64,000 bases of DNA, from assembly GCF_006345805.1 (NCBI RefSeq), contig NC_043002.1, positions 110,112,001 to 110,176,000 of the forward strand, in the 5' to 3' direction. A program made the position numbers and the translations under genes. Shown here piece by piece: positions 1 to 64,000 of the stretch. The notes under the pieces were generated by a model. The model saw nothing but the letters and a program-made list of their open reading frames with translations, was not told the DNA's origin and searched no databases. Position 1 is the first letter of the stretch. Every line of letters starts with the position of its first letter. The DNA is from Octopus sinensis (lineage: Eukaryota).

Positions 1-640
1 CTGTTACACTGGAAGGCTGCATCAGACTCCAGTCTGATTTAACATGGTTTTCTACAGCTGGATACCCTTCTTAATGCCAACCACCCTGAGAGTGTAATGG
101 GTGCTTTTACATGCCACCAGCATGGGTGCACTTGGTTTGACAGGTCCTCTCAAGGACAGCACATTGCTAAAGGTTCTTGGTCATTAGTCATTGTCTCTAT
201 GAGGCTCAAAGTTTGAAGATCATGCTTCTCCACTTCGTTCCATGTCTACTTCTATCACAGGTTCCCTCCACAATTAGAGATTGACACTTCTTTACACAGC
301 TGTCCTCGTCCATAAACACCACATGACCATACTAGCACAGTCATCTCTCTTGCACAACCCATCTGATGCCTCTTATGTCTAACTTTTCTCTCAAGATGCT
401 TACACTCTGTCAAACATGCACACTGACATTCCACATCCAGTGAAGCACACTGGCTTTATTTCTTTCAAGCCTGTGCATGACCTCAGCTTTCATAGTCCAT
501 GTTTCACTGCCATGTAGCATAGCTGTTCACACACAGGCATCAAACAATCTGCTTTTCACTCTGAGAGAGAGGCCTTTTGTTATATCTAGCCATAGAAAAT
601 CTGCTTCAGCGACACATGGAAACATGGAACAGGGATTATT
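1..640 (-). mobile_element. RTE LINE 3' fragment (family 1), degraded
   Basis: KGLSLRVKSRLFDACV matches KGLSLKVKGRLYDACV at 51.2 kb; 3' UTR motif gctggatacccttc at 57-70. Confidence 0.85.
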
Positions 641-802
641 AAATGACAACGGTAATGATATAGATACCACACACATTCCCACACACACATGCCCCCCACA
701 CACACACACTCACACACTCAAACACACAATCATTCAAACTATTTTCATAAATATGATGACATCTGTCAACTAAGATCATTCCAAAATTACAGGTACACTC
801 AC

Positions 803-922
803 CAGAGCACTGTTTGTTGTTCACAAGCTGGTATCCTGATTTACAGGAACATTTGTAGCTTCCAACTGAATTGAGACAGTTATGTTGGCAGCCACCATTT
901 CCTTTAGCACATTCATTTATAT
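803..922 (-). CDS. Gene 1 exon 11: calcium-binding EGF repeat (120 nt, phase 1-1)
   Basis: ttttccag/GTGAGT boundaries; translates (D)INECAKGNGGCQHNCLNSVGSYKCSCKSGYQLVNNKQCS with 6 Cys, D-x-N-E-C and C-x-N-x4-Y-x-C motifs; missed by the ORF track. Confidence 0.95.
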
Positions 923-1381
923 CTGGAAAATTACCATAGGAGAGAAAATTCTTGAAAATAATTCACACAAAGACACACGCAGATAGACATTTTCTATAAA
1001 AGAACGTATTTTCTTATTCTCAAAAGTACCTATATATATTTCCTTCAAACCTCCTGGATTAACAATGTGCAAAAAGGCTCAGGTCCTAAACCATTGTCCA
1101 CTATAGCCCATCCACCAACTGTGTTCAATTCACCTTCTACTCTACCACTCAACTTCTCCAGCATGCAACATGTCACAACATTCAGTTTCTCCAAGTTGAT
1201 TTAACTACATTTCCAATCTTTCCCAAATCCTGCCCCACTCATACATGAATACCTGATTTGCCGTTCCTTTGCTTCTAGTCAATCTCATCATGGAACCTCC
1301 ATCTTCCTACTCTCACTGCAAAAACTAACTTTTTGTCAACATCACTCCACAAGTGTAGATTCAAAATGTTTGGCTTCATTA

Positions 1382-1773
1382 TGGATGGATGGAAGCACTC
1401 CGTCGGTTACGACGCCAAGGGTTCCAGTTGATCCGAATCAATGGAACAGCCTGCTCGTGAAATTAACGTGTAAGTTGAGCACTCCACAGACACGTGTACC
1501 CATAACGTAGTTCTCGGGGATATTCAGCGTGACACAGAGAGTGACAAGGCCGGCCCTTTGAAATACAGGTACAACAGAAACGGGAAGTAAGAGTGAGAGA
1601 AAGTTGTGGTGAAAGAGTACAGCAGGGATCACCACCATCCCCTGCCGGAGCCTCGTGGAGCTATAGGTGTTTTCACTCAATAAACACTCACAACGCCCGG
1701 TCTGGGAATCAAAACCGCGATCCTATGACCGCGAGTCCGCTGCCCTAGCCACTGGGCCATTGCGCCTCCACAC
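1382..1773 (-). mobile_element. tRNA-derived SINE family A
   Basis: Head GGAGGCGCAATGGCCCAGTGG..GGTTTTGATTCC (A/B boxes); 13-bp TSD tttggcttcatta (1369-1381, 1774-1786). Confidence 0.92.
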
Positions 1774-1991
1774 TTTGGCTTCATTAGTAGCTCCATTGTA
1801 CAATACCACTGTGTACTGCACAACAAAAAGCTGTAATTTGTTTGATACCTAGCAGACAGCTCCAGATAAAAAGTTTCCAATGTTCATTACAAGAGCTCCA
1901 ATTACCCAAATTTATACCTCACCATTTCAACAATTCATTTCACAAATTATTTGGGATCTGATTACAAGATTTAGATATACTTAATTGAACA

Positions 1992-2320
1992 TCATCATCA
2001 TCATCATCATCATTTAGCGTCCGCTTTCCATGCTAGCATGGGTTGGACGGTTCAACTGGGGTCTGGGAAGCCAGAAGGCTGCACCAGGCCCAGTTTGATC
2101 TGGCAATGTTTCTACGGCTGGATGCCCTTCCTAACGCCAACCACTCGTGAGTGTAATGGGTGCTTTTTACGTGCCAGACAAGTTTGGCAAACGGTCACGA
2201 TCGGATGGTGCTTTTTATGTGCCACCAGCACGGGGGCCAGGCGAGGCTGGCAACGGCCACGAACGGATGGTGCTTATTACGTGCCACCGGCACGAGGCCA
2301 GTCGGGGCGGCGCTGGCAAA
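1992..2320 (-). mobile_element. RTE family 1 3' UTR, (GAT)n tail
   Basis: catcatcatttagcgtccgctttccatgc..ctggatgcccttcctaacgccaacc plus ~60-bp subrepeats; other copies at 14025-14257, 46355-46547, 48478-48715. Confidence 0.85.
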
Positions 2321-2775
2321 TTTAATTATGCAAAATTAGCAATTCAAAGTTGTATAGAGACTTAGAAACTGTTTTAGGCTCAATAATCAGTTACTACTTT
2401 ACTCCAGTCACATTAATTAACAGTGTTGATTAACTAGATCCCATGATATCAACTTTTCGGAGACTGATAGTAATTTAGAAAGGTAATTTATTAACTACAA
2501 CACTGTTTAGAAAATTCTCATTGTGATTGATGAATAAAATAAATCACTCTATACATTAACTTGATATAACAGCTGCTATTCTATAACCTCTTAGGTAATA
2601 TTTTAACTTTCATCTTTAGTAATCTAATTAAGTCTAAAGATGCAGTTGCATTTTGGGAACCATAAATTTAGACAAACAAGACCAACAAAGTATAAAAGAC
2701 ATACTTTTATTAATGAGATGTTTCAATATAAACAAAAGGTTTTTTAAAAAAAATGATGGATAATATATAACTTAC

Positions 2776-2895
2776 CTACACACTTTTTACCATTGCTAAG
2801 TTTATAACCAAGTTTACACTGACAGTGGTAGCTTCCTTGTGTGTTATTACAAATATGCTGACATCCACCATTTGACTTGGAACATTCATTGATAT
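2776..2895 (-). CDS. Gene 1 exon 10: calcium-binding EGF repeat (120 nt, phase 1-1)
   Basis: tattctag/GTAAGT boundaries; (D)[39 protein letters not shown]; lies inside ORF 2744..2935. Confidence 0.95.
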
Positions 2896-3037
2896 CTAGA
2901 ATAGAACATAATACCAGATAATTGAATGAATACATTTATGTACATATACATAGATGCAATATAAAAGACTGAGTATTGTGAAAGAATGAATATTTCTTTA
3001 GGCTTGAATGAATGCCTAAACTCTTCTATACCTATTT

Positions 3038-3449
3038 ACTCTCTTTTACTCTTTTACTTGTTTCAGTTATTTGACTGCAGCCATGCTGGAGCACCACCTT
3101 TAATCGAGCAACTCGACCCCGGGACTTATTCTTTGTAAGCCCAGTACTTATTCTATCAGTCTCTTTTTGCCGAACCGCTAAGTAACGGGGACATAAACAC
3201 ACCAGCATCGGTTGTCAAGCAATGCTAGGGGGACAAACACCGACATACAAACACACACACAAACATATATATATATACATATATACGATGGACTTCTTTC
3301 AGTTTCCGTCTACCAAATCCACTCACAAGGCTTTGGTCGGCCCGAGGCTATAGTAGAAGACACTTGCCCCAGGTGCCATGCAGTGGGACTGAACCCGGAA
3401 CCATGTGGCTGGTAAACAAGCTACTTACCACACAGCCACTCCGGCGCCT
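3038..3449 (-). mobile_element. tRNA-derived SINE family B (~410 bp, internal TA/TG microsatellite, GTAAAAGA tail)
   Basis: Head GGCGC.GGAGTGGCTGTGTGG..GGTTCAGTCC; more than 12 copies in the window. Confidence 0.9.
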
Positions 3450-3786
3450 ATATTGTAGTTGGAGTTATTTTTGTAACTGGACAGCTTTCCTGCTGGTAGT
3501 CACTTATAGATCTGGTGTTTTAGTAAGGTATGGATTCATAACAGTTCAGTTGGTAGTCAGATACATTTACCTTAACTCCGAAGCAACTCATATAGAATTA
3601 AGACAGTTTTAAATTGATAACTAGTATATACATTTAATACTTATGGATATAGCTAATAAAGAAATTCTTAGTAAAAAAGCAAAATAAAGATATATATTAT
3701 ATTTACAAATGGTAATGACAGTTATATTACTTAACTTAAAAAGTAAATATTTAATAAAATTATGAAAGTAATAAAATTAATCTTAC

Positions 3787-3804
3787 CTTTACAGATTCCC
3801 ACAT
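3787..3804 (-). CDS. Gene 1 exon 9: 18-nt micro-exon (D)VGICK, phase 1-1
   Basis: tattatattttccag ATGTGGGAATCTGTAAAG gtaaga; supplies the Cys expected after CCPGF and joins in frame to DINEC. Confidence 0.7.
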
Positions 3805-3844
3805 CTGGAAAATATAATATTATTATTATTATTACTACTAATAC

Positions 3845-3882
<38 letters not shown>

Positions 3883-3911
3883 GTAGTAGTAGTAGTAGTA
3901 GTAGTAGTAGG

Positions 3912-4531
3912 GGGACAAGCTGACAGAATCGTTAGTATGCTGAACGAAATGCTTAACAGTATTTTGTCCATTGTTATGGTATGAGTTCAAACTCTGCTGA
4001 GGTCAACTTGACTTTGCACCCTTTCGGGGTTGATAAATAAAGTACTAGTTGAGTACTAGGGGCCGATGTAATTGAATAGTCCCTGACCCCTAATTTCGGG
4101 CCTTTTGCCTATTGTAGAAAGGACTGTCTGCTGGCATTTCGTTCTGAGTTCAAATTCCAGCGAGGTTGACTTTGCCTTTCATTCTTTTGGGGTTGATTAA
4201 ATATGTACCAGTTATGCACTGGGGTCGATGTAATCGACTTAATCCTTGTTTGTCTGTCCTTGTTTGTCCCCTCTACATTTAGATCCTTGTGGGCAATAAA
4301 GGAATGAATTATTATCATTATTATTAAGGCAGCGAGCTGGCAGAATTGTTAGCATGCCGAGGGAAATGTTCAGTGGCATTTCATTTGTCCTTATAGTCTA
4401 AGTTCAAATCCTGCTATGGTCAACTTTGCCTTTAGCCTTTCGGGGTTGATGAAATAAAGTACCACTTGCGTACTGATGCTGATTTAGTCAACTAGCTCCC
4501 TCTCCACAATTTCAAGCCTTCTACCTATAGA
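3912..4531 (+). mobile_element. Cluster of three diverged SINE family C copies
   Basis: GAGTTCAAAT B-box and gactttgcctttcatcctttcggggt core recur at ~3985, ~4147 and ~4400. Confidence 0.75.
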
Positions 4532-4555
4532 AAATGGAATATTATTATTATTATT

Positions 4556-5537
4556 GTCTTTGCACAGCTTCTAATGCTGGAGATATACTATGGTGTCAAC
4601 TGTTCACTACCAGTGAACTAAGGAAACACCACTTATTTTTCGGGCACCTTCTGGAGTATTCGAGCAGTTCCAAGCAGTGCTGTTTTCTGCAAGTGCTCCA
4701 CCTTTATTGCAGCCCCTATTTGTTCCATATACTTCTCAAGATTTTTACTCACTGTTCCCAAGGCTCTGACAATTATTGGTACCACTATCACCTTTTCATC
4801 GACCACAACTGCTTAACTTCCCAAGCTAATCTGTCATATCTATCTACTTTTCTTTCTTTCTTATCACATACCTTGTTGTCAGCTGGGCATGCTATATCTA
4901 TGATCCAGCATAGTTTGCTTTCTTTCTCAATTAAGACTATGTCTAGCTTCCTATTCTCTATCTCATGGTCGCACTGAATCATAAAATCCCACAGGATCTT
5001 TGCATTATCATTTTTGATGATGCCTTCAGGTTTGTGGTCATACCAATTTTTTGCTCTGTCAAGTCCATACATGTTGCAAAGTGTCCAATAGACAAGCCTT
5101 GCTATATTGTCGTGGCATCTCTTATACTCCTTCTGGGCTAGTGGCATACATTGACTGGAAATATACCATATGGTTTTACCATTTTGTCCACAGATTCTGC
5201 ACTTATCACTTTCTGATGTGCTGTCTATTCTGTATTTTATGTAGTTTGTTCTTAGTGCTTGCTCAAGGTCAGCGTGGATTAGAGCCTCTGTTTCCAGTTT
5301 TAAATCACTTTTAGTCATCCATTGCCATCCTTTTTCTCTTTCTGTCTTATCTTCAACATCTCTATGAAATTGTCCATGCATTCTTTTCTTTACCCACCTA
5401 TTTTCAGTTTCATTTGTTTTCAATTGCTTGTACAGTGCTTTATCTTTGCAAACTTTCATCCTGCACAAGTCTGATCGTCTTACTTCTAATAATAGTGGTT
5501 TTTACATACCATGCTATGTTGTTTCCTTCTGCTCTAG
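4556..5537 (-). mobile_element. R4/Dong-clade non-LTR retrotransposon 3' part (restriction-like endonuclease)
   Basis: CRICG..ETI..I.S.C..LAQKEYKRCHDNIA, LWDFMIQCDH, K.DIV.IEK, IIDIACP motifs; (TAA)n tail. Confidence 0.85.
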
Positions 5538-5563
5538 TGAATAACATAAATTCATACAAACCC

Positions 5564-5815
5564 TTGAGAAGCAGTTGGATGGAACTTACACTCGCCTCCT
5601 TATGAGAGCTCAAAATCTCTCATGGAAGCGTCATCCAACCAAAGTACAAATATATGGGAAATTACCACCTGTATCATCTCTTGTGAAAAGTAGAAGAGTC
5701 CAGTTTGCTGGACATTGTTGTAGAGCTGAAAACGAGGTAATTTCTACTCTTCTCCTCTGGAAGCCATCTACTCGCAATACCAGAAGGTGCACACTCTCCT
5801 ATTCTGATGTAATCA
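5564..5815 (+). mobile_element. RTE family 2 3' fragment
   Basis: DGTYTRLLMRAQNLSWKRHPTK..FAGHCCRAENE, matches 29254-30288. Confidence 0.85.
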
Positions 5816-6590
5816 GACACTTGATTCCCAGTTAATTCAGTCCCTGGATGATAAATTCCATGAAGGAAGCTTTGTCATTCATAGTTGAAAGCAGCAGGTA
5901 GATTATATATGTGGTTTACTAACTTGTATAGCTGAGCTTAATATCTTCACCTTCATGCATTTTGAGAGGGCAATGGGTACTCATCCTAGTATATCACCTA
6001 CCAAATCTCCCCTTAAGTATAGTTTCTATGAAATCCCAGCAACTGAAGTAAAACTAGTGATATTGTGATATTGTCTTCATAGTATGTTTCAGTTTAGTAT
6101 TCATATGGTTTTTGATTGTTTGGTTAATACACAGAGAATAGTGGTGAAAGAAATTAACAGCTATTCTTTTATAATTAGTGTATATGCTAAATATGATGCT
6201 GCATTGATGTTAGCTGATAGTAATTGAATATTTAATAGAGGTATTGGTGTTCTACATCTTCTTACATATCCAATACCACACTTTGGGAATTAAAAATTAA
6301 GTAAAATGTCACTTTCCCAATTCAGAATAACTGACACAAAAGGACTTGTGTGCATACATGCTTACATGTATGTATACGTGTGCATGTACATGCATGTTTA
6401 CATACATATATCAGATATATATATGCATGTATACACACATAAATACAAACATACTATATATATACATTCATGCACACACCTGCTTACATTTATACATATA
6501 TAGATACATGTATCCATACACACATACACATGCAACTTAATAATTCATGAACCTTTTGTGATTGTCAGCAACTCAATAAATAGCACTTAC

Positions 6591-6652
6591 CGATTTCAGT
6601 AAATCCTGGACAACACTTGACACATTTTTGTTTTTTCAGATAATATTTAGTA
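6591..6652 (-). CDS. Gene 1 exon 8: EMI-like C-terminal part (62 nt, phase 2-1)
   Basis: ttctatttcaag/GTAAGT; (C)TKYYLKKQKCVKCCPGFTEI; CCPGF resembles the CCxG[WYF] motif of EMI domains. Confidence 0.8.
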
Positions 6653-6742
6653 CTTGAAATAGAAGAAGAAATCTTTTAGTCATTGTACTGTCAAAATATA
6701 TAATGATGATGAGGATGATGATGAGGATGATAATGATGATTA

Positions 6743-7164
6743 TACTCTTTACTCTTTACTCTTTTACTTGTTTCAGTCATTTGACTGCGGCCATGCTGGA
6801 GCACCGCCTTTAGTCGAGCAAATCGACCACGGGACTTATTCTTTGTAAGCCCAGTACTTATTCTATCAGTCTCTTTTGCCGAACCGCTAAGTGACGGGGA
6901 CGTAAATACACCAGCATTGGTTGTCAAGCAATGCTAGGGGGACAAACAGACACACAAGCACCCACACACATACATATATATATATATATACACATATATA
7001 CGACAGGCTTCTTTCAGTTTCCGTCTACCAAATCCACTCACAATGCATTGGTCGGCCTGGAGCTATAGCAGAAGACACTTGCCCAAGGTCCCATGCAGTG
7101 GGACTGAACCCGGAACCATGTGGTTGGTTAGTAAGCTACTTACCACACAGCCACTCCTGCGCCT
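6743..7164 (-). mobile_element. SINE family B
   Basis: High identity to 3038-3449. Confidence 0.9.
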
Positions 7165-7727
7165 ATTATGATGATGATTCTTGTCATTTGTCACAATGAG
7201 GATGAATGAGGGGACGAACAGTGAGAGATTACAAAAACTGACGGTTTACATGAAAAACAAAAATATAAGGAATTTACAATATGGAACATCCAATCAGAGA
7301 ACAGCCACATAGAGCAAACTGAATACAGCCACAAATACATGTTTACCCTAACCACCAAAGGCAAGTACCCTCTCCTAGCCATCTTCTCTGTCCTACAGCT
7401 GGATGCTGAAAGTAGATTCATTCATGCAGGCCGTTCTTGTCACTCATGCATCTTCTTGCAAATTTACAGTAAGAAAGCAACTTGCCCAAGGTGCCACGCA
7501 GTGGGACTGAACCCGGAACCATGTGGTTGGTAAGCAAATCCCTATTCGCCTTCTCTTAGTAGAACTCGAAGAATTTGATGAAGTTTTGGCTGAAGAGGAA
7601 TGAGTTTGTCTTCGGGGGTTTTTAATGTTGTCTGCCAATCTTTTGCTAGGGTACTAGAAAGTGAAATTCTGTTTGCCGTTTCTGGTTGAAGATAAGTGGT
7701 GGAGCAATCCTCACAATAGTTGCAACT

Positions 7728-9079
7728 GATGGCCAGATGTCTCCTAAACATCTCAACAGCTGTCAGCTGCCTCTGCCCAAGCTTTCGAGGACAATTTCCC
7801 TTCACCCTATTTCTGGGTGACACTGGCCAGACTAAGCATGCAATTTGCAAAAGTTCAGAAAGGTAGCCTTTTAGGCTGACCATTGGGCTATACAACGAAA
7901 TGATCTAGCTTCTGCTATATATTAATGAATGGTGAGCTGGCAGAACCGTTAGCATGCCGGGCGAAATGCGTAGCCGTATTTCGTCTACCATTACGTTCTG
8001 AGTTCAAATTCCGCCGAGGTCGACTTTGCCTTTCATCCTTTCGGGGTCGATGAATTAAGTATCAGTTACGCACTGGGGTCGATATAATCGACTTAAATTC
8101 GTTTGTCTGTTCTTGTTTGTCTCCTCTATGTTTAGCCCCTTGTGGGTAGTAAAGAAACATATATATTAATGAACATTATTATAGACAGTTGCTAATGCTG
8201 GTGATCAGTGCATAGAGTTTGATTAGATAGTATAACTAGCATGATGAATGCCCTTCCAATCATGGCTGTGTGGTTATGATACTTGTTTTGCAATCACCAC
8301 ATGGATTAGAGTTCCATTAAAGTGCATGGAAGTCATGGGCAAATCAATGCTTTGTTAGTGAAATTTGGTTGACGGAAAAAGTAAAGAAGCTTATCATGTA
8401 TATCTACATTTATATCCATCTATTTCTTTAAATGTGTGTGTGCATGCACATACAAAGCATTGATTTGCCCATGACTGCCATGCACTTTAATGGAACTCTA
8501 ATCCATATGGTGATTGCAAAACAAGTATCATAACCACACAGCCATGATTGGAAGGGCATTCATCATGCTAGTTATACTATCTAATCAAACTCTATGCACT
8601 GATCACCAGCATTAGCAACTGTCTATAATAATGTTCATTAATATATATGTTTCTTTACTACCCACAAGGGGCTAAACATAGAGGAGACAAACAAGAACAG
8701 ACAAATGAATTTAAGTCGATTATATCGACCCCAGTGCGTAACTGGTACTTAATTCATCGACCCCGAAAGGATGAAAGGCAAAGTCGACCTCGGCGGAATT
8801 TGAACTCAGAACGTAATGGTAGACGAAATACGGCTACGCATTTCGCCCGGCATGCTAACGGTTCTGCCAGCTCACCATTCATTAATATATAGCAGAAGCT
8901 AGATCCTTTCGTTGTATAGCCCAATGGTCAGCCTAAAAGGCTACCTTTCTGAACTTTTGCAAATTGCATGCTTAGTCTGGCCAGTGTCACCCAGAAATAG
9001 GGTGAAGGGAAATTGTCCTCGAAAGCTTGGGCAGAGGTAGCTGACAGCTGTTGTGATGTTTAGGAGACATCTGGCCATC
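7728..9079. repeat. Long inverted duplication, 628-bp arms, 96-bp spacer
   Basis: 7728-8355 is the reverse complement of 8452-9079; I counted 7 substitutions (not exhaustive). Confidence 0.95.
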
Positions 9080-9576
9080 TTTGTTTTCATATATCTTCAC
9101 ATTATCGCTGTTTGAGTAGCTGCACCTTTGTTTATGCCTTCTATAAGATAAAGTGTTTTGGAGGCCAAATGCTTGGCTGGTTTCTTGGAATGCAAATAAG
9201 TTTCGGTTTCAGGGAAGGCATCCAGCCAGTGGCCATTCCATGTCACATAGAAAAAGCAAACATAAAAATGATGATGAAGATGATTACACATTTAATGAAC
9301 AATATGGTGAGAATGGAAACTTTAGTGACCCAATTGTTGTTTTTCAGCCAAAGGTGTCAGCTCTGATCAAACAGACCAAAGACGTATCAGCTGTGACCAT
9401 CTTGTCTTTGATTTTTAAGGCATAAAGTAATTAAGGCTCTATTAACTGATGCAGCCTTCTCTTTTAAAGATGGTAGGGTGTGAGTTGAGAGTGTTTAACT
9501 ATTCTTTCTGGTTGGTTATGTAACTTCTTTGTTGGCTCATCCCATGACCTAGTTTCATCATTCCATTGTAGCTCTT

Positions 9577-9955
9577 TACTCTTTTAATTGTTTCATTTGA
9601 CTGTGGCCATGCTGGAGCACCGCCTTTAGTCGAGCAAATTGACCCCAGGACTTATTCTTTGTAAGCCTAGTACTTATTCTATCGGTCTCTTTTGCCGAAC
9701 TGCTAAGTTACGGGGATGTAAACGCACCAGCATCGGTTGTCAAGCAATGTTGGGGGGGGGCAAACAGAAACACATAAACACACACACATATACATATATA
9801 TATACATATACATATATACGACGGGCTTCTTTCAGTTTCCGTCTAGCAAATCCACTCAGAAGTCTTTGGTTGGCCCAAGGCTATAATAGAAGACACTTGC
9901 CCGGAACCCTGTGGCTGGTAAGCAAGCTACTTACCACACAGCCACTCCTACGCCT
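9577..9955 (-). mobile_element. SINE family B (internal deletion)
   Basis: Identity to family B. Confidence 0.88.
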
Positions 9956-10536
9956 ATTCATCATTACTACTTATTTTGATAATATTTTTGAGAACCTCTA
10001 AGAAAAGCATGAATGTCATTCTATTTCATCATATTTTTATTGATTTTTGAGTAAAAATATCAATAAATAAAACTCCAAAATACAGTTTCTATATTTTCAA
10101 AAATGAAACATTATTAATTAGGGTTCATAATTATACTTAATTGCTATGATCATAATGAGTTTATTTAACTTATACCACAAATATTTTTCAAATTTGCTTC
10201 AGGAAACTAGTGAATAACTTGATTCAGTGCAGCTTGTGTTACTTGGTTTACTTTCTTTAGGTAATTCTAGATATTTTGAACGTTAAAAATGAGTGGTTAC
10301 AAAATTTATATTTTAGTGCATTATCCTCATCATAATCATTGCTTTCATTTTAAAATCTGATTCTTCTGCAAGTATTGTTTTCTTCCTTTCTTCTATAGAT
10401 TCCTAATATTTTTCTTGCTTTTGAATATGACATAAGATGGGTAAGTTTGTAAATTTCAATATTTACCAGTGTTCATGTAACAAGTTTTGTATTTTTATAG
10501 CTGCATAAAATACTACATAGTAGTATTTAATAATAA

Positions 10537-10768
10537 AGGCAGCCAGCTGGCAGAGACGTTAGCACGCCGGGCGAAATGCTTAGCGGTATTTCGTCTGCGT
10601 TATGTTGTGAGTTCAAATTCCGCCGAGGTCGACTTTGCCTTTCATCCTTTCGGGGTCGATAAATTAAGTACCAGTTTCGCACTGGGGTCAATGTAATCGA
10701 CTTAATACCTATGTCTGTCCTTGTTTGTACCCTCTGTGTTTAGCCCCTTGTGGGTAATAAAGAAATAA
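10537..10768 (+). mobile_element. SINE family C (~235 bp)
   Basis: aaggcagccagctggcag..gagttcaaattccgccgaggtcgac..taaagaaata; also at 7930-8158 (+) and 8649-8877 (-) in the inverted duplication. Confidence 0.9.
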
Positions 10769-11250
10769 GTATTTAATAATAAAAAAAAAATTGAAGTAGG
10801 GCTTCCAAAACTTCCTCCTCTAATGTTATAAATGATTTCTACTCTTTAAGGTGTTTTATTGCACCTGTCTGTTTGCATTTCATTATTTCAACTGTATTGT
10901 TCCTGTATCCCATGCTAGGGAATATCTGTTCTTTAATCATTGGCTCCCAGAGATTTTGCATAAAGCTTTGGTTTCAGTAACATAAAGCAGATGAAAGATC
11001 TCCCTTGGGATAAAGTACAACAAGCTTTTCCTTAGGAATGACTAAATTTCACATTGAAATCGAACAAATCTCTTGCTAATTCTTCAGTTCAACTGTTGAC
11101 CACAGCAGTGAATTATGCTATCTGTGTAACCTGCTCAGGTGAACTCAACTCTAATTTTTTCTCATTCTGATAGACTACTAATGCAAAATATTGTATTGTC
11201 ATTCTTAACCGTTTGCTGACAGTATGAAAATATATATTCTCTGTTTTAAA

Positions 11251-11469
11251 ACTTCATTTTTACAAACGATAATTTTGCAATGCAATATCTGTGATAATCA
11301 AATAAAATATGAAATTTCACAGTTTAAACTGTTGTTTGAGTAGGTAGGGAGAGAAAGTGTTTTTCTTTTTTCCTAATGTTCAAAATGTTTACTTAAATCC
11401 TTAAATCATTTATTTTATTTGATTATCACAGATATTGCATTGCAAAATTATTGTTTGTGAAAATGAAGT
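11251..11469. repeat. 59-bp inverted repeats around a 101-bp loop
   Basis: 11251-11309 vs 11411-11469, 2 mismatches; loop 11310-11407 matches 12961-13058. Confidence 0.85.
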
Positions 11470-11974
11470 ACTTTATAATACCCACCGAAGCTAAACCTCA
11501 TTAGCTTCCACAAACTAAAACTTGGAGGCATGAGGATGTCCCACAAAATGATGATGCACAATGAATTGGACTTGATTAATTTACACAGAAAAGCTGATGA
11601 TGTCATGAAGAAATGAAATGATACCGTAAGTAATTTTACTAACTGTCAAGTATATATCAATATTTTTAAAAATCATTTTATCACTGATTGATAAAAAAAA
11701 TGAGACAAATTTATTTCTGTAACAATATTGAAAGTTTACACCAGTTTACTGTCTATACAACTTATCTTAGCTTCAAGAAAAGTAGAAGGTGAAACCTTTC
11801 AATTTGGTTTGAAGTTTTGGGCATAAAAAGTATTAAAGGCAGATGATAGTATCTCTGGAGTAAAGTAAGCTTTTGCAATCTTTACCTGATCTTTCAGAGA
11901 CAGCTTCCTCTTATTGCTTTCCTTTCTAAGCTTTGCCTCCTTAACTCACTTATCCTAGTTTGTGTCTGGATAGT

Positions 11975-12362
11975 GTTATTGGAAGCACTCCGTCGGTTAC
12001 GACGACGAGGGTTCCGGTTGATCCAAATCAACGGAACAGCCTGCTCGTGAAATTAATGTGTAAGTGGCTGAGCACTCCACAGATATGTGTACCCTTAACG
12101 CAGTTCTCGGGGATATTCAGCGTGACACAGAGAGTGACAAGGCCAGCCCTTTGAAATACAGGTACAACAGAAACAGGAAGTAAGAGTGAGAGAAAGTTGT
12201 GGTGAAAGAGTACAGCAGGGATCAACGCCATCCCCTGCCGGAGCCTCGTGGAGCTATAGGTGTTTTCGCTCAATAAACACTCACAACGCCCGGTCTGGGA
12301 ATCGAAACCGCGATCCTACGACCGCGAGTCCGCTGCCCTAACCACTGGGCCATTGCGCCTCC
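11975..12362 (-). mobile_element. SINE family A
   Basis: Same sequence as 1382-1773; 11-bp TSD gtctggatagt. Confidence 0.92.
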
Positions 12363-13574
12363 GTCTGGATAGTACTGTACCTTAAACAGTCTTACTGAAT
12401 TATCAATGTCGCAACACCCATTACATATCATGGATTTAATATTCCTGATATTGAGTAAGTAATCCTATTAATTTACGCACTTAACATCACTTAGTACTTG
12501 TTCATACATGATCATCACTATCATCATCATAGTTTAATGTTCACTTTCTATATTGGTTTTTGTAAGTGTTGGTAAAATGTTTTTATAGGTTTTGCATAAA
12601 TATACTTTAAGTGCATTATACAAATACATTCCACATACTCTTATATAAATATATACAATGTGCATCACATAAATGCACTTTTGTGAATGTATGTGCATGT
12701 GTATACTGATCATTTTATGGGGTTTACAAAGTTTTTCAATGTTTCTAAATTCATGAAATTGTGAATTCATGAAAGTACTTTACAAATCATGTGATGTGTG
12801 TTATATGTACATGGCTTTGCATTCAAGCATGAGTGCCCATGATCAAATAAAGAAGTAACATTTTTATTCTGTTATAGATATCAACATTATATCTGTTATA
12901 TATATTATATGTTAATTTATCCTGACAGGATAGGTAGTAAAGTTGACAAGGAATTACATTTGAAATTTCACAGTTTAAACTGTTGTTTGTGTAGGTAGGG
13001 AGAGAAAGTGTTTTTCTTTTTTCCTAATGTTCAAAATGTTTACTTAAATCCTTAAATCCTTAAAAATGTTTTAGCCTGAAGGCCACGGCCATGCTGGGGC
13101 ACCACCGCTATTAAATATTTGGGCTCAAGTTATGATATCAAATTTCTCGGTAATATGGAGATTGCTTCTGTTGTCTTGTCTCATAGATGCTCCAGTTTAT
13201 TTGAGCATTTATTTTCTTTTTGATGACATTGGCGTCCAGAGGACAGCCGATTTCCACCACAGAGTATATTTTTCATTGTCCCATATAATAATATTTGATC
13301 AGTGTTTTAACTTGGAAGCTGTTTTAATTTTTAAGTTCCACTAATATTCTTCCGACCCATCAGTCTCAATATAGTCAACGTTGACTGTTGGTAATTTCCT
13401 TTTTCTTATTCTGTTCTAGGTTCTTCAGGTCAGCACACCATGCCTCATGGGAAAATAATATCTAGAAGACATTCTCTAACAGTTGGCAATAATGTGGTTG
13501 ATGTTTTCAATTTCAGTTTTGCACAGCCTATAATTGTTGGTCAGTGTTTTCTGCTTTTTATGTTGCAAGTGCTT

Positions 13575-14005
13575 GGTGATGATCTATTGTTCTTAAATTG
13601 CCTGGACATAATCATCAGAGTGGGATATCATAAACTTGTCAATACTTCATGCCAAGCAGAAGTAGTAGGGGAGTATCATAGCCCTCTGTTGAGAGGAATT
13701 CTTTGGGGTTTGAATAATTCACCTTTGGAAACATGGATGTTTTGTTCATCATCCTTAAACAAACTTTATTTAGAGACCTTTTGAGCAGGATACGCTACTC
13801 GATCTGAAGAAAATTCTAACTGGGCCCTATTTGCAAGACCATGCACTGTTTATCTTGATATGAAATTATCACATACGGTTGTGATGCATGTGTCTGGTGT
13901 ACCCTTATTAGATAGGTAATCAAGATGCGTATATTGGGCTTTGTATATTTGTACCCCAGTGTCATTTTGATGGCATGCAATGCTCTCTCGCTCAATGATA
14001 ATATC
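13575..14005 (+). repeat. Dispersed repeat family D (~470 bp, (AAT)n tail; SINE or LINE 3' end)
   Basis: Homologous to 25170-25650, 31808-32268 and 32270-32716 (gaaaattctaactgggccc..gtgatgcatgtgcctggtgtaccc). Confidence 0.75.
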
Positions 14006-14512
14006 AATAATAATCATCATCATCATTTAGCATCCGCTTTCCATGCTAGCATGGGTTGGATGGTTTAACTGGGGTCTGTGAAGCCAGAAGGTTGCATCAG
14101 GCCCAGTCTGATCTGGTAGTGTTTCTACGGCTGGATGCCCTTCCTATCGCCAACCACTCCAAGAGTGTAGTGGGTGCTTTTTACGTGCCACCCGCACAGG
14201 TGCCAGATGGAGCTGGCAAACGGCCACGGACAGATGGTGCTTTTTACGTGCCACAATGATAATAATAATTATAACCAAAAACAGGAATGATAATCGCTGT
14301 AATCTGATAGCTATCTCAATCTGTTCTGACTAAATATTGCCTGGAGATAGGAAAACTATTAAAGTTCAAGGTTTTTTAAATGGAAACCAGCAGAATGTAG
14401 GGAAGTAAAGACAGCATTAAATATATAACTGGAACGTTAGGTATGATAAAGAAATATAGAAACAAATAAGAAAGAACATATCAAGGCTTACAACTGTACA
14501 TTTTTACACAGA

Positions 14513-14680
14513 GCAGGAGTGGCTGTGTGGTAAGTAGCTTGCTAACCAGCCACATGGTTCCGGGTTCAGTCCCACTGCGTGGCATCTTGGGCAAGTGTCT
14601 TCTGCTATAGCCCCGGGCCGACCAATGCCTTGTGAGTGGATTTGGTAGACAGAAACTGAAAGAAGCCTGTCGTATATATG

Positions 14681-14711
<31 letters not shown>

Positions 14712-14929
14712 TTGTGTGTCTGTGTTTGTCCCCCTAGCATTGCTTGACAACTGATGCTGGTGTGTTTACGTCCCCCGTCACTTAGCGGTTCGGCAAAAGA
14801 GACCGATAAAATTAGTACTGGGCTTACAAATGAATAAGTCCCGGAGTCGAGTTGCTCGATTAAAGGCGGTGCTCCAGCATGGCCGCAGTCAAATGACTGA
14901 AACAAGTAAAAGAGTAAAGAGTAAAGAGA
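14513..14929 (+). mobile_element. SINE family B
   Basis: Identity to family B. Confidence 0.9.
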
Positions 14930-15065
14930 GCAAAATATGCTTAATTCAATAGTAAAATCTGTGCAGCACATGTTCTGCATCGCTCATACAACAAATATTT
15001 TTCTTGATCATTGATATAAGCTGCACAAACCTCATCAGTATAAAAAGACAACATAAACTCTTACA

Positions 15066-15455
15066 TGGATGGATGGAAGCACTCTGTCGGTTACGACGAC
15101 GAGGGTTCCGGTTGATCCGATCAACGGAACAGCCTGCTCGTGAAATTAACGTGTAAGTGGCTGAGCACTCCACAGACACGTGTACCCTTAACGTAGTTCT
15201 CGGGGATATTCAGCATGACACAGAGAGTGACAAGGCCGGCCCTTTGAAATACAGGTACAACAGAAACAGGAAGTAAGAGTGAGAGAAAGTTGTGGTGAAA
15301 GAGTACAGCAGGGATCACCACCATCCCCTGCCGGAGCCTCGTGGAGCTTTAGGTGTTTTCGCTCAATAAACACTCACAACGACCGGTCTGGGAATCGAAA
15401 CCGCGATCCTATGACCACGAGTCCACTGCCCTAACCACTGGGCCATTGCGCCTCC
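15066..15455 (-). mobile_element. SINE family A
   Basis: 10-bp TSD aactcttaca (15056-15065, 15456-15465). Confidence 0.92.
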
Positions 15456-15635
15456 AACTCTTACATAACTGCCACATGAAACACATCCCAACAGTTTACG
15501 TAACTCATACTCTACACAGTTGCTACCTAATAATGTAGCATACATTCTTTCTTTACAATCACCACCCAACATTATGGCTCAAAACATGCAACATGTATAT
15601 GAAACACCATAAGAATCTTCCAAATTAATGCTTAC

Positions 15636-15650
15636 CATAACCAGCCTCTT
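15636..15650 (-). CDS. Gene 1 exon 7: 15-nt micro-exon (L)RGWL(C), phase 2-2
   Basis: tttcatctacttattgtgcag AAGAGGCTGGTTATG gtaagc; TG plus the first T of exon 8 gives Cys. Confidence 0.6.
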
Positions 15651-16259
15651 CTGCACAATAAGTAGATGAAACATTAAAGTACCACCAGAAACAATTAAGC
15701 AAACCCTTCCAACAAAGCAAATAAAAAGCCGCACGCAATTCCGCACCCTCTCTCAAAAGACTATATTTCACACACCTCAGGAACGGATGATGCACATGAA
15801 AATGCAATAGAAACTCTCACAAAATTGTTACAATAAATTACAGTAAAATATGAGATGGTTTGAAAGAAACAATCTCATAGTTTTTTGATGTCAAGTCATA
15901 GCCAAATGAGAATAGGTCTACAGGCATGACAGAATTGGAGCATTAGAATGACACCACCAGCATTATGAAACCCACCACCACCACCACCACCAATTTCATC
16001 TATGCATGTATATATATATATATATATTGCTAAACCTCGCTAAGATATTTCAATTAACCTGAAGATTGACTGTAACCATAACTCGAATTATTACGAATTG
16101 GACAGCCATGAAACGATCGTAGTGTTTTACTCATTATCTTTTATTAAACTTTTAATACTTTTGATATATATTTAAAATAATATAAATTAATTAATTTTAT
16201 GTATTGGCTTAAGTTTTTCATTGTTTGATTTGCCTAATAGTGGTTTTATCTCTAATTTA

Positions 16260-16668
<409 letters not shown>

Positions 16669-17839
16669 ATATATGCGACTGGTTGTATGGTTCTATAGGC
16701 CTATATGCATGTGTGAATGGATGGGTCTACACAAATATGTACAATATTTTGTCCTGTTTACTCAGTACTTAAAAATATTAAATGTGGTTCCCTACCCATC
16801 TATATTACTTCATTTCAAGTGAATATCATATATATTCATGCAGACGTATTTATGTGTGTGCATCTTAGTAAATATGTAAATGTAAACATTTTCAGTGTAT
16901 ATGACGATTTTGTCAATAAAGCTGACTGTTATTTCAGTGACAATAGAACATAATGAGCTAATGTAGTTTTTAAAGAAATATTTCCTTTCAATTTCAATAG
17001 AAAGCTTTGTTGACTGTTAGCAAGCACAATGTCTTTTGTATTGCATTTAAAATAACACAAAGAAAGTATTCAAGTGGCAGTTATTTGAAATGTAAAAATA
17101 TCATTATCTTTCCATGGAAAAGGCATGGGAAAATGTAGAGACAAGTTACTTTAATGGGGATACTAATAACAGCTCTCAGGTAGAAAGAGTGGCGTCCAAC
17201 TTGAGCAAGTATAGCATCTCAACAATTGGAAGATAAATGCACTCTGTAGCATGGTTGTTCTTCTAGCCTTTACTCTTGACAAAAAAAAAGGAAATGATTC
17301 ATATAATTTCATTAAAAATATTTTCCTTAAAAAATATTACACATTTAAATGTCATATCTAATTTTTTATTTGGTTGAAATGTTTGGCTTATTCATTTTCT
17401 GATGAAAAAAAAACTCTTTGCTTTGTAACCAAGACGATAAGTAAATCTTTATACAATCACTCATTCTACTAGAAGTAACATTTAAATCTCTTTCAAATCA
17501 CTGTGTAGTCACAGATGCAAAAAATGGGATAGGAGGATTACAGTTAGAATATGTTTAATCATAGTTTTGATTGTTCTCTAGTGCTGACCTGAGGCTGAAT
17601 ATCAAAAACAAGAATAACAAAAACAACACAAATAGCAACAGTAACAATTACAACAACAACAACTCTGTTTTTTTTTCTTATTGTATAAACTACAGATAAA
17701 CAAAAGCCCAAGGACGTGAACCATGTTATTCTTGAAAATGGACTAAATTCGAACATAGATCTAGACTTGGCCATCAATGTGACAGTGCTAACAATAACAA
17801 CAACGACGACAATGATAATAGTCACTGAGTTAGGCACAT

Positions 17840-18068
17840 ACTCTTTTACTCTCTGTTACTTGTTTCAGTCATTTGACTGTGGCCATGCTGGAGCACTGCC
17901 TTTAATCGAGCAACTCGACCCCAGGACTTATTCTTTTGTAAGCCCAGTACTTATTCTATCGGTCTCTTTTGCCGAACCACTAAGTTACGGGGACATAAAC
18001 ACACCAGCATCGGTTGTCAAGCAATGCTAGGGGGACAAACACGGACACACAAACACACACACATAAAC

Positions 18069-18101
<33 letters not shown>

Positions 18102-18260
18102 TATACAACAGGCTTCTTTCAGTTTCCATCTATCAAATCCACTCACAAGGCATTGGTCGGCCCGGGGCTATAGCAGAAGACACTTGCCCAAGATGCCACG
18201 CAGTGGGACTGAACCCAGAAGCATGTGGCTGGTTAGCAAGCTACTTACCACACAGCCACT
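17840..18260 (-). mobile_element. SINE family B
   Basis: Identity to family B. Confidence 0.9.
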
Positions 18261-18489
18261 CAATTTTTCACTTTGTACTCTCCTGGATTAGCTCCTGAAG
18301 CACAGAAATTCACTTCTGTCTCAAAAAATTCTCCTAACTACATTTTTTTTCTAGGAATAATGATGAGTTAAAAAATTCTGTTTGTTCATTTTTTGCATGT
18401 ATTCAAACAATAATTTCATTTAGTAATGTTTTAATAAATCATGTCTCAGAAAGAAAGGGCAAACCATGTTTTCACACTAAGAGAATCAA

Positions 18490-18571
18490 ATAATAATGAT
18501 AATGATGATGATGATGATGATGATGATTGATGATGATGATGATGATGACGATGATGATGATGATGATGATA

Positions 18572-18612
<41 letters not shown>

Positions 18613-18681
18613 AATGATGATGATGATGACGATGATGATGATGATGATGATAATGATGATGATGATGATGATGATGATGAT

Positions 18682-18729
<48 letters not shown>

Positions 18730-18747
18730 CGACGACGATGATGATGA
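18490..18747. repeat. (GAT)n microsatellite, ~260 bp
   Basis: Direct reading; source of the poly-D/M/H ORFs. Confidence 0.97.
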
Positions 18748-19270
18748 TTTCTTTTAATCTAATAATAAGGATTTTTGGCCATGAGATCCCATGATGGGGC
18801 AGTATGAGGATGAAGTACAAAGCAATGAGGATTGAGATCCATAAAAATAAAAGTGAAATTTTTAAAAAAATAGATAACAATGTCAACAAGAAATTATTCC
18901 CAACTCACAATTAAAATGCAATTAATTGACTTCCGACCAATCACATTGCTTAGTTTGTGGAGTTTAGTAAATGCCTGGCAACATAAAATGGTTGATGTTA
19001 AACATTCCACCTTAGTCTACACTTGACTCAGGACTGCAGCTTGGTTCATCATAGTATTTCAAGAACCCTGCTGGTGCATCAATCTTGGAGCATGCATATA
19101 CATCATCAGCCAGTAGCATCCCGAGACCCACATAAAGGGGTTGCTGGTATTCAGTAGATGTCCTGACTAAAAAGTGAAAGAGTATACATTCCTAACTGGT
19201 CAGGTGTTTCTTGGTAAAAGCATAACTGTCAGGCAATAGTTTCTTTTCTGAGTGAGGTTGTCTAACACAC

Positions 19271-19684
19271 TTACTCTTTACTCTCTTTTACTCTTTTACT
19301 TGTTTCAGTCATTTGACTGCGGCCATGCTGGAGCACCGCCTTTAGTCAAGCAACTCGACCCCGGGACTTATTCTTTTTGTAAGCCCAGTACTTATTCTAT
19401 CGGTCTCTTTTGCTGAACCGCTAAGTAACGGGGACGTAAACACACCAGCATCGGTTGTCAAGCAATGCTAGGGAGACAAACACAGACACACAAACACACA
19501 CACACATATATACATATATACAATGGGCTTCTTTCAGTTTCCGTCTACCAAATCCACTCACAAGGCTTTGGTCGGCCCGAGGCTATAGTAGAAGACACTT
19601 GCCCAAGGTGCCACACAGTGGGACTGAACCCGGAACCATGTGGTTGGTAAACAAGCTACTTACCACACAGCCACTCCTGCGCCT
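19271..19684 (-). mobile_element. SINE family B
   Basis: Identity to family B. Confidence 0.9.
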
Positions 19685-20693
19685 TTTCTCTATTTGTGGC
19701 CTTTTCTCATATTTTCTCTACACGGAGGCCTGGTCCCACCCAGATCCTGAGCACCTTAACCAAATTCTCTACTCAAATTCAGCAACAGAAACTACCATTA
19801 GCTGATATTGACTTAGTTTTCCAGGTTCCAAATTGCAAACCCTCCAACTTGTCCCTTTTGATGAAAGCTTCTGTAATCAAGTACTCTTCTAAGATACGAT
19901 GTTGATTATCATGATTTCTGAACTGTCTAACACTGTGTTACCTGCCTATGCAGACACAGCTCTCCTATGTCCACTTTTAAGTCAGATCTCCTCTCCAGAA
20001 CATTGGCTCTCTGGAATTCCCTCTCTGCCCATGTCTTTCTTGTAGGGTTTGGCTTACAATAATTTGAGCAAAATATTAATTGTATCAATTTCACTGAACT
20101 TTAAGGATGGCTGAAGACAATAGGCACTGCTCCTTTCTTCAGATCCAGGAGGCAAAAGAAAAGAAGGATGTCATTTTTAGGAAATGTAGTTTACATGGAT
20201 ATGAACAGTAAAACAGGCCACAGGCATGAAATATGCTTGAAAATGTGATATGAACTGAAAAAGAAAATGTTAATGGCACAATCCAACAAAGGAGCTTCAT
20301 GAAGTTACCTCATTTTCCAATATCAGAAGTAAATCTTTCTCATGCATCTGTGTACCATTGGAGGTAGGGTACATACTTTAGTCAGTTCATAATCTTAAAT
20401 ATAGGTTACGAATGGTTAAATTGAATGATTTGGCAATAGGCTTCCTCCATGCTAAAGGTCTGTTCAAGCAGAACTGACTTAATAAAATAATGTAATAAGT
20501 GAGGCTCTGTAACCATCACATTAGAAGTGGTAGTTTACTGACTGTATAAGTTCTGTATATTAGGTCAATGAGAAAGAAAGTTGAGGATTAATGAAAATGT
20601 AGGGTGAGTGTGTCAAAAGTGATTATTAAACAAGTAATTAAAAATGATATGATATGCAAAAATTAAGAAATAATAAATTGATATTCTGCTTAC

Positions 20694-20789
20694 AAGGTTT
20701 GAGGACACACCATAAAGGCATTGTGAGGGCATCTCATTATCTTTACACCAAGTTTTGTTAATCTTTTGGTACAAGTATATGAACATTTT
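20694..20789 (-). CDS. Gene 1 exon 6: Cys-rich exon (96 nt, phase 2-2)
   Basis: tattttcattttcag/GTAAGC; (I)KCSYTCTKRLTKLGVKIMRCPHNAFMVCPQT(L), open only in the frame the chain requires. Confidence 0.75.
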
Positions 20790-22355
20790 CTGAAAATGAA
20801 AATATATGTAATTAAAATTTTAAAAAAATTGTTTTGAAGTATCTAATTAAAAATATTTTTGGAAGTTTTCAAAAAACTTTAATTAAATTCCTTATGTGCA
20901 CCACACACTTAAAACATTAACATGGAAAGCAGCAACTTTTTTCTGAAGATCTACTTGTATTTTTTTTTTTTTTGCTACATTTGCCCAGAGTTCACACACA
21001 TATATATATATAATATCATACATATAATAATATCCTGGATATTCTCAAATTTCCATTGCTTGTAATGAAAAAAATTAAATTGTGACACAAAAACACCCCA
21101 TCTAATGGATATCAAGGGCTCAATGGTCCTCAAATATATTAAATTTGAAAAATTTTCTGAAAAATCCAAGTTTCTTAGAGAACACTTCAGTGGTTTACTT
21201 ATGAACTGCAACTCATCTATCGCTGATCCTTGCACTAAAACATGACTATTTTAACTTTAAATTTTTTAACACTATTTTCAAAATGAGTGTATTAAGACTG
21301 AAAGTCACCAAACCCCCTTGGCAGAATTCTGTTTTACGCATGGCATTTAACCCCTCATAACCTTTTCATTTTGGAATTTTCAGAAAATTTTTGCGAATTT
21401 ATGTTCTATACATGTGAAATCATATGACTATGCAAAAGCCAAAAACAAAAAAAATTTTTGTTTGAATTAATGGGTATTTAGCCGCTATTTTTAGCACATC
21501 TCACGTCCACATCATACCTTCCACATTTGTTTGTCACTCTGATGTATTGATGCTTTTTATTATCTTTCTTCCCATAATGGTCTATTGGTGGGATTTCAAC
21601 CAAAAATTCGAACTGTCCATATTTTTAACTATGATTAAAAAAAAAGTTGGGAAAATCTTTTTGAAAACTTAAAAATAAAATTTAAAAGACAAATTTTTCT
21701 AAAGAATTTAAAAAAAAAACTTTTTTTGCAGTCATATGATTTCCTGTGTGTGGAACACAAATTCACAAAATCCCCAAAATAAAAAAAGTTATCAGGAGTT
21801 ATATAAGCAGAATCATACCCACAAGTTTTGCTGTTCTGAAACAAAAAAGGGTGGTGATGGTCGTGGTGGTGGTGGGGGATATAACTCACCCTTTTCTTTT
21901 TCTATTTTTTTCAAGTCAGCAAAAGTTGTGATATTTAGGGTTCGTAACTTAATTTTAATACATTTGGCATGTTTTTGGAGCTTTCCTATGTTTATTTATG
22001 CATTCTTTAAATTTTATAGTCCTGCTATCACATTCCAACCCTCACAAAATTTATTTTCTGGCTGGAAATTGCATCCATGTGTTTGGTGCTTCTTGCTTAA
22101 TGTGCAATTTATTTTTACTTGTGTGATACTAAATTGTGAAAACACTAGAGTATTACCACCACCATTATTTGTTTTTATGTACATTTGTGGTAGTCTAATA
22201 AAATTCCACATGAATAGGGTCACTTTTACTTCATTTATCACTGTTGCCAAAACCTCCCATCTCTGCAATAACTGTGTGGGAAAAATCATATAAATAAGAT
22301 TTCAAATACCGTATATAACTTTCTAATACATTTTTCAACATTTAAGTTAATTTAA

Positions 22356-22574
22356 CCCTTTAGTATTTAAACCTGCCATATCCGGCCAAAATAGCTAATC
22401 TATTTTATGTTCAAACTGACCAGATCCAGGCTCTCACACCTACCCTACAATGTTATTCTACATTAAGTAATTACACCATCAAGATCTTGAAGATATGAGA
22501 CAATGCATAATTAATTCAAGTCAATGGGAATCAATAGGTATTATGTTTGATTCAATAATCTGAACACTAAAGGG
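22356..22574. mobile_element. piggyBac-type MITE (TTAA TSD)
   Basis: TTAA|CCCTTTAG...CTAAAGGG|TTAA. Confidence 0.8.
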
Positions 22575-22586
22575 TTAAAAACTCAC

Positions 22587-22638
22587 ATACACAAGGTTGG
22601 AGATTCATAGTCAAGGTTTAGTACTTTTGAAAGGTATC
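22587..22638 (-). CDS. Gene 1 exon 5 (52 nt, phase 1-2)
   Basis: cagcatttttag/GTGAGT; (R)YLSKVLNLDYESPTLC(I); a second AG at 22656-22655 does not fit the upstream phase. Confidence 0.65.
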
Positions 22639-22726
22639 CTAAAAATGCTGATGTCTACAAGATTTATGACATCACAGCAGCCACTTCAATGCAAAAGCTA
22701 AAAGAACTTGCACTGGCTTACCAAAA

Positions 22727-22968
22727 CACACCAGCATTGGTTGTCAAGCGATGGTGGTGGGGTGGGGGGTGGGGACAAACATGGACATACAAATACATAC
22801 ATATATACGATGGGATTCTTTCAGTTTCTGTCTACCAAATCCACTCACAAGGCTTTGGTCAGCCTGAGGCTATAGTAGAAGACACTTGCCCAAAGTGTCA
22901 TGTAGTGGAACTGAACCCAGAACCATGTGGTTGGGAAGCAAGCTTCTTACCACAGACCTACACTTATG
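22727..22968 (-). mobile_element. SINE family B, older and truncated
   Basis: Diverged 5' half of family B. Confidence 0.75.
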
Positions 22969-24137
22969 CCACATATGTATGTGTGTGTGTGTGTGTAAGT
23001 GTGTGTATGTATATATATATATATATAATGTGTGTGTGTGTGTGTATATATGTATATAGATAGATACATATGTATGTATATATAATGTGTGTGTGTGTGT
23101 ATATATATATGTATATAGATAGATACATATGTATGTATATATATGTGCGTGTGTGTATATGTGCATACGTTTGAAGAGGAAAATATGAAGGAATGAATAA
23201 GAATACAGTATTATTGTGATATGTAGTCATTGCATGATTAGGTGGTTGTGCAATGTGTGTTACTAGGAACTTCTGCTCTGTTGACTATTATTATCAGTAT
23301 TTGCTTCAGGAGCAATGAACTTGTCCAGAGTTGTTTTGATGTTTATTGCACAGAAGTAGAGATTTCTGTTCGAACTGAGCTCATTATGGGACATCTCTTA
23401 TAATTTTATATTACATTCACAATTATGATTGTTATCAACAAAGACTTACCAACTTTCTTGTTTAAATGTCAACCATTAAACCATATTCTTGCATTCACAG
23501 TAAGTGGAATGGGTGGAGTTTCTGTATCCTCTTTTTGTCCTGCAGCTTATACATATTTGAAATGGTATCATCTCATTAGACAAGGTTTTGAATGGGATTC
23601 AGGTATCTCAGCCATGTAATCTAAGGCTTCTTCAAACTATACATCATTTATTTGTCACAATATTTAGTTGACCTTTATGCACTCTGCTAATGGAAAACCT
23701 GTGGTCAAGGATAGAGCCAGAACATGTTTTGTCAAACTCCATTCATTGCTAAGAGTTTCACTTATCCCATGGCTCAGCTATGCTATTTACTGCATCCATA
23801 ATACTGTATTTTTTCAGTAGACTCTTAACTGTAGGTCTATCCCTATCATCAATTGCTTTTATGAGTTTTTTCAAAGACCTTCTCAAACTAAATGCATTGA
23901 AGTTAGGTCCTACACCTTGATTCATTGGCTAGAGCAAAGTGTGTTAGAGGATATATTCTACTCTTATTTTACAAGAAAGATCACTTAAATTTATTGGATT
24001 GCTTGATGCATTGTTTAAAAGGAACAGCAATTTGCTGGAAATATAGCATCTAGCACTGTATCTTTCAGCAGCAAATCAAAAATGGCTGTCAATAAATCTT
24101 GGAAAAGGCTTGTAGTCATCAAAATCTATTTGATCAC

Positions 24138-26920
24138 TGTTGTGTGGAAGTAGAACACCCCTATTTGGTTGGTTCCTAATGGACTGTGCCACAATATAAT
24201 TGAACATGCGCAGAGGATGTGGAGAGAGTAAGTGAGCTGTGTAAAGCTGAGAGTTGCATATTACCAAGTGTAATTACAAGTATTGTTTATCTTGAGCAGA
24301 ATGATTTGCGAGGAAGTTATTTATTATCCCGTTATATTGTACGTTGAATGTGTGATACAACAGTGGTGATGAGGATTCAGATAATATTGCCACTGATGCC
24401 ACATTGACGTCGAGGTTTCAAACAGTACTGAGGATTCGAACACTATTGAAACTGAAAATAGTACCGAAATGGAAGAGTTACTGAAAGCAGTCATAGAAAA
24501 ACAAGAGCAGCAGCAGCAGCAACTACAGAAGCTAACAGAGTTATTACTGCAGTCGAGAAATACGACAGAATCATTTTCAGCAGATGGTGTTGCAAATTCC
24601 ATCGAAAAAATTTCACAACAATCCGGATGAAGGAACTACTTTTACTGCATAATACAGACGACACGAAGACATATTCCAAAAGGAATGCAAGGGATGGTCA
24701 AGTGAAAGGAAATTAAGGGTCCTTTTGTGAAAACTTGCCCCTCTGGAACATGAAAGTTTTTGTAACTTTATTTTGTCAAGAAAGAATTGTGTTTTGAAGA
24801 AACAATAGATATTTTGACTAATATTTTTGATGCAAAAAAGTCGCTGTTTAATATTCGGTGGGAATATTTAAATTTAAAGAAGAATGAGTCCGTCGACTTT
24901 GTAACATATGCCGGTATTGTTAATAAGGCTTGTGAAAGGTTTAAGCTTGGAGAATTAATGCAAATTATGTTTAAGTGCCTAATATTCATTAAAGGGCTTG
25001 TGGTAATGGAAGACATGGAAATTAGAAAAAGAATATTATCAAAGTTGAATCAAGACGTTGAACTAACCTTGCAGAAAGTGGCTGAGGAATGCCAACAAAT
25101 AATAAACCTTCAAGAAGATACAAGAAAAATAGAAGACAATAATAATAATAATAATTGTCTTGGTATAAAAGATAGGCTACAGCAAATATTCTGCTCAATA
25201 CCACAGATTTGCTTGTCAGTTGTTTGACCTTAACCAGTTGAGCATGTCCCTTAGTGGCTGACGATATGTGCATCTCTGATCATGAGCAGAAGTAGTGGGG
25301 GAGCATCATAGCCATGTGTTGAAATGAATTCTTGGAGGTTTGTATAATTCAGCTTTGGAAAAATGGGTGGTTTGTTCAACATCCTTAAACAATCCTTATT
25401 CAGGGACCTTTTGAGCAGGATGGGCTACTCAACCAGAAGAAAATTCTAACTGGGCCCCACCTGCAAGTTCATGCGCTGTTTATCTTGATATGAGATCACC
25501 ATGTCGCGCACATATGGTTGTGATGCATGTGCCTGGTGTACACTTATCAGATGGGTAGTCATAAGGGGTATACTGCGCTTCATATATTTTACCCCAGTGT
25601 CACTTTGATGGCATGAACTGCTCTCTCACTCAATAATAATAATAATGATAATGTACAAACGTGATTAAAGTAAAATGTAAAAAATGAGAAACCGAAGAAT
25701 GTCTACTCAACAAAAATAAATTATATCATAGTAAACTGAAAATTTGTGTTGGTAAATATAAATGGTTTTCAGGGGAAAATACAGTTAGTTACCAGTTCAG
25801 ACATCGTTAATTAATACAGCAACATGGATTAAGATAGGAAGGTTGTTATACAAAAAGACTACTGAGAGAGCTCACGATATATCAGGGGAATGAGATATCA
25901 GGGCAAAATTTCGCTAGAAATAAAACTTAAAGATATAATGTGGAAAAGTAAAATAATGGTATCTAAAAATACAATGAATCTATTCGGTACAGATTTAATG
26001 GAAGAATTCGACCTGTGGGATCTACCATTGAATACATTATGTAATAAGGTGAATGACAGCCCATGTCAGATAATACATTGGAAAAACTGAAATTAAAATT
26101 AAAGAAGATGTACCCTGATGTGTTCTCAAAGGAACTTGGAACATGTAAAAAAATCAAAGTAAAGTTTGAGTTGAAAGAAAATGCAGTGCTGGTGTTCAAA
26201 CCAAAAAGGGATGTGCATTTTGCAGCATTAAACCAAGTTGAGAAGGAACTAAAAAGGTTGGAAGACATGGAGGTAATTGAAAAAGTAGACTACTCAGAGT
26301 AGGCGGTTCCTTCTGTATATATAAAAAAAAGAAAAACAACAAAATAAGAGTATTTGCAAACTTCTCATCAGGTCTTAATGATTGTTTAAAAAATTACAAG
26401 TATCTGCCTCTGAGGCCAGAAGAAATATTTGCAAAGTGCAATGGTGGGAAAATTTTTCCAAGCTGGATTTGTCAGAGGCCTACCTCCGATTATTGATAGA
26501 TGAGGAATGTGCTAAAGTATTAACAATTAATACTCATAAAGGTCTGTACCATTTCAAAAGACTGCCATTTGGGGTTAAGATCACACCAGCAATATTTCAG
26601 CAAGTGATGGACACTATGCTAGCAGACTGTGAGTTTGGATGACATATTGATCAAAAGTGAATTGAGGGACCAGCATATTGAACATACAAAAAATATATTT
26701 AAAAGAATAAGTGACTATGGATTTAAAGTAAGGGAAAATAAATGCAATTTTATTTTAACAAAAATAAAGTACTTGGGACAGGTGATTGATGAAAACAGAT
26801 GAAAACTGGACCCTTCTAGGATCGGCGCAATAAAAAATATGCCTGCTCCCACTAACAAAACAACATTACAAGCATTCTTAGATCTGGTAAGATAGTTTAC
26901 AAACATAAACCTATCCTTAA
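24138..26920 (+). mobile_element. Ty3/Gypsy LTR retrotransposon relic (5' LTR, PBS, gag, protease, RT; 3'-truncated)
   Basis: LTR tgttg(24138)..caaca(24362), PBS-like tggtgatgagg; gag FKCLIFIKGL..EIRKRILSKL; RT FSKLDLSEAY..RLPFGVKITPAIFQQVMD; interrupted by family D at ~25170-25650. Confidence 0.88.
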
Positions 26921-28042
26921 TAGAGAAAGATCTTCAGCAAAGTTGTACCTCATTATAACTAGCAAGAAGTGGTTTTGGAAAACCCTCATCTGTATCACCA
27001 ATCCTTAAGAGAAAAAGAAAATGGAAGTATTTTTTAACAAACATCCTCGATGCATCTACCAATATAACCAGGAGCTTCCTGACTTTCATTAGGCAGCATT
27101 TCCTTAGAACCTATAAATGCCATAAACTTTTTAATTCCATAATGTTATGATCAGCTATTCGTGCTTTGATAGCATCAATTCCAGCATTACACACTATAAT
27201 AGGAACAAATATCCTTCTACACAATTTCCATATTGTGTGACGATGGGACGACACTTGCTGTATGCCATCCTACAAGGGCGTTGTAAGTTCTTGGTAAACC
27301 AGCATTGACTTAATTCATACTTGTAACTTCCAAAATCATACCAACTGTTCACTGGGAGAATTCTATCTCTCAAAATCTGTGGTCTGTAGAGTCACCCTCT
27401 CACTACACAATAGTATTACAAGACATCATATGAGCATGACAGCCAATAACTTTAGGGAAAGATACTTGCAGCACATATCCTCCTTCTGATGTAGGGACAG
27501 GGAGTAATCCACCACCTTGTCCTGCTTCAGCTGGAGATTCCAGGATCACAGTTACACCTCAACCAACATCAAAGGAGAATGCTTGACAGGCCACACTTTA
27601 TTTACCGATAATTCCCAACTCTAGCCCTGAGAAAGACAGCACATAATCCAAGAGCCTGTTGTATCCATTAATAGAAGGATAGGTATTTCAGATCATTGTT
27701 ATAGGTGATATGTGCTTTTGATTTATTTCAAGTTATTGATACATAATAATCCTGTTACATCAACTTCGATTAAGCTATATTATGCATGCTACTTGTACAG
27801 AGAATATCACCCTCCATTTCTGCAGTTCTGGGGTTGCTGGCACAACAAATATTGTGCATCAATGATTGCATGAAGTTGATATTGTGTCTGCTTTTTAATC
27901 CATTATTTGCTCTCACTGAGTTATTACTACACCAACGTGATAATAACTGACCAGTGGGTTTAAAGTTTCCGCCAATGTAGCCAGGAGATTCCTGTCATTA
28001 AAAAACAATACTTATAAAGTTAAGTTATATGCTACGCCATGT

Positions 28043-28426
28043 GGAAGCACTCCGTCGGTTACGACGACGAGGGTTCCGGTTGATCCGATCAACGGAACAG
28101 CCTGCTCGTTAAATTAACGTGTAAGTGGCTGAGCACTCCACAGACACGTGTACCCTTAACGTAATTCTCGGGGATATTCAGCGTGACACAGAGAGTGACA
28201 AGGCCGGCCCTTTGAAATACAGGTACAACAGAAACAGGAAGTAAGAGTGAGAGAAAGTTGTGGTGAAAGAGTACAGCAGGGATCACCACCATCCCCTGCC
28301 GGAGCCTCGTGGAGCTTTTGGTGTTTTCGCTCAATAAACACTCACAACGCCCGGTCTGGGAATTGAAACCGCGATCCTATGACCGTAAGTCCGCTGCCCT
28401 AACCACTGGGCCATTGCGCCTCCACA
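28043..28426 (-). mobile_element. SINE family A nested in the end of the MULE transposase ORF
   Basis: 12-bp TSD gcta(c/t)gccatgt; removing it restores EYLHGVAYNLTL-stop. Confidence 0.92.
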
Positions 28427-29242
28427 GCTATGCCATGTAAATACTCAACCACTGAAGAGTACTCATTAAAGGATGCCAATAATTTCTTGAGTCTTTCATT
28501 TGCATCTTGGTATTTTTTGGCACTCTTGATATTTTGGCAGCCTGCTCTTATTTTTGCAATATTAATTTCTTGCAAGTCCTGTTCTCTTCTGAGAGCATCT
28601 ACTAATTTCCATATTGTGTGATGATGGGACAACACTTGCTGTATGCCATCCTACAAGGGCGTTGTTAGTTCTTGGTAAACCAGCATTGACTTAATTTTTG
28701 CAAACAATTTTCTATAAGTGTCAGCCTTCTTATCTGGAAGTAAGGCACAAACTATCGGAATGGTAAAGTTATTATTAACAGCATGTACTGTATATAATTG
28801 TTTAAATAGTTGAGGTATAGTTTTAAATGTTCCATCCACTTGTAAATGTTCACTTGATGCAAGTATACTCAAATTATTCTGAGTCATGAAAATGAGCATT
28901 CTGTCACCGCCAGGGCCTGAATCATATAACAAAACTTGTTCCCCTTTATTAGTTTTTGTCTGTTTGTCAGTGTAGATAATTTCTCTTCTATGAATAGGAT
29001 TAGCCAAGCTAGATCTCTCCTTTTGTCTTACACTGTGAATAGTCCTTTTATAGAGCTTATGGCTGGTAAAGATTGTGTTAAGTTTTCACTTAACTGCAGG
29101 CCAACAGTGGAAATTATATAATGCGGGGAATCACGGGTTTCTTTAGCCTCTTGTTTTACTCAGTTTATATAAGTACGCACTTCAATGTTTACAGAATCAC
29201 CTGAATGATTATGTTTATGAGAAACTTTAACCACTTCACTGT

Positions 29243-30295
29243 CATCATCATCATCATTGTTCAACCGTGGTCGAGACAATGGAATTTACTATGTTACACC
29301 AGACTTCATGGTCCATCATAGCATTAAGGAAGTTCTGTTGCTGATTGCCTGTATCCCTGGAGATTACATCAGAATAGGAGAGTGTGCACCCTCTGGTATC
29401 GCAAGCAGATGGCTTCCAGAGGAGAAGAGTAGAAATTACCTCGTTTTCAGCTCTACAACAATGTCCAGCAAACTGGACTCTTCTACCTTTCATAAGAGAT
29501 GATACAGGTGGTAATTTCCCATATATTTGTACTTTGGTTGGATGATGCTTCCACGAGAGATTTTGAGCTCTCATAAGGAGGTGAGTGTAAGTTCCATCCA
29601 ACTGCCTCTCAAGCTTCTTTGATAACGTCCAGGTTTCTGAGCCATATAGTAGAATTGGTTCGACTGAGGCTTTGAAGATTTTAAGTTCGAAATCACTACT
29701 TAGATTTGATGACCAGATCTTATGCATATCTTTACAGGCTGACCAGGCCATACCCTTTCTAGTTAGAAAATCTTTTTCAGATGATGATATGTATGACCCA
29801 AGATATTTGTAATCAGAAACCATATTTAAGAGCGTATTGTTGAGAGTATGGATGATGAAATCACTGGTGGACAGGCACTTGTTTACATATTCAGTCTTGG
29901 ACTCATTGAGGTAAAGACCTACACAATTTGAGGCTTGTTCGAGAGATTGTAAAAGAGACTGGGCATTGGAGAGAGAATCACTGATAAGAGCGATGTCGTC
30001 AGCAAAGTCAGTGTCTGTCAAGTACTCAGCTGGGTGTCTGGAACTTCTAGGTTTTATTTCAAAGCCCTTTCCAGAAATGGTATCAACTGACATACGTAGC
30101 ACATAGTCAACGACAATAATGAAGAGAAATGGGGCAAGTGTGTCTCCCTGCAGTATTCCGGCTTTGATTGAGAAAGATGATGTTTCCCCATCAGGGGTTA
30201 AGATGATTGAAGACGTATCTGTGTAGAGGACCTTGATGGCAGAGATGATTTTGTCTGGAATCCCATAGAGCTTAAGGATTTCAAACATCTTGTAC
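29243..30295 (-). mobile_element. RTE family 2, 5'-truncated RT with 344-aa open frame, nested in MULE
   Basis: GILQGDTLAPFLF, DFADDIAL, YKYLGS, LLYGSETW motifs; (GAT)n tail. Confidence 0.92.
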
Positions 30296-30667
30296 CTATC
30301 TACAATAACTGTAGTTAGTTATTGCATGGCATTTACAATATGATGCAAACTTATTGCACGTCCAATATATTTCGGTTCCAATTTGCTTATCTTTTACAAA
30401 TATGAAACCATCAATTTTGAGCACGGGGGGCTTGTCTTTTTCACTATCAGTATATCCAGCTATTTTTAAAGGGTATATAGATTCCAGGTAAATCAGCAGG
30501 AGCAAAGTATTTTCTGTCTTTCACTTTCTGGTAATGTATGTCACTGGCACATGTTCAAATCAACAAATTGTCAATTCGAATAATTTTATTTCACTAAATT
30601 GGCAATTCAAATAACTTTTTCTAATAATTGTTTTCAAACAATAGTTTTTGAACAATTTTCATGATAG

Positions 30668-31062
30668 CCGCAGGAGTGGCTGTGTGGTAAGTAGCTTGCT
30701 AACCAGCCACATGGTTCCGGGTTCAGTCCCACTGCGTGGCATCTTGGGCAAGTGTCTTCTGCTATAGCCCCGGGCCGACCAATGCCTTGTGAGTGGATTT
30801 GGTAGATGGAAACTGAAAGAAGCCTGTCGTATATATGTATATGTATATGTATGTGTGTGTTTGTGTGTCTGTGTTTGTCCCACCAACATCGCTTGACAAC
30901 CGATGGTGGTGTATTTACGTCCCCGTCACTTAGAGGTTTGGCAAAAAGAGACCGATAGAATAAGTACTGGGCTTACAAAGAATAAGTCCCGGGACGATTT
31001 GCTCGACTAAAGGCGGTGCTCCAGCATGGCTGCAGTCATATGACTGAAACAAGTAAAAGAGA
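30668..31062 (+). mobile_element. SINE family B
   Basis: Identity to family B. Confidence 0.9.
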
Positions 31063-31148
31063 GAGTATATGGGTGAAGTGGAGGATTAAACCAGATTATC
31101 TTTCTCATTCTGGTCTGTTTCATGTGTAAAACTTCTCTGTAAACTCAC

Positions 31149-31204
31149 TTCTCGCCAATGCATCATTGTAGTTGGAGTGGCTCTGTTGAAGCTCACCCTG
31201 TTTA
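31149..31204 (-). CDS. Gene 1 exon 4 (56 nt, phase 2-1)
   Basis: ctaagctttcag/GTGAGT; (S)KQGELQQSHSNYNDALAR(R); its phases exactly bridge exons 3 and 5. Confidence 0.55.
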
Positions 31205-31544
31205 CTGAAAGCTTAGATATTCTACTAACACCTGAGACAAGGTTTTTAATTACAGTGGTGGTGGAAAATTTGAGATTCTGTGGATGTATATAGTTTCCTC
31301 ATTGGCTTCTTGTAAGGGTATTACTTGCTTGTTTTCAGCTCTAGAGTCACAGCAAGAAATCAACCATGGTCAAGTTGATGGTAACTGCTATGGACAGGCC
31401 AAATTCTTTGAATATTTTTATCAGATCCTTTATGTACTTGTCCAGTAGCAATCTTGGACTTCCTGCATTTCTCCATTAGGTAATCTGAGCCTGAACAAGT
31501 TACATTTCTGTTAAACCTAGTTGAAGCTGAATCAAACTGTTTTA

Positions 31545-31576
<32 letters not shown>

Positions 31577-31731
31577 TAATAATGCAAAAATCAACATTTC
31601 TTGGAACTGCAAGGCTTCTTCGCAGAGTTCTTGAAACATGACCAGTAAACAAATGTCACCTTAGTTTGCGGGCTGTGAACAGCTGACACTTTCCATCATA
31701 CCCAGCAAAATAAGCTGTGAGTTTTTAACAC

Positions 31732-31780
<49 letters not shown>

Positions 31781-31807
31781 CAGGCTGGGCTCTCATGGCT
31801 TCTCATC

Positions 31808-32716
31808 TTCATGTTAAAGATGGGCTACAACAAATATTCTGCTCAATACCACAGATTTGCTTGTCAGCTGCTTGACCTAAACCAGTTGAGCATGTCCCTT
31901 GGTGGCTGATGATATGTGCATCTCTAACCATGAGCATGAGTAGTAGGTGAACATCATAACCATATAATGAAAAGCATTCTTTGGGTTTGAATAATTCACC
32001 CCAGCTAATGTGGATGTCTTAAACAACCCATATTCAGGGACCTTTTGAGTGAGATGGGTTATTTGACCTGTTGAAAATTCTGGGTCCAACCTGTAAGGTC
32101 ATGCACTGTTTATCTTGATATGAAACTATCATGTTGTACACACGCTTGTGATGCATATGCCTGGTGTTCTCGTATCAGATGGGTGGTCATGATGGGTATA
32201 TTGGGTTTCATATTTTTGTACCTTGCATCACTTTGATAATGTGTGCTGCTTTCTCACCCAATAATAATGATAATATTCTGCTCAGTACCACAGATTTGCT
32301 TGTCAGTTGTTTGACCTTAACCTTAATGGCTGATGATATGTGCATCTCTGATCACAAGCAGGAGTAGTTGGGGAGCATCATAGCCGTGTGTTGAGAAGAA
32401 TTGCTTAAGGTTTGGATAATTCACCTCTGGAAACATGGGTGTTGCATTCAACATCCTTAAACAACCCCTATTTGAGACCTTTTGAGTGGGATGGGCAACT
32501 CAACCTGAAGAAAATTCTAACTGGGCCCCACCTGCAAGTTCATGCGCTGTTAATCTTGATATGAGATCACCATATGGTTGTGATGCATGTGCCTGGTGTA
32601 CCCTTATCAGACAGGTAGTCAAGATGGGTATACTGGGTTTTGTATATTTTACCCCAGTGTCACATTGATGCCATGCACTGCTCTCTCGCTCAGCAATAAT
32701 AATAATAATAATAATA
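31808..32716 (+). repeat. Two tandem copies of family D
   Basis: atattctgctca.taccacagatttgcttgtcag at ~31835 and ~32274, each followed by an AAT-rich tail. Confidence 0.8.
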
Positions 32717-32721
32717 ATAAT

Positions 32722-32935
32722 CTTTTCTATTCTAGGTACAAGGCCCGAAAATTTTGGGGAAGGGGCTAGTCGATTAGATCAATCCCAGTATGCAACTGGT
32801 ACTTAATTTATCAACCCCAAAAGGATGAAAGGCAAAATCAATCTTGGCAGAATTTGAACTCAGAACATAAAGACAGATGAAATACTGCAAAGCATTTCAC
32901 CTGGCATGCTAACATTTCTGCCAGCTCACCGCCTT
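32722..32935 (-). mobile_element. SINE family C
   Basis: Identity to family C. Confidence 0.82.
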
Positions 32936-32947
32936 AAAGAATAATAA

Positions 32948-32981
<34 letters not shown>

Positions 32982-33680
32982 TCATACATTCTAAAGTATT
33001 TTAAGTATAGCAACAGGATTTTGAGATTAGATAAACTAAAGCTTATTTAAGTATGATTTTTGTTAAAAATCGTTTCATGAATCTCTTGGAGTTGCTTTGA
33101 TGTATTCCTTATTTTCTAATCTTCAGAACTATATAGAACATTAATAAGGATTAGTTGTGCTGTGATCTCTTTATGTCTAAATTTTGAAATAGACGAAAAT
33201 ATCTGAAAAATCAAATTTTTTTACACGATTTTAGATAATATTTTTGATAACATTTTGCTTTATATCTTTTTAAATTTGGCTTTTAATTACTAAGATCATA
33301 ATTAAGCACAAAGTAATCTAATTCACAAAAAGACAAAAATTTGTCATTTGAATAACAAACTTATCAAGTAAATATAACAGCTATAACAAAAACAAACCAC
33401 ATCCATTCTCTTCTAAAAGCACACCAACACACATATACTTGTGAACCTACATACAATTACACATATATACACATACTTGCATCTACTCAAAATTCTAGTC
33501 TTTTAAAGAATCACTATCCACTTCAGAAATACTTTAACAAATGTTTTTGACAAAATATATATGGAAGGAAATCTAATCGTATGATTGCTTCTTAGAACAA
33601 AAGTATGATGAGATTCAAGTTTTCTATGTGAAACAAGTCATACATTTTCTCATTTTCTATACATGCATATATATATATAT

Positions 33681-34194
33681 ATGAAAATAGTAATGCAATA
33701 CGAGAGTATTGCTTTCCAGTAAAGGATAGCCCGTGAGGGTAAAATTATACATAAAAGTAAATAAATGGTACAACGAAGTACCGATATTTACTGGAAATAG
33801 CGAACGTAATAAATACGACGCTAATGTATAGCTTCACTGCGTATGTACTAGTAAAGATGCGTGTGTGCAACAAACATGAAAAAAATTGTCTTACCTCTAG
33901 GAAGAACATCTGAAAAATGAAAAACCTAGATAACGGCTAATGCAGTACCGGTTTCGGATTTTTCAAAATACGAATGCCAATCGTATAATTGATTTATCCT
34001 CATCAGCTGCATAAACCTCAACAATATTTCAAATGTTGCCACATCTATACCAGTACACTCGTCTGAACGCCGAAACGTTAACAGAGCGAGAACAGTGAAG
34101 AAGTTTCAATGAAAATAGTAATGCAATACGAGAGTATTGCTTTCCAGTAAAGAATAGCCCGTGAGGGTAAAATTATACATAAAAGTAAATAAAT
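33681..34194 (-). mobile_element. Penelope-like pseudo-LTR or retrozyme-type unit (428-bp period, 86-bp direct repeats) in (TA)n
   Basis: 33681-33766 equals 34109-34194 (1 mismatch); contains the hammerhead; (TA)n on both sides; no ORF. Confidence 0.65.
33935..34017 (-). ncRNA. Minimal type I hammerhead ribozyme
   Basis: Minus strand reads GGUUUAUGCAG CUGAUGA GGAU..AUCC GAAA CCGG UA CUGCAUUAGCC: intact core, helix I, extended helix II, palindromic ACCGGU helix III; predicted GUA cleavage between 33946 and 33945. Confidence 0.85.
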
Positions 34195-34223
34195 CTTGAT
34201 ATATATATATATATATAAATTTT

Positions 34224-34604
34224 TTTTCAGAATGAAATAAAAAATCAAGGCTGTGAAGATTTTAGAACATTTATAAATAGAAGGTATTATAGCTCTTTTC
34301 CAGGATATTTATTGTATCCCTTCATCGGAGACGGTGTGAGAAAATGGTTAAGCAATAGTTAATTTAGATAAGATATGAAATAGAGAGTGAAGTGGAGGAA
34401 TGAAAATAGACGTGAGATATGCAGGGATTCCTCCAATTCACTCTCTATTTCACATCTTATCTAAATTAACTATTGCTTAACCATTTTCTCACACCGTCTC
34501 CGATGAAGGGATATAATAAATATCCTGGAAACAGATGTAAGACCTTCTATTTATGAATGTTCTAAAATCTTCACAGCCTTGGTTTTTTTATCTCATTCTG
34601 AAAA
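34224..34604. repeat. Fold-back element, ~177-bp arms, ~27-bp spacer
   Basis: 34224-34400 is the near reverse complement of 34428-34604; each arm carries a hammerhead-like CCGATGA..GAAA motif. Confidence 0.85.
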
Positions 34605-34767
34605 TTTTTTTATATGTACACATGCTGATATATGACCCACATTGGACTCCTTATTTACATAATCACCGAACATGGAGCTTAACTATGGTCTGTCCATAGC
34701 ACTTACTCAGCATTACCTGACACCTTTGGTCTTAATAACACCATTACCTCTCATAACTTCTCTCTCT

Positions 34768-34822
<55 letters not shown>

Positions 34823-35154
34823 GCTCAGTAAAATAATTTACTTTACCACATACTGAAACTTTTAGAAATAGCAGCCAAAAAGTTTTTTAGCCATTTCTAC
34901 TACTGTAAGAAAAGTCTCCTAGATAGTGTTTACTCAAAAATAATTCACGTAGATATGGAGGGAAAAACAGCAAAATATCACATGTACAAAGATCATTTGA
35001 GAACGTTAACGTTTCTAGATTAGTCGAATTAAAACTCGACATTGCTTTCGTCAGCTCAACATTTCTTAATTTGGATTTGAAAGCACTAAAAAATTGAACA
35101 TACCCGTCTGATATGAATCACCTCAGACAAACCATCTCCAAACTGCCAGTGCCA

Positions 35155-35206
<52 letters not shown>

Positions 35207-35693
35207 CCTTTTATTCTTTTTTAATTTAGAGTTAATTTTGACCAGCCAGCTGCTTGGTATCAAGATTATGAAGGAAAGCATTTTGTTTTGTTCATCACTC
35301 TTTAAATCTCAAGAAGGTCTTGCAGGTTTTATAGACCCAGATATCGTAGTCATTTGTAGTGTTGCAATCTCTCCCCAAGAATCCAAGTTTCGCCATATTT
35401 TGCTCCAGATGGGTTGGTACATATCCAGTACTAATAGGTAATGAAGCTGAAAGTATATCTTGGTATCTGGATTTGTGAACTCCTTATCAATAGCCCATAG
35501 ATGTCCTCTTTCTACTGTATATGTCTGATCACATTAGTGTTCAGAGGGCTGCTGCTTTCCACAATGGCACGTCTTTTTCTTGTGGTCCCACACAACAATA
35601 TCTGGCAAGTTGTGTTTTAACTTGATGGCTGTTTTAATTTTTTTAAGTTCAGTCAATATCCTTTTGACACATCAGTCTCAATATAGTGAACTT

Positions 35694-38600
35694 GGTAAGT
35701 ATTTCATAAAGGACCCGTTCATACCTTGGTTTGAAATAATATTTTTTCTACAGGTTTTTTGTGTACATTCAACATAGCAGACCTCCAAACTCACTGCAGA
35801 AAACAAAGTGGGAAGGGGTGGTTGGGACCTCGGAATTTCCCACCAATGGAGTTTTGTTTCACAGGTTTTTTCGCCAGGTTATTTCACATGCTTTCAACAA
35901 ATGTGACATTGAAAAGGAAAGATTTGGCTGCTATTTCTTGCACTCTGTGCTACCACATAACAGCTATTTGTGATAAAGTACCCGTCAATATTTCACTGTG
36001 AAAACATCAAGATGGGGAAGATGTGAGATTCGTTGAAAGTATGCGTTGAGTTCCTTCGTTCGCATGGAGTATTACCAAAAATAGTGATATGTCCATATTG
36101 TAGCAATGAATGTATTTATTGAGAAGACAAACATTTATGATGGTGTAGAAGAAATCATGTCATTCCTAAAGAAAAGACGCTTTTGTAACTATCCTGTTTT
36201 CAATTTCAAAAGTTTGTTTTTGGACAATGTTCACATTCCTTCATGGAAAGTTATGCTTTTTGTAAACCAATTTGCGAGTCACTTATGGGACCATAAAGTG
36301 GTGGAAAATGCCTGAAAATGCCCATAAAGAGCACCACGGATTGGTGATCGTTTTGTAGCGAAGTGAAGGACATGAGGTTTACACAGTAGTGGTTTTGGTG
36401 TGGAAGTGGAGTTCTACGAAACTTTGATTGTTCAAAGAAAATATGTAGAGGGTTGACTTCTGAGCAAAATTTGGTTGTTTGGTGGAATCAAATGAGCAAT
36501 TAAATGCTTGTAGTAAAAAGCATTTTAGCAAAGTATTTTTGAATGGAAATAAACTAGAGTTGGTTTGTAAGAAAATTCTTTCGGCAGTAATTTGCTAGTA
36601 AAGCAAATTTAATTTGAACAGACTCATTTTATTGGTTGAAAAATATACTAGCCAAAGCTGTCCTGGTTTTTGACCAAAATTATTCCAAAAGATTGTTTCT
36701 GGACGCTTCTAGAAGTTTCCAATGAAGGTTATAAAAACCACAATTTTTCCATGTTTTTTAGTGACATTTACAATATCCTCATGAGGCTATGTCACTCACA
36801 GCCTTGTGTGCCATGTAGTGTTGAAATGTCTGACATTAGTGTAATAGATGCGGCATTATTCTATGTTATGACCTTATCATTTATCTAAACTTTTTCCATA
36901 GAATACTTTGATGGATTAGTTAAGGAATTTTAAGAAAAACTTCTGCCACCCCTCATTTTCTCCCAAATTTGTTTATTTAAAAAATTTTTTTTGCCGAAAA
37001 CCCCCATTTTCGGATACGGCGGTTCCGGAAAATTGCCAAAAATCGGCATTGTGAAATTTTTTTCCCCCTTCCCCCAGTTAAATTCTTCAATTTTGAGTTT
37101 TTTCCCCAACACTAACCCTAACCATAACTACATAAATGCTTTGAAATTTTTGTCCGAATCATGATGTATGTATTTTCCCACATATTTAGAACAAAAAAAA
37201 AATTCTTAAAAAAGTTTTGGAAATATTTTTCATAAATTTTTTTCATAAATCTCCGTATTTTTTGCATATTTAATAAAAAAAAAAAAGCATTTCTGAAAAA
37301 AGTAAAAAAATGAAGGAAATGTGGTAATTTAAAAATGCCAATTTTTGCCAATGTTTTAGCAGATTCATATTCCTTGTAGCTGAAAAGGGGAGGGTTTGTG
37401 TTGAAACAAAAAGATTTAAAAGAAAGGGTGGTTTTTGGTGGGGAGGGGGCAGAAGTTTTGCAAAATTTTATTCTTGTCATCTCTTCACGACTAGTTATCT
37501 TTAGGAAAAAAAAAACTAGAATATATTGACTTGGCTTACTCTTCAAGAGTGAACGAAGGGAGATTACTCCTGATATATATATATATTTTGCAATTGTACT
37601 TATTTATCTCTGTAGAATAAAAGAAGTATTCACCAAAATAATGCGACTCTGATCTTTTGCATTTGATAATGCTTGTTCTATTAACTACTTCAAGTTGCAA
37701 GAGAAAGCCATAAAAGAAAAAGATTTGTATGTGACATACAACGTATCTATACAACATATTCAGTTTGCAATCAAAACCTTGTGGAGCTGTTGCACCAAGA
37801 CATGTTTTCTACTTAAATTAACTGTCCTGATAGTTGAACTGCTAACCCCTAGACAACTAGAACAGTTGAACTGACAACCAGAACTCATCTATTTAGTTCA
37901 GTTAATTATTGCAAATTATCTGGCAGTGTTTCTACAGCTGGATGCCCTTCCTAACGCCAACCACTCCGTGAGTGTAGTGGGTGCTTTTTACGTGCCACCG
38001 GCACAGGTGCCAAGGGAGGCTGACATCATCCACGATTGGTTGGTGCTTTTAACGTGCCACCAGCACAGAAGCCAGCTAAGGCGGCGCTGGCATCACCCAC
38101 GTTCGGATGGTGCTTTTTATGTGCCACTGTCTGGCTTCTGTGCCGGTGGCACATAAAAAGCACCATCCGAACGTGGCCGATGCCAGCGTCGCCTTCGCTG
38201 GCTTCCATGCCGGTGGCACGTTAAAAGCACCAACCGATCGTGGCCAATGCCAGTCTCCCCTGGTACCTGTGCTGGTGGCACGTAAAAAGCACCCACTACA
38301 CTCGTGGAGTGGTTGGCGTTAGGAAGGGCATCCAGCTGTAGAAACACTGCCAGATCAGACTGGAGCCTGGTGCAGCCCCTGGCTTCCCAGACCCCGGTCG
38401 AACCGTCCAACCCGTGCTAGCGCGGAAAACGGACATTAAACGATGATGATGATGATGAATTGTTACAAATTTACAAGGAAAGAAGTGTGACAGCACCACA
38501 CGTGTTCCTCTCATTCAACAATATATTAAACCTGGGAGTATAGTGTGTAGTGATACCTGGCCAACCTACAAGTACTTAAATTCTTTAGGTTATCAGTTTT

Positions 38601-39451
38601 TTTGCTGTTAACCACTGTAAAAATTTTCTGGATAACACACATAAAAACACACACACAAAACATTGAAAGACTCCGGAGAAACATAAAAGAATCAATCCTA
38701 AGGCCAGGAATTCAATCAAAATATCTGCAACAATATCTTGCAAGATATTTATTTATAATTTCTCCATCTTGGGCAAGTGTCTTCTGCTATAGCCCCGGGC
38801 CGACCAATGCCTTGTGAGTGGATTTGGTAGACGGAAACTGAAAGAAGCCTGTCGTATATATGTATATATATATAAATGTGTGTGTATATGTTTATGTGTC
38901 TGTGTTTGTCCCCCTAGCATTGCTTGACAACCGATGCTGGTGTGTTTACGTCCCCGCCACTTAGCGGTTCAGCAAGCGAGACCGATAGAATAAGTACTGG
39001 GCCTACAAAGAATAGGTCCCGGGGTCGATTTGCTCGACTAAAGACGGTGCTCCAGCATGGCCGCAGTCAAATGACTGAAACAAGTAAAAGAGTTAAAAGA
39101 GAGTTATGAAGAAAGTCTGTCGCACAAGTTCTTCATAGAGGTAGCCAAGTTATACCCTGCTCTCTCGGGTCATCACCATCAAACAGTTACCAACGAAGAC
39201 TGAGCGGAAGAAGAAAGTTTGTAAGGTGTTTTTAATGTTTTTTGCTCTTTCACCTTTACTTTTATTTCTACCTCCCAAAAGAAAACTCTATGGGGTTTCT
39301 CAGAGTATGCCACCCTATTCTTTTTTTTTTTTTAGGAAAAAAAAGTGGCTTGTGGTAGGTTTGAAGATCAGATACGTTGATACTTTAAAAAATCTGTGGA
39401 AAAAAATTATTTCATACTGAGGTACAATGGGTCCTTTATGAAGTATTTACT
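35694..39451 (+). mobile_element. Merlin (IS1595/ISXO2-like) DNA transposon relic with TIRs and nested insertions
   Basis: GVEVEFYE..RKYVEG..WLFGGIK (~36390-36495); IKPGSIVCSDTW..VNH..HTQNIE..YLARYLF (38510-38760); ~100-bp imperfect TIRs ggtaagtatttcataaaggaccc / gggtcctttatgaagtatttac. Confidence 0.85.
38766..39104 (+). mobile_element. SINE family B (5'-truncated) nested in Merlin
   Basis: Identity to family B; splits the Merlin transposase C-terminus. Confidence 0.88.
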
Positions 39452-39499
39452 GATATATATGTATACACACACACATATATATATATGACAGACACCTAC

Positions 39500-40230
39500 C
39501 TTGTTCATTTGAATCTAATAGAAACTTCTATTCCTATGAGAGCTGTACAAGCTGTGTACAGGGATGCTACCAGTAAAGTGAGGGTTGGCAAGTAAAGAAT
39601 TCAGGGTACAAGTAGGGGTTCACCAAGGATCGGTGCTCAACTCTCTCTCATTCATCACAGTCCTCCAGGCAATAACAAAGGAATTCAAGACAGGCTGTTC
39701 CTGGGAGCTCCGACCTTGCTCTTATAGCTGAACCACTACCAGAACTAAACAAGTTCTAGGTATGGAAACAAGGTCTAGAATTGAAGGGCCTTAGAGTTAA
39801 CCTGGTAAAATCTAAAGTCTTAGCAAGTAGGAAGGTAGACAAATGACAAATCCCTTCAGGTAAATGACTCTGCATGATCTGTAGAAAAGGTGTAGGTAGA
39901 AGCTCCATAAGATGCACCCAATGTAAGCTTTCAGCACATAAAAGGTGCAGCAATATCAGAGGAAGGTTAAAAGGGAAACTAGCTTTTGTATGTGTCAGAT
40001 GCACAAGTATAATGAACAGTGAAAATAGGCAGAAAATTGACTCCATCAAGTGCCAGTGGGGCACGCTAGAGGTAGTAGATAGCTTCCATTATCTAGGTGA
40101 CCAAATTAGTACTGGATGCAGATACTCCAATAGTATAAACTGTGAGAATAAGATTCGATTGGTCAAAGTTGAGAGAGCGCCTACCTCTGCTGGCAACAAA
40201 GGGCCAATCTCTCAGAAGGAAAGGCAAATT
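39500..40230 (+). mobile_element. RTE family 1 internal RT fragment, degraded
   Basis: Homologous to 50500-51230 (GRSSIRCTQCKL..HKRCS, LEVVDSFHYLGDQ). Confidence 0.85.
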
Positions 40231-40512
40231 GTTTGATGTTATAACAGACAAGCTAGATGAGAAGTATATTTTAAACGTAGGGAGGGGGAAAGAAAAAGGA
40301 AAGGAAGGACCTTAAACGTAACAGTTGGCGAGTGAAAGAGGTAAGTAAGGGGAGAGAAGAGGAACGCATTGTTAAATGACACTGTACAAGAGACGAATAG
40401 GAAGAGGAAGGATACTTCTCGTAAGGAGAGAAAGAAAGATAGGTGGCGGAATATGTGTAACAAACGTACACAAAATAAAATTTCTTATATATGTGTATAC
40501 AAAAGTGTATAT

Positions 40513-42416
40513 TAGCATAAATACCCATATATAAACACAGATATAAACATATGGAAATATGCACGTAAATACACATCTACACAAATATAAGTGTATACAT
40601 GCATACATATACATCCATGTATATGTATGCACAAGTATAAACATACACGCTTACTTACACATATACATACGAATACACATGCATGCCAACAATACAGACA
40701 ACCACATAAAAATATGTCTGGGTCCTCACGTATATATGCAAACAACTTTTTTTTTAAATTGCTGAGTGTATAATAATAAAATTCAGATAAAAGACATGCA
40801 AAATAGAACACCCTATATCGAATTATCTATAAATTAAACAATTATATGGGTTTATAAAATACAATAAAATGAAATAAAATAAAATAAAAATAGAATCTTA
40901 AACATGAAAATAATATATGCATATAACACTCGAAGGTATTTCTTAAGAAATATGTCGAAATATATACAATATCTTTGCGATGCGAAATAAATCTTGTATT
41001 ATAAGATACAAATCCGACAGTGTGATTAAAAACTAGTTCAAGAATCAAAAGATATATACGATCCATATGGTATATTGTTAGTCGACATTTTGAATTTTGT
41101 TGCGTGTCTACAGGAATTCAAGAGTTCGCGTCTTTGATTCAAAGAATAAAATATAAAATTTTTATAAAGACTAAAATAGAAAATTTTTCCAACAGGCATA
41201 AATCTCATTTGAAGGGTCTTTTATGCGCACCGTGTCTGTAAGGTGAAGCTCTATCTAAATTTCTCCATGTCACGTTGAAAGGTCGGGTTTCGTTTCCTTT
41301 TAATTCCCAGACATATTTTGCCAGTGTCCTATTTTCGGGGTATCGGAAGGAATTACTATGAGAATAAAATTGGGTTTTGAAAGAATTTTCAGAAGCCCCT
41401 GTATAAGTTCTATATTCGTGTGAGCCTTCTATCTGCACTTTGGCTCTATACACGATTCCTTTTTCAGGCATTTTCCTTCCAACGGACAGGCGGTCCTATC
41501 TTTGCAATTGCAATTTTTAAGAAAAGAATCGGCTCTATGATTATTCGCAATTATCTTATTGTTGTGTTGGTTAATAAAAGAGGCGAAGTTTTTGCAGCAA
41601 GAACAGCTGATCTTAAGCCTTCTTCTATTAAATATTCTATAAAATTTATGGTCAGGTTGAAAGTATCTAGAGACTAATTTTAAGAATTCCCTACCTATAT
41701 TTGTTTTTACGGCCATATTGAAAGCTGGGTTAAACCACTAAACCTTCCTAGTCCTAGTTCTACGTGTAGCATTACCGCTAGAATTAAATTGGTTATACTG
41801 GATCTTCTCAGAGAATCCACTATTCCTTAACGCGCTATTGTAATAAGATGTGGCATTTTAGAAAGCTGCCTCATCCGAAGAAACTGACGATATTCGTCTA
41901 CCTACATTACTAACTAAGTTCCTGAGAATAACTGGCGGATGACTGGATTCTTTGCTAATATAAGACAGTTTATCATTAGACTTACGGTAAGGTTTGAATT
42001 TATCCGACTGTAGATCCCTATTTACATCTAAAAAATCTACACTTTTCAGGTTAGTATCTATCGTAACACGTAAGCCTATCCTTTGGAAGAAAGCAATTAG
42101 ATCCTTCCTAAGCTTGTCTTATTCATGGCTGTTTAAATTATGGGTGACTATAAGGCCGTCATCCCTATATAATCTTGCGTCTATAAACGGGAATTCTAGC
42201 TTTAGATTGTGCAAAATATAAGCCCCTATGAGCACGCATAACTCAGTCCCGTCGTATGCCCCTATCGGTACATCGAAAAGAGAATCCTCACTCTTTTTGA
42301 CCCAGGTAGAATCCTTGTATATGTATGCATGTATACACTTATATTTGTGTGGATGTGTATTTACGTGCATATTTCCATATGTTTATATATGTGATCTTAT
42401 ATGTGTATTTATGCTA
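40513..42416 (-). mobile_element. Penelope-like element, 5'-truncated RT plus C-terminal GIY-YIG endonuclease
   Basis: FDVPIGAYDGTELC..LYRDDGL (RT), CNCKDRTACPLEGKC linker, IVYRAKV..YTGASENSFKT.FYSH..F (EN); 101-bp inverted copies at 40513-40613 and 42316-42416. Confidence 0.9.
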
Positions 42417-42614
42417 TTTTTTTCACTTCTCTCCAACACACAGTCTTTCTTCTCTCAGACCCTCAACCTCTATTATAAATACATACTCCCTCCCCCTCTC
42501 TCTCTCTCTCTCTTCTATCAGCCTCTCAATATACAGACACACTTTCTTTCTTTACTTTTTTACTATTCTCCATCACCCCATTAAATTAAAAAAGAGAGAA
42601 ATAAAATATCCATA

Positions 42615-44165
42615 AAAATGTCCAGAAACTGGTGGAGCATGGAATTAGCATTGTTTTTGACAGCCTGACACTGTGCAGAAGGAGATAACCCAAATAACAT
42701 AATCACAGCTGTGCTGAAGAGCAATGGTTACACAAGAACTTTAGCACAGATAGAATGAAAGAAGCAGGAGTTTCCATGCTCCTATGCTCTCAACCGATCC
42801 CACATCAGCACTCTTGATCCCATCCTTGATAATGAACACAGCAAAGATGATAAGGATGGAGGCACAGATGAAGACGAAAGATGTTACCCCCACTTAGTAG
42901 ACACTCAAGAAAACAAAGAAGATTCAAGCAAGAAACCTACCCAGAAAGTAAACCCAAATGCAAGTGCCCCTACCACCATCAAAGCGAAAAACCATGTAGG
43001 TGAAAGAGCCAAGAAAGAACAACTAAAAAGAGCAGAAACAAAAGATAAAACAGCCAAAGAAAGAAGCGAACCTAACTGCCCATATAACAAAAAAGGATTA
43101 AAAGAGACAGCACACACGAATATGCAAATTTTACTTGAAAGGTGTCTGCTGGCATGGAGAAGGGGTGCAAGCTGTCATTTTGCCCATCAAAGACCCCACC
43201 ACACAAACACGAAACAGGGTGGAAACCACCTGCCAAAAGGAAAGGACTACGCACCACCTGCCCCAAACGGAGGTATGCAGATGTAGTGCATGCTACAAAC
43301 CAGTCTTATCAACATGCTGAAAGGGCAGCTGTTGAACAACAATCTTTTTGTGCATGGCACAAAAGATTGTACAGTAGCTGACCTGGCTACTTCAAACTCA
43401 CAGATGGGACTATCCCCACTACACAAGACTACCACAGCAAATAGACCCAAGGCGGGCACCACTGGCAACAACACAGCCATCACATCGGTGCTCTTACTGA
43501 ACATCAGAGGACTGCTAACACTCAGTAACAGGACAAAAATCCCTTTCTTGAGAGACCTTGTTGCATACAATCAAGCCTTATGTATAGAAAGAAAGGAGTC
43601 ATGGAGGAGTTGCTATGTACATCCATGAGGACTTCACACCCCAGGTCCTTTTGCCACACTCAAATTCAGTATGTGACACACTAATTGTACATATAAGACT
43701 CGATGTAGTTATATGTGCTACATATCGCCCTCCAGATGCCCCAAGCCATGTAGGCAAGTTTGAAGACCTCCTTACAAAAATAGAAGGAATTCTAGTTACA
43801 TTAGAGCAACACATAAGTGTACTTCTTATGGGAGACATCAATCTGCCCGATGTCAGATGGCCTGAGGGCCTTTCTCTTCCAGGAATGGCACGATGTGAAC
43901 AAGGATAGGTGAAGTCCCTCCTGAACCTCATCAACACTTTGTACATGGAACAAATAGTACTCCAGCCAACCAGGGCATGTAACATACTGGATCTCTGCTT
44001 CCTAAATAATATGAATCTCATCCATAATGTGAAAGTGAACTGACGCTACTCTCGGATCACAACATGGTAGAGCTCACCATGTACAAATCAAAGGAAACCA
44101 TGGACATGCAGCCTACAAGTGACTCTCAAAATCTTTCCAGCTTGAAATTCCATAAAGCAAACTAG
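42615..44165 (+). mobile_element. CR1/L2-like LINE 5' relic (Cys/His ORF1-like region plus APE endonuclease)
   Basis: LLLNIRGL, ATYRPP, LMGDINLP, PTRACNILDLCF, LSDHNMV APE motifs. Confidence 0.8.
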
Positions 44166-44712
44166 AAACATAACTTAGCGGTTCGGCAAAAGAGACCAAT
44201 AGAATAAGCTTGCAAAGAGGGTCATTTTGTTTTGACTAAAGGCAGTGCTCCAGCATGACCACAGTCAATTGACTGAGACAAATAAAAGAATATATATATA
44301 TATAATACACACACACATATTTGTATTATGTATATCTATCAATCTATCTAACCATCTATCTACATACATACATTCATGCATGCATGCATACATACATACA
44401 TACATACATACATACATACATACATACATACATACATACATACACACACAGATAGATAATATGATGACTATGGATGACCGCTTTAAAACCTCCAGCTTCT
44501 ATACCCAGAATATAAAATTACATTTATGCCAATAATTATTGATGCTCTTGGTTTTATGAGTAAATGCCTAAGTGACAATCTGGATAAGCTGGGGTTTCCA
44601 GGAAAAGAAATCAACTAGCTAACCCTTGTAACCAGAACACTAAAAATATGCAAGACTTTTCTCAAGTTCAACATGTGAATTTCAAATAATTAAAAGTAGA
44701 AGAGAATATATA

Positions 44713-44942
44713 TTTCTTTACTACCCACAAGGGGCTAAACACAGAGGGGACAAACAAGGACAGACAAACGGATTAAGTCGATTACATCGATCCCAGTGCG
44801 TAACTGGTACTTAATTTATCGACCCCGAAAGGATGAAAGGCAAAGTCGACCTCGGCGGAATTTGAACTCAGAACGTAGCGACAGACGAAATACGGCTACG
44901 CATTTCGCCCGGCGTGCTAACGTTTCTGCCAGCTCACCGCCT
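44713..44942 (-). mobile_element. SINE family C
   Basis: Near-consensus copy. Confidence 0.9.
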
Positions 44943-45106
44943 TTCGTAGAAGAGAATATATGTGTGCATGCATGCGTGTGTGTGTGTGTGTGTGCATGTG
45001 CATACATGCATTCATAAGTGTGTGAGTGTGTCTATGTAGGTGTAGGGAGAGAGAAAAAATCATAGAAGCAAAAGAAAAATTAAAGTAATAAAACTGAACA
45101 ACTTAC

Positions 45107-45121
45107 GAATTGGCTGCTCCA
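45107..45121 (-). CDS. Gene 1 exon 3: 15-nt micro-exon (I)GAAN(S), phase 2-2
   Basis: tttcaagcttttcag TGGAGCAGCCAATTC gtaagt; encodes small residues typical of a signal-peptide c-region. Confidence 0.5.
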
Positions 45122-45457
45122 CTGAAAAGCTTGAAACACAAGGTAAGTACGAGGAAGACAAAATTGTACTGATACATTCTAATGAATAAGCTTTTACTTT
45201 AGTATAGTATTTTTTTTTGTCCAATTTGAATTATTCTACTTCCCAAATTTACGTCTGACCATAAATCTGTCTCTCTCGTTAATCATGCTATACTGTCTGG
45301 TTCCCTTTCTTTGCCTCTCCCCATTCCCCCTCTCTCTCTATTTATATCATATAAACGTATACATATGTTTCCTTTCCTATGTTACTACTTATCTGTAAAT
45401 AATGCAGATATTTCCTTAGGAAGTAAATACCTCTTGGATTGTTTTCCCTTTGAATAT

Positions 45458-45855
45458 AGGCGCAGGAGTGGCTGTGTGGTAAGTAGCTTGCTAACCAACC
45501 ACATGATTCCGGGTTCAGTCCCACTGCGTGGCATCTTGGGCAAGTGTCTTCTGCTATAGCCCCGTGCTGACCAATGCCTTGTGAGTGGATTTGGTAGATG
45601 GAAACTGAAAGAAGCCTGTCGTATATATGTGTATATATATATATGTGTGTATATGTGTTTGTGTGTCTGTGTTTGTCCCCCTAGCATTGCTTGACAACCG
45701 ATGCTGGTGTGTTTACGTCCCCCGTCACTTAGCGGTTCGGCAAAAGAGACCGATAGAATAAGTACTGGGCTTACAAATAATAAGTCCCGGGGTCGATTTG
45801 CTCGACTAAAGGCGGTGCTCCAGCATGGCCAGTAAAAGAGTAAAGAGTAAGAGAG
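45458..45855 (+). mobile_element. SINE family B
   Basis: Identity to family B. Confidence 0.9.
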
Positions 45856-46059
45856 AGAATCAATTTGTCGTCTTTTTAAATATTTTCATGCAGGTGAAGT
45901 GATTGTGAATTTTCTTGTTTTCCCTCAATTAAATCTTGGTTAATCCTCAGTGAAATATATAGATAAATATGCCTAATTGCAAATTCGAAGAACGCCGATT
46001 TCACCAGAACGTCTGCTACCATTTATTTATAGACATTGATATATTATTTCATTTCTTAC

Positions 46060-46145
46060 ATAACAACCATCAAGTATAACCAAAAACTTAATGTAAAACT
46101 AAAAATGTTTTTGAGTGCAACAATGCCTACCACTTGCAGAGTGCC
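46060..46145 (-). CDS. Gene 1 exon 2: hydrophobic signal peptide/anchor (86 nt, phase 0-2)
   Basis: ctcatttctctcag/GTAAGA; GTLQVVGIVALKNIFSFTLSFWLYLMVV(I); an alternative inner acceptor at 46098 keeps the same downstream frame. Confidence 0.5.
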
Positions 46146-46745
46146 CTGAGAGAAATGAGCATTCTCGGTGTAAGTATAAAATGATTGGATAATTTTCACT
46201 TATAAACAGCCCCATGCTGTTAATTACAAGAAAGTGAATAGCAAAATATATTTATGCTGACGGATATTTTTAAGAAAACTTTGCCAATCAACAGAGGACA
46301 TTAATCTATTTGGTTCATCTAATACAACTGTTTGTACCAATATATATTTCTGTGCAGGTGGCACGTAAAAAGCACCCACTACACTCGCGGAGTGGTTGAC
46401 GTTAGGAAGGGCATCCAGCTGTAGAAACACTGCCAGATCAGACTGGAGCCTAGTGCAGCCCTGGCTTCCCAGACCCTGGTCGAACCGTCCAACCCGTGCT
46501 AGCGTGGAAAACAGACGTTAAACGATGATGATGATGATGATGATGATTTTTGGATAAGTAATGACTTTTAGGCTGGTATCACCAGACTTAGAATTTTGTA
46601 GAAATCTGTCGCTCCTTGGACTTTCAGTATCTGAACTAAAATAAGCTTTTGATGTGGAATATATTCAAAGGAATATTTCAAAATCAATAAGTCAAGAAGT
46701 CAAAAAGATTTGTAGTAAAAGCAGAGACTGTAATGCCCTTATATA

Positions 46746-47718
46746 TCAGTTCATCCCAGAAGTTCTGTCTGATTTTACCTTTTTTAAAATTGAATGAAAT
46801 TTAATAGTATTTTAGAATGTCTAGTGCAATTAAAAAATTATTTTTATGCATTTGTGTACATTTAAACTAATTAAATATTTTTTTACAGAATAATAGAATT
46901 AAAATTTCTTTGATTAAAACCCTTTCTAGCATGGAAGTATCCAAAGAGCATTTAAGGCTTTATGAGTACAAAAAAAGGAAACTGCAGCTGAAGCTACTCG
47001 AAACATACACTCAGTTTATGGGAAACAATGCTTGAATGAAAGAACTTGCAGAAGATGGTTTGCAAAATTCAGAAGTGGAGATTTCAGCCTTGAAGATGAA
47101 GATCAAACAGGACGTCCAGTTGAGTTTGATGATAAGCTCCTTGAGGCATTACTTGAAGAAAATTCTGCATTATCAGTTGAAGAATTGGCAATAAAGCTTA
47201 GTTCAAACCATACAACTGTTCATTGTCATCTTCAACAACTTGGAAAGGTTCCTAAACTTGACAAATGGGTGCCTCATGAATTGTCTGAATTGATGGAGTG
47301 AAGAAAAAAAGACCCGCTTTACTGAATCGAAAAGGAGTGATATTTCATCAGGACAATGCACGACCCCACACTGCAAAGATCACATCACAGAAGATCGAAG
47401 AGCTTGGTTTGAAAAAATTCCTCATCCACCTTATTCTTCCGACCTTGCTCCTTCAAACTACCATTTGTTTCATAGTTTACAGAATCATTTGGGGGACATA
47501 ACTTTCGCAAGCCAGGAGGATATCGAAACTGACATTTCAGAGTTCTTTGCTTTGAAACCAAAAGATTTTTACATTGATGGGTTTAAAAAGCTTGTAAATA
47601 GATGGAAGGAAGTCATAGATAATCAGGGAAAGTACATTGATGATTAAATTTCAATTAAATATAACATTTGATCACTTGTTTTCTTTATTCAAAATTCGGA
47701 CAGAACTTATGGGATGAC

Positions 47719-47722
<4 letters not shown>
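46746..47722 (+). mobile_element. mariner transposon, internally deleted, TA TSD
   Basis: 27-bp TIRs tcag(t/g)tcatccca(g/t)aagttctgtc(t/c)ga; WFAKFRSG, WVPHEL, HQDNARPHT, YSSDLAPSNYHLF; WVPHEL is joined almost directly to the KRP..KGVIFHQD region. Confidence 0.93.
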
Positions 47723-47767
<45 letters not shown>

Positions 47768-49380
47768 GAGCAAAACGCCCCCTGTCCAATGGACGGTGCT
47801 AGGTTGTCAAACATTTAAACCAAATTTTCTCAAAACAACTTGTCTGACCGTCCCATAAGCCTCCCCTTTGAGAAACACTGATTTAACCTAAATTTGGGAC
47901 ACCAGCAAAAGAAATAAAGATAGACTTTTTTCGATTCCAAAGAAAAACGATTTTATTCACACAAATATGCAACCAAAGTGTTTAAAGTACCAGTAATGAT
48001 AAGGATGTTGACTGGGAGAACACAAACATGGTTTAAACAGTAAGCTTGGCAGGAAAGAAACGTGCCTTTAAGCTGTACAAAAACAACAAAAAATGGAAGG
48101 TACAGTTATGTAAAGGTTGATGGAAGAAAATCAGGACAAAAATGATGCCTTCAAATAGGTTAGCTGGAGGTAAATCTAGATAGAAAAGCATGATGAATTC
48201 ATGAGAACGTACCTGGGACAATAATAAGTTTATCCGATAAAACATGTAGGAAATCAACTTGGGTGAATTTTGATGAAAAGCAACAACCTAGGGAACAGCT
48301 TTATCGATTACATTCTCACCTGAAATCGATTTTTGTAATGTTTTCAAGACTTATACATGCCCTGATACCGTCAGTATCTACATATCAAATTTGAGTGCAA
48401 TCAGGTGGAGGATGCCCCGAGATCCTAGAAGACACACGCACAGACAGACAGAATGGATTTTATATAATAGATTCATGCCAGTGGAATGTTAAAAGCACCA
48501 TCCAACCATTGTTGCCAGGGCTGCTGACTAACCCCTGTACCGGTGGCACGTAAAAAGCACCATTCGAGCATGATTGTTGCCAGTGTCACCTTACTAGCAC
48601 ATGGAAAGCAACAGTCAAGCGTGTTCATTGTGAGTGCCACCAGACTGGCTCCTGTGCAGGTGGCACATAAAAAACACCTTTTAGCGTGGTCGTTGCCAGT
48701 ACTGATGGCTGCCGTGTACTGTCTTCTTTTAATAAAACTTTAGTCTTTGCTAGTCTTATGATGGTAGAAATAGGCAGGAGATCTCCATACAGCTGGTTCT
48801 TGGTGGAATGAGTTCTCCAAGATATGTTTAAGACTGCTCCTCTCATTTGGGTACAAGTTCTATCTGACTTGGATACAACCATATGACAGTCTACCTTAGT
48901 AACAAGTCCCTCTGTTGGATTTGCTTTGCGTAGTTCCTCTTTCTTCCATACATTTTCCACTTTCAATGATTTCTAAGTCTCTTTCTTCTCACCATCAATG
49001 AAGGTATGTGCACTGTTACCATTTTGATCTCACCTTTCCTCAACAAAATCTTGATTCACACCGAGGCTCTATTTTGTAATCCAGAACACCACACACTTCT
49101 GATCTTTCAATGAAGAACAATGACACATGTGCAAAATTACTTCTCTTCTAGCAGCATCATGTTGCTTTTTGCTGTTATCTTTCTTCCATTCCTTTGAGGT
49201 CAATCTTTTTGCTTTTATGGCTTTATCCACTGTTGTACTTCACTTCCATGTTACCTTTCCTCCAACTGGAACCTTACTCCAGCTACAGATCTGTCTGTGG
49301 CTTGCAGCGGGTTCTTTTGTGAAAACTCTCATTTGTCTATGTTACAGGTCTCTATCTCCTCTTCTTCATAATATAACATA

Positions 49381-49622
49381 CTAGCAGTATCGCCTGGTGT
49401 TGCTCGGGTTTGTAAGGGAAATAACTATATAAGTATTTTTAGAGAGTTATAGCCAAAAAATAGCAAAAAAATGCATTAAAAATGGAAAAAAAATGATGGT
49501 AAAATTTTTTTAAAAATCGTTGACTCATCGTAGACATTTTTAGTGAGTTACTTCCCTTATATAATAGCGAAAAAAATGCATTAAAAATGGGAAAAAATGA
49601 TGGTAAATTTCTTTTTAAATCG
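49381..49622 (-). mobile_element. 3' part of the same Helitron-type element
   Basis: Reverse complement of 63690-63931 including the CTAG|T end. Confidence 0.8.
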
Positions 49623-49624
49623 AC

Positions 49625-52244
49625 AGGGCTATTAGACAAAAGAAACAGGCTTGGAAGGACTGGAAGAACGGTGGTAGCAGGGAAGTGTATCAGACTGCAA
49701 GAAGGGAAGCTAGGAGGCAGGTTTATTTAGCCAGAGGGGAAGCAGATAGGAAAAAATTTGCCAATGTCCTGCGCCGTGAGGATGAAAGACTTGAGGTATT
49801 TCGTATAGCAAGACAGTGTGTGAGAGAGAATCGTGACGTGGTAGGAGAAAAATGTGTTCGCACGGATGACGGCTCACTTGCGCTAAATGAGGATGCAAAG
49901 AGAGAGGTTTGGAGTAGCCACTATGAAAGGTTGCTGAATGAGGAAAATGAATGGGATAAAGAGAGTTTGCCGAATGTTGACCCAACAGAGGGACCAGCAA
50001 TCTGAGTTGACAGTTCCTTAGTAGATAAGGCAATTAAAAGCATGAAAACAGGGAAAGCCCCAGGCCCATCAGGAATTACTGCAGAGATGCTCAAAATATC
50101 TGGTAGTGTCGGCTATAGCCTAGTCACCCGTATAGTTAACCAGGTGATACACGAAGGAGTCATTCCCAATGACTGGTGTAGCAGCATAATAGTCAGCTGC
50201 TACAAAGGTAAAGGTGACGCCCTAGATACAAATAACTACAGGGGTATCAAGCTGCTGGATCAGGTAATGAAGGTTACGGAGAGGGTTATAGCCCAACTAA
50301 TTAGAGAGAGAGTTAGCCTAGATCAGATGCAGTTTGGGTTCGTGCCAGGGAAAAGTACTACTGATGCTATTTTCATGGTAAGACAGCTGCAAGAGAAATA
50401 CCTAGCCAAAGACAAGCCCCTATACCTGGCTTTTGTTGAAATGGAGAAAGCCTTCGACAGGGTCCCCCGATCCCTCATCTGGTGGTCAATGAGGAAACTA
50501 GGGATAGAGGAATGGTTAGTGAGAGCTGTACAAGCCATGTACAGAGACGCTGCTAGTAAGGTGAGGGTTGGCACCGAGTACAGTGAAGAATTCAGGGTAG
50601 AGGTTGGGGTCCACCAAGGTTCAGTCCTCAGTCCCCTCCTATTTATCATAGTCCTCCAGGCAATAACGGAGGAATTCAAGACAGGATGCCCCTGGGAGCT
50701 CCTCTATGCTGATGACCTTGCTCTAATTGCTGAGTCTCAATCAGAACTAGAGGAGAAAGTTTCTGGTATGGAAACAAGGTTTAGAATCGAAGGGCCTTAG
50801 CATCAACCTAGCCAAAACCAAAGTCCTAATAAGTAGGAAGGTAGACCAATCACAAACGCCTTCAGGTAGATGGCCCTGCTCGATCTGTAGAAAAGGTGTA
50901 GGTAGAAACTCTATAAGATGCACCAAGTGTAAGCTATGGACACATAAGAGGTGCAGCAATGTCAAAGGAAGGCTAACTAGGAAGATGGTTTTTTGTATGT
51001 GGCAGATGCTCAGGAACAATTAACACTGAAAATGCTCTGAGACCAACTTCCGTCACTTTCCAGGGAGAAAAGCTAGAAGTAGTTGATAGTTTCCGTTACC
51101 TAGGTGACCAAGTCAGTAGCGGGGGCGGGTGCGCTGAAAGTATAACTGCTAGAGTAAGAATAGCCTGGGCAAAGTTTAGAGAGCTCTTACCCCTGCTGGT
51201 GACAAAAGGCCTCTCGCTCAAAGTAAAAGGCAGACTGTATGATGCATGTGTACGTACAGCCATGCTACATGGTAGTGAAACTTGGGCTGTGACTGCTGAG
51301 GATTTGCGTAAGCTCGCAAGAAATGAAGCTAGTATGCTCCAATGGATGTGTAACATCAGTGTTCATAATCGACAGAGTGTAAGTACCTTGAGAGAAAAGT
51401 TGAACCTAAGAAGCATCAGTTGTTGTGTGCAAGAGAGACGTATGCGCTGGTATGGTCATGTGATGAGAATGGGTGAAGATAGTTGTGTGCGAAAGTGCCA
51501 CACCCTGGCAGTTGAGGGGACCTGTGGAAGAGGTAGACCCAGGAAAACCTGGGTCGAGGCGGTGAAGCACGACCTTCGAACTTTAGGTCTCACCAAGGAA
51601 ATGACCAGTGACCGAGACCTTTGGAGGTATGCTGTGCGTGAGAAAACCCGGCAAGACCAGTGAGAACAGTCAAAATCAAGATCAAACCAAATTGAGGTTG
51701 ATCAACATCAGGGCCCCCGTGCAGGTGACACGTAAAAGTACCATCCGTTCGTAGCCGTTTGCCAGCCCTGTCTGGCCCCCATGTCGGTGGCACGTAAAAG
51801 CACCATCCGTTCGTGTTCGTTGCCAGCCTGGCCTGGCCCCCGTGCCGGTGACACGTAAAAGCACCATCCGTTTGTGGCCGTTTGCCAGCTCTGTCTGGCC
51901 CCCGTGCCGGTGACACGTAAAAGCACCATCCGTTTGTGGCCATTTGCCAGCCCTGTCTGGCCACATGTCAGTGACATGTAAAAGCACCATCTGTTCATGT
52001 CCGTTTGCCAGCCCTGTCTGGCCCCCATGTCGGTGACACGTAAAGCACCATCCGTTCGTGTCCGTTGCCAGCCTCGCCTGGCCCCGTGCCGGTGACACGT
52101 AAAAGCACCATCCGTTCATGGCCGTTTGCCAGCCCTGTCTGGCCCCCGTGTCGGTGGCATGTAAAAGCACCATCTGTTCGTGGCCGTTTGCCAGCTCTGT
52201 CTGGCCCCCGTGCCGGTGACACGTAAAAGCACCATCCGTTCGTG
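49625..52244 (+). mobile_element. RTE family 1 LINE, 5'-truncated, disrupted RT plus tandem-repeat 3' UTR
   Basis: KAPGPSG, NYRGIKLL, QFGFVPGKSTTDAIF, GVHQGSVLSPLLF, LLYADDL; stops and frameshifts between ORFs 49685, 50042 and 51199. Confidence 0.95.
51727..52244 (+). repeat. ~61-bp tandem array (about 9 units) running into the gap
   Basis: Unit gacacgtaaaagcaccatccgtt.gtggccgtttgccagc.ctgtctggcccccgtgccggt. Confidence 0.92.
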
Positions 52245-52344
52245 NNNNNNNNNNNNNNNNNNNNNNNNNNNNNNNNNNNNNNNNNNNNNNNNNNNNNNNN
52301 NNNNNNNNNNNNNNNNNNNNNNNNNNNNNNNNNNNNNNNNNNNN
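52245..52344. other. Assembly gap (100 N)
   Basis: N run directly after the 61-bp tandem array. Confidence 1.
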
Positions 52345-52725
52345 CAGCGTGGACTTGGGCAAGAAACGACGGGTCGTTCAGATCTTACATAGATAGAATC
52401 ATTACTAAAAGAAAAGATAAGAAAATACTTAGCTGTCCACAACACCATATCGTCAGCTACAGCGATCACAAATTTGTGACCTGTACGCTCGACATAGATA
52501 GCATGTGTAGACGAGGTACGGGTTACTGGAAGCTAAACAAGTCACTATTGGACTGTGAAGCCTACAGGAAGCGGATTAGACAATTAGTAATAAGGGCATT
52601 AACCGGATCCATTATCAACAACAAATGGTGGTACGCCCTGAAAAGAGCATTCAAATTTGAGTCAGTTAGGTTTAACAAAGAATTAGCTATTGCTAGAAAC
52701 AAAGTAGACAAGGAACTAGGAACTG
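52345..52725 (+). mobile_element. Tx1/L1-clade LINE endonuclease C-terminal fragment
   Basis: TWARN..SYIDRI..SDHKFV..GTGYWKLNKSLL. Confidence 0.8.
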
Positions 52726-52959
52726 CCTTAAGCATTTTATACCGATAAATTTTAGACACTTTTTCTGTAAGATTATGTAGGGGTGCAAATTTTGATCTTG
52801 CACCCTCTGTTCCGGCCCCTTGCTCAGAAGAGCAGAGACTGTTATAGTAATAGCAAATGAGACAGATAGAAGAAACATGTTTGCAAGTTTGGTGAGTAAG
52901 TTTTTGCCAATTAGTCACTTTTTTGTTTCTAATAGAATCTAGATTTTTGCATTTGTAGA

Positions 52960-53130
52960 TCATGATCATTCCATATACGGGAATTGTTTTCTAACATGAG
53001 TGTTGCTTGTGTTTTGTGCCTCACTTGCTCACAGAAGATCAAAAGCAGTCGTGACTGAATGTATGTCATGAACTGAAAGAACAATTGGAAGTTGATCAAA
53101 AGACCTTTTTTCAAAGGTCAAAACTGGTCG
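52960..53130 (+). mobile_element. mariner transposase fragment
   Basis: CFVPHLLTEDQKQS..VCHELKEQLEVD resembles the WVPxxLTxxQK region. Confidence 0.55.
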
Positions 53131-53566
53131 GCCAATGGTGAGAGTTCTGAAAAAAATTCATGTTTCAGAAGTAGTTTTTGTAATGTTTTATACATGTGAG
53201 GTTGCCATGGAAATTGTGAGATCTAGCATTTATAGTAACTTTGAGGACTATAATTGTACACTTTTCATGTAAAAGGAGGCTTGATGTGTAAGATTGTTTA
53301 CTTGAATGCATAGTGGTTGTAGCTTTGTGCTGTTGAAAGAGACTAGGATTTTGTGTTTGCATTAAAAAGTGTTTTCATTGACTCTGTCCATGGAGATAAT
53401 GCAAATCTGGTTTTTATGTTTCAGGCTCTTCTGATCCACGAATATGTTTTTGTTAGAAAGGACAGTAAGTAGATTGAAGACAGTGGAAAACTGAAACAGC
53501 CTTACATTTCACAGAGTTCATATGAAAACTTTGTCAACACATCTTGCAAGGGAGGAATATGAAAGG

Positions 53567-53782
53567 AATTTATCGACCCCGAAAGGATGAAAGGCAAAGT
53601 CGACCTCGGCGGAAGTTCTGAGTTCCGGAAGTTCCGCCGAGGTCGACTTTGCCTTTCATCCTTTCGGGGTCAATAAATTAAGCACCAGTTACGCACTGGG
53701 GTCGATATAATCGACTTAATCCGTCTGTCAGTCCTTGTTTGTCTCCTCTGTGTTTAGCTCCTTGTGGGTAGTAAAGAAATAG
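53567..53782 (+). mobile_element. SINE family C with 5' inversion forming a 48-bp hairpin
   Basis: 53567-53614 is the reverse complement of 53632-53679 (1 mismatch). Confidence 0.88.
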
Positions 53783-54103
53783 GTATATGAAAGGAAACAT
53801 TTAATTCCTCAAAGAAGAGATGGACTGAGCTTATAGATGGGCAGCTTAACTAGAGATTCTCACACCAATCTTTTGCTTATGTATTCAAAAATAAGAGACC
53901 AATGGGATATGATATAAGAGTTATGTGCCAACAGAACAAGCTCTACAGGAAACATACTGGAGAAAGACCGAAGATCATGGAGGAAGTTGCTGTTTGTGAC
54001 TATATCCATGATGCTTGAAATGTTGAAAATGAAGGAAATAGATTAGTAGTTGATAAGCTTATAAAGGCCTTGCTTTCTTGGGAATAGGATACTTTGCAAT
54101 GTG

Positions 54104-54403
54104 ATCACGTGACCGACCAGACCATCAGATGTTGTTACACATCGCTGGTCACAATGCGTTTGCATTGTTTTAGCCTTTGAATGACGCCACCCCGCTGGCT
54201 AAGCGAGCAGGCCAACAGAAGAAAGAGTGGGGGAAAGAGTGGTGAAAGAGTACAGCAGGGATCACCACCACCCCCTGCCGGAGCCTCGTGGAGCTTTTAG
54301 GTGTTTTCGCTCAATAAACACTCACAACGCCCAGTCTGGGAATCGAAACCACGATCCTGCGACCGTGAGTCCGCTACCCTAACCACTAGGCCATTGTGCC
54401 TCC
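54104..54403 (-). mobile_element. SINE with family-A head and a different 3' tail
   Basis: About 165 nt of head shared with family A, unrelated tail; perfect 13-bp TSD actttgcaatgtg (54091-54103, 54404-54416). Confidence 0.88.
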
Positions 54404-54809
54404 ACTTTGCAATGTGTTTCAGTGAATTAGGATACATCTCTAAAGTGTGTATGTGTGGGTGTTTGTGTGTATGTATGTGTGTGTGTGTGTGTATGAGTAT
54501 GTGCATATGTGCGTGCATGTGTGTGTATGGTATATTGTTGGAAGCAAAGCAGGCAGAAAATATGGTGGTTTTATCAGTGAGAATGCTATTTTATAACAGT
54601 TATTATAATATATACTGTGCAGGTCAATAACCATTTCACACTTCAGTTTCTTTTAGTACTCAGCAAATTTCTTTCCAGATTATTTCCTCTTAATAGACAT
54701 TTATGAAGCTCTCTAAATTACTTTTTAATCTTTGATGGGATACTATTGAAAACTACTTTATATTCTAGCTTTCAAATATTTTATTTTTCCAATTTTTAAT
54801 TTAGCTTAC

Positions 54810-54830
54810 AATGATGTCTAACATTTCCAT
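54810..54830 (-). CDS. Gene 1 candidate first coding exon MEMLDII (phase 0)
   Basis: ATG GAA ATG TTA GAC ATC ATT gtaagc; in-frame stop shortly upstream; phase matches exon 2; weak, could be chance. Confidence 0.3.
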
Positions 54831-56016
54831 GCAATTGAATGTTTACTGATTTGAAACACTTGGTGTTGTAATATGTGCTTGTATATTGTCTGTGTATATG
54901 AATTTACAAGCATGTGGGTAATTTCTTTTTAAGTATATACTGGGCAAGAGGCAGTGTTAATATTTTCAGGTTCTCACAAGCAAGGAGATTGAGTCAAATG
55001 GATGCTACAAATATTTCTGATGTTCAGCTGAACCTTTAGAATATCAGTGAATGACGAAAAAACAGGAAAGAAATGTCAAAGTATGTTTGTGCATGTATCA
55101 GTAGCTGTGTGTTTGTGCAAGAACAGTTGTGTGTTTGGGTGTATAGAGATGGGGCGAGTCTCTAATTACCTTTATCATTGACTAATTCCAAAATCTTAGT
55201 GTTTCTGTATAACTGTCAACCTTTTGCTTTTAAGTCATTTGTTATATATATGCAGACTCTCACTTCTCATTTACTAATAGAGGTCTCTAACACTTCTTCA
55301 GCAACCACCTCCACCACTAAATATATCACCAACTTGCTATTGAAGAAATTTCATCATGGTTTCTCACAATAACAGACACGGTCAAGATATTTGGAGATGA
55401 GTTTGTAGGGCAATTACAGGAAGAGATGATGGGATGGCCAAAGTTGTTAAGTTTGTGGATCTGGGGGAGGAAGTAAATACTGGGGGTGTGAGGGGTGCGG
55501 ACTATGAGGTTAGAGGCGGTGGGAAGGAGACAGGAGGAGGAGATGAAGTCATGGATAGCTATTCTCCTCATATTTTTATACAATTGCAGAACATGCACAA
55601 CAGATAATGTTCCCATTTTATAATGGATTCATCATTCAGTAATCAGGAATATCTTATGCTTTCCGAATTTTTTCTTTCTCGCATTTTTACTTGTGGGCAG
55701 TAAAGAAATAAGAAATGCTTAGTGGTATTTCGTCTGTCTTTACATTCTGAGTTCAAACTCCATCGAGATCGACTTTCCTTTCATCCTTTTGGGGTCAATA
55801 AATTAGGTACCAGTTACATACTGGAGTTGATCTAATCGACTGGCCCCACCTCAAAATTTCGGGCCTTGTACCTAAAGTAGAAAAGAAATGAATTTACTTG
55901 TCTCTAGGCTAAACCAATAATAACCATTCCCAGTTCTGTACTTTACTCTTTTACTCTTTTATTTGTTTCAGTCATGTGACTGTGGCCATGTTAATTGATA
56001 GAAATCTATTACTTAC

Positions 56017-56082
56017 CAATGCAGTGTGTGAAATTAACTTTTATGTATCCAGATTTACACATACACATAAAACTACCAATAA
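56017..56082 (-). pseudogene. Decayed half-copy of the EGF exon at 58996-59115
   Basis: 55998-56082 matches 58978-59061 including the GTAAGT donor; the 5' half of the exon and the acceptor are deleted. Confidence 0.85.
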
Positions 56083-56630
56083 CAGCAATCAATTGTTTTT
56101 TTTTTTTAAGTCATCTTAAAAAAGAAAGGACACATAAGAAATGTAGTGTAATACATACAAAGAGATGAGTTGGTTACAGTTAGGACAACTTCGATTACAG
56201 ACCTACATGATTAGGGCCGCCCTGTGGCTAAAACCAACAGCAAGGACCTATCAAGTACTTGAATATTCAATAGATTATACTTTGTCTGCTATTTTTAGCA
56301 TGTCGAGCGACCAGGTAGAGGCTGTTTTATTGGTTTGATTGCGTGTCAATGGACTCAGAAGTTGTTGTTCGGAAACAGCAGCAGTATTTTTCTTCAGGTG
56401 AATACACGTCATTGATTGGTTAAAATTACCCAAATATGACAACTTTAACATGAAATAACTGCTAAAATACAAAATTTTGTCAAAAACGTTAAGAGTAAGC
56501 CCTGTTCTATGTGACACATTCTACCAGTACATCTGAAACATTAAAAGTTCTGTCAATCCTCCAAAAATTCTACTGCACTGAGTACCTAATAATATGTTCC
56601 TACTAATTCTTTCATCTATATCCAGCAAGT

Positions 56631-56698
56631 TTACTCCTTCCTCTTCTTTCTGGCTGACATTCTAATGACTTTAGCTGCTTTGGCTCTAATGTGTGCGG
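56631..56698 (-). CDS. Gene 2 candidate terminal coding exon (basic tail)
   Basis: gatattctattttcag then phase-1 (A)AHIRAKAAKVIRMSARKKRKE-stop; 183-nt intron from the previous EGF exon. Confidence 0.4.
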
Positions 56699-56881
56699 CT
56701 GAAAATAGAATATCGCAGCTACAGTCGTTAAATGTGTATAAACAGCTTCGATTAGAATCTATTCAATAAAACAGCTCATCAAAAATTATTTCAGAAACTA
56801 ATTATTTCAATTTAGCTTTAAGATTATTTCATTTGAATGATTGATTTGATTATTATCCTGTAATTTCTGCACGATACCTAC

Positions 56882-57001
56882 CTGTGCACTTTGTTGTAGT
56901 AACAAGTTGGTAACCAGAATTACAAGAACATTTGTAACTTCCTTTGAAATCGATGCAATTCTGCTGGCAGCCAACATTTTTTTCAGAATATTCATTCTTG
57001 T
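56882..57001 (-). CDS. Gene 2 cbEGF exon with Cys1 replaced by Tyr (120 nt, phase 1-1)
   Basis: ctatttcag/GTAGGT; (D)KNEYSEKNVGCQQNCIDFKGSYKCSCNSGYQLVTTTKCT, 5 Cys. Confidence 0.88.
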
Positions 57002-57476
57002 CTGAAATAGACAGATTAATAATTTATAAACAAAATCTTGCTATTTTTTCAGTATATTTTATTTTTACTAATTATATGTATATTTGCTAATTATACGTTT
57101 GGTAGTCAAACCTTTGATCATGCAATCACATACAGGCTTCATCGTTGGTCTGTCTCAGTAATAATTTTGTTGTTAATTAGCCTCAAATCAACCCTGATAC
57201 AGCAAACCTATCATAAATGACATTCCAGCCTTCAGCAAACCATCTTTTTAGGGATAATCTTGGACATTACATACAATGGGCATGTGATTTAGGTAGGGGG
57301 ATACTTTGTCTGCTATTTTTAGCATGTCGAGCAACCAGGTAGAGGCTCTTTTATTGGTTTGATTGTGTGTCAATGGACTCAGAAGTTGTTGTTCGGAAAC
57401 AGCAGCAGTATTTTTCTTCAGCTGAATACACGTCATTGATTGGTTAAAATTACCCAAATATGACAACTTTAACATG

Positions 57477-57480
<4 letters not shown>

Positions 57481-57520
<40 letters not shown>

Positions 57521-58136
57521 GTCATTTAACGTCTGCTTTCCATGCTAGCATGGGTTGGACGGTTCAACTGGGGTCTGGGAAGCCCGAAGGCTGCACCAGG
57601 CCAGCCAGAACTGGCAGTGTTTCAACAGCTGGATGCCCTTCCTAACGCCAACCACTCCATGAGTGTAGTGGGTGCTTTTTATGTGCCACTGACACAGGTG
57701 CCAGATGAGGCTGGCGGACGGCCATACTCAGATGGTGTTTTTTTTTCTGCCACCGACACAGGTGCCAGACGAGGCTGCCACGGCCACGATCGGATGGTGT
57801 TTGTTACGTGCCCACAGCACGGAGGCCAGTCGATGCGGTACTGGCTACGGCCACGTTCGGATGGTTTTCTTATGTGCCACTGGCACTGGTACCACAAAAA
57901 TACAAATTCCATTGATGTTCATCGATTTTGATTTGATTTGATTTTGATTTTCACTTGCCTCAACAGGTCTTCACAAGTAGAGTTATGTGTCCCAAGGATG
58001 AAGGTATGCACAGGTGGACTGACTACGTCCCAGATAGGGGCCATGGGTTATGGCCTCACGTGCCCTGCCGGGTCTTCTCGCGCACAGCATACTTCCAAAG
58101 GTCTCGGTTTCTGGTCATTTCCTCGGTGAGACCTTT
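57481..58136 (-). mobile_element. RTE family 1 3' end inserted into a local duplicate
   Basis: (CAT)n tail, UTR subrepeats and the ORF2 stop region; the flanks rejoin to match 56277-56530. Confidence 0.85.
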
Positions 58137-58575
58137 CTAAAATACAAAATTTTGTCAAAAACGTTAAGAATAAGCCCTGTTCTATGTGACACATTCTACC
58201 AGTACCTGAAATTTCAAAGTGTTTAGTTAAAAAAAAATTAATTAAAAAATCTGTCCTTCAAATGGAATAGATCCGAGTGTTGTTAACTTTGGTCTTCATT
58301 GTATCCAACATCAAAGCATCACAAAAATGAAGTTTCAAATAGTTGGGCTGCTATAGTTACGTTCTATTTATCAAGGTCGTTCTTAAATATTGATCCTCAG
58401 TAGGTAGCTAGCTATTCTCCTCATATTTTTATACAATTGCAGAACATGCACAACAGATAATGTTCCCATTTTATAATGGATTCATCATTCAGTAATCAAG
58501 AATATCTTATGCTTCCCAAATTTTTTCTTTCTCGCATTTTTACTTTTTTCTTTTTTTTTCTTAAAAAAAAATAGA

Positions 58576-58960
58576 AGGCGCAGGAGTGGCTGTGTGGTAA
58601 GTAGTTTGCTAACCAACCACATAGTTCCGGGTTCAGTCCCACTGCCTGGCATCTTGGGCAAGTGTCTTCTGCTATAGACCCGGGCCGACCAATGCCTTGT
58701 GAGTGAATTTGGTAAACGGAAACTGAAAGAAGCCTGTCATATATATGTATATATATATATGTGTGTGTGTATTTGTGTGTCTGTGTTTGTCCCCCTAGCA
58801 TTGCTTGACAACCGATGCTGGGGTGTTTATGTCCCCGTCACTTAGCGGTTCGGCAAAAAAGACCGATAGAATAAGTACTGGGCTCAGGGTCGATTTGCTC
58901 GACTAAAGGTGGTGCCCCAGCAATGCCGCAGTCAAATGACTGAAACAAGTAAAAGAAAAG
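58576..58960 (+). mobile_element. SINE family B
   Basis: Identity to family B. Confidence 0.88.
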
Positions 58961-58995
58961 AATAGAATAAGAATTTATAGAAATCTATTACTTAC

Positions 58996-59115
58996 CAATG
59001 CAGTGTGTGAAATTAACTTTTATGTATCCAGATTTACACATACACATAAAACTACCAATAATATTTCTACAATTGTGTTCACAGCCACCATTTGACCCCA
59101 AGCATTCATTTACAT
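58996..59115 (-). CDS. Gene 2 (upstream paralogue?) cbEGF exon (120 nt, phase 1-1)
   Basis: gatttcttttag/GTAAGT; (D)[39 protein letters not shown]. Confidence 0.93.
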
Positions 59116-59213
59116 CTAAAAGAAATCAATTGAAAATTTCAACTTAAAATTCATAATATAAGCCAAACTTGCTACTGTATATAATAATAGCATTGATAAT
59201 AATAATAATCATC

Positions 59214-59550
59214 ATCATCATTGTTCGACCGTGGTCGAGACAATGGAATTTACCATGCTACGCCAGACTTCACAGTCCATCATGGCATTATGGAGGTCAT
59301 GTTGCTGGATGCCTGTATCCCTGGAGATTACATCAGGGTAGGAGAGTGTGCGCCCTCTGGTATTGCGAGTAGATGGCTTCCAGAGGAGAAGAGTAGAAAT
59401 TACCTCTTTTTCAGCTCTACAACAATGTCCAGCAAACTGGACTCTCTTACCTTTCACAAGAGATGACACAGGTGGTAGTTTCCCATATATTTGCATTTTG
59501 GTTGGATGGCGCTTCCACGAGAAATTTTGAGCTCTCATAAGGAGGCGAGT
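59214..59550 (-). mobile_element. RTE family 2 3' fragment
   Basis: TRLLMRAQNFSWKRH..IVSTTVEQ-stop, (GAT)n tail. Confidence 0.88.
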
Positions 59551-59569
59551 AATGATAATAATAATAATG

Positions 59570-59607
<38 letters not shown>

Positions 59608-59608
<1 letters not shown>

Positions 59609-61392
59609 TCGTAAGGTGTATGATATGGTCCCACACTCTTGGATAATGGAATGTATGAACCTGTTTGGTATTGCATCGAATGTTGAGTGATTGCTTGGAA
59701 AAAGTATGGTGAATTGGAACTGACAGTATACAGAAGAAGTTTAGGGACAGTAGAAATCAGGAGGGGCATCTTCCAAGAGGACTGCCTGTCCCCACTGATC
59801 TTTGTATTGTGCTTGATAACACTAACACTGATTCTGAGGAAATCAAAAGCCGCCAACAAAAAGTTAACCATTTGTTATTTCTGGATTACCTCAAACTTTA
59901 TGGTAAAGATGAAGCCCAAGTCAGTTCCCTCATTGATATGGTGTATACTTTCAGTGCTGATATCAGAATGGGGTTCGGACTGAGAAAGTGTGGAGTGTTA
60001 GTCTTGAAGAGAGGCAAAATCAAATGTATGGATGGGCTATCGATACTGTTGGGGGAGGTTATGAAGCAGATAGAAGAGAGGCTATAAGTACTTGGGAATT
60101 TTGGAAATGGATAAATTGATGGAGAAAGAAATGACAGGAAAATTTAAGGTGGAATACTTACGCAGACTGAGACTGATCCTTAAGTCAAAATTAAACGGAT
60201 GGAATAAGATTGAAGCTATCAACACCTAGGCGGTTTCAATCCTTAGGATATGGAGCTGGGGTAATCGCATGGACAGTAGACAAACTAAACAGCTTAGACA
60301 AAAAGACAAGGAAGTCGCTAACTAGATAGGGGACATTCCACCCAAAAAGTGACACAGACAGACTGTATGTACCAAGAAAAATTGGATGAAGAGGACTTAG
60401 TGGATGCAAACACAGCATTAGAGCAGAAGGAAACAACATAGCATGGTATGTAAAAACCACTATTATTAGAAGTAAGACGGTCAGGCTTGTGCAGGATGAA
60501 AGTTTGCAAAGATAAAGCACTGTACAAGCAATTGAAAACGAATGAAACTGAAAATAGGTGGGTAAAGAAAAGAATGCATGGGCAATTTCATAGGGATGTT
60601 GAAGATAAGACAGACAGAAAAAAAAAGATGGCTGTGGATGACTAAAAGTGATTTAAAACTGGAAACGGAGGCTCTAATCCGTGCTGCCCAAGAGAAAGCA
60701 CTAAGAGCAAACTACATAAAATACGGAATAGACAATACATCAGAAAGTGATGAGTGCAGAATCTGTGGACAAAACTGTGAAACTGTATGGCATATTACCA
60801 GTCAATGTACACCACTAGCCCAGAAAGAGTATAAGATATGCCACGACAATATAGCAAGGCTTTTGCAACAAATATGGTCTTAACAGAGGAAAAAATTGGT
60901 ACGACCACACACACGAAGGCATAATCGAAAATAATAATGCTAAGATCCTGTGGGATTTTATGATTCAGTACGACCATATGATAGAGAATAGAAAGCCACA
61001 TATAGTCTTAATTGAGCAAGAAAGCAAACGATGCAGGATCATAGCTATAGCATGCCCAGCTGACAACAAGGTATGCGATAAAGAAGAAAGAAAAGTTGAT
61101 AGGTTTGACAGGTTAGCTTGGGAGGTTAAGCAGTTGTGGTTGATAAAAAAGGTGGTAGTAGTACCAATAATTATCAGAGCCCTGGGAACAGTGAGCAAAA
61201 ATTTGAGAAGTACATGGAACAAATAGGGGCTGCAATAAGGGTGGAGCACTTGCAGAAAACAGCACTGCTTGGAACTGCTTGAATACTCCAGAAGGTGCAC
61301 GAAAAATAAGAGGTATTACCTTAGTTCACTGGTAGTGAACAGCTGACACTGTAATACATCTCCAGCGTTAGAATCTGTGGAAAGGAAATGGT
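59608..61392 (+). mobile_element. R4/Dong-clade element, 5'-truncated and frameshifted, between (TAA)n tracts
   Basis: YRKVYDMVPH, RRGIFQEDCLSPL, HLLFLDYLKLY RT motifs, CCHC knuckle and RLE motifs; same 3' end as 4556-5537. Confidence 0.88.
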
Positions 61393-61396
61393 AATA

Positions 61397-61440
<44 letters not shown>

Positions 61441-61863
61441 TAATAATAATAATAATAATAATGGATGATGATGATGATAAATACAACTATTGTTACCATA
61501 GTAATATTTCTTTTGATTTATTCAGTCCTAGCACTTCTTAACATAATCATCTAATATATTAAGAACATCATATCCATTATCTACCTCAGATGGCACATGG
61601 TGGAGAACGTGCAAATACAGATGATATAAAAACCAAACTTGTGGCCTCCAAATTTGCCAGATCTGTATCCCATGGAGCATTGTTGAAAAAAAGACTAATT
61701 GTCATCCTAAAAATACAATGGCTTCACTGAATGCAGTCAATGTCCAGTTGATGTCCAAAATGAATAAGGACTATTTAGTGGTGATTTATTCCAGACCTGT
61801 GCTGAAGTAGTCATTGAAGCTGAAGGCAGATTCATAGAATAATCTTATTGAGAACATGTCATA

Positions 61864-62248
61864 CTCTTACTCTTTACTCTTTTACTTGTTTCAGTCATTT
61901 GACTGCGGCCATGCTGGAGCACCGCCTTTAGTCGAGCAAATCGACCCCAAGACTTATTCTTTGTAAGCCCAGTACTTATTCTATCGGTCTCTTTTGCCGA
62001 ACCGCTAAGTGACGGGGACATAAACACACCAGCATCGGTTGTCAAGCAAACACAGACACACAAACACACACACATACATATATATACATATATACGACAG
62101 GCTTCTTTCAGTTTCCGTCTACCAAATCCACTCACAAGGCATTGGTCGGCCCGGGGTTATAGCAGAAGACACTTGCCCAAGATGCCACGCAGTGGGACTG
62201 AACCCGGAACCATGTGGTTGGTTAGCAAGCTACTTACCACACAGCCAC
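61864..62248 (-). mobile_element. SINE family B
   Basis: Identity to family B. Confidence 0.9.
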
Positions 62249-62875
62249 CACAATTTTTTTTATTAAAATACATTTGTTTTATTAAATAGCTAAATATACC
62301 CTCAAATACTTCTCACACTTTGTATTGAACCAAAAATAATGAGAAGACTAATAAAAATGCCAAATTGTAAAACTTTGATATGGTTGCTAGCTGATGAAAT
62401 ATACTTGTATATGCAAAAACAGAAAATACTGAAGGGGATGATGGGTAACAAGGGATCTACTGATCTGCAAATTGGATAAGAATATAAGCAGAAAGTTTAG
62501 AAAATCTTGAACACAAAACTAAACAAAAGGAAAATCCTTAATGGAATCGACACTTTGATAATACTAGGGATCACATAATCTGCAGCCTTTCATCGGTGGA
62601 ATGAAAAATGAACTCAATGAAATGGATTAAGTTACTTCTATGGAGCAGTATTATTAGACTGCATTTGTCAAGAAAAAGGGATCCAGATGTCCATTTAAGA
62701 TAACATAGCAAACTTGGATATTATAGGACTACAGGTGTATGTTAAGAAAAATGGTAAGAAGCTTATATGTGCAATCAACATAAGTGATGATACATAGAGA
62801 CAAAAATGGATTACAAACAATAGGAAAAAGAGGAAATAAATTTTTAAAAAACAGGGAATAATAATAGGTAAAAGC

Positions 62876-63245
62876 TTGGCTGTGTGGTAAGAACTTTGCT
62901 CCTTAGCCACATAGTTCTGGGTTCAGTCCATAGCATGGTACATTGAGCAAATGTCTTCTGCTATGGCCTCAGGCTGACCAAATCCTTGTGAGTGGATTTG
63001 ATAGACAGAAGCTGAAAGAAGTCCATTGTATGTGTGTCTGTGTTTGTTCCCTTCACCTCCACTTGACAACCAGTGTTGGTGTGTTTATATCCCCGTAACT
63101 TGGTAGTTTGGCAAAAGAGTCTGACAGAGTAAATGCCAGGCTCAGAAAAAAATGTACTGGGATCTATTTGTTTGATTAAAATTCTTCAAGATAGTACTCC
63201 AGCATGGTCGCAGTCTGATGACTGAAACAAATAAAAGATAACATA
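62876..63245 (+). mobile_element. SINE family B, diverged
   Basis: Degenerate similarity over the full length. Confidence 0.75.
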
Positions 63246-63531
63246 AAAGATAATAAATATTTGATTTTAGATACCCCTAAAGGGAAATTTTATCAACAAA
63301 TTGCTTGAATAAACTCTGTTATTCAAAATTTTCCTCTCAATTTATTACACATGTGAGGCCCTACTATGTGTACTTATACAGAATATACCACGGAAGTGCT
63401 TTTCCTCTGCCATATTGTTGATTTGCATCGTAAATGTCACTACATCCCCCCCCCCCCCCGCTCTCTGTTGGTTTCACTGCTTCACCAGTTGGCTGTAAAG
63501 ACTTGATTCACTCCAGTCTGCATTGTCTTTA

Positions 63532-63931
63532 TCTTTATATATAAAAGTGAAGTTGTGTGTCTGTCTCCTACGATTTAGATTCCTAACTACTCCCACATTT
63601 TGCGGTGCAGTTTAACCAAAACCGGGTATCTTATAGTTGTGATTCATATTGAGCCCTTCTGGGTATTAGCGCGCACCTACGATGAGTCTACGATTTAAAA
63701 AAAACTTTACCATCATTTTTTTCCATTTTAATACATTTTTTCGCTATTATATAAGGGAAGTAACTCTCTAAAAATGTCTACGATGAGTCAACGATTTAAA
63801 AAAAAATTTACCATAATTTTTTTTCCATTTTTAATGCATTTTTTTTGCTATTTTTTTGGCTATAACTCTCTAAAAATGCTTATATAGTTATTTCCCTTAC
63901 AAACCCGAGCAACGCCGGGCGATACTGCTAG
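63532..63931 (+). mobile_element. Helitron-type non-autonomous element
   Basis: A|TC start, subterminal hairpin cccg-agcaacgc-cggg, CTAG|T end. Confidence 0.8.
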
Positions 63932-64000
63932 TTTTCCATAAATTTTGATTAGCCAAAGCTTTAAAGTTACTTCCCTTACATGTTCTCTTTTTAGTTTTTA

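What the first reader, a model, noticed from the sequence alone, without database searches (positions are those of the whole stretch)
7728..9079. 628-bp, ~99% identical inverted duplication inside intron 7
Seen: arms 7728-8355 and 8452-9079 with a 96-bp spacer; each arm includes a SINE C and non-SINE sequence. The left arm continues seamlessly outward into a LINE-like fragment and inward into an old SINE B running through the spacer, while the right arm stops abruptly at both ends. Inference: the right arm is a recent template-switch copy. Transcription would yield a ~630-bp dsRNA, a strong ADAR or Dicer substrate in a lineage known for extensive A-to-I editing.
Basis: partly seen in the sequence, partly recalled or inferred. 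Interest (0 to 1): 0.7.

Follow-up and report, generated by a model that had tools for sequence, protein, structure and literature searches.

The report
Young inverted duplication in octopus intron
One octopus lineage copied 0.6 kb of an intron backwards next to itself while repairing or replicating DNA, which left a long hairpin-forming repeat that two related octopus species lack; it is a very clean example of a known kind of mutation, not a new kind of element.

Summary
Arms 7728-8355 and 8452-9079 are 628 nt long, differ by 7 substitutions and no indels, and are separated by a 96-nt spacer.

The orthologous loci of Octopus vulgaris and O. bimaculoides both have only left arm + spacer. This is followed by 14 nt (TTTGTGTGTGCAAG) that the window lacks, and then by the window's right flank. 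That is an empty site in two outgroups.

The junctions look like fold-back (snap-back) template switching:
- The old 3' end CACATACA (8447-8454) can pair 6/8 with TGTTAGTG (8353-8360), with the last 3 nt exact.
- The far junction shares 2 nt (TC).
- There is no target-site duplication and no tail.

Each arm carries its own derived substitutions (3 left, 4 right), so the right arm is not a copy of today's left arm.

- The host gene (EGF-like, minus strand) places the repeat in intron 2 of the only available model, not intron 7.
- The "LINE-like" flank has no support.

The RNA is predicted to form a 628-bp duplex (-1226 kcal/mol). Editing or dicing of it is untested. An assembly artefact is unlikely but cannot be excluded without reads. 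This is a new member of a known kind, of moderate interest.

The parts
7728..8355 (+). Left arm: the ancestral template segment (203 nt single-copy + SINE-C + 182 nt that includes the 3' part of an old SINE-A copy)
   Evidence: Contiguous with both of its flanks in O. vulgaris (window 7532-8454 = L001 47893-46969, 98.2%) and in O. bimaculoides.
8356..8451 (+). Spacer, the loop of the fold-back. It is unduplicated ancestral sequence and continues the old SINE-A copy.
   Evidence: Present once in both outgroups, directly after the left arm. The SINE-A consensus alignment runs through 8355/8356.
8353..8360 (+). TGTTAGTG: the upstream partner of the inverted microhomology, where the folded-back 3' end primed
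   Evidence: Pairs 6/8 with 8447-8454, with the 3 terminal pairs exact. The chance of at least 3 exact and at least 6/8 is 0.004.
8447..8454 (+). CACATACA: the ancestral 3' end that folded back. 8452-8454 (ACA) is shared between the ancestral sequence and the copy.
   Evidence: The O. vulgaris alignment continues to 8454 while the repeat starts at 8452.
8452..9079 (-). Right arm: the derived inverted copy. The strictly new DNA is 8455-9077 (623 nt).
   Evidence: Absent at the orthologous site of O. vulgaris and O. bimaculoides. It matches only the single left-arm copy there, in reverse orientation (98.6%).
9078..9079 (+). TC: 2-nt microhomology at the capture junction. In the outgroups, 14 nt (TTTGTGTGTGCAAG) lie between ACA and TC; the window lacks them.
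   Evidence: Three-way alignment.
7931..8160 (+). SINE-C insertion inside the left arm, flanked by a 13-nt target-site duplication ATATATTAATGAA (7917-7929 and 8161-8173). It was copied together with its duplication into the right arm (about 8647-8876).
   Evidence: Present in O. vulgaris and absent at the orthologous site of O. bimaculoides. Family copies in the window.
8263..8442 (-). Old, 5'-truncated SINE-A copy (consensus positions 408 to 211). Its internal (TG)n/(TA)n tract borders the break site.
   Evidence: No SINE-A 5' half lies beyond the right arm.
6591..6652 (-). Exon 3 of the host EGF-like gene (minus strand). Its acceptor lies ~1.07 kb downstream of the repeat in the direction of transcription.
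   Evidence: tblastn of O. vulgaris protein P0001 gives 100% identity, and the intron boundaries are GT-AG.
20694..20771 (-). Exon 2 of the host gene. Intron 2 (20693 to 6653, about 14 kb) contains the repeat.

Best explanation
This is a real, lineage-specific fold-back (snap-back) inverted duplication.

Origin. In an ancestor of the window's species, after its split from O. vulgaris, a break or a stalled fork arose in the TG-rich tract of an old SINE-A copy, just right of position 8454. The free 3' end ...CACATACA folded back about 90 nt and paired with TGTTAGTG (8353-8360) on the same strand, or on the equivalent lagging-strand template. It was then extended for about 625 nt, copying 8352 down to 7728. 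The new strand was released and joined to the other side of the break through a 2-nt overlap (TC), with loss of 14 nt. The product is left arm - 96-nt loop - inverted right arm. The geometry, the empty site and the microhomologies are shown; the enzymology and the break-versus-fork distinction are inferred.

Consequence. The repeat sits in intron 2 of an EGF-like-domain gene transcribed from the minus strand. The pre-mRNA is therefore predicted to contain a 628-bp near-perfect intramolecular duplex, 1.07 kb upstream of exon 3. It is most likely a neutral by-product. If the gene is expressed, the duplex should be promiscuously A-to-I edited by ADAR in the nucleus and degraded with the intron. 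The fold is computed; editing is inferred from known ADAR behaviour.
For: (1) Empty site in two outgroups. In O. vulgaris, L001 47893-46969 = window 7532-8454 and L001 46954 onward = window 9078 onward, with only 14 nt between them. O. bimaculoides L002 has the same arrangement and the same 14 nt.

(2) The right arm matches only the single left-arm ortholog, in reverse orientation.

(3) Junctions. The inner junction has 3 nt exact and 6/8 inverted microhomology (chance 0.02 and 0.004). The outer junction shares 2 nt and has a 14-nt deletion. This is the architecture shown experimentally for fold-back insertions at yeast breaks: imperfect inverted microhomology, a loop, Pol delta synthesis, and capture of the second end with 0-5 nt overlap (PMC11724301). 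It also matches the spacer plus inverted microhomology found in human inverted duplications (PMC3907307).

(4) The left arm plus spacer are contiguous in an old SINE-A copy that the right arm truncates.

(5) The arm carries a SINE-C together with its own target-site duplication and 385 nt of non-SINE-C sequence. The unit copied was therefore local genomic DNA.

(6) Polarised with O. vulgaris, O. bimaculoides and the SINE-C family, 3 changes are derived in the left arm and 4 in the right arm. All are substitutions, none in homopolymers.

(7) The RNA fold has a minimum free energy of -1226 kcal/mol, with the whole arm paired apart from 7 single mismatches.

(8) Host gene mapping with canonical splice sites.
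Against: - No reads, and no second assembly of the window's own species, could be examined. The window's species could not even be identified. The structure therefore rests on one assembly.
- The arm divergence (1.1%) equals the heterozygosity reported for O. vulgaris (1.22%, PMC10700109). The differences could reflect a copy templated on another allele, or some haplotype mix-up, rather than age.
- The gene model is transferred from O. vulgaris. Expression of the intron, editing and small RNAs are all untested.
- A break cannot be distinguished from a stalled fork.
Confidence: 0.85

Rival explanations
1. Assembly or sequencing artefact: a chimeric fold-back read, or the two haplotypes stitched together in opposite orientation, so that the right arm does not exist in the animal.
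For: - The structure is seen in one assembly only.
- It is absent from two other species, as an artefact would also be.
- The arm divergence of 1.1% is close to the heterozygosity reported for a sister species (1.22%, PMC10700109).
- Inverted chimeras made in vitro also use microhomology (my own knowledge).
Against: - The copy returns precisely to the correct downstream flank after 623 nt, with a 14-nt loss. That needs two independent novel junctions. A missed-adapter or duplex-type read would carry on as the reverse complement and never return.
- The whole 1.35-kb structure is shorter than a long read, so a minority chimeric read should be out-voted in the consensus (inference).
- A single-molecule artefact would give identical arms. 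Here 3 sites are derived in the left arm while the right arm keeps the ancestral base.
- Neither haplotype of a simple inversion heterozygote contains a spacer-to-inverted-arm junction (reasoning).
- There is no gap nearby; the only N run is at 52245-52344.
Confidence: 0.08
2. A mobile element: a foldback or MITE-like transposon with 628-nt terminal inverted repeats, or two independent SINE insertions in opposite orientation.
For: The ends are perfect inverted repeats and each arm contains a SINE. A palindromic multi-copy repeat family does exist elsewhere in the window (37918-38355).
Against: - There is no target-site duplication; instead 14 nt are deleted.
- The non-SINE parts of the arms are single-copy in the window, in 100 kb of O. 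vulgaris and in 85 kb of O. bimaculoides.
- The outgroups hold half of the 'element' (left arm plus spacer) in place, which an insertion cannot explain.
- Both arms share the same SINE-C target-site duplication and the same 385 nt of flank, so they are not independent insertions.
Confidence: 0.01
3. The inverted repeat is ancestral, and the right arm was deleted independently in O. vulgaris and O. bimaculoides.
For: Long inverted repeats with short spacers are deletion-prone (established knowledge).
Against: - Two independent deletions would both have to restore the same 14-nt sequence TTTGTGTGTGCAAG in place of the arm.
- O. bimaculoides lacks the SINE-C that both arms contain, so the duplication must postdate the split from O. 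bimaculoides.
- The arms differ by 1.1%, against about 10% divergence from O. bimaculoides.
Confidence: 0.01
4. Same origin, but the hairpin is functional and retained by selection. It could be a source of endogenous small RNAs (like Drosophila hairpin-RNA loci), or an intronic ADAR-recruiting 'editing inducer' for the neighbouring exon.
For: - The repeat has persisted long enough for each arm to collect 3-4 substitutions without losing register.
- It lies 1.07 kb upstream of exon 3 of a transcribed-strand gene.
- Octopus shows exceptionally high hyper-editing, tied to long near-perfect dsRNA (PMC5625713).
Against: - No RNA data were examined.
- Substitutions have accumulated at about the neutral rate, and all 7 break pairing rather than preserve it. 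There are no compensatory changes.
- The structure is absent from the sister species.
- The Rfam matches at the hairpin tip are far below threshold: mir-2831 at 39 bits against a gathering score of 90.
Confidence: 0.05

Closest known systems
[quoted passage not shown]
   Same: - Imperfect inverted microhomology next to the break (here 6/8; 10 nt imperfect in yeast).
- A single-stranded loop (86-96 nt here; 41 nt in yeast).
- Synthesis along the same strand.
- Release and capture by the other end with 0-5 nt overlap (here 2 nt).
- The result is a longer inverted repeat with an unduplicated spacer.
   Different: The copied tract is about 625 nt, whereas the yeast events ranged from 2 to about 150 nt and were mostly under 14 nt. 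This is a germline event fixed or segregating in a wild animal lineage, inferred from comparative sequence and not from genetics. Dependence on Pol delta or end joining is untested.
Human constitutional inverted duplications formed by fold-back (Hermetz et al. 2014, PMC3907307)
   Same: A normal-copy spacer lies between the direct and inverted copies, and 2-8 nt of inverted microhomology lies at the spacer/inversion boundary.
   Different: The human cases are kilobases to megabases long, have spacers of 0.8-70 kb, go through a dicentric chromosome and end in terminal deletions. This one is interstitial, 0.6 kb long, and rejoins its own flank with only 14 nt lost.
Short-range template-switch mutations that create hairpins (PMC5453318, PMC7954356, PMC8794818)
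   Same: A replication or repair strand switch copies nearby sequence in reverse complement and creates a perfect stem in one step. It is detected by comparison with outgroup species.
   Different: My understanding, from the titles, the abstract openings and my own knowledge, is that those events are far shorter, mostly tens of nucleotides; I did not read those papers for their sizes. This stem is 628 bp, in the range of long dsRNA rather than a microRNA-like hairpin.
Inverted SINE pairs in introns as ADAR hyper-editing substrates (PMC5625713 for Metazoa, including Octopus bimaculoides)
   Same: A long, near-perfect intramolecular duplex within one pre-mRNA that includes SINE sequence.
   Different: Here the duplex does not come from two independent SINE insertions (typically 75-93% alike in this window) but from a local duplication. 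It is therefore much longer and more perfect (628 bp, 98.9%) and includes non-repeat sequence. Editing was not tested.
Hairpin-RNA (endo-siRNA) loci of Drosophila, and plant microRNA genes born by inverted duplication (from my own knowledge, not checked in the library)
   Same: A young inverted duplication gives a long hairpin transcript.
   Different: There is no evidence of small RNAs or of a target gene. The duplicated sequence is intronic repeat-rich DNA, not a copy of a gene.

Membership tests
Fold-back / microhomology-mediated template-switch inverted duplication | An inverted copy lies next to its template, separated by an unduplicated spacer | tested here: met
   Arms 7728-8355 / 8452-9079 with spacer 8356-8451. 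The spacer is single-copy in the outgroups.
Fold-back / microhomology-mediated template-switch inverted duplication | The ancestral state lacks the inverted copy (empty site in relatives) | tested here: met
   O. vulgaris L001 and O. bimaculoides L002 both have left arm + spacer + 14 nt + right flank.
Fold-back / microhomology-mediated template-switch inverted duplication | [quoted passage not shown] | tested here: met
   ACA exact; CACATACA versus TGTTAGTG pairs 6/8. Chance is 0.02 and 0.004.
Fold-back / microhomology-mediated template-switch inverted duplication | The second junction is made by end joining: 0-5 nt overlap, small loss, no target-site duplication, no poly(A) | tested here: met
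   TC overlap, 14 nt lost, no duplication of flank.
Fold-back / microhomology-mediated template-switch inverted duplication | The structure is present on single DNA molecules of the organism (not an artefact) | not testable with these tools
   No reads are available. Exact-ORF look-ups in public assemblies found nothing.
Foldback transposon / MITE | Target-site duplication flanking the terminal inverted repeats | tested here: not met
   The flanks are ...GCAACT and TTTGTT.... The outgroups show a 14-nt deletion instead.
Foldback transposon / MITE | Multiple dispersed copies of the unit | tested here: not met
   The non-SINE arm parts are single-copy in the window and in the 100-kb and 85-kb orthologous loci. 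The whole genome was not searchable.
Inverted pair of independent SINE insertions | Similarity is confined to the SINE, and each copy has its own target-site duplication | tested here: not met
   Identity extends 203 nt and 182 nt beyond the SINE. Both arms carry the same 13-nt duplication ATATATTAATGAA.
ADAR hyper-editing substrate (long intramolecular dsRNA in a pre-mRNA) | Long near-perfect duplex predicted within one transcription unit | tested here: met
   Fold of -1226 kcal/mol with 628 bp paired. It lies inside intron 2 of the EGF-like gene model, mapped with GT-AG boundaries. The gene model is transferred from O. vulgaris.
ADAR hyper-editing substrate (long intramolecular dsRNA in a pre-mRNA) | Clusters of A-to-G mismatches in RNA reads from the locus | not testable with these tools
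   No RNA-seq access.
Hairpin-RNA / endo-siRNA locus | Phased or abundant 20-23-nt small RNAs from both arms | not testable with these tools
   No small-RNA data. The Rfam microRNA hits at the hairpin tip are far below threshold.

The most novel reading that the evidence does not exclude
Fold-back duplications like this one may be a recurrent source, separate from transposon insertions, of very long and near-perfect intronic dsRNA in octopus genomes. This particular hairpin may be retained because it recruits ADAR to, or alters the splicing of, the adjacent exon of an EGF-like gene, or because it yields endogenous small RNAs. It would then be a species-specific regulatory novelty less than about 2.5 million years old.
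Probability: 0.07. Interest if true: 0.6.

Novelty: new member of a known kind. Interest (0 to 1): 0.38.

Why it matters
This is an unusually legible natural example of fold-back template switching. Both junctions, the microhomologies, the lost 14 nt and the ancestral state in two outgroups can all be read directly, and the tract (about 625 nt) is several times longer than in the yeast assays.

It also shows that long perfect dsRNA-forming structures in cephalopod introns can arise in a single mutational step from local DNA, not only from pairs of transposon insertions. If the host gene is expressed, this gives a dated, lineage-specific hairpin. With carriers and non-carriers (sister species or individuals), one could ask how ADAR and the small-RNA machinery of a heavily editing animal treat a brand-new 628-bp duplex. 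By itself it changes no current view.

Tried and rejected
- Exact-protein look-ups of window ORFs that span or adjoin the junctions, or lie within 3 kb of the repeat (7542-7895-, 4788-5468-, 9112-9366+, 9153-9425+), aiming to find independent assemblies of the same species. Nothing is on record.
- A homology search with the 226-aa transposon ORF, to identify the window's species. The best hit is 68% identical and unnamed.
- A test of whether the 5' half of the old SINE-A resumes beyond the right arm, which would have made the arm a clean insertion into the SINE. It does not; the score is no better than shuffles. The SINE copy was already 5'-truncated, and the outgroups confirm this.
- 'LINE-like' left flank: no Pfam match in five open frames and no other copy in the window.
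- Rfam and tRNA scans of 6500-10500: only sub-threshold microRNA-model hits at the hairpin tip, as any hairpin would give, and no tRNA.
- The idea that the 57-nt SINE-A patch at 7482-7538 and the inverted duplication came from one multi-switch event. This cannot be supported, because indels of at least 15 nt relative to O. vulgaris occur about once per 1.6 kb here.
- Dating the event from the arm divergence. I left this as a range, because the heterozygosity of the sister species (1.22%) is as large as the arm divergence.

Full report

Yes. The repeat finder reports arms 7728-8360 / 8447-9079 (633 nt, 99% complementary).
- arms 7728-8355 and 8452-9079, 628 nt each;
- 7 substitutions, no indels;
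- a 96-nt spacer, 8356-8451.

It is the only inverted repeat longer than 213 nt in the window. No other repeat pair of at least 150 nt in the window exceeds 97.8% identity. The only N run is far away, at 52245-52344.

**2. Anatomy of an arm**

Self-comparison divides the left arm into three parts:
- 203 nt of single-copy sequence (7728-7930);
- 182 nt more (8174-8355).

An old, 5'-truncated copy lies on the minus strand from about 8263 to 8442 (consensus positions 408 to 211). It runs without a break across the left arm's inner edge (8355/8356) into the spacer. The right arm contains only the part up to that edge. Its missing 5' half does not resume beyond the right arm.

For the outer edge, the continuity is right (see section 4), but the label 'LINE-like' has no support. 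There is no Pfam match in any open frame and no other copy in the window.

**3. Organism and host gene**

Four calcium-binding EGF-like exons lie on the minus strand. A protein search with them found Octopus vulgaris 'epidermal growth factor-like domains 6 isoform X1' (P0001, 255 aa). Its exons map to the window's minus strand at:
- about 45177-45106;
- 20771-20694;
- 6652-6591;
- 2896-2777;
- 923-804.

All of these show 97.5-100% identity, and the intron boundaries I inspected are GT-AG. The repeat therefore lies in intron 2 of that model (20693 to 6653, about 14 kb). It sits about 1.07 kb upstream of the exon 3 acceptor in the direction of transcription.

The window is not the O. vulgaris assembly. 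Against OX597819.1 (GCA_951406725.2, locus L001) the orthologous blocks are 94-98% identical. Substitution divergence is mostly 1.4-3.7% per block, typically about 2.2%. Against O. bimaculoides (CM046606.1, locus L002) identity is about 90%.

The window thus comes from a close relative of O. vulgaris. O. sinensis is the obvious candidate; it is reported to have split from O. vulgaris about 2.5 million years ago (PMC10700109, citing Amor et al. 2019). I could not confirm the species.

**4. The decisive comparison: an empty site in two outgroups**

In O. vulgaris:
- window 7532-8454 aligns contiguously to L001 47893-46969 (98.2%);
- window 9078 onward aligns to L001 46954 onward;
- the right arm matches only the single left-arm ortholog, in reverse orientation (98.6%).

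Between L001 46969 and 46954 lie 14 nt, TTTGTGTGTGCAAG, that the window lacks. O. bimaculoides has the same arrangement and the same 14 nt (window 8201-8452 = L002 60285-60034; window 9078 onward = L002 60017 onward).

The states are therefore:
- ancestral: left arm - spacer - ACA - TTTGTGTGTGCAAG - TC - flank;
- window: left arm - spacer - ACA - [623 nt, the reverse complement of 7730-8352] - TC - flank.

The order of events can also be read. The old SINE-A copy is present in all three species. The SINE-C, with its 13-nt target-site duplication ATATATTAATGAA at 7917-7929 and 8161-8173, is present in O. vulgaris but absent at the orthologous site of O. bimaculoides. The inverted duplication is present in the window's lineage only.

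**5. Mechanism**

The ancestral 3' end 8447-8454 (CACATACA) can pair antiparallel with 8353-8360 (TGTTAGTG) on the same strand. Six of the eight pairs form, and the three terminal pairs are exact. In random placements within this window, at least 3 exact pairs occur with probability 0.02, and at least 3 exact together with at least 6/8 with probability 0.004.

Extending that primer along the same strand from 8352 to 7728 produces exactly the right arm. The new strand then joins the other end with a 2-nt overlap (TC) and the loss of 14 nt. There is no target-site duplication and no tail.

This is the architecture shown experimentally for fold-back insertions at yeast double-strand breaks: imperfect inverted microhomology next to the break, a loop, Pol delta synthesis, unwinding, and capture of the second end with 0-5 nt overlap (PMC11724301). 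It also matches the 'spacer plus inverted microhomology' signature of human inverted duplications (PMC3907307).

A switch of the leading strand onto the lagging-strand template at a stalled fork would give the same product, and I cannot tell the two apart. The break site lies in the alternating TG/CA tract inside the old SINE-A copy. That such a tract favours stalling or breakage is my inference.

**6. Artefact or real?**

I could not examine reads, so this rests on argument.

Points against an artefact:
- The copy returns to the correct downstream flank after 623 nt. That needs two independent novel junctions, each with its own microhomology, plus a 14-nt loss. Missed-adapter or duplex-type chimeras do not return.
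- The whole structure is shorter than a long read, so a minority chimera should be out-voted in the consensus.
- The arms differ only by substitutions.
- Polarised with O. vulgaris, O. bimaculoides and the SINE-C family, 3 changes are derived in the left arm (7753, 8062, 8330) and 4 in the right arm (left-arm coordinates 7769, 7901, 8101, 8300). Another 2 arose in the window's lineage before the duplication (7821, 8052) and 3 on the O. vulgaris lineage. The right arm is therefore not a copy of the present left arm.

A caution: the 1.1% arm divergence equals the heterozygosity reported for O. vulgaris (1.22%, PMC10700109). The differences could mean an age of roughly half the species split. Alternatively they could mean a younger copy templated on a different allele. 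I rate an artefact at about 8%.

**7. Other rivals**

- A foldback transposon, or two independent SINE insertions, is excluded by the empty-site structure, the absence of a target-site duplication, the single-copy arm flanks and the shared SINE-C duplication.
- An ancestral repeat with two independent losses is excluded because both outgroups keep the same 14 nt, and because O. bimaculoides lacks the SINE-C that both arms carry.

**8. Consequence for RNA**

The minus-strand (sense) transcript of 7700-9110 is predicted to fold at -1226 kcal/mol. All 628 positions of the arms pair except for 7 single mismatches.

Long near-perfect intramolecular duplexes in pre-mRNAs are the main substrates of promiscuous ADAR editing across Metazoa. 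O. bimaculoides has one of the two highest hyper-editing signals measured (PMC5625713). Hyper-editing of this hairpin is therefore a sound prediction if the intron is transcribed, but neither expression, editing nor small RNAs could be tested here.

All 7 differences break pairing and none is compensatory. This fits neutral decay and gives no sign that selection is preserving the stem.

**9. Verdict**

- The intron number and the 'LINE-like' label are corrected.
- The dsRNA consequence is predicted but untested.

This is a new and very clean member of a known class of mutation, fold-back template-switch inverted duplication, not a new kind of element.

Noticed in passing
window 7482-7538: A 57-nt internal piece of SINE-A (consensus about 333-388, plus orientation) lies 190 nt left of the left arm and is absent from both O. 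vulgaris and O. bimaculoides. It has no SINE 3' end and no target-site duplication. Its entry and exit points share short similarity with the flank (AAGCAAC / AGACAC; AGCAA). It looks like a second, direct-orientation templated insertion. The best matching copies in the window are at 19597-19650 (1 mismatch) and 62171-62228 (2 mismatches); the copy 400 nt upstream has 2 mismatches in 52 nt. It need not be the same event as the duplication, because indels are frequent here.
   Followed up: partly
window 37918-38355: A 210-nt inverted repeat (91% complementary, 18-nt gap) built from a multi-copy family with internal ~60-nt tandem units (GGTGCTTTTTACGTGCCACC...). It is also present at the orthologous O. 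vulgaris site (98%), so it is older than the finding and of a different nature: a palindromic repeat family or a head-to-head pair.
   Followed up: partly
window 59116-58997, 57002-56883 and 56089-56018 (minus strand): Further EGF-like exon-like ORFs lie upstream of exon 1 of the mapped gene model and are not part of it. One has Tyr where the first Cys of the calcium-binding EGF motif should be (DKNEY...), so it may be a decayed exon or belong to an unannotated paralog. Nearby, 56277-56456 and 57301-57480 form a 97.8% direct repeat.
   Followed up: no
window 7931-8160; L002 62451-62532: The SINE-C in the left arm differs in presence between species. It is present, with a 13-nt target-site duplication, in the window and in O. 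vulgaris, and absent in O. bimaculoides. At this spot O. bimaculoides instead has 39 unrelated nt and, just beyond, a 2.1-kb insertion of its own (L002 60286-62450).
   Followed up: partly
window 45177-45175 (minus strand, codon 2 of exon 1): The window encodes MYQYNF... where the O. vulgaris protein has MSQYNF...; O. bimaculoides also has MYQ. Ser is therefore the O. vulgaris-specific state in the signal peptide.
   Followed up: no
window 52245-52344: A 100-N assembly gap sits inside a tract of tandem ~60-nt repeats next to reverse-transcriptase ORFs (50042-51663). This is the only gap in the window.
   Followed up: no
window 16250-16830 and 18446-18730: Long simple-sequence tracts: a TA/TATG-type microsatellite of about 0.5 kb that scores as inverted repeats, and an ATG/ATC-type trinucleotide tract.
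   Followed up: no
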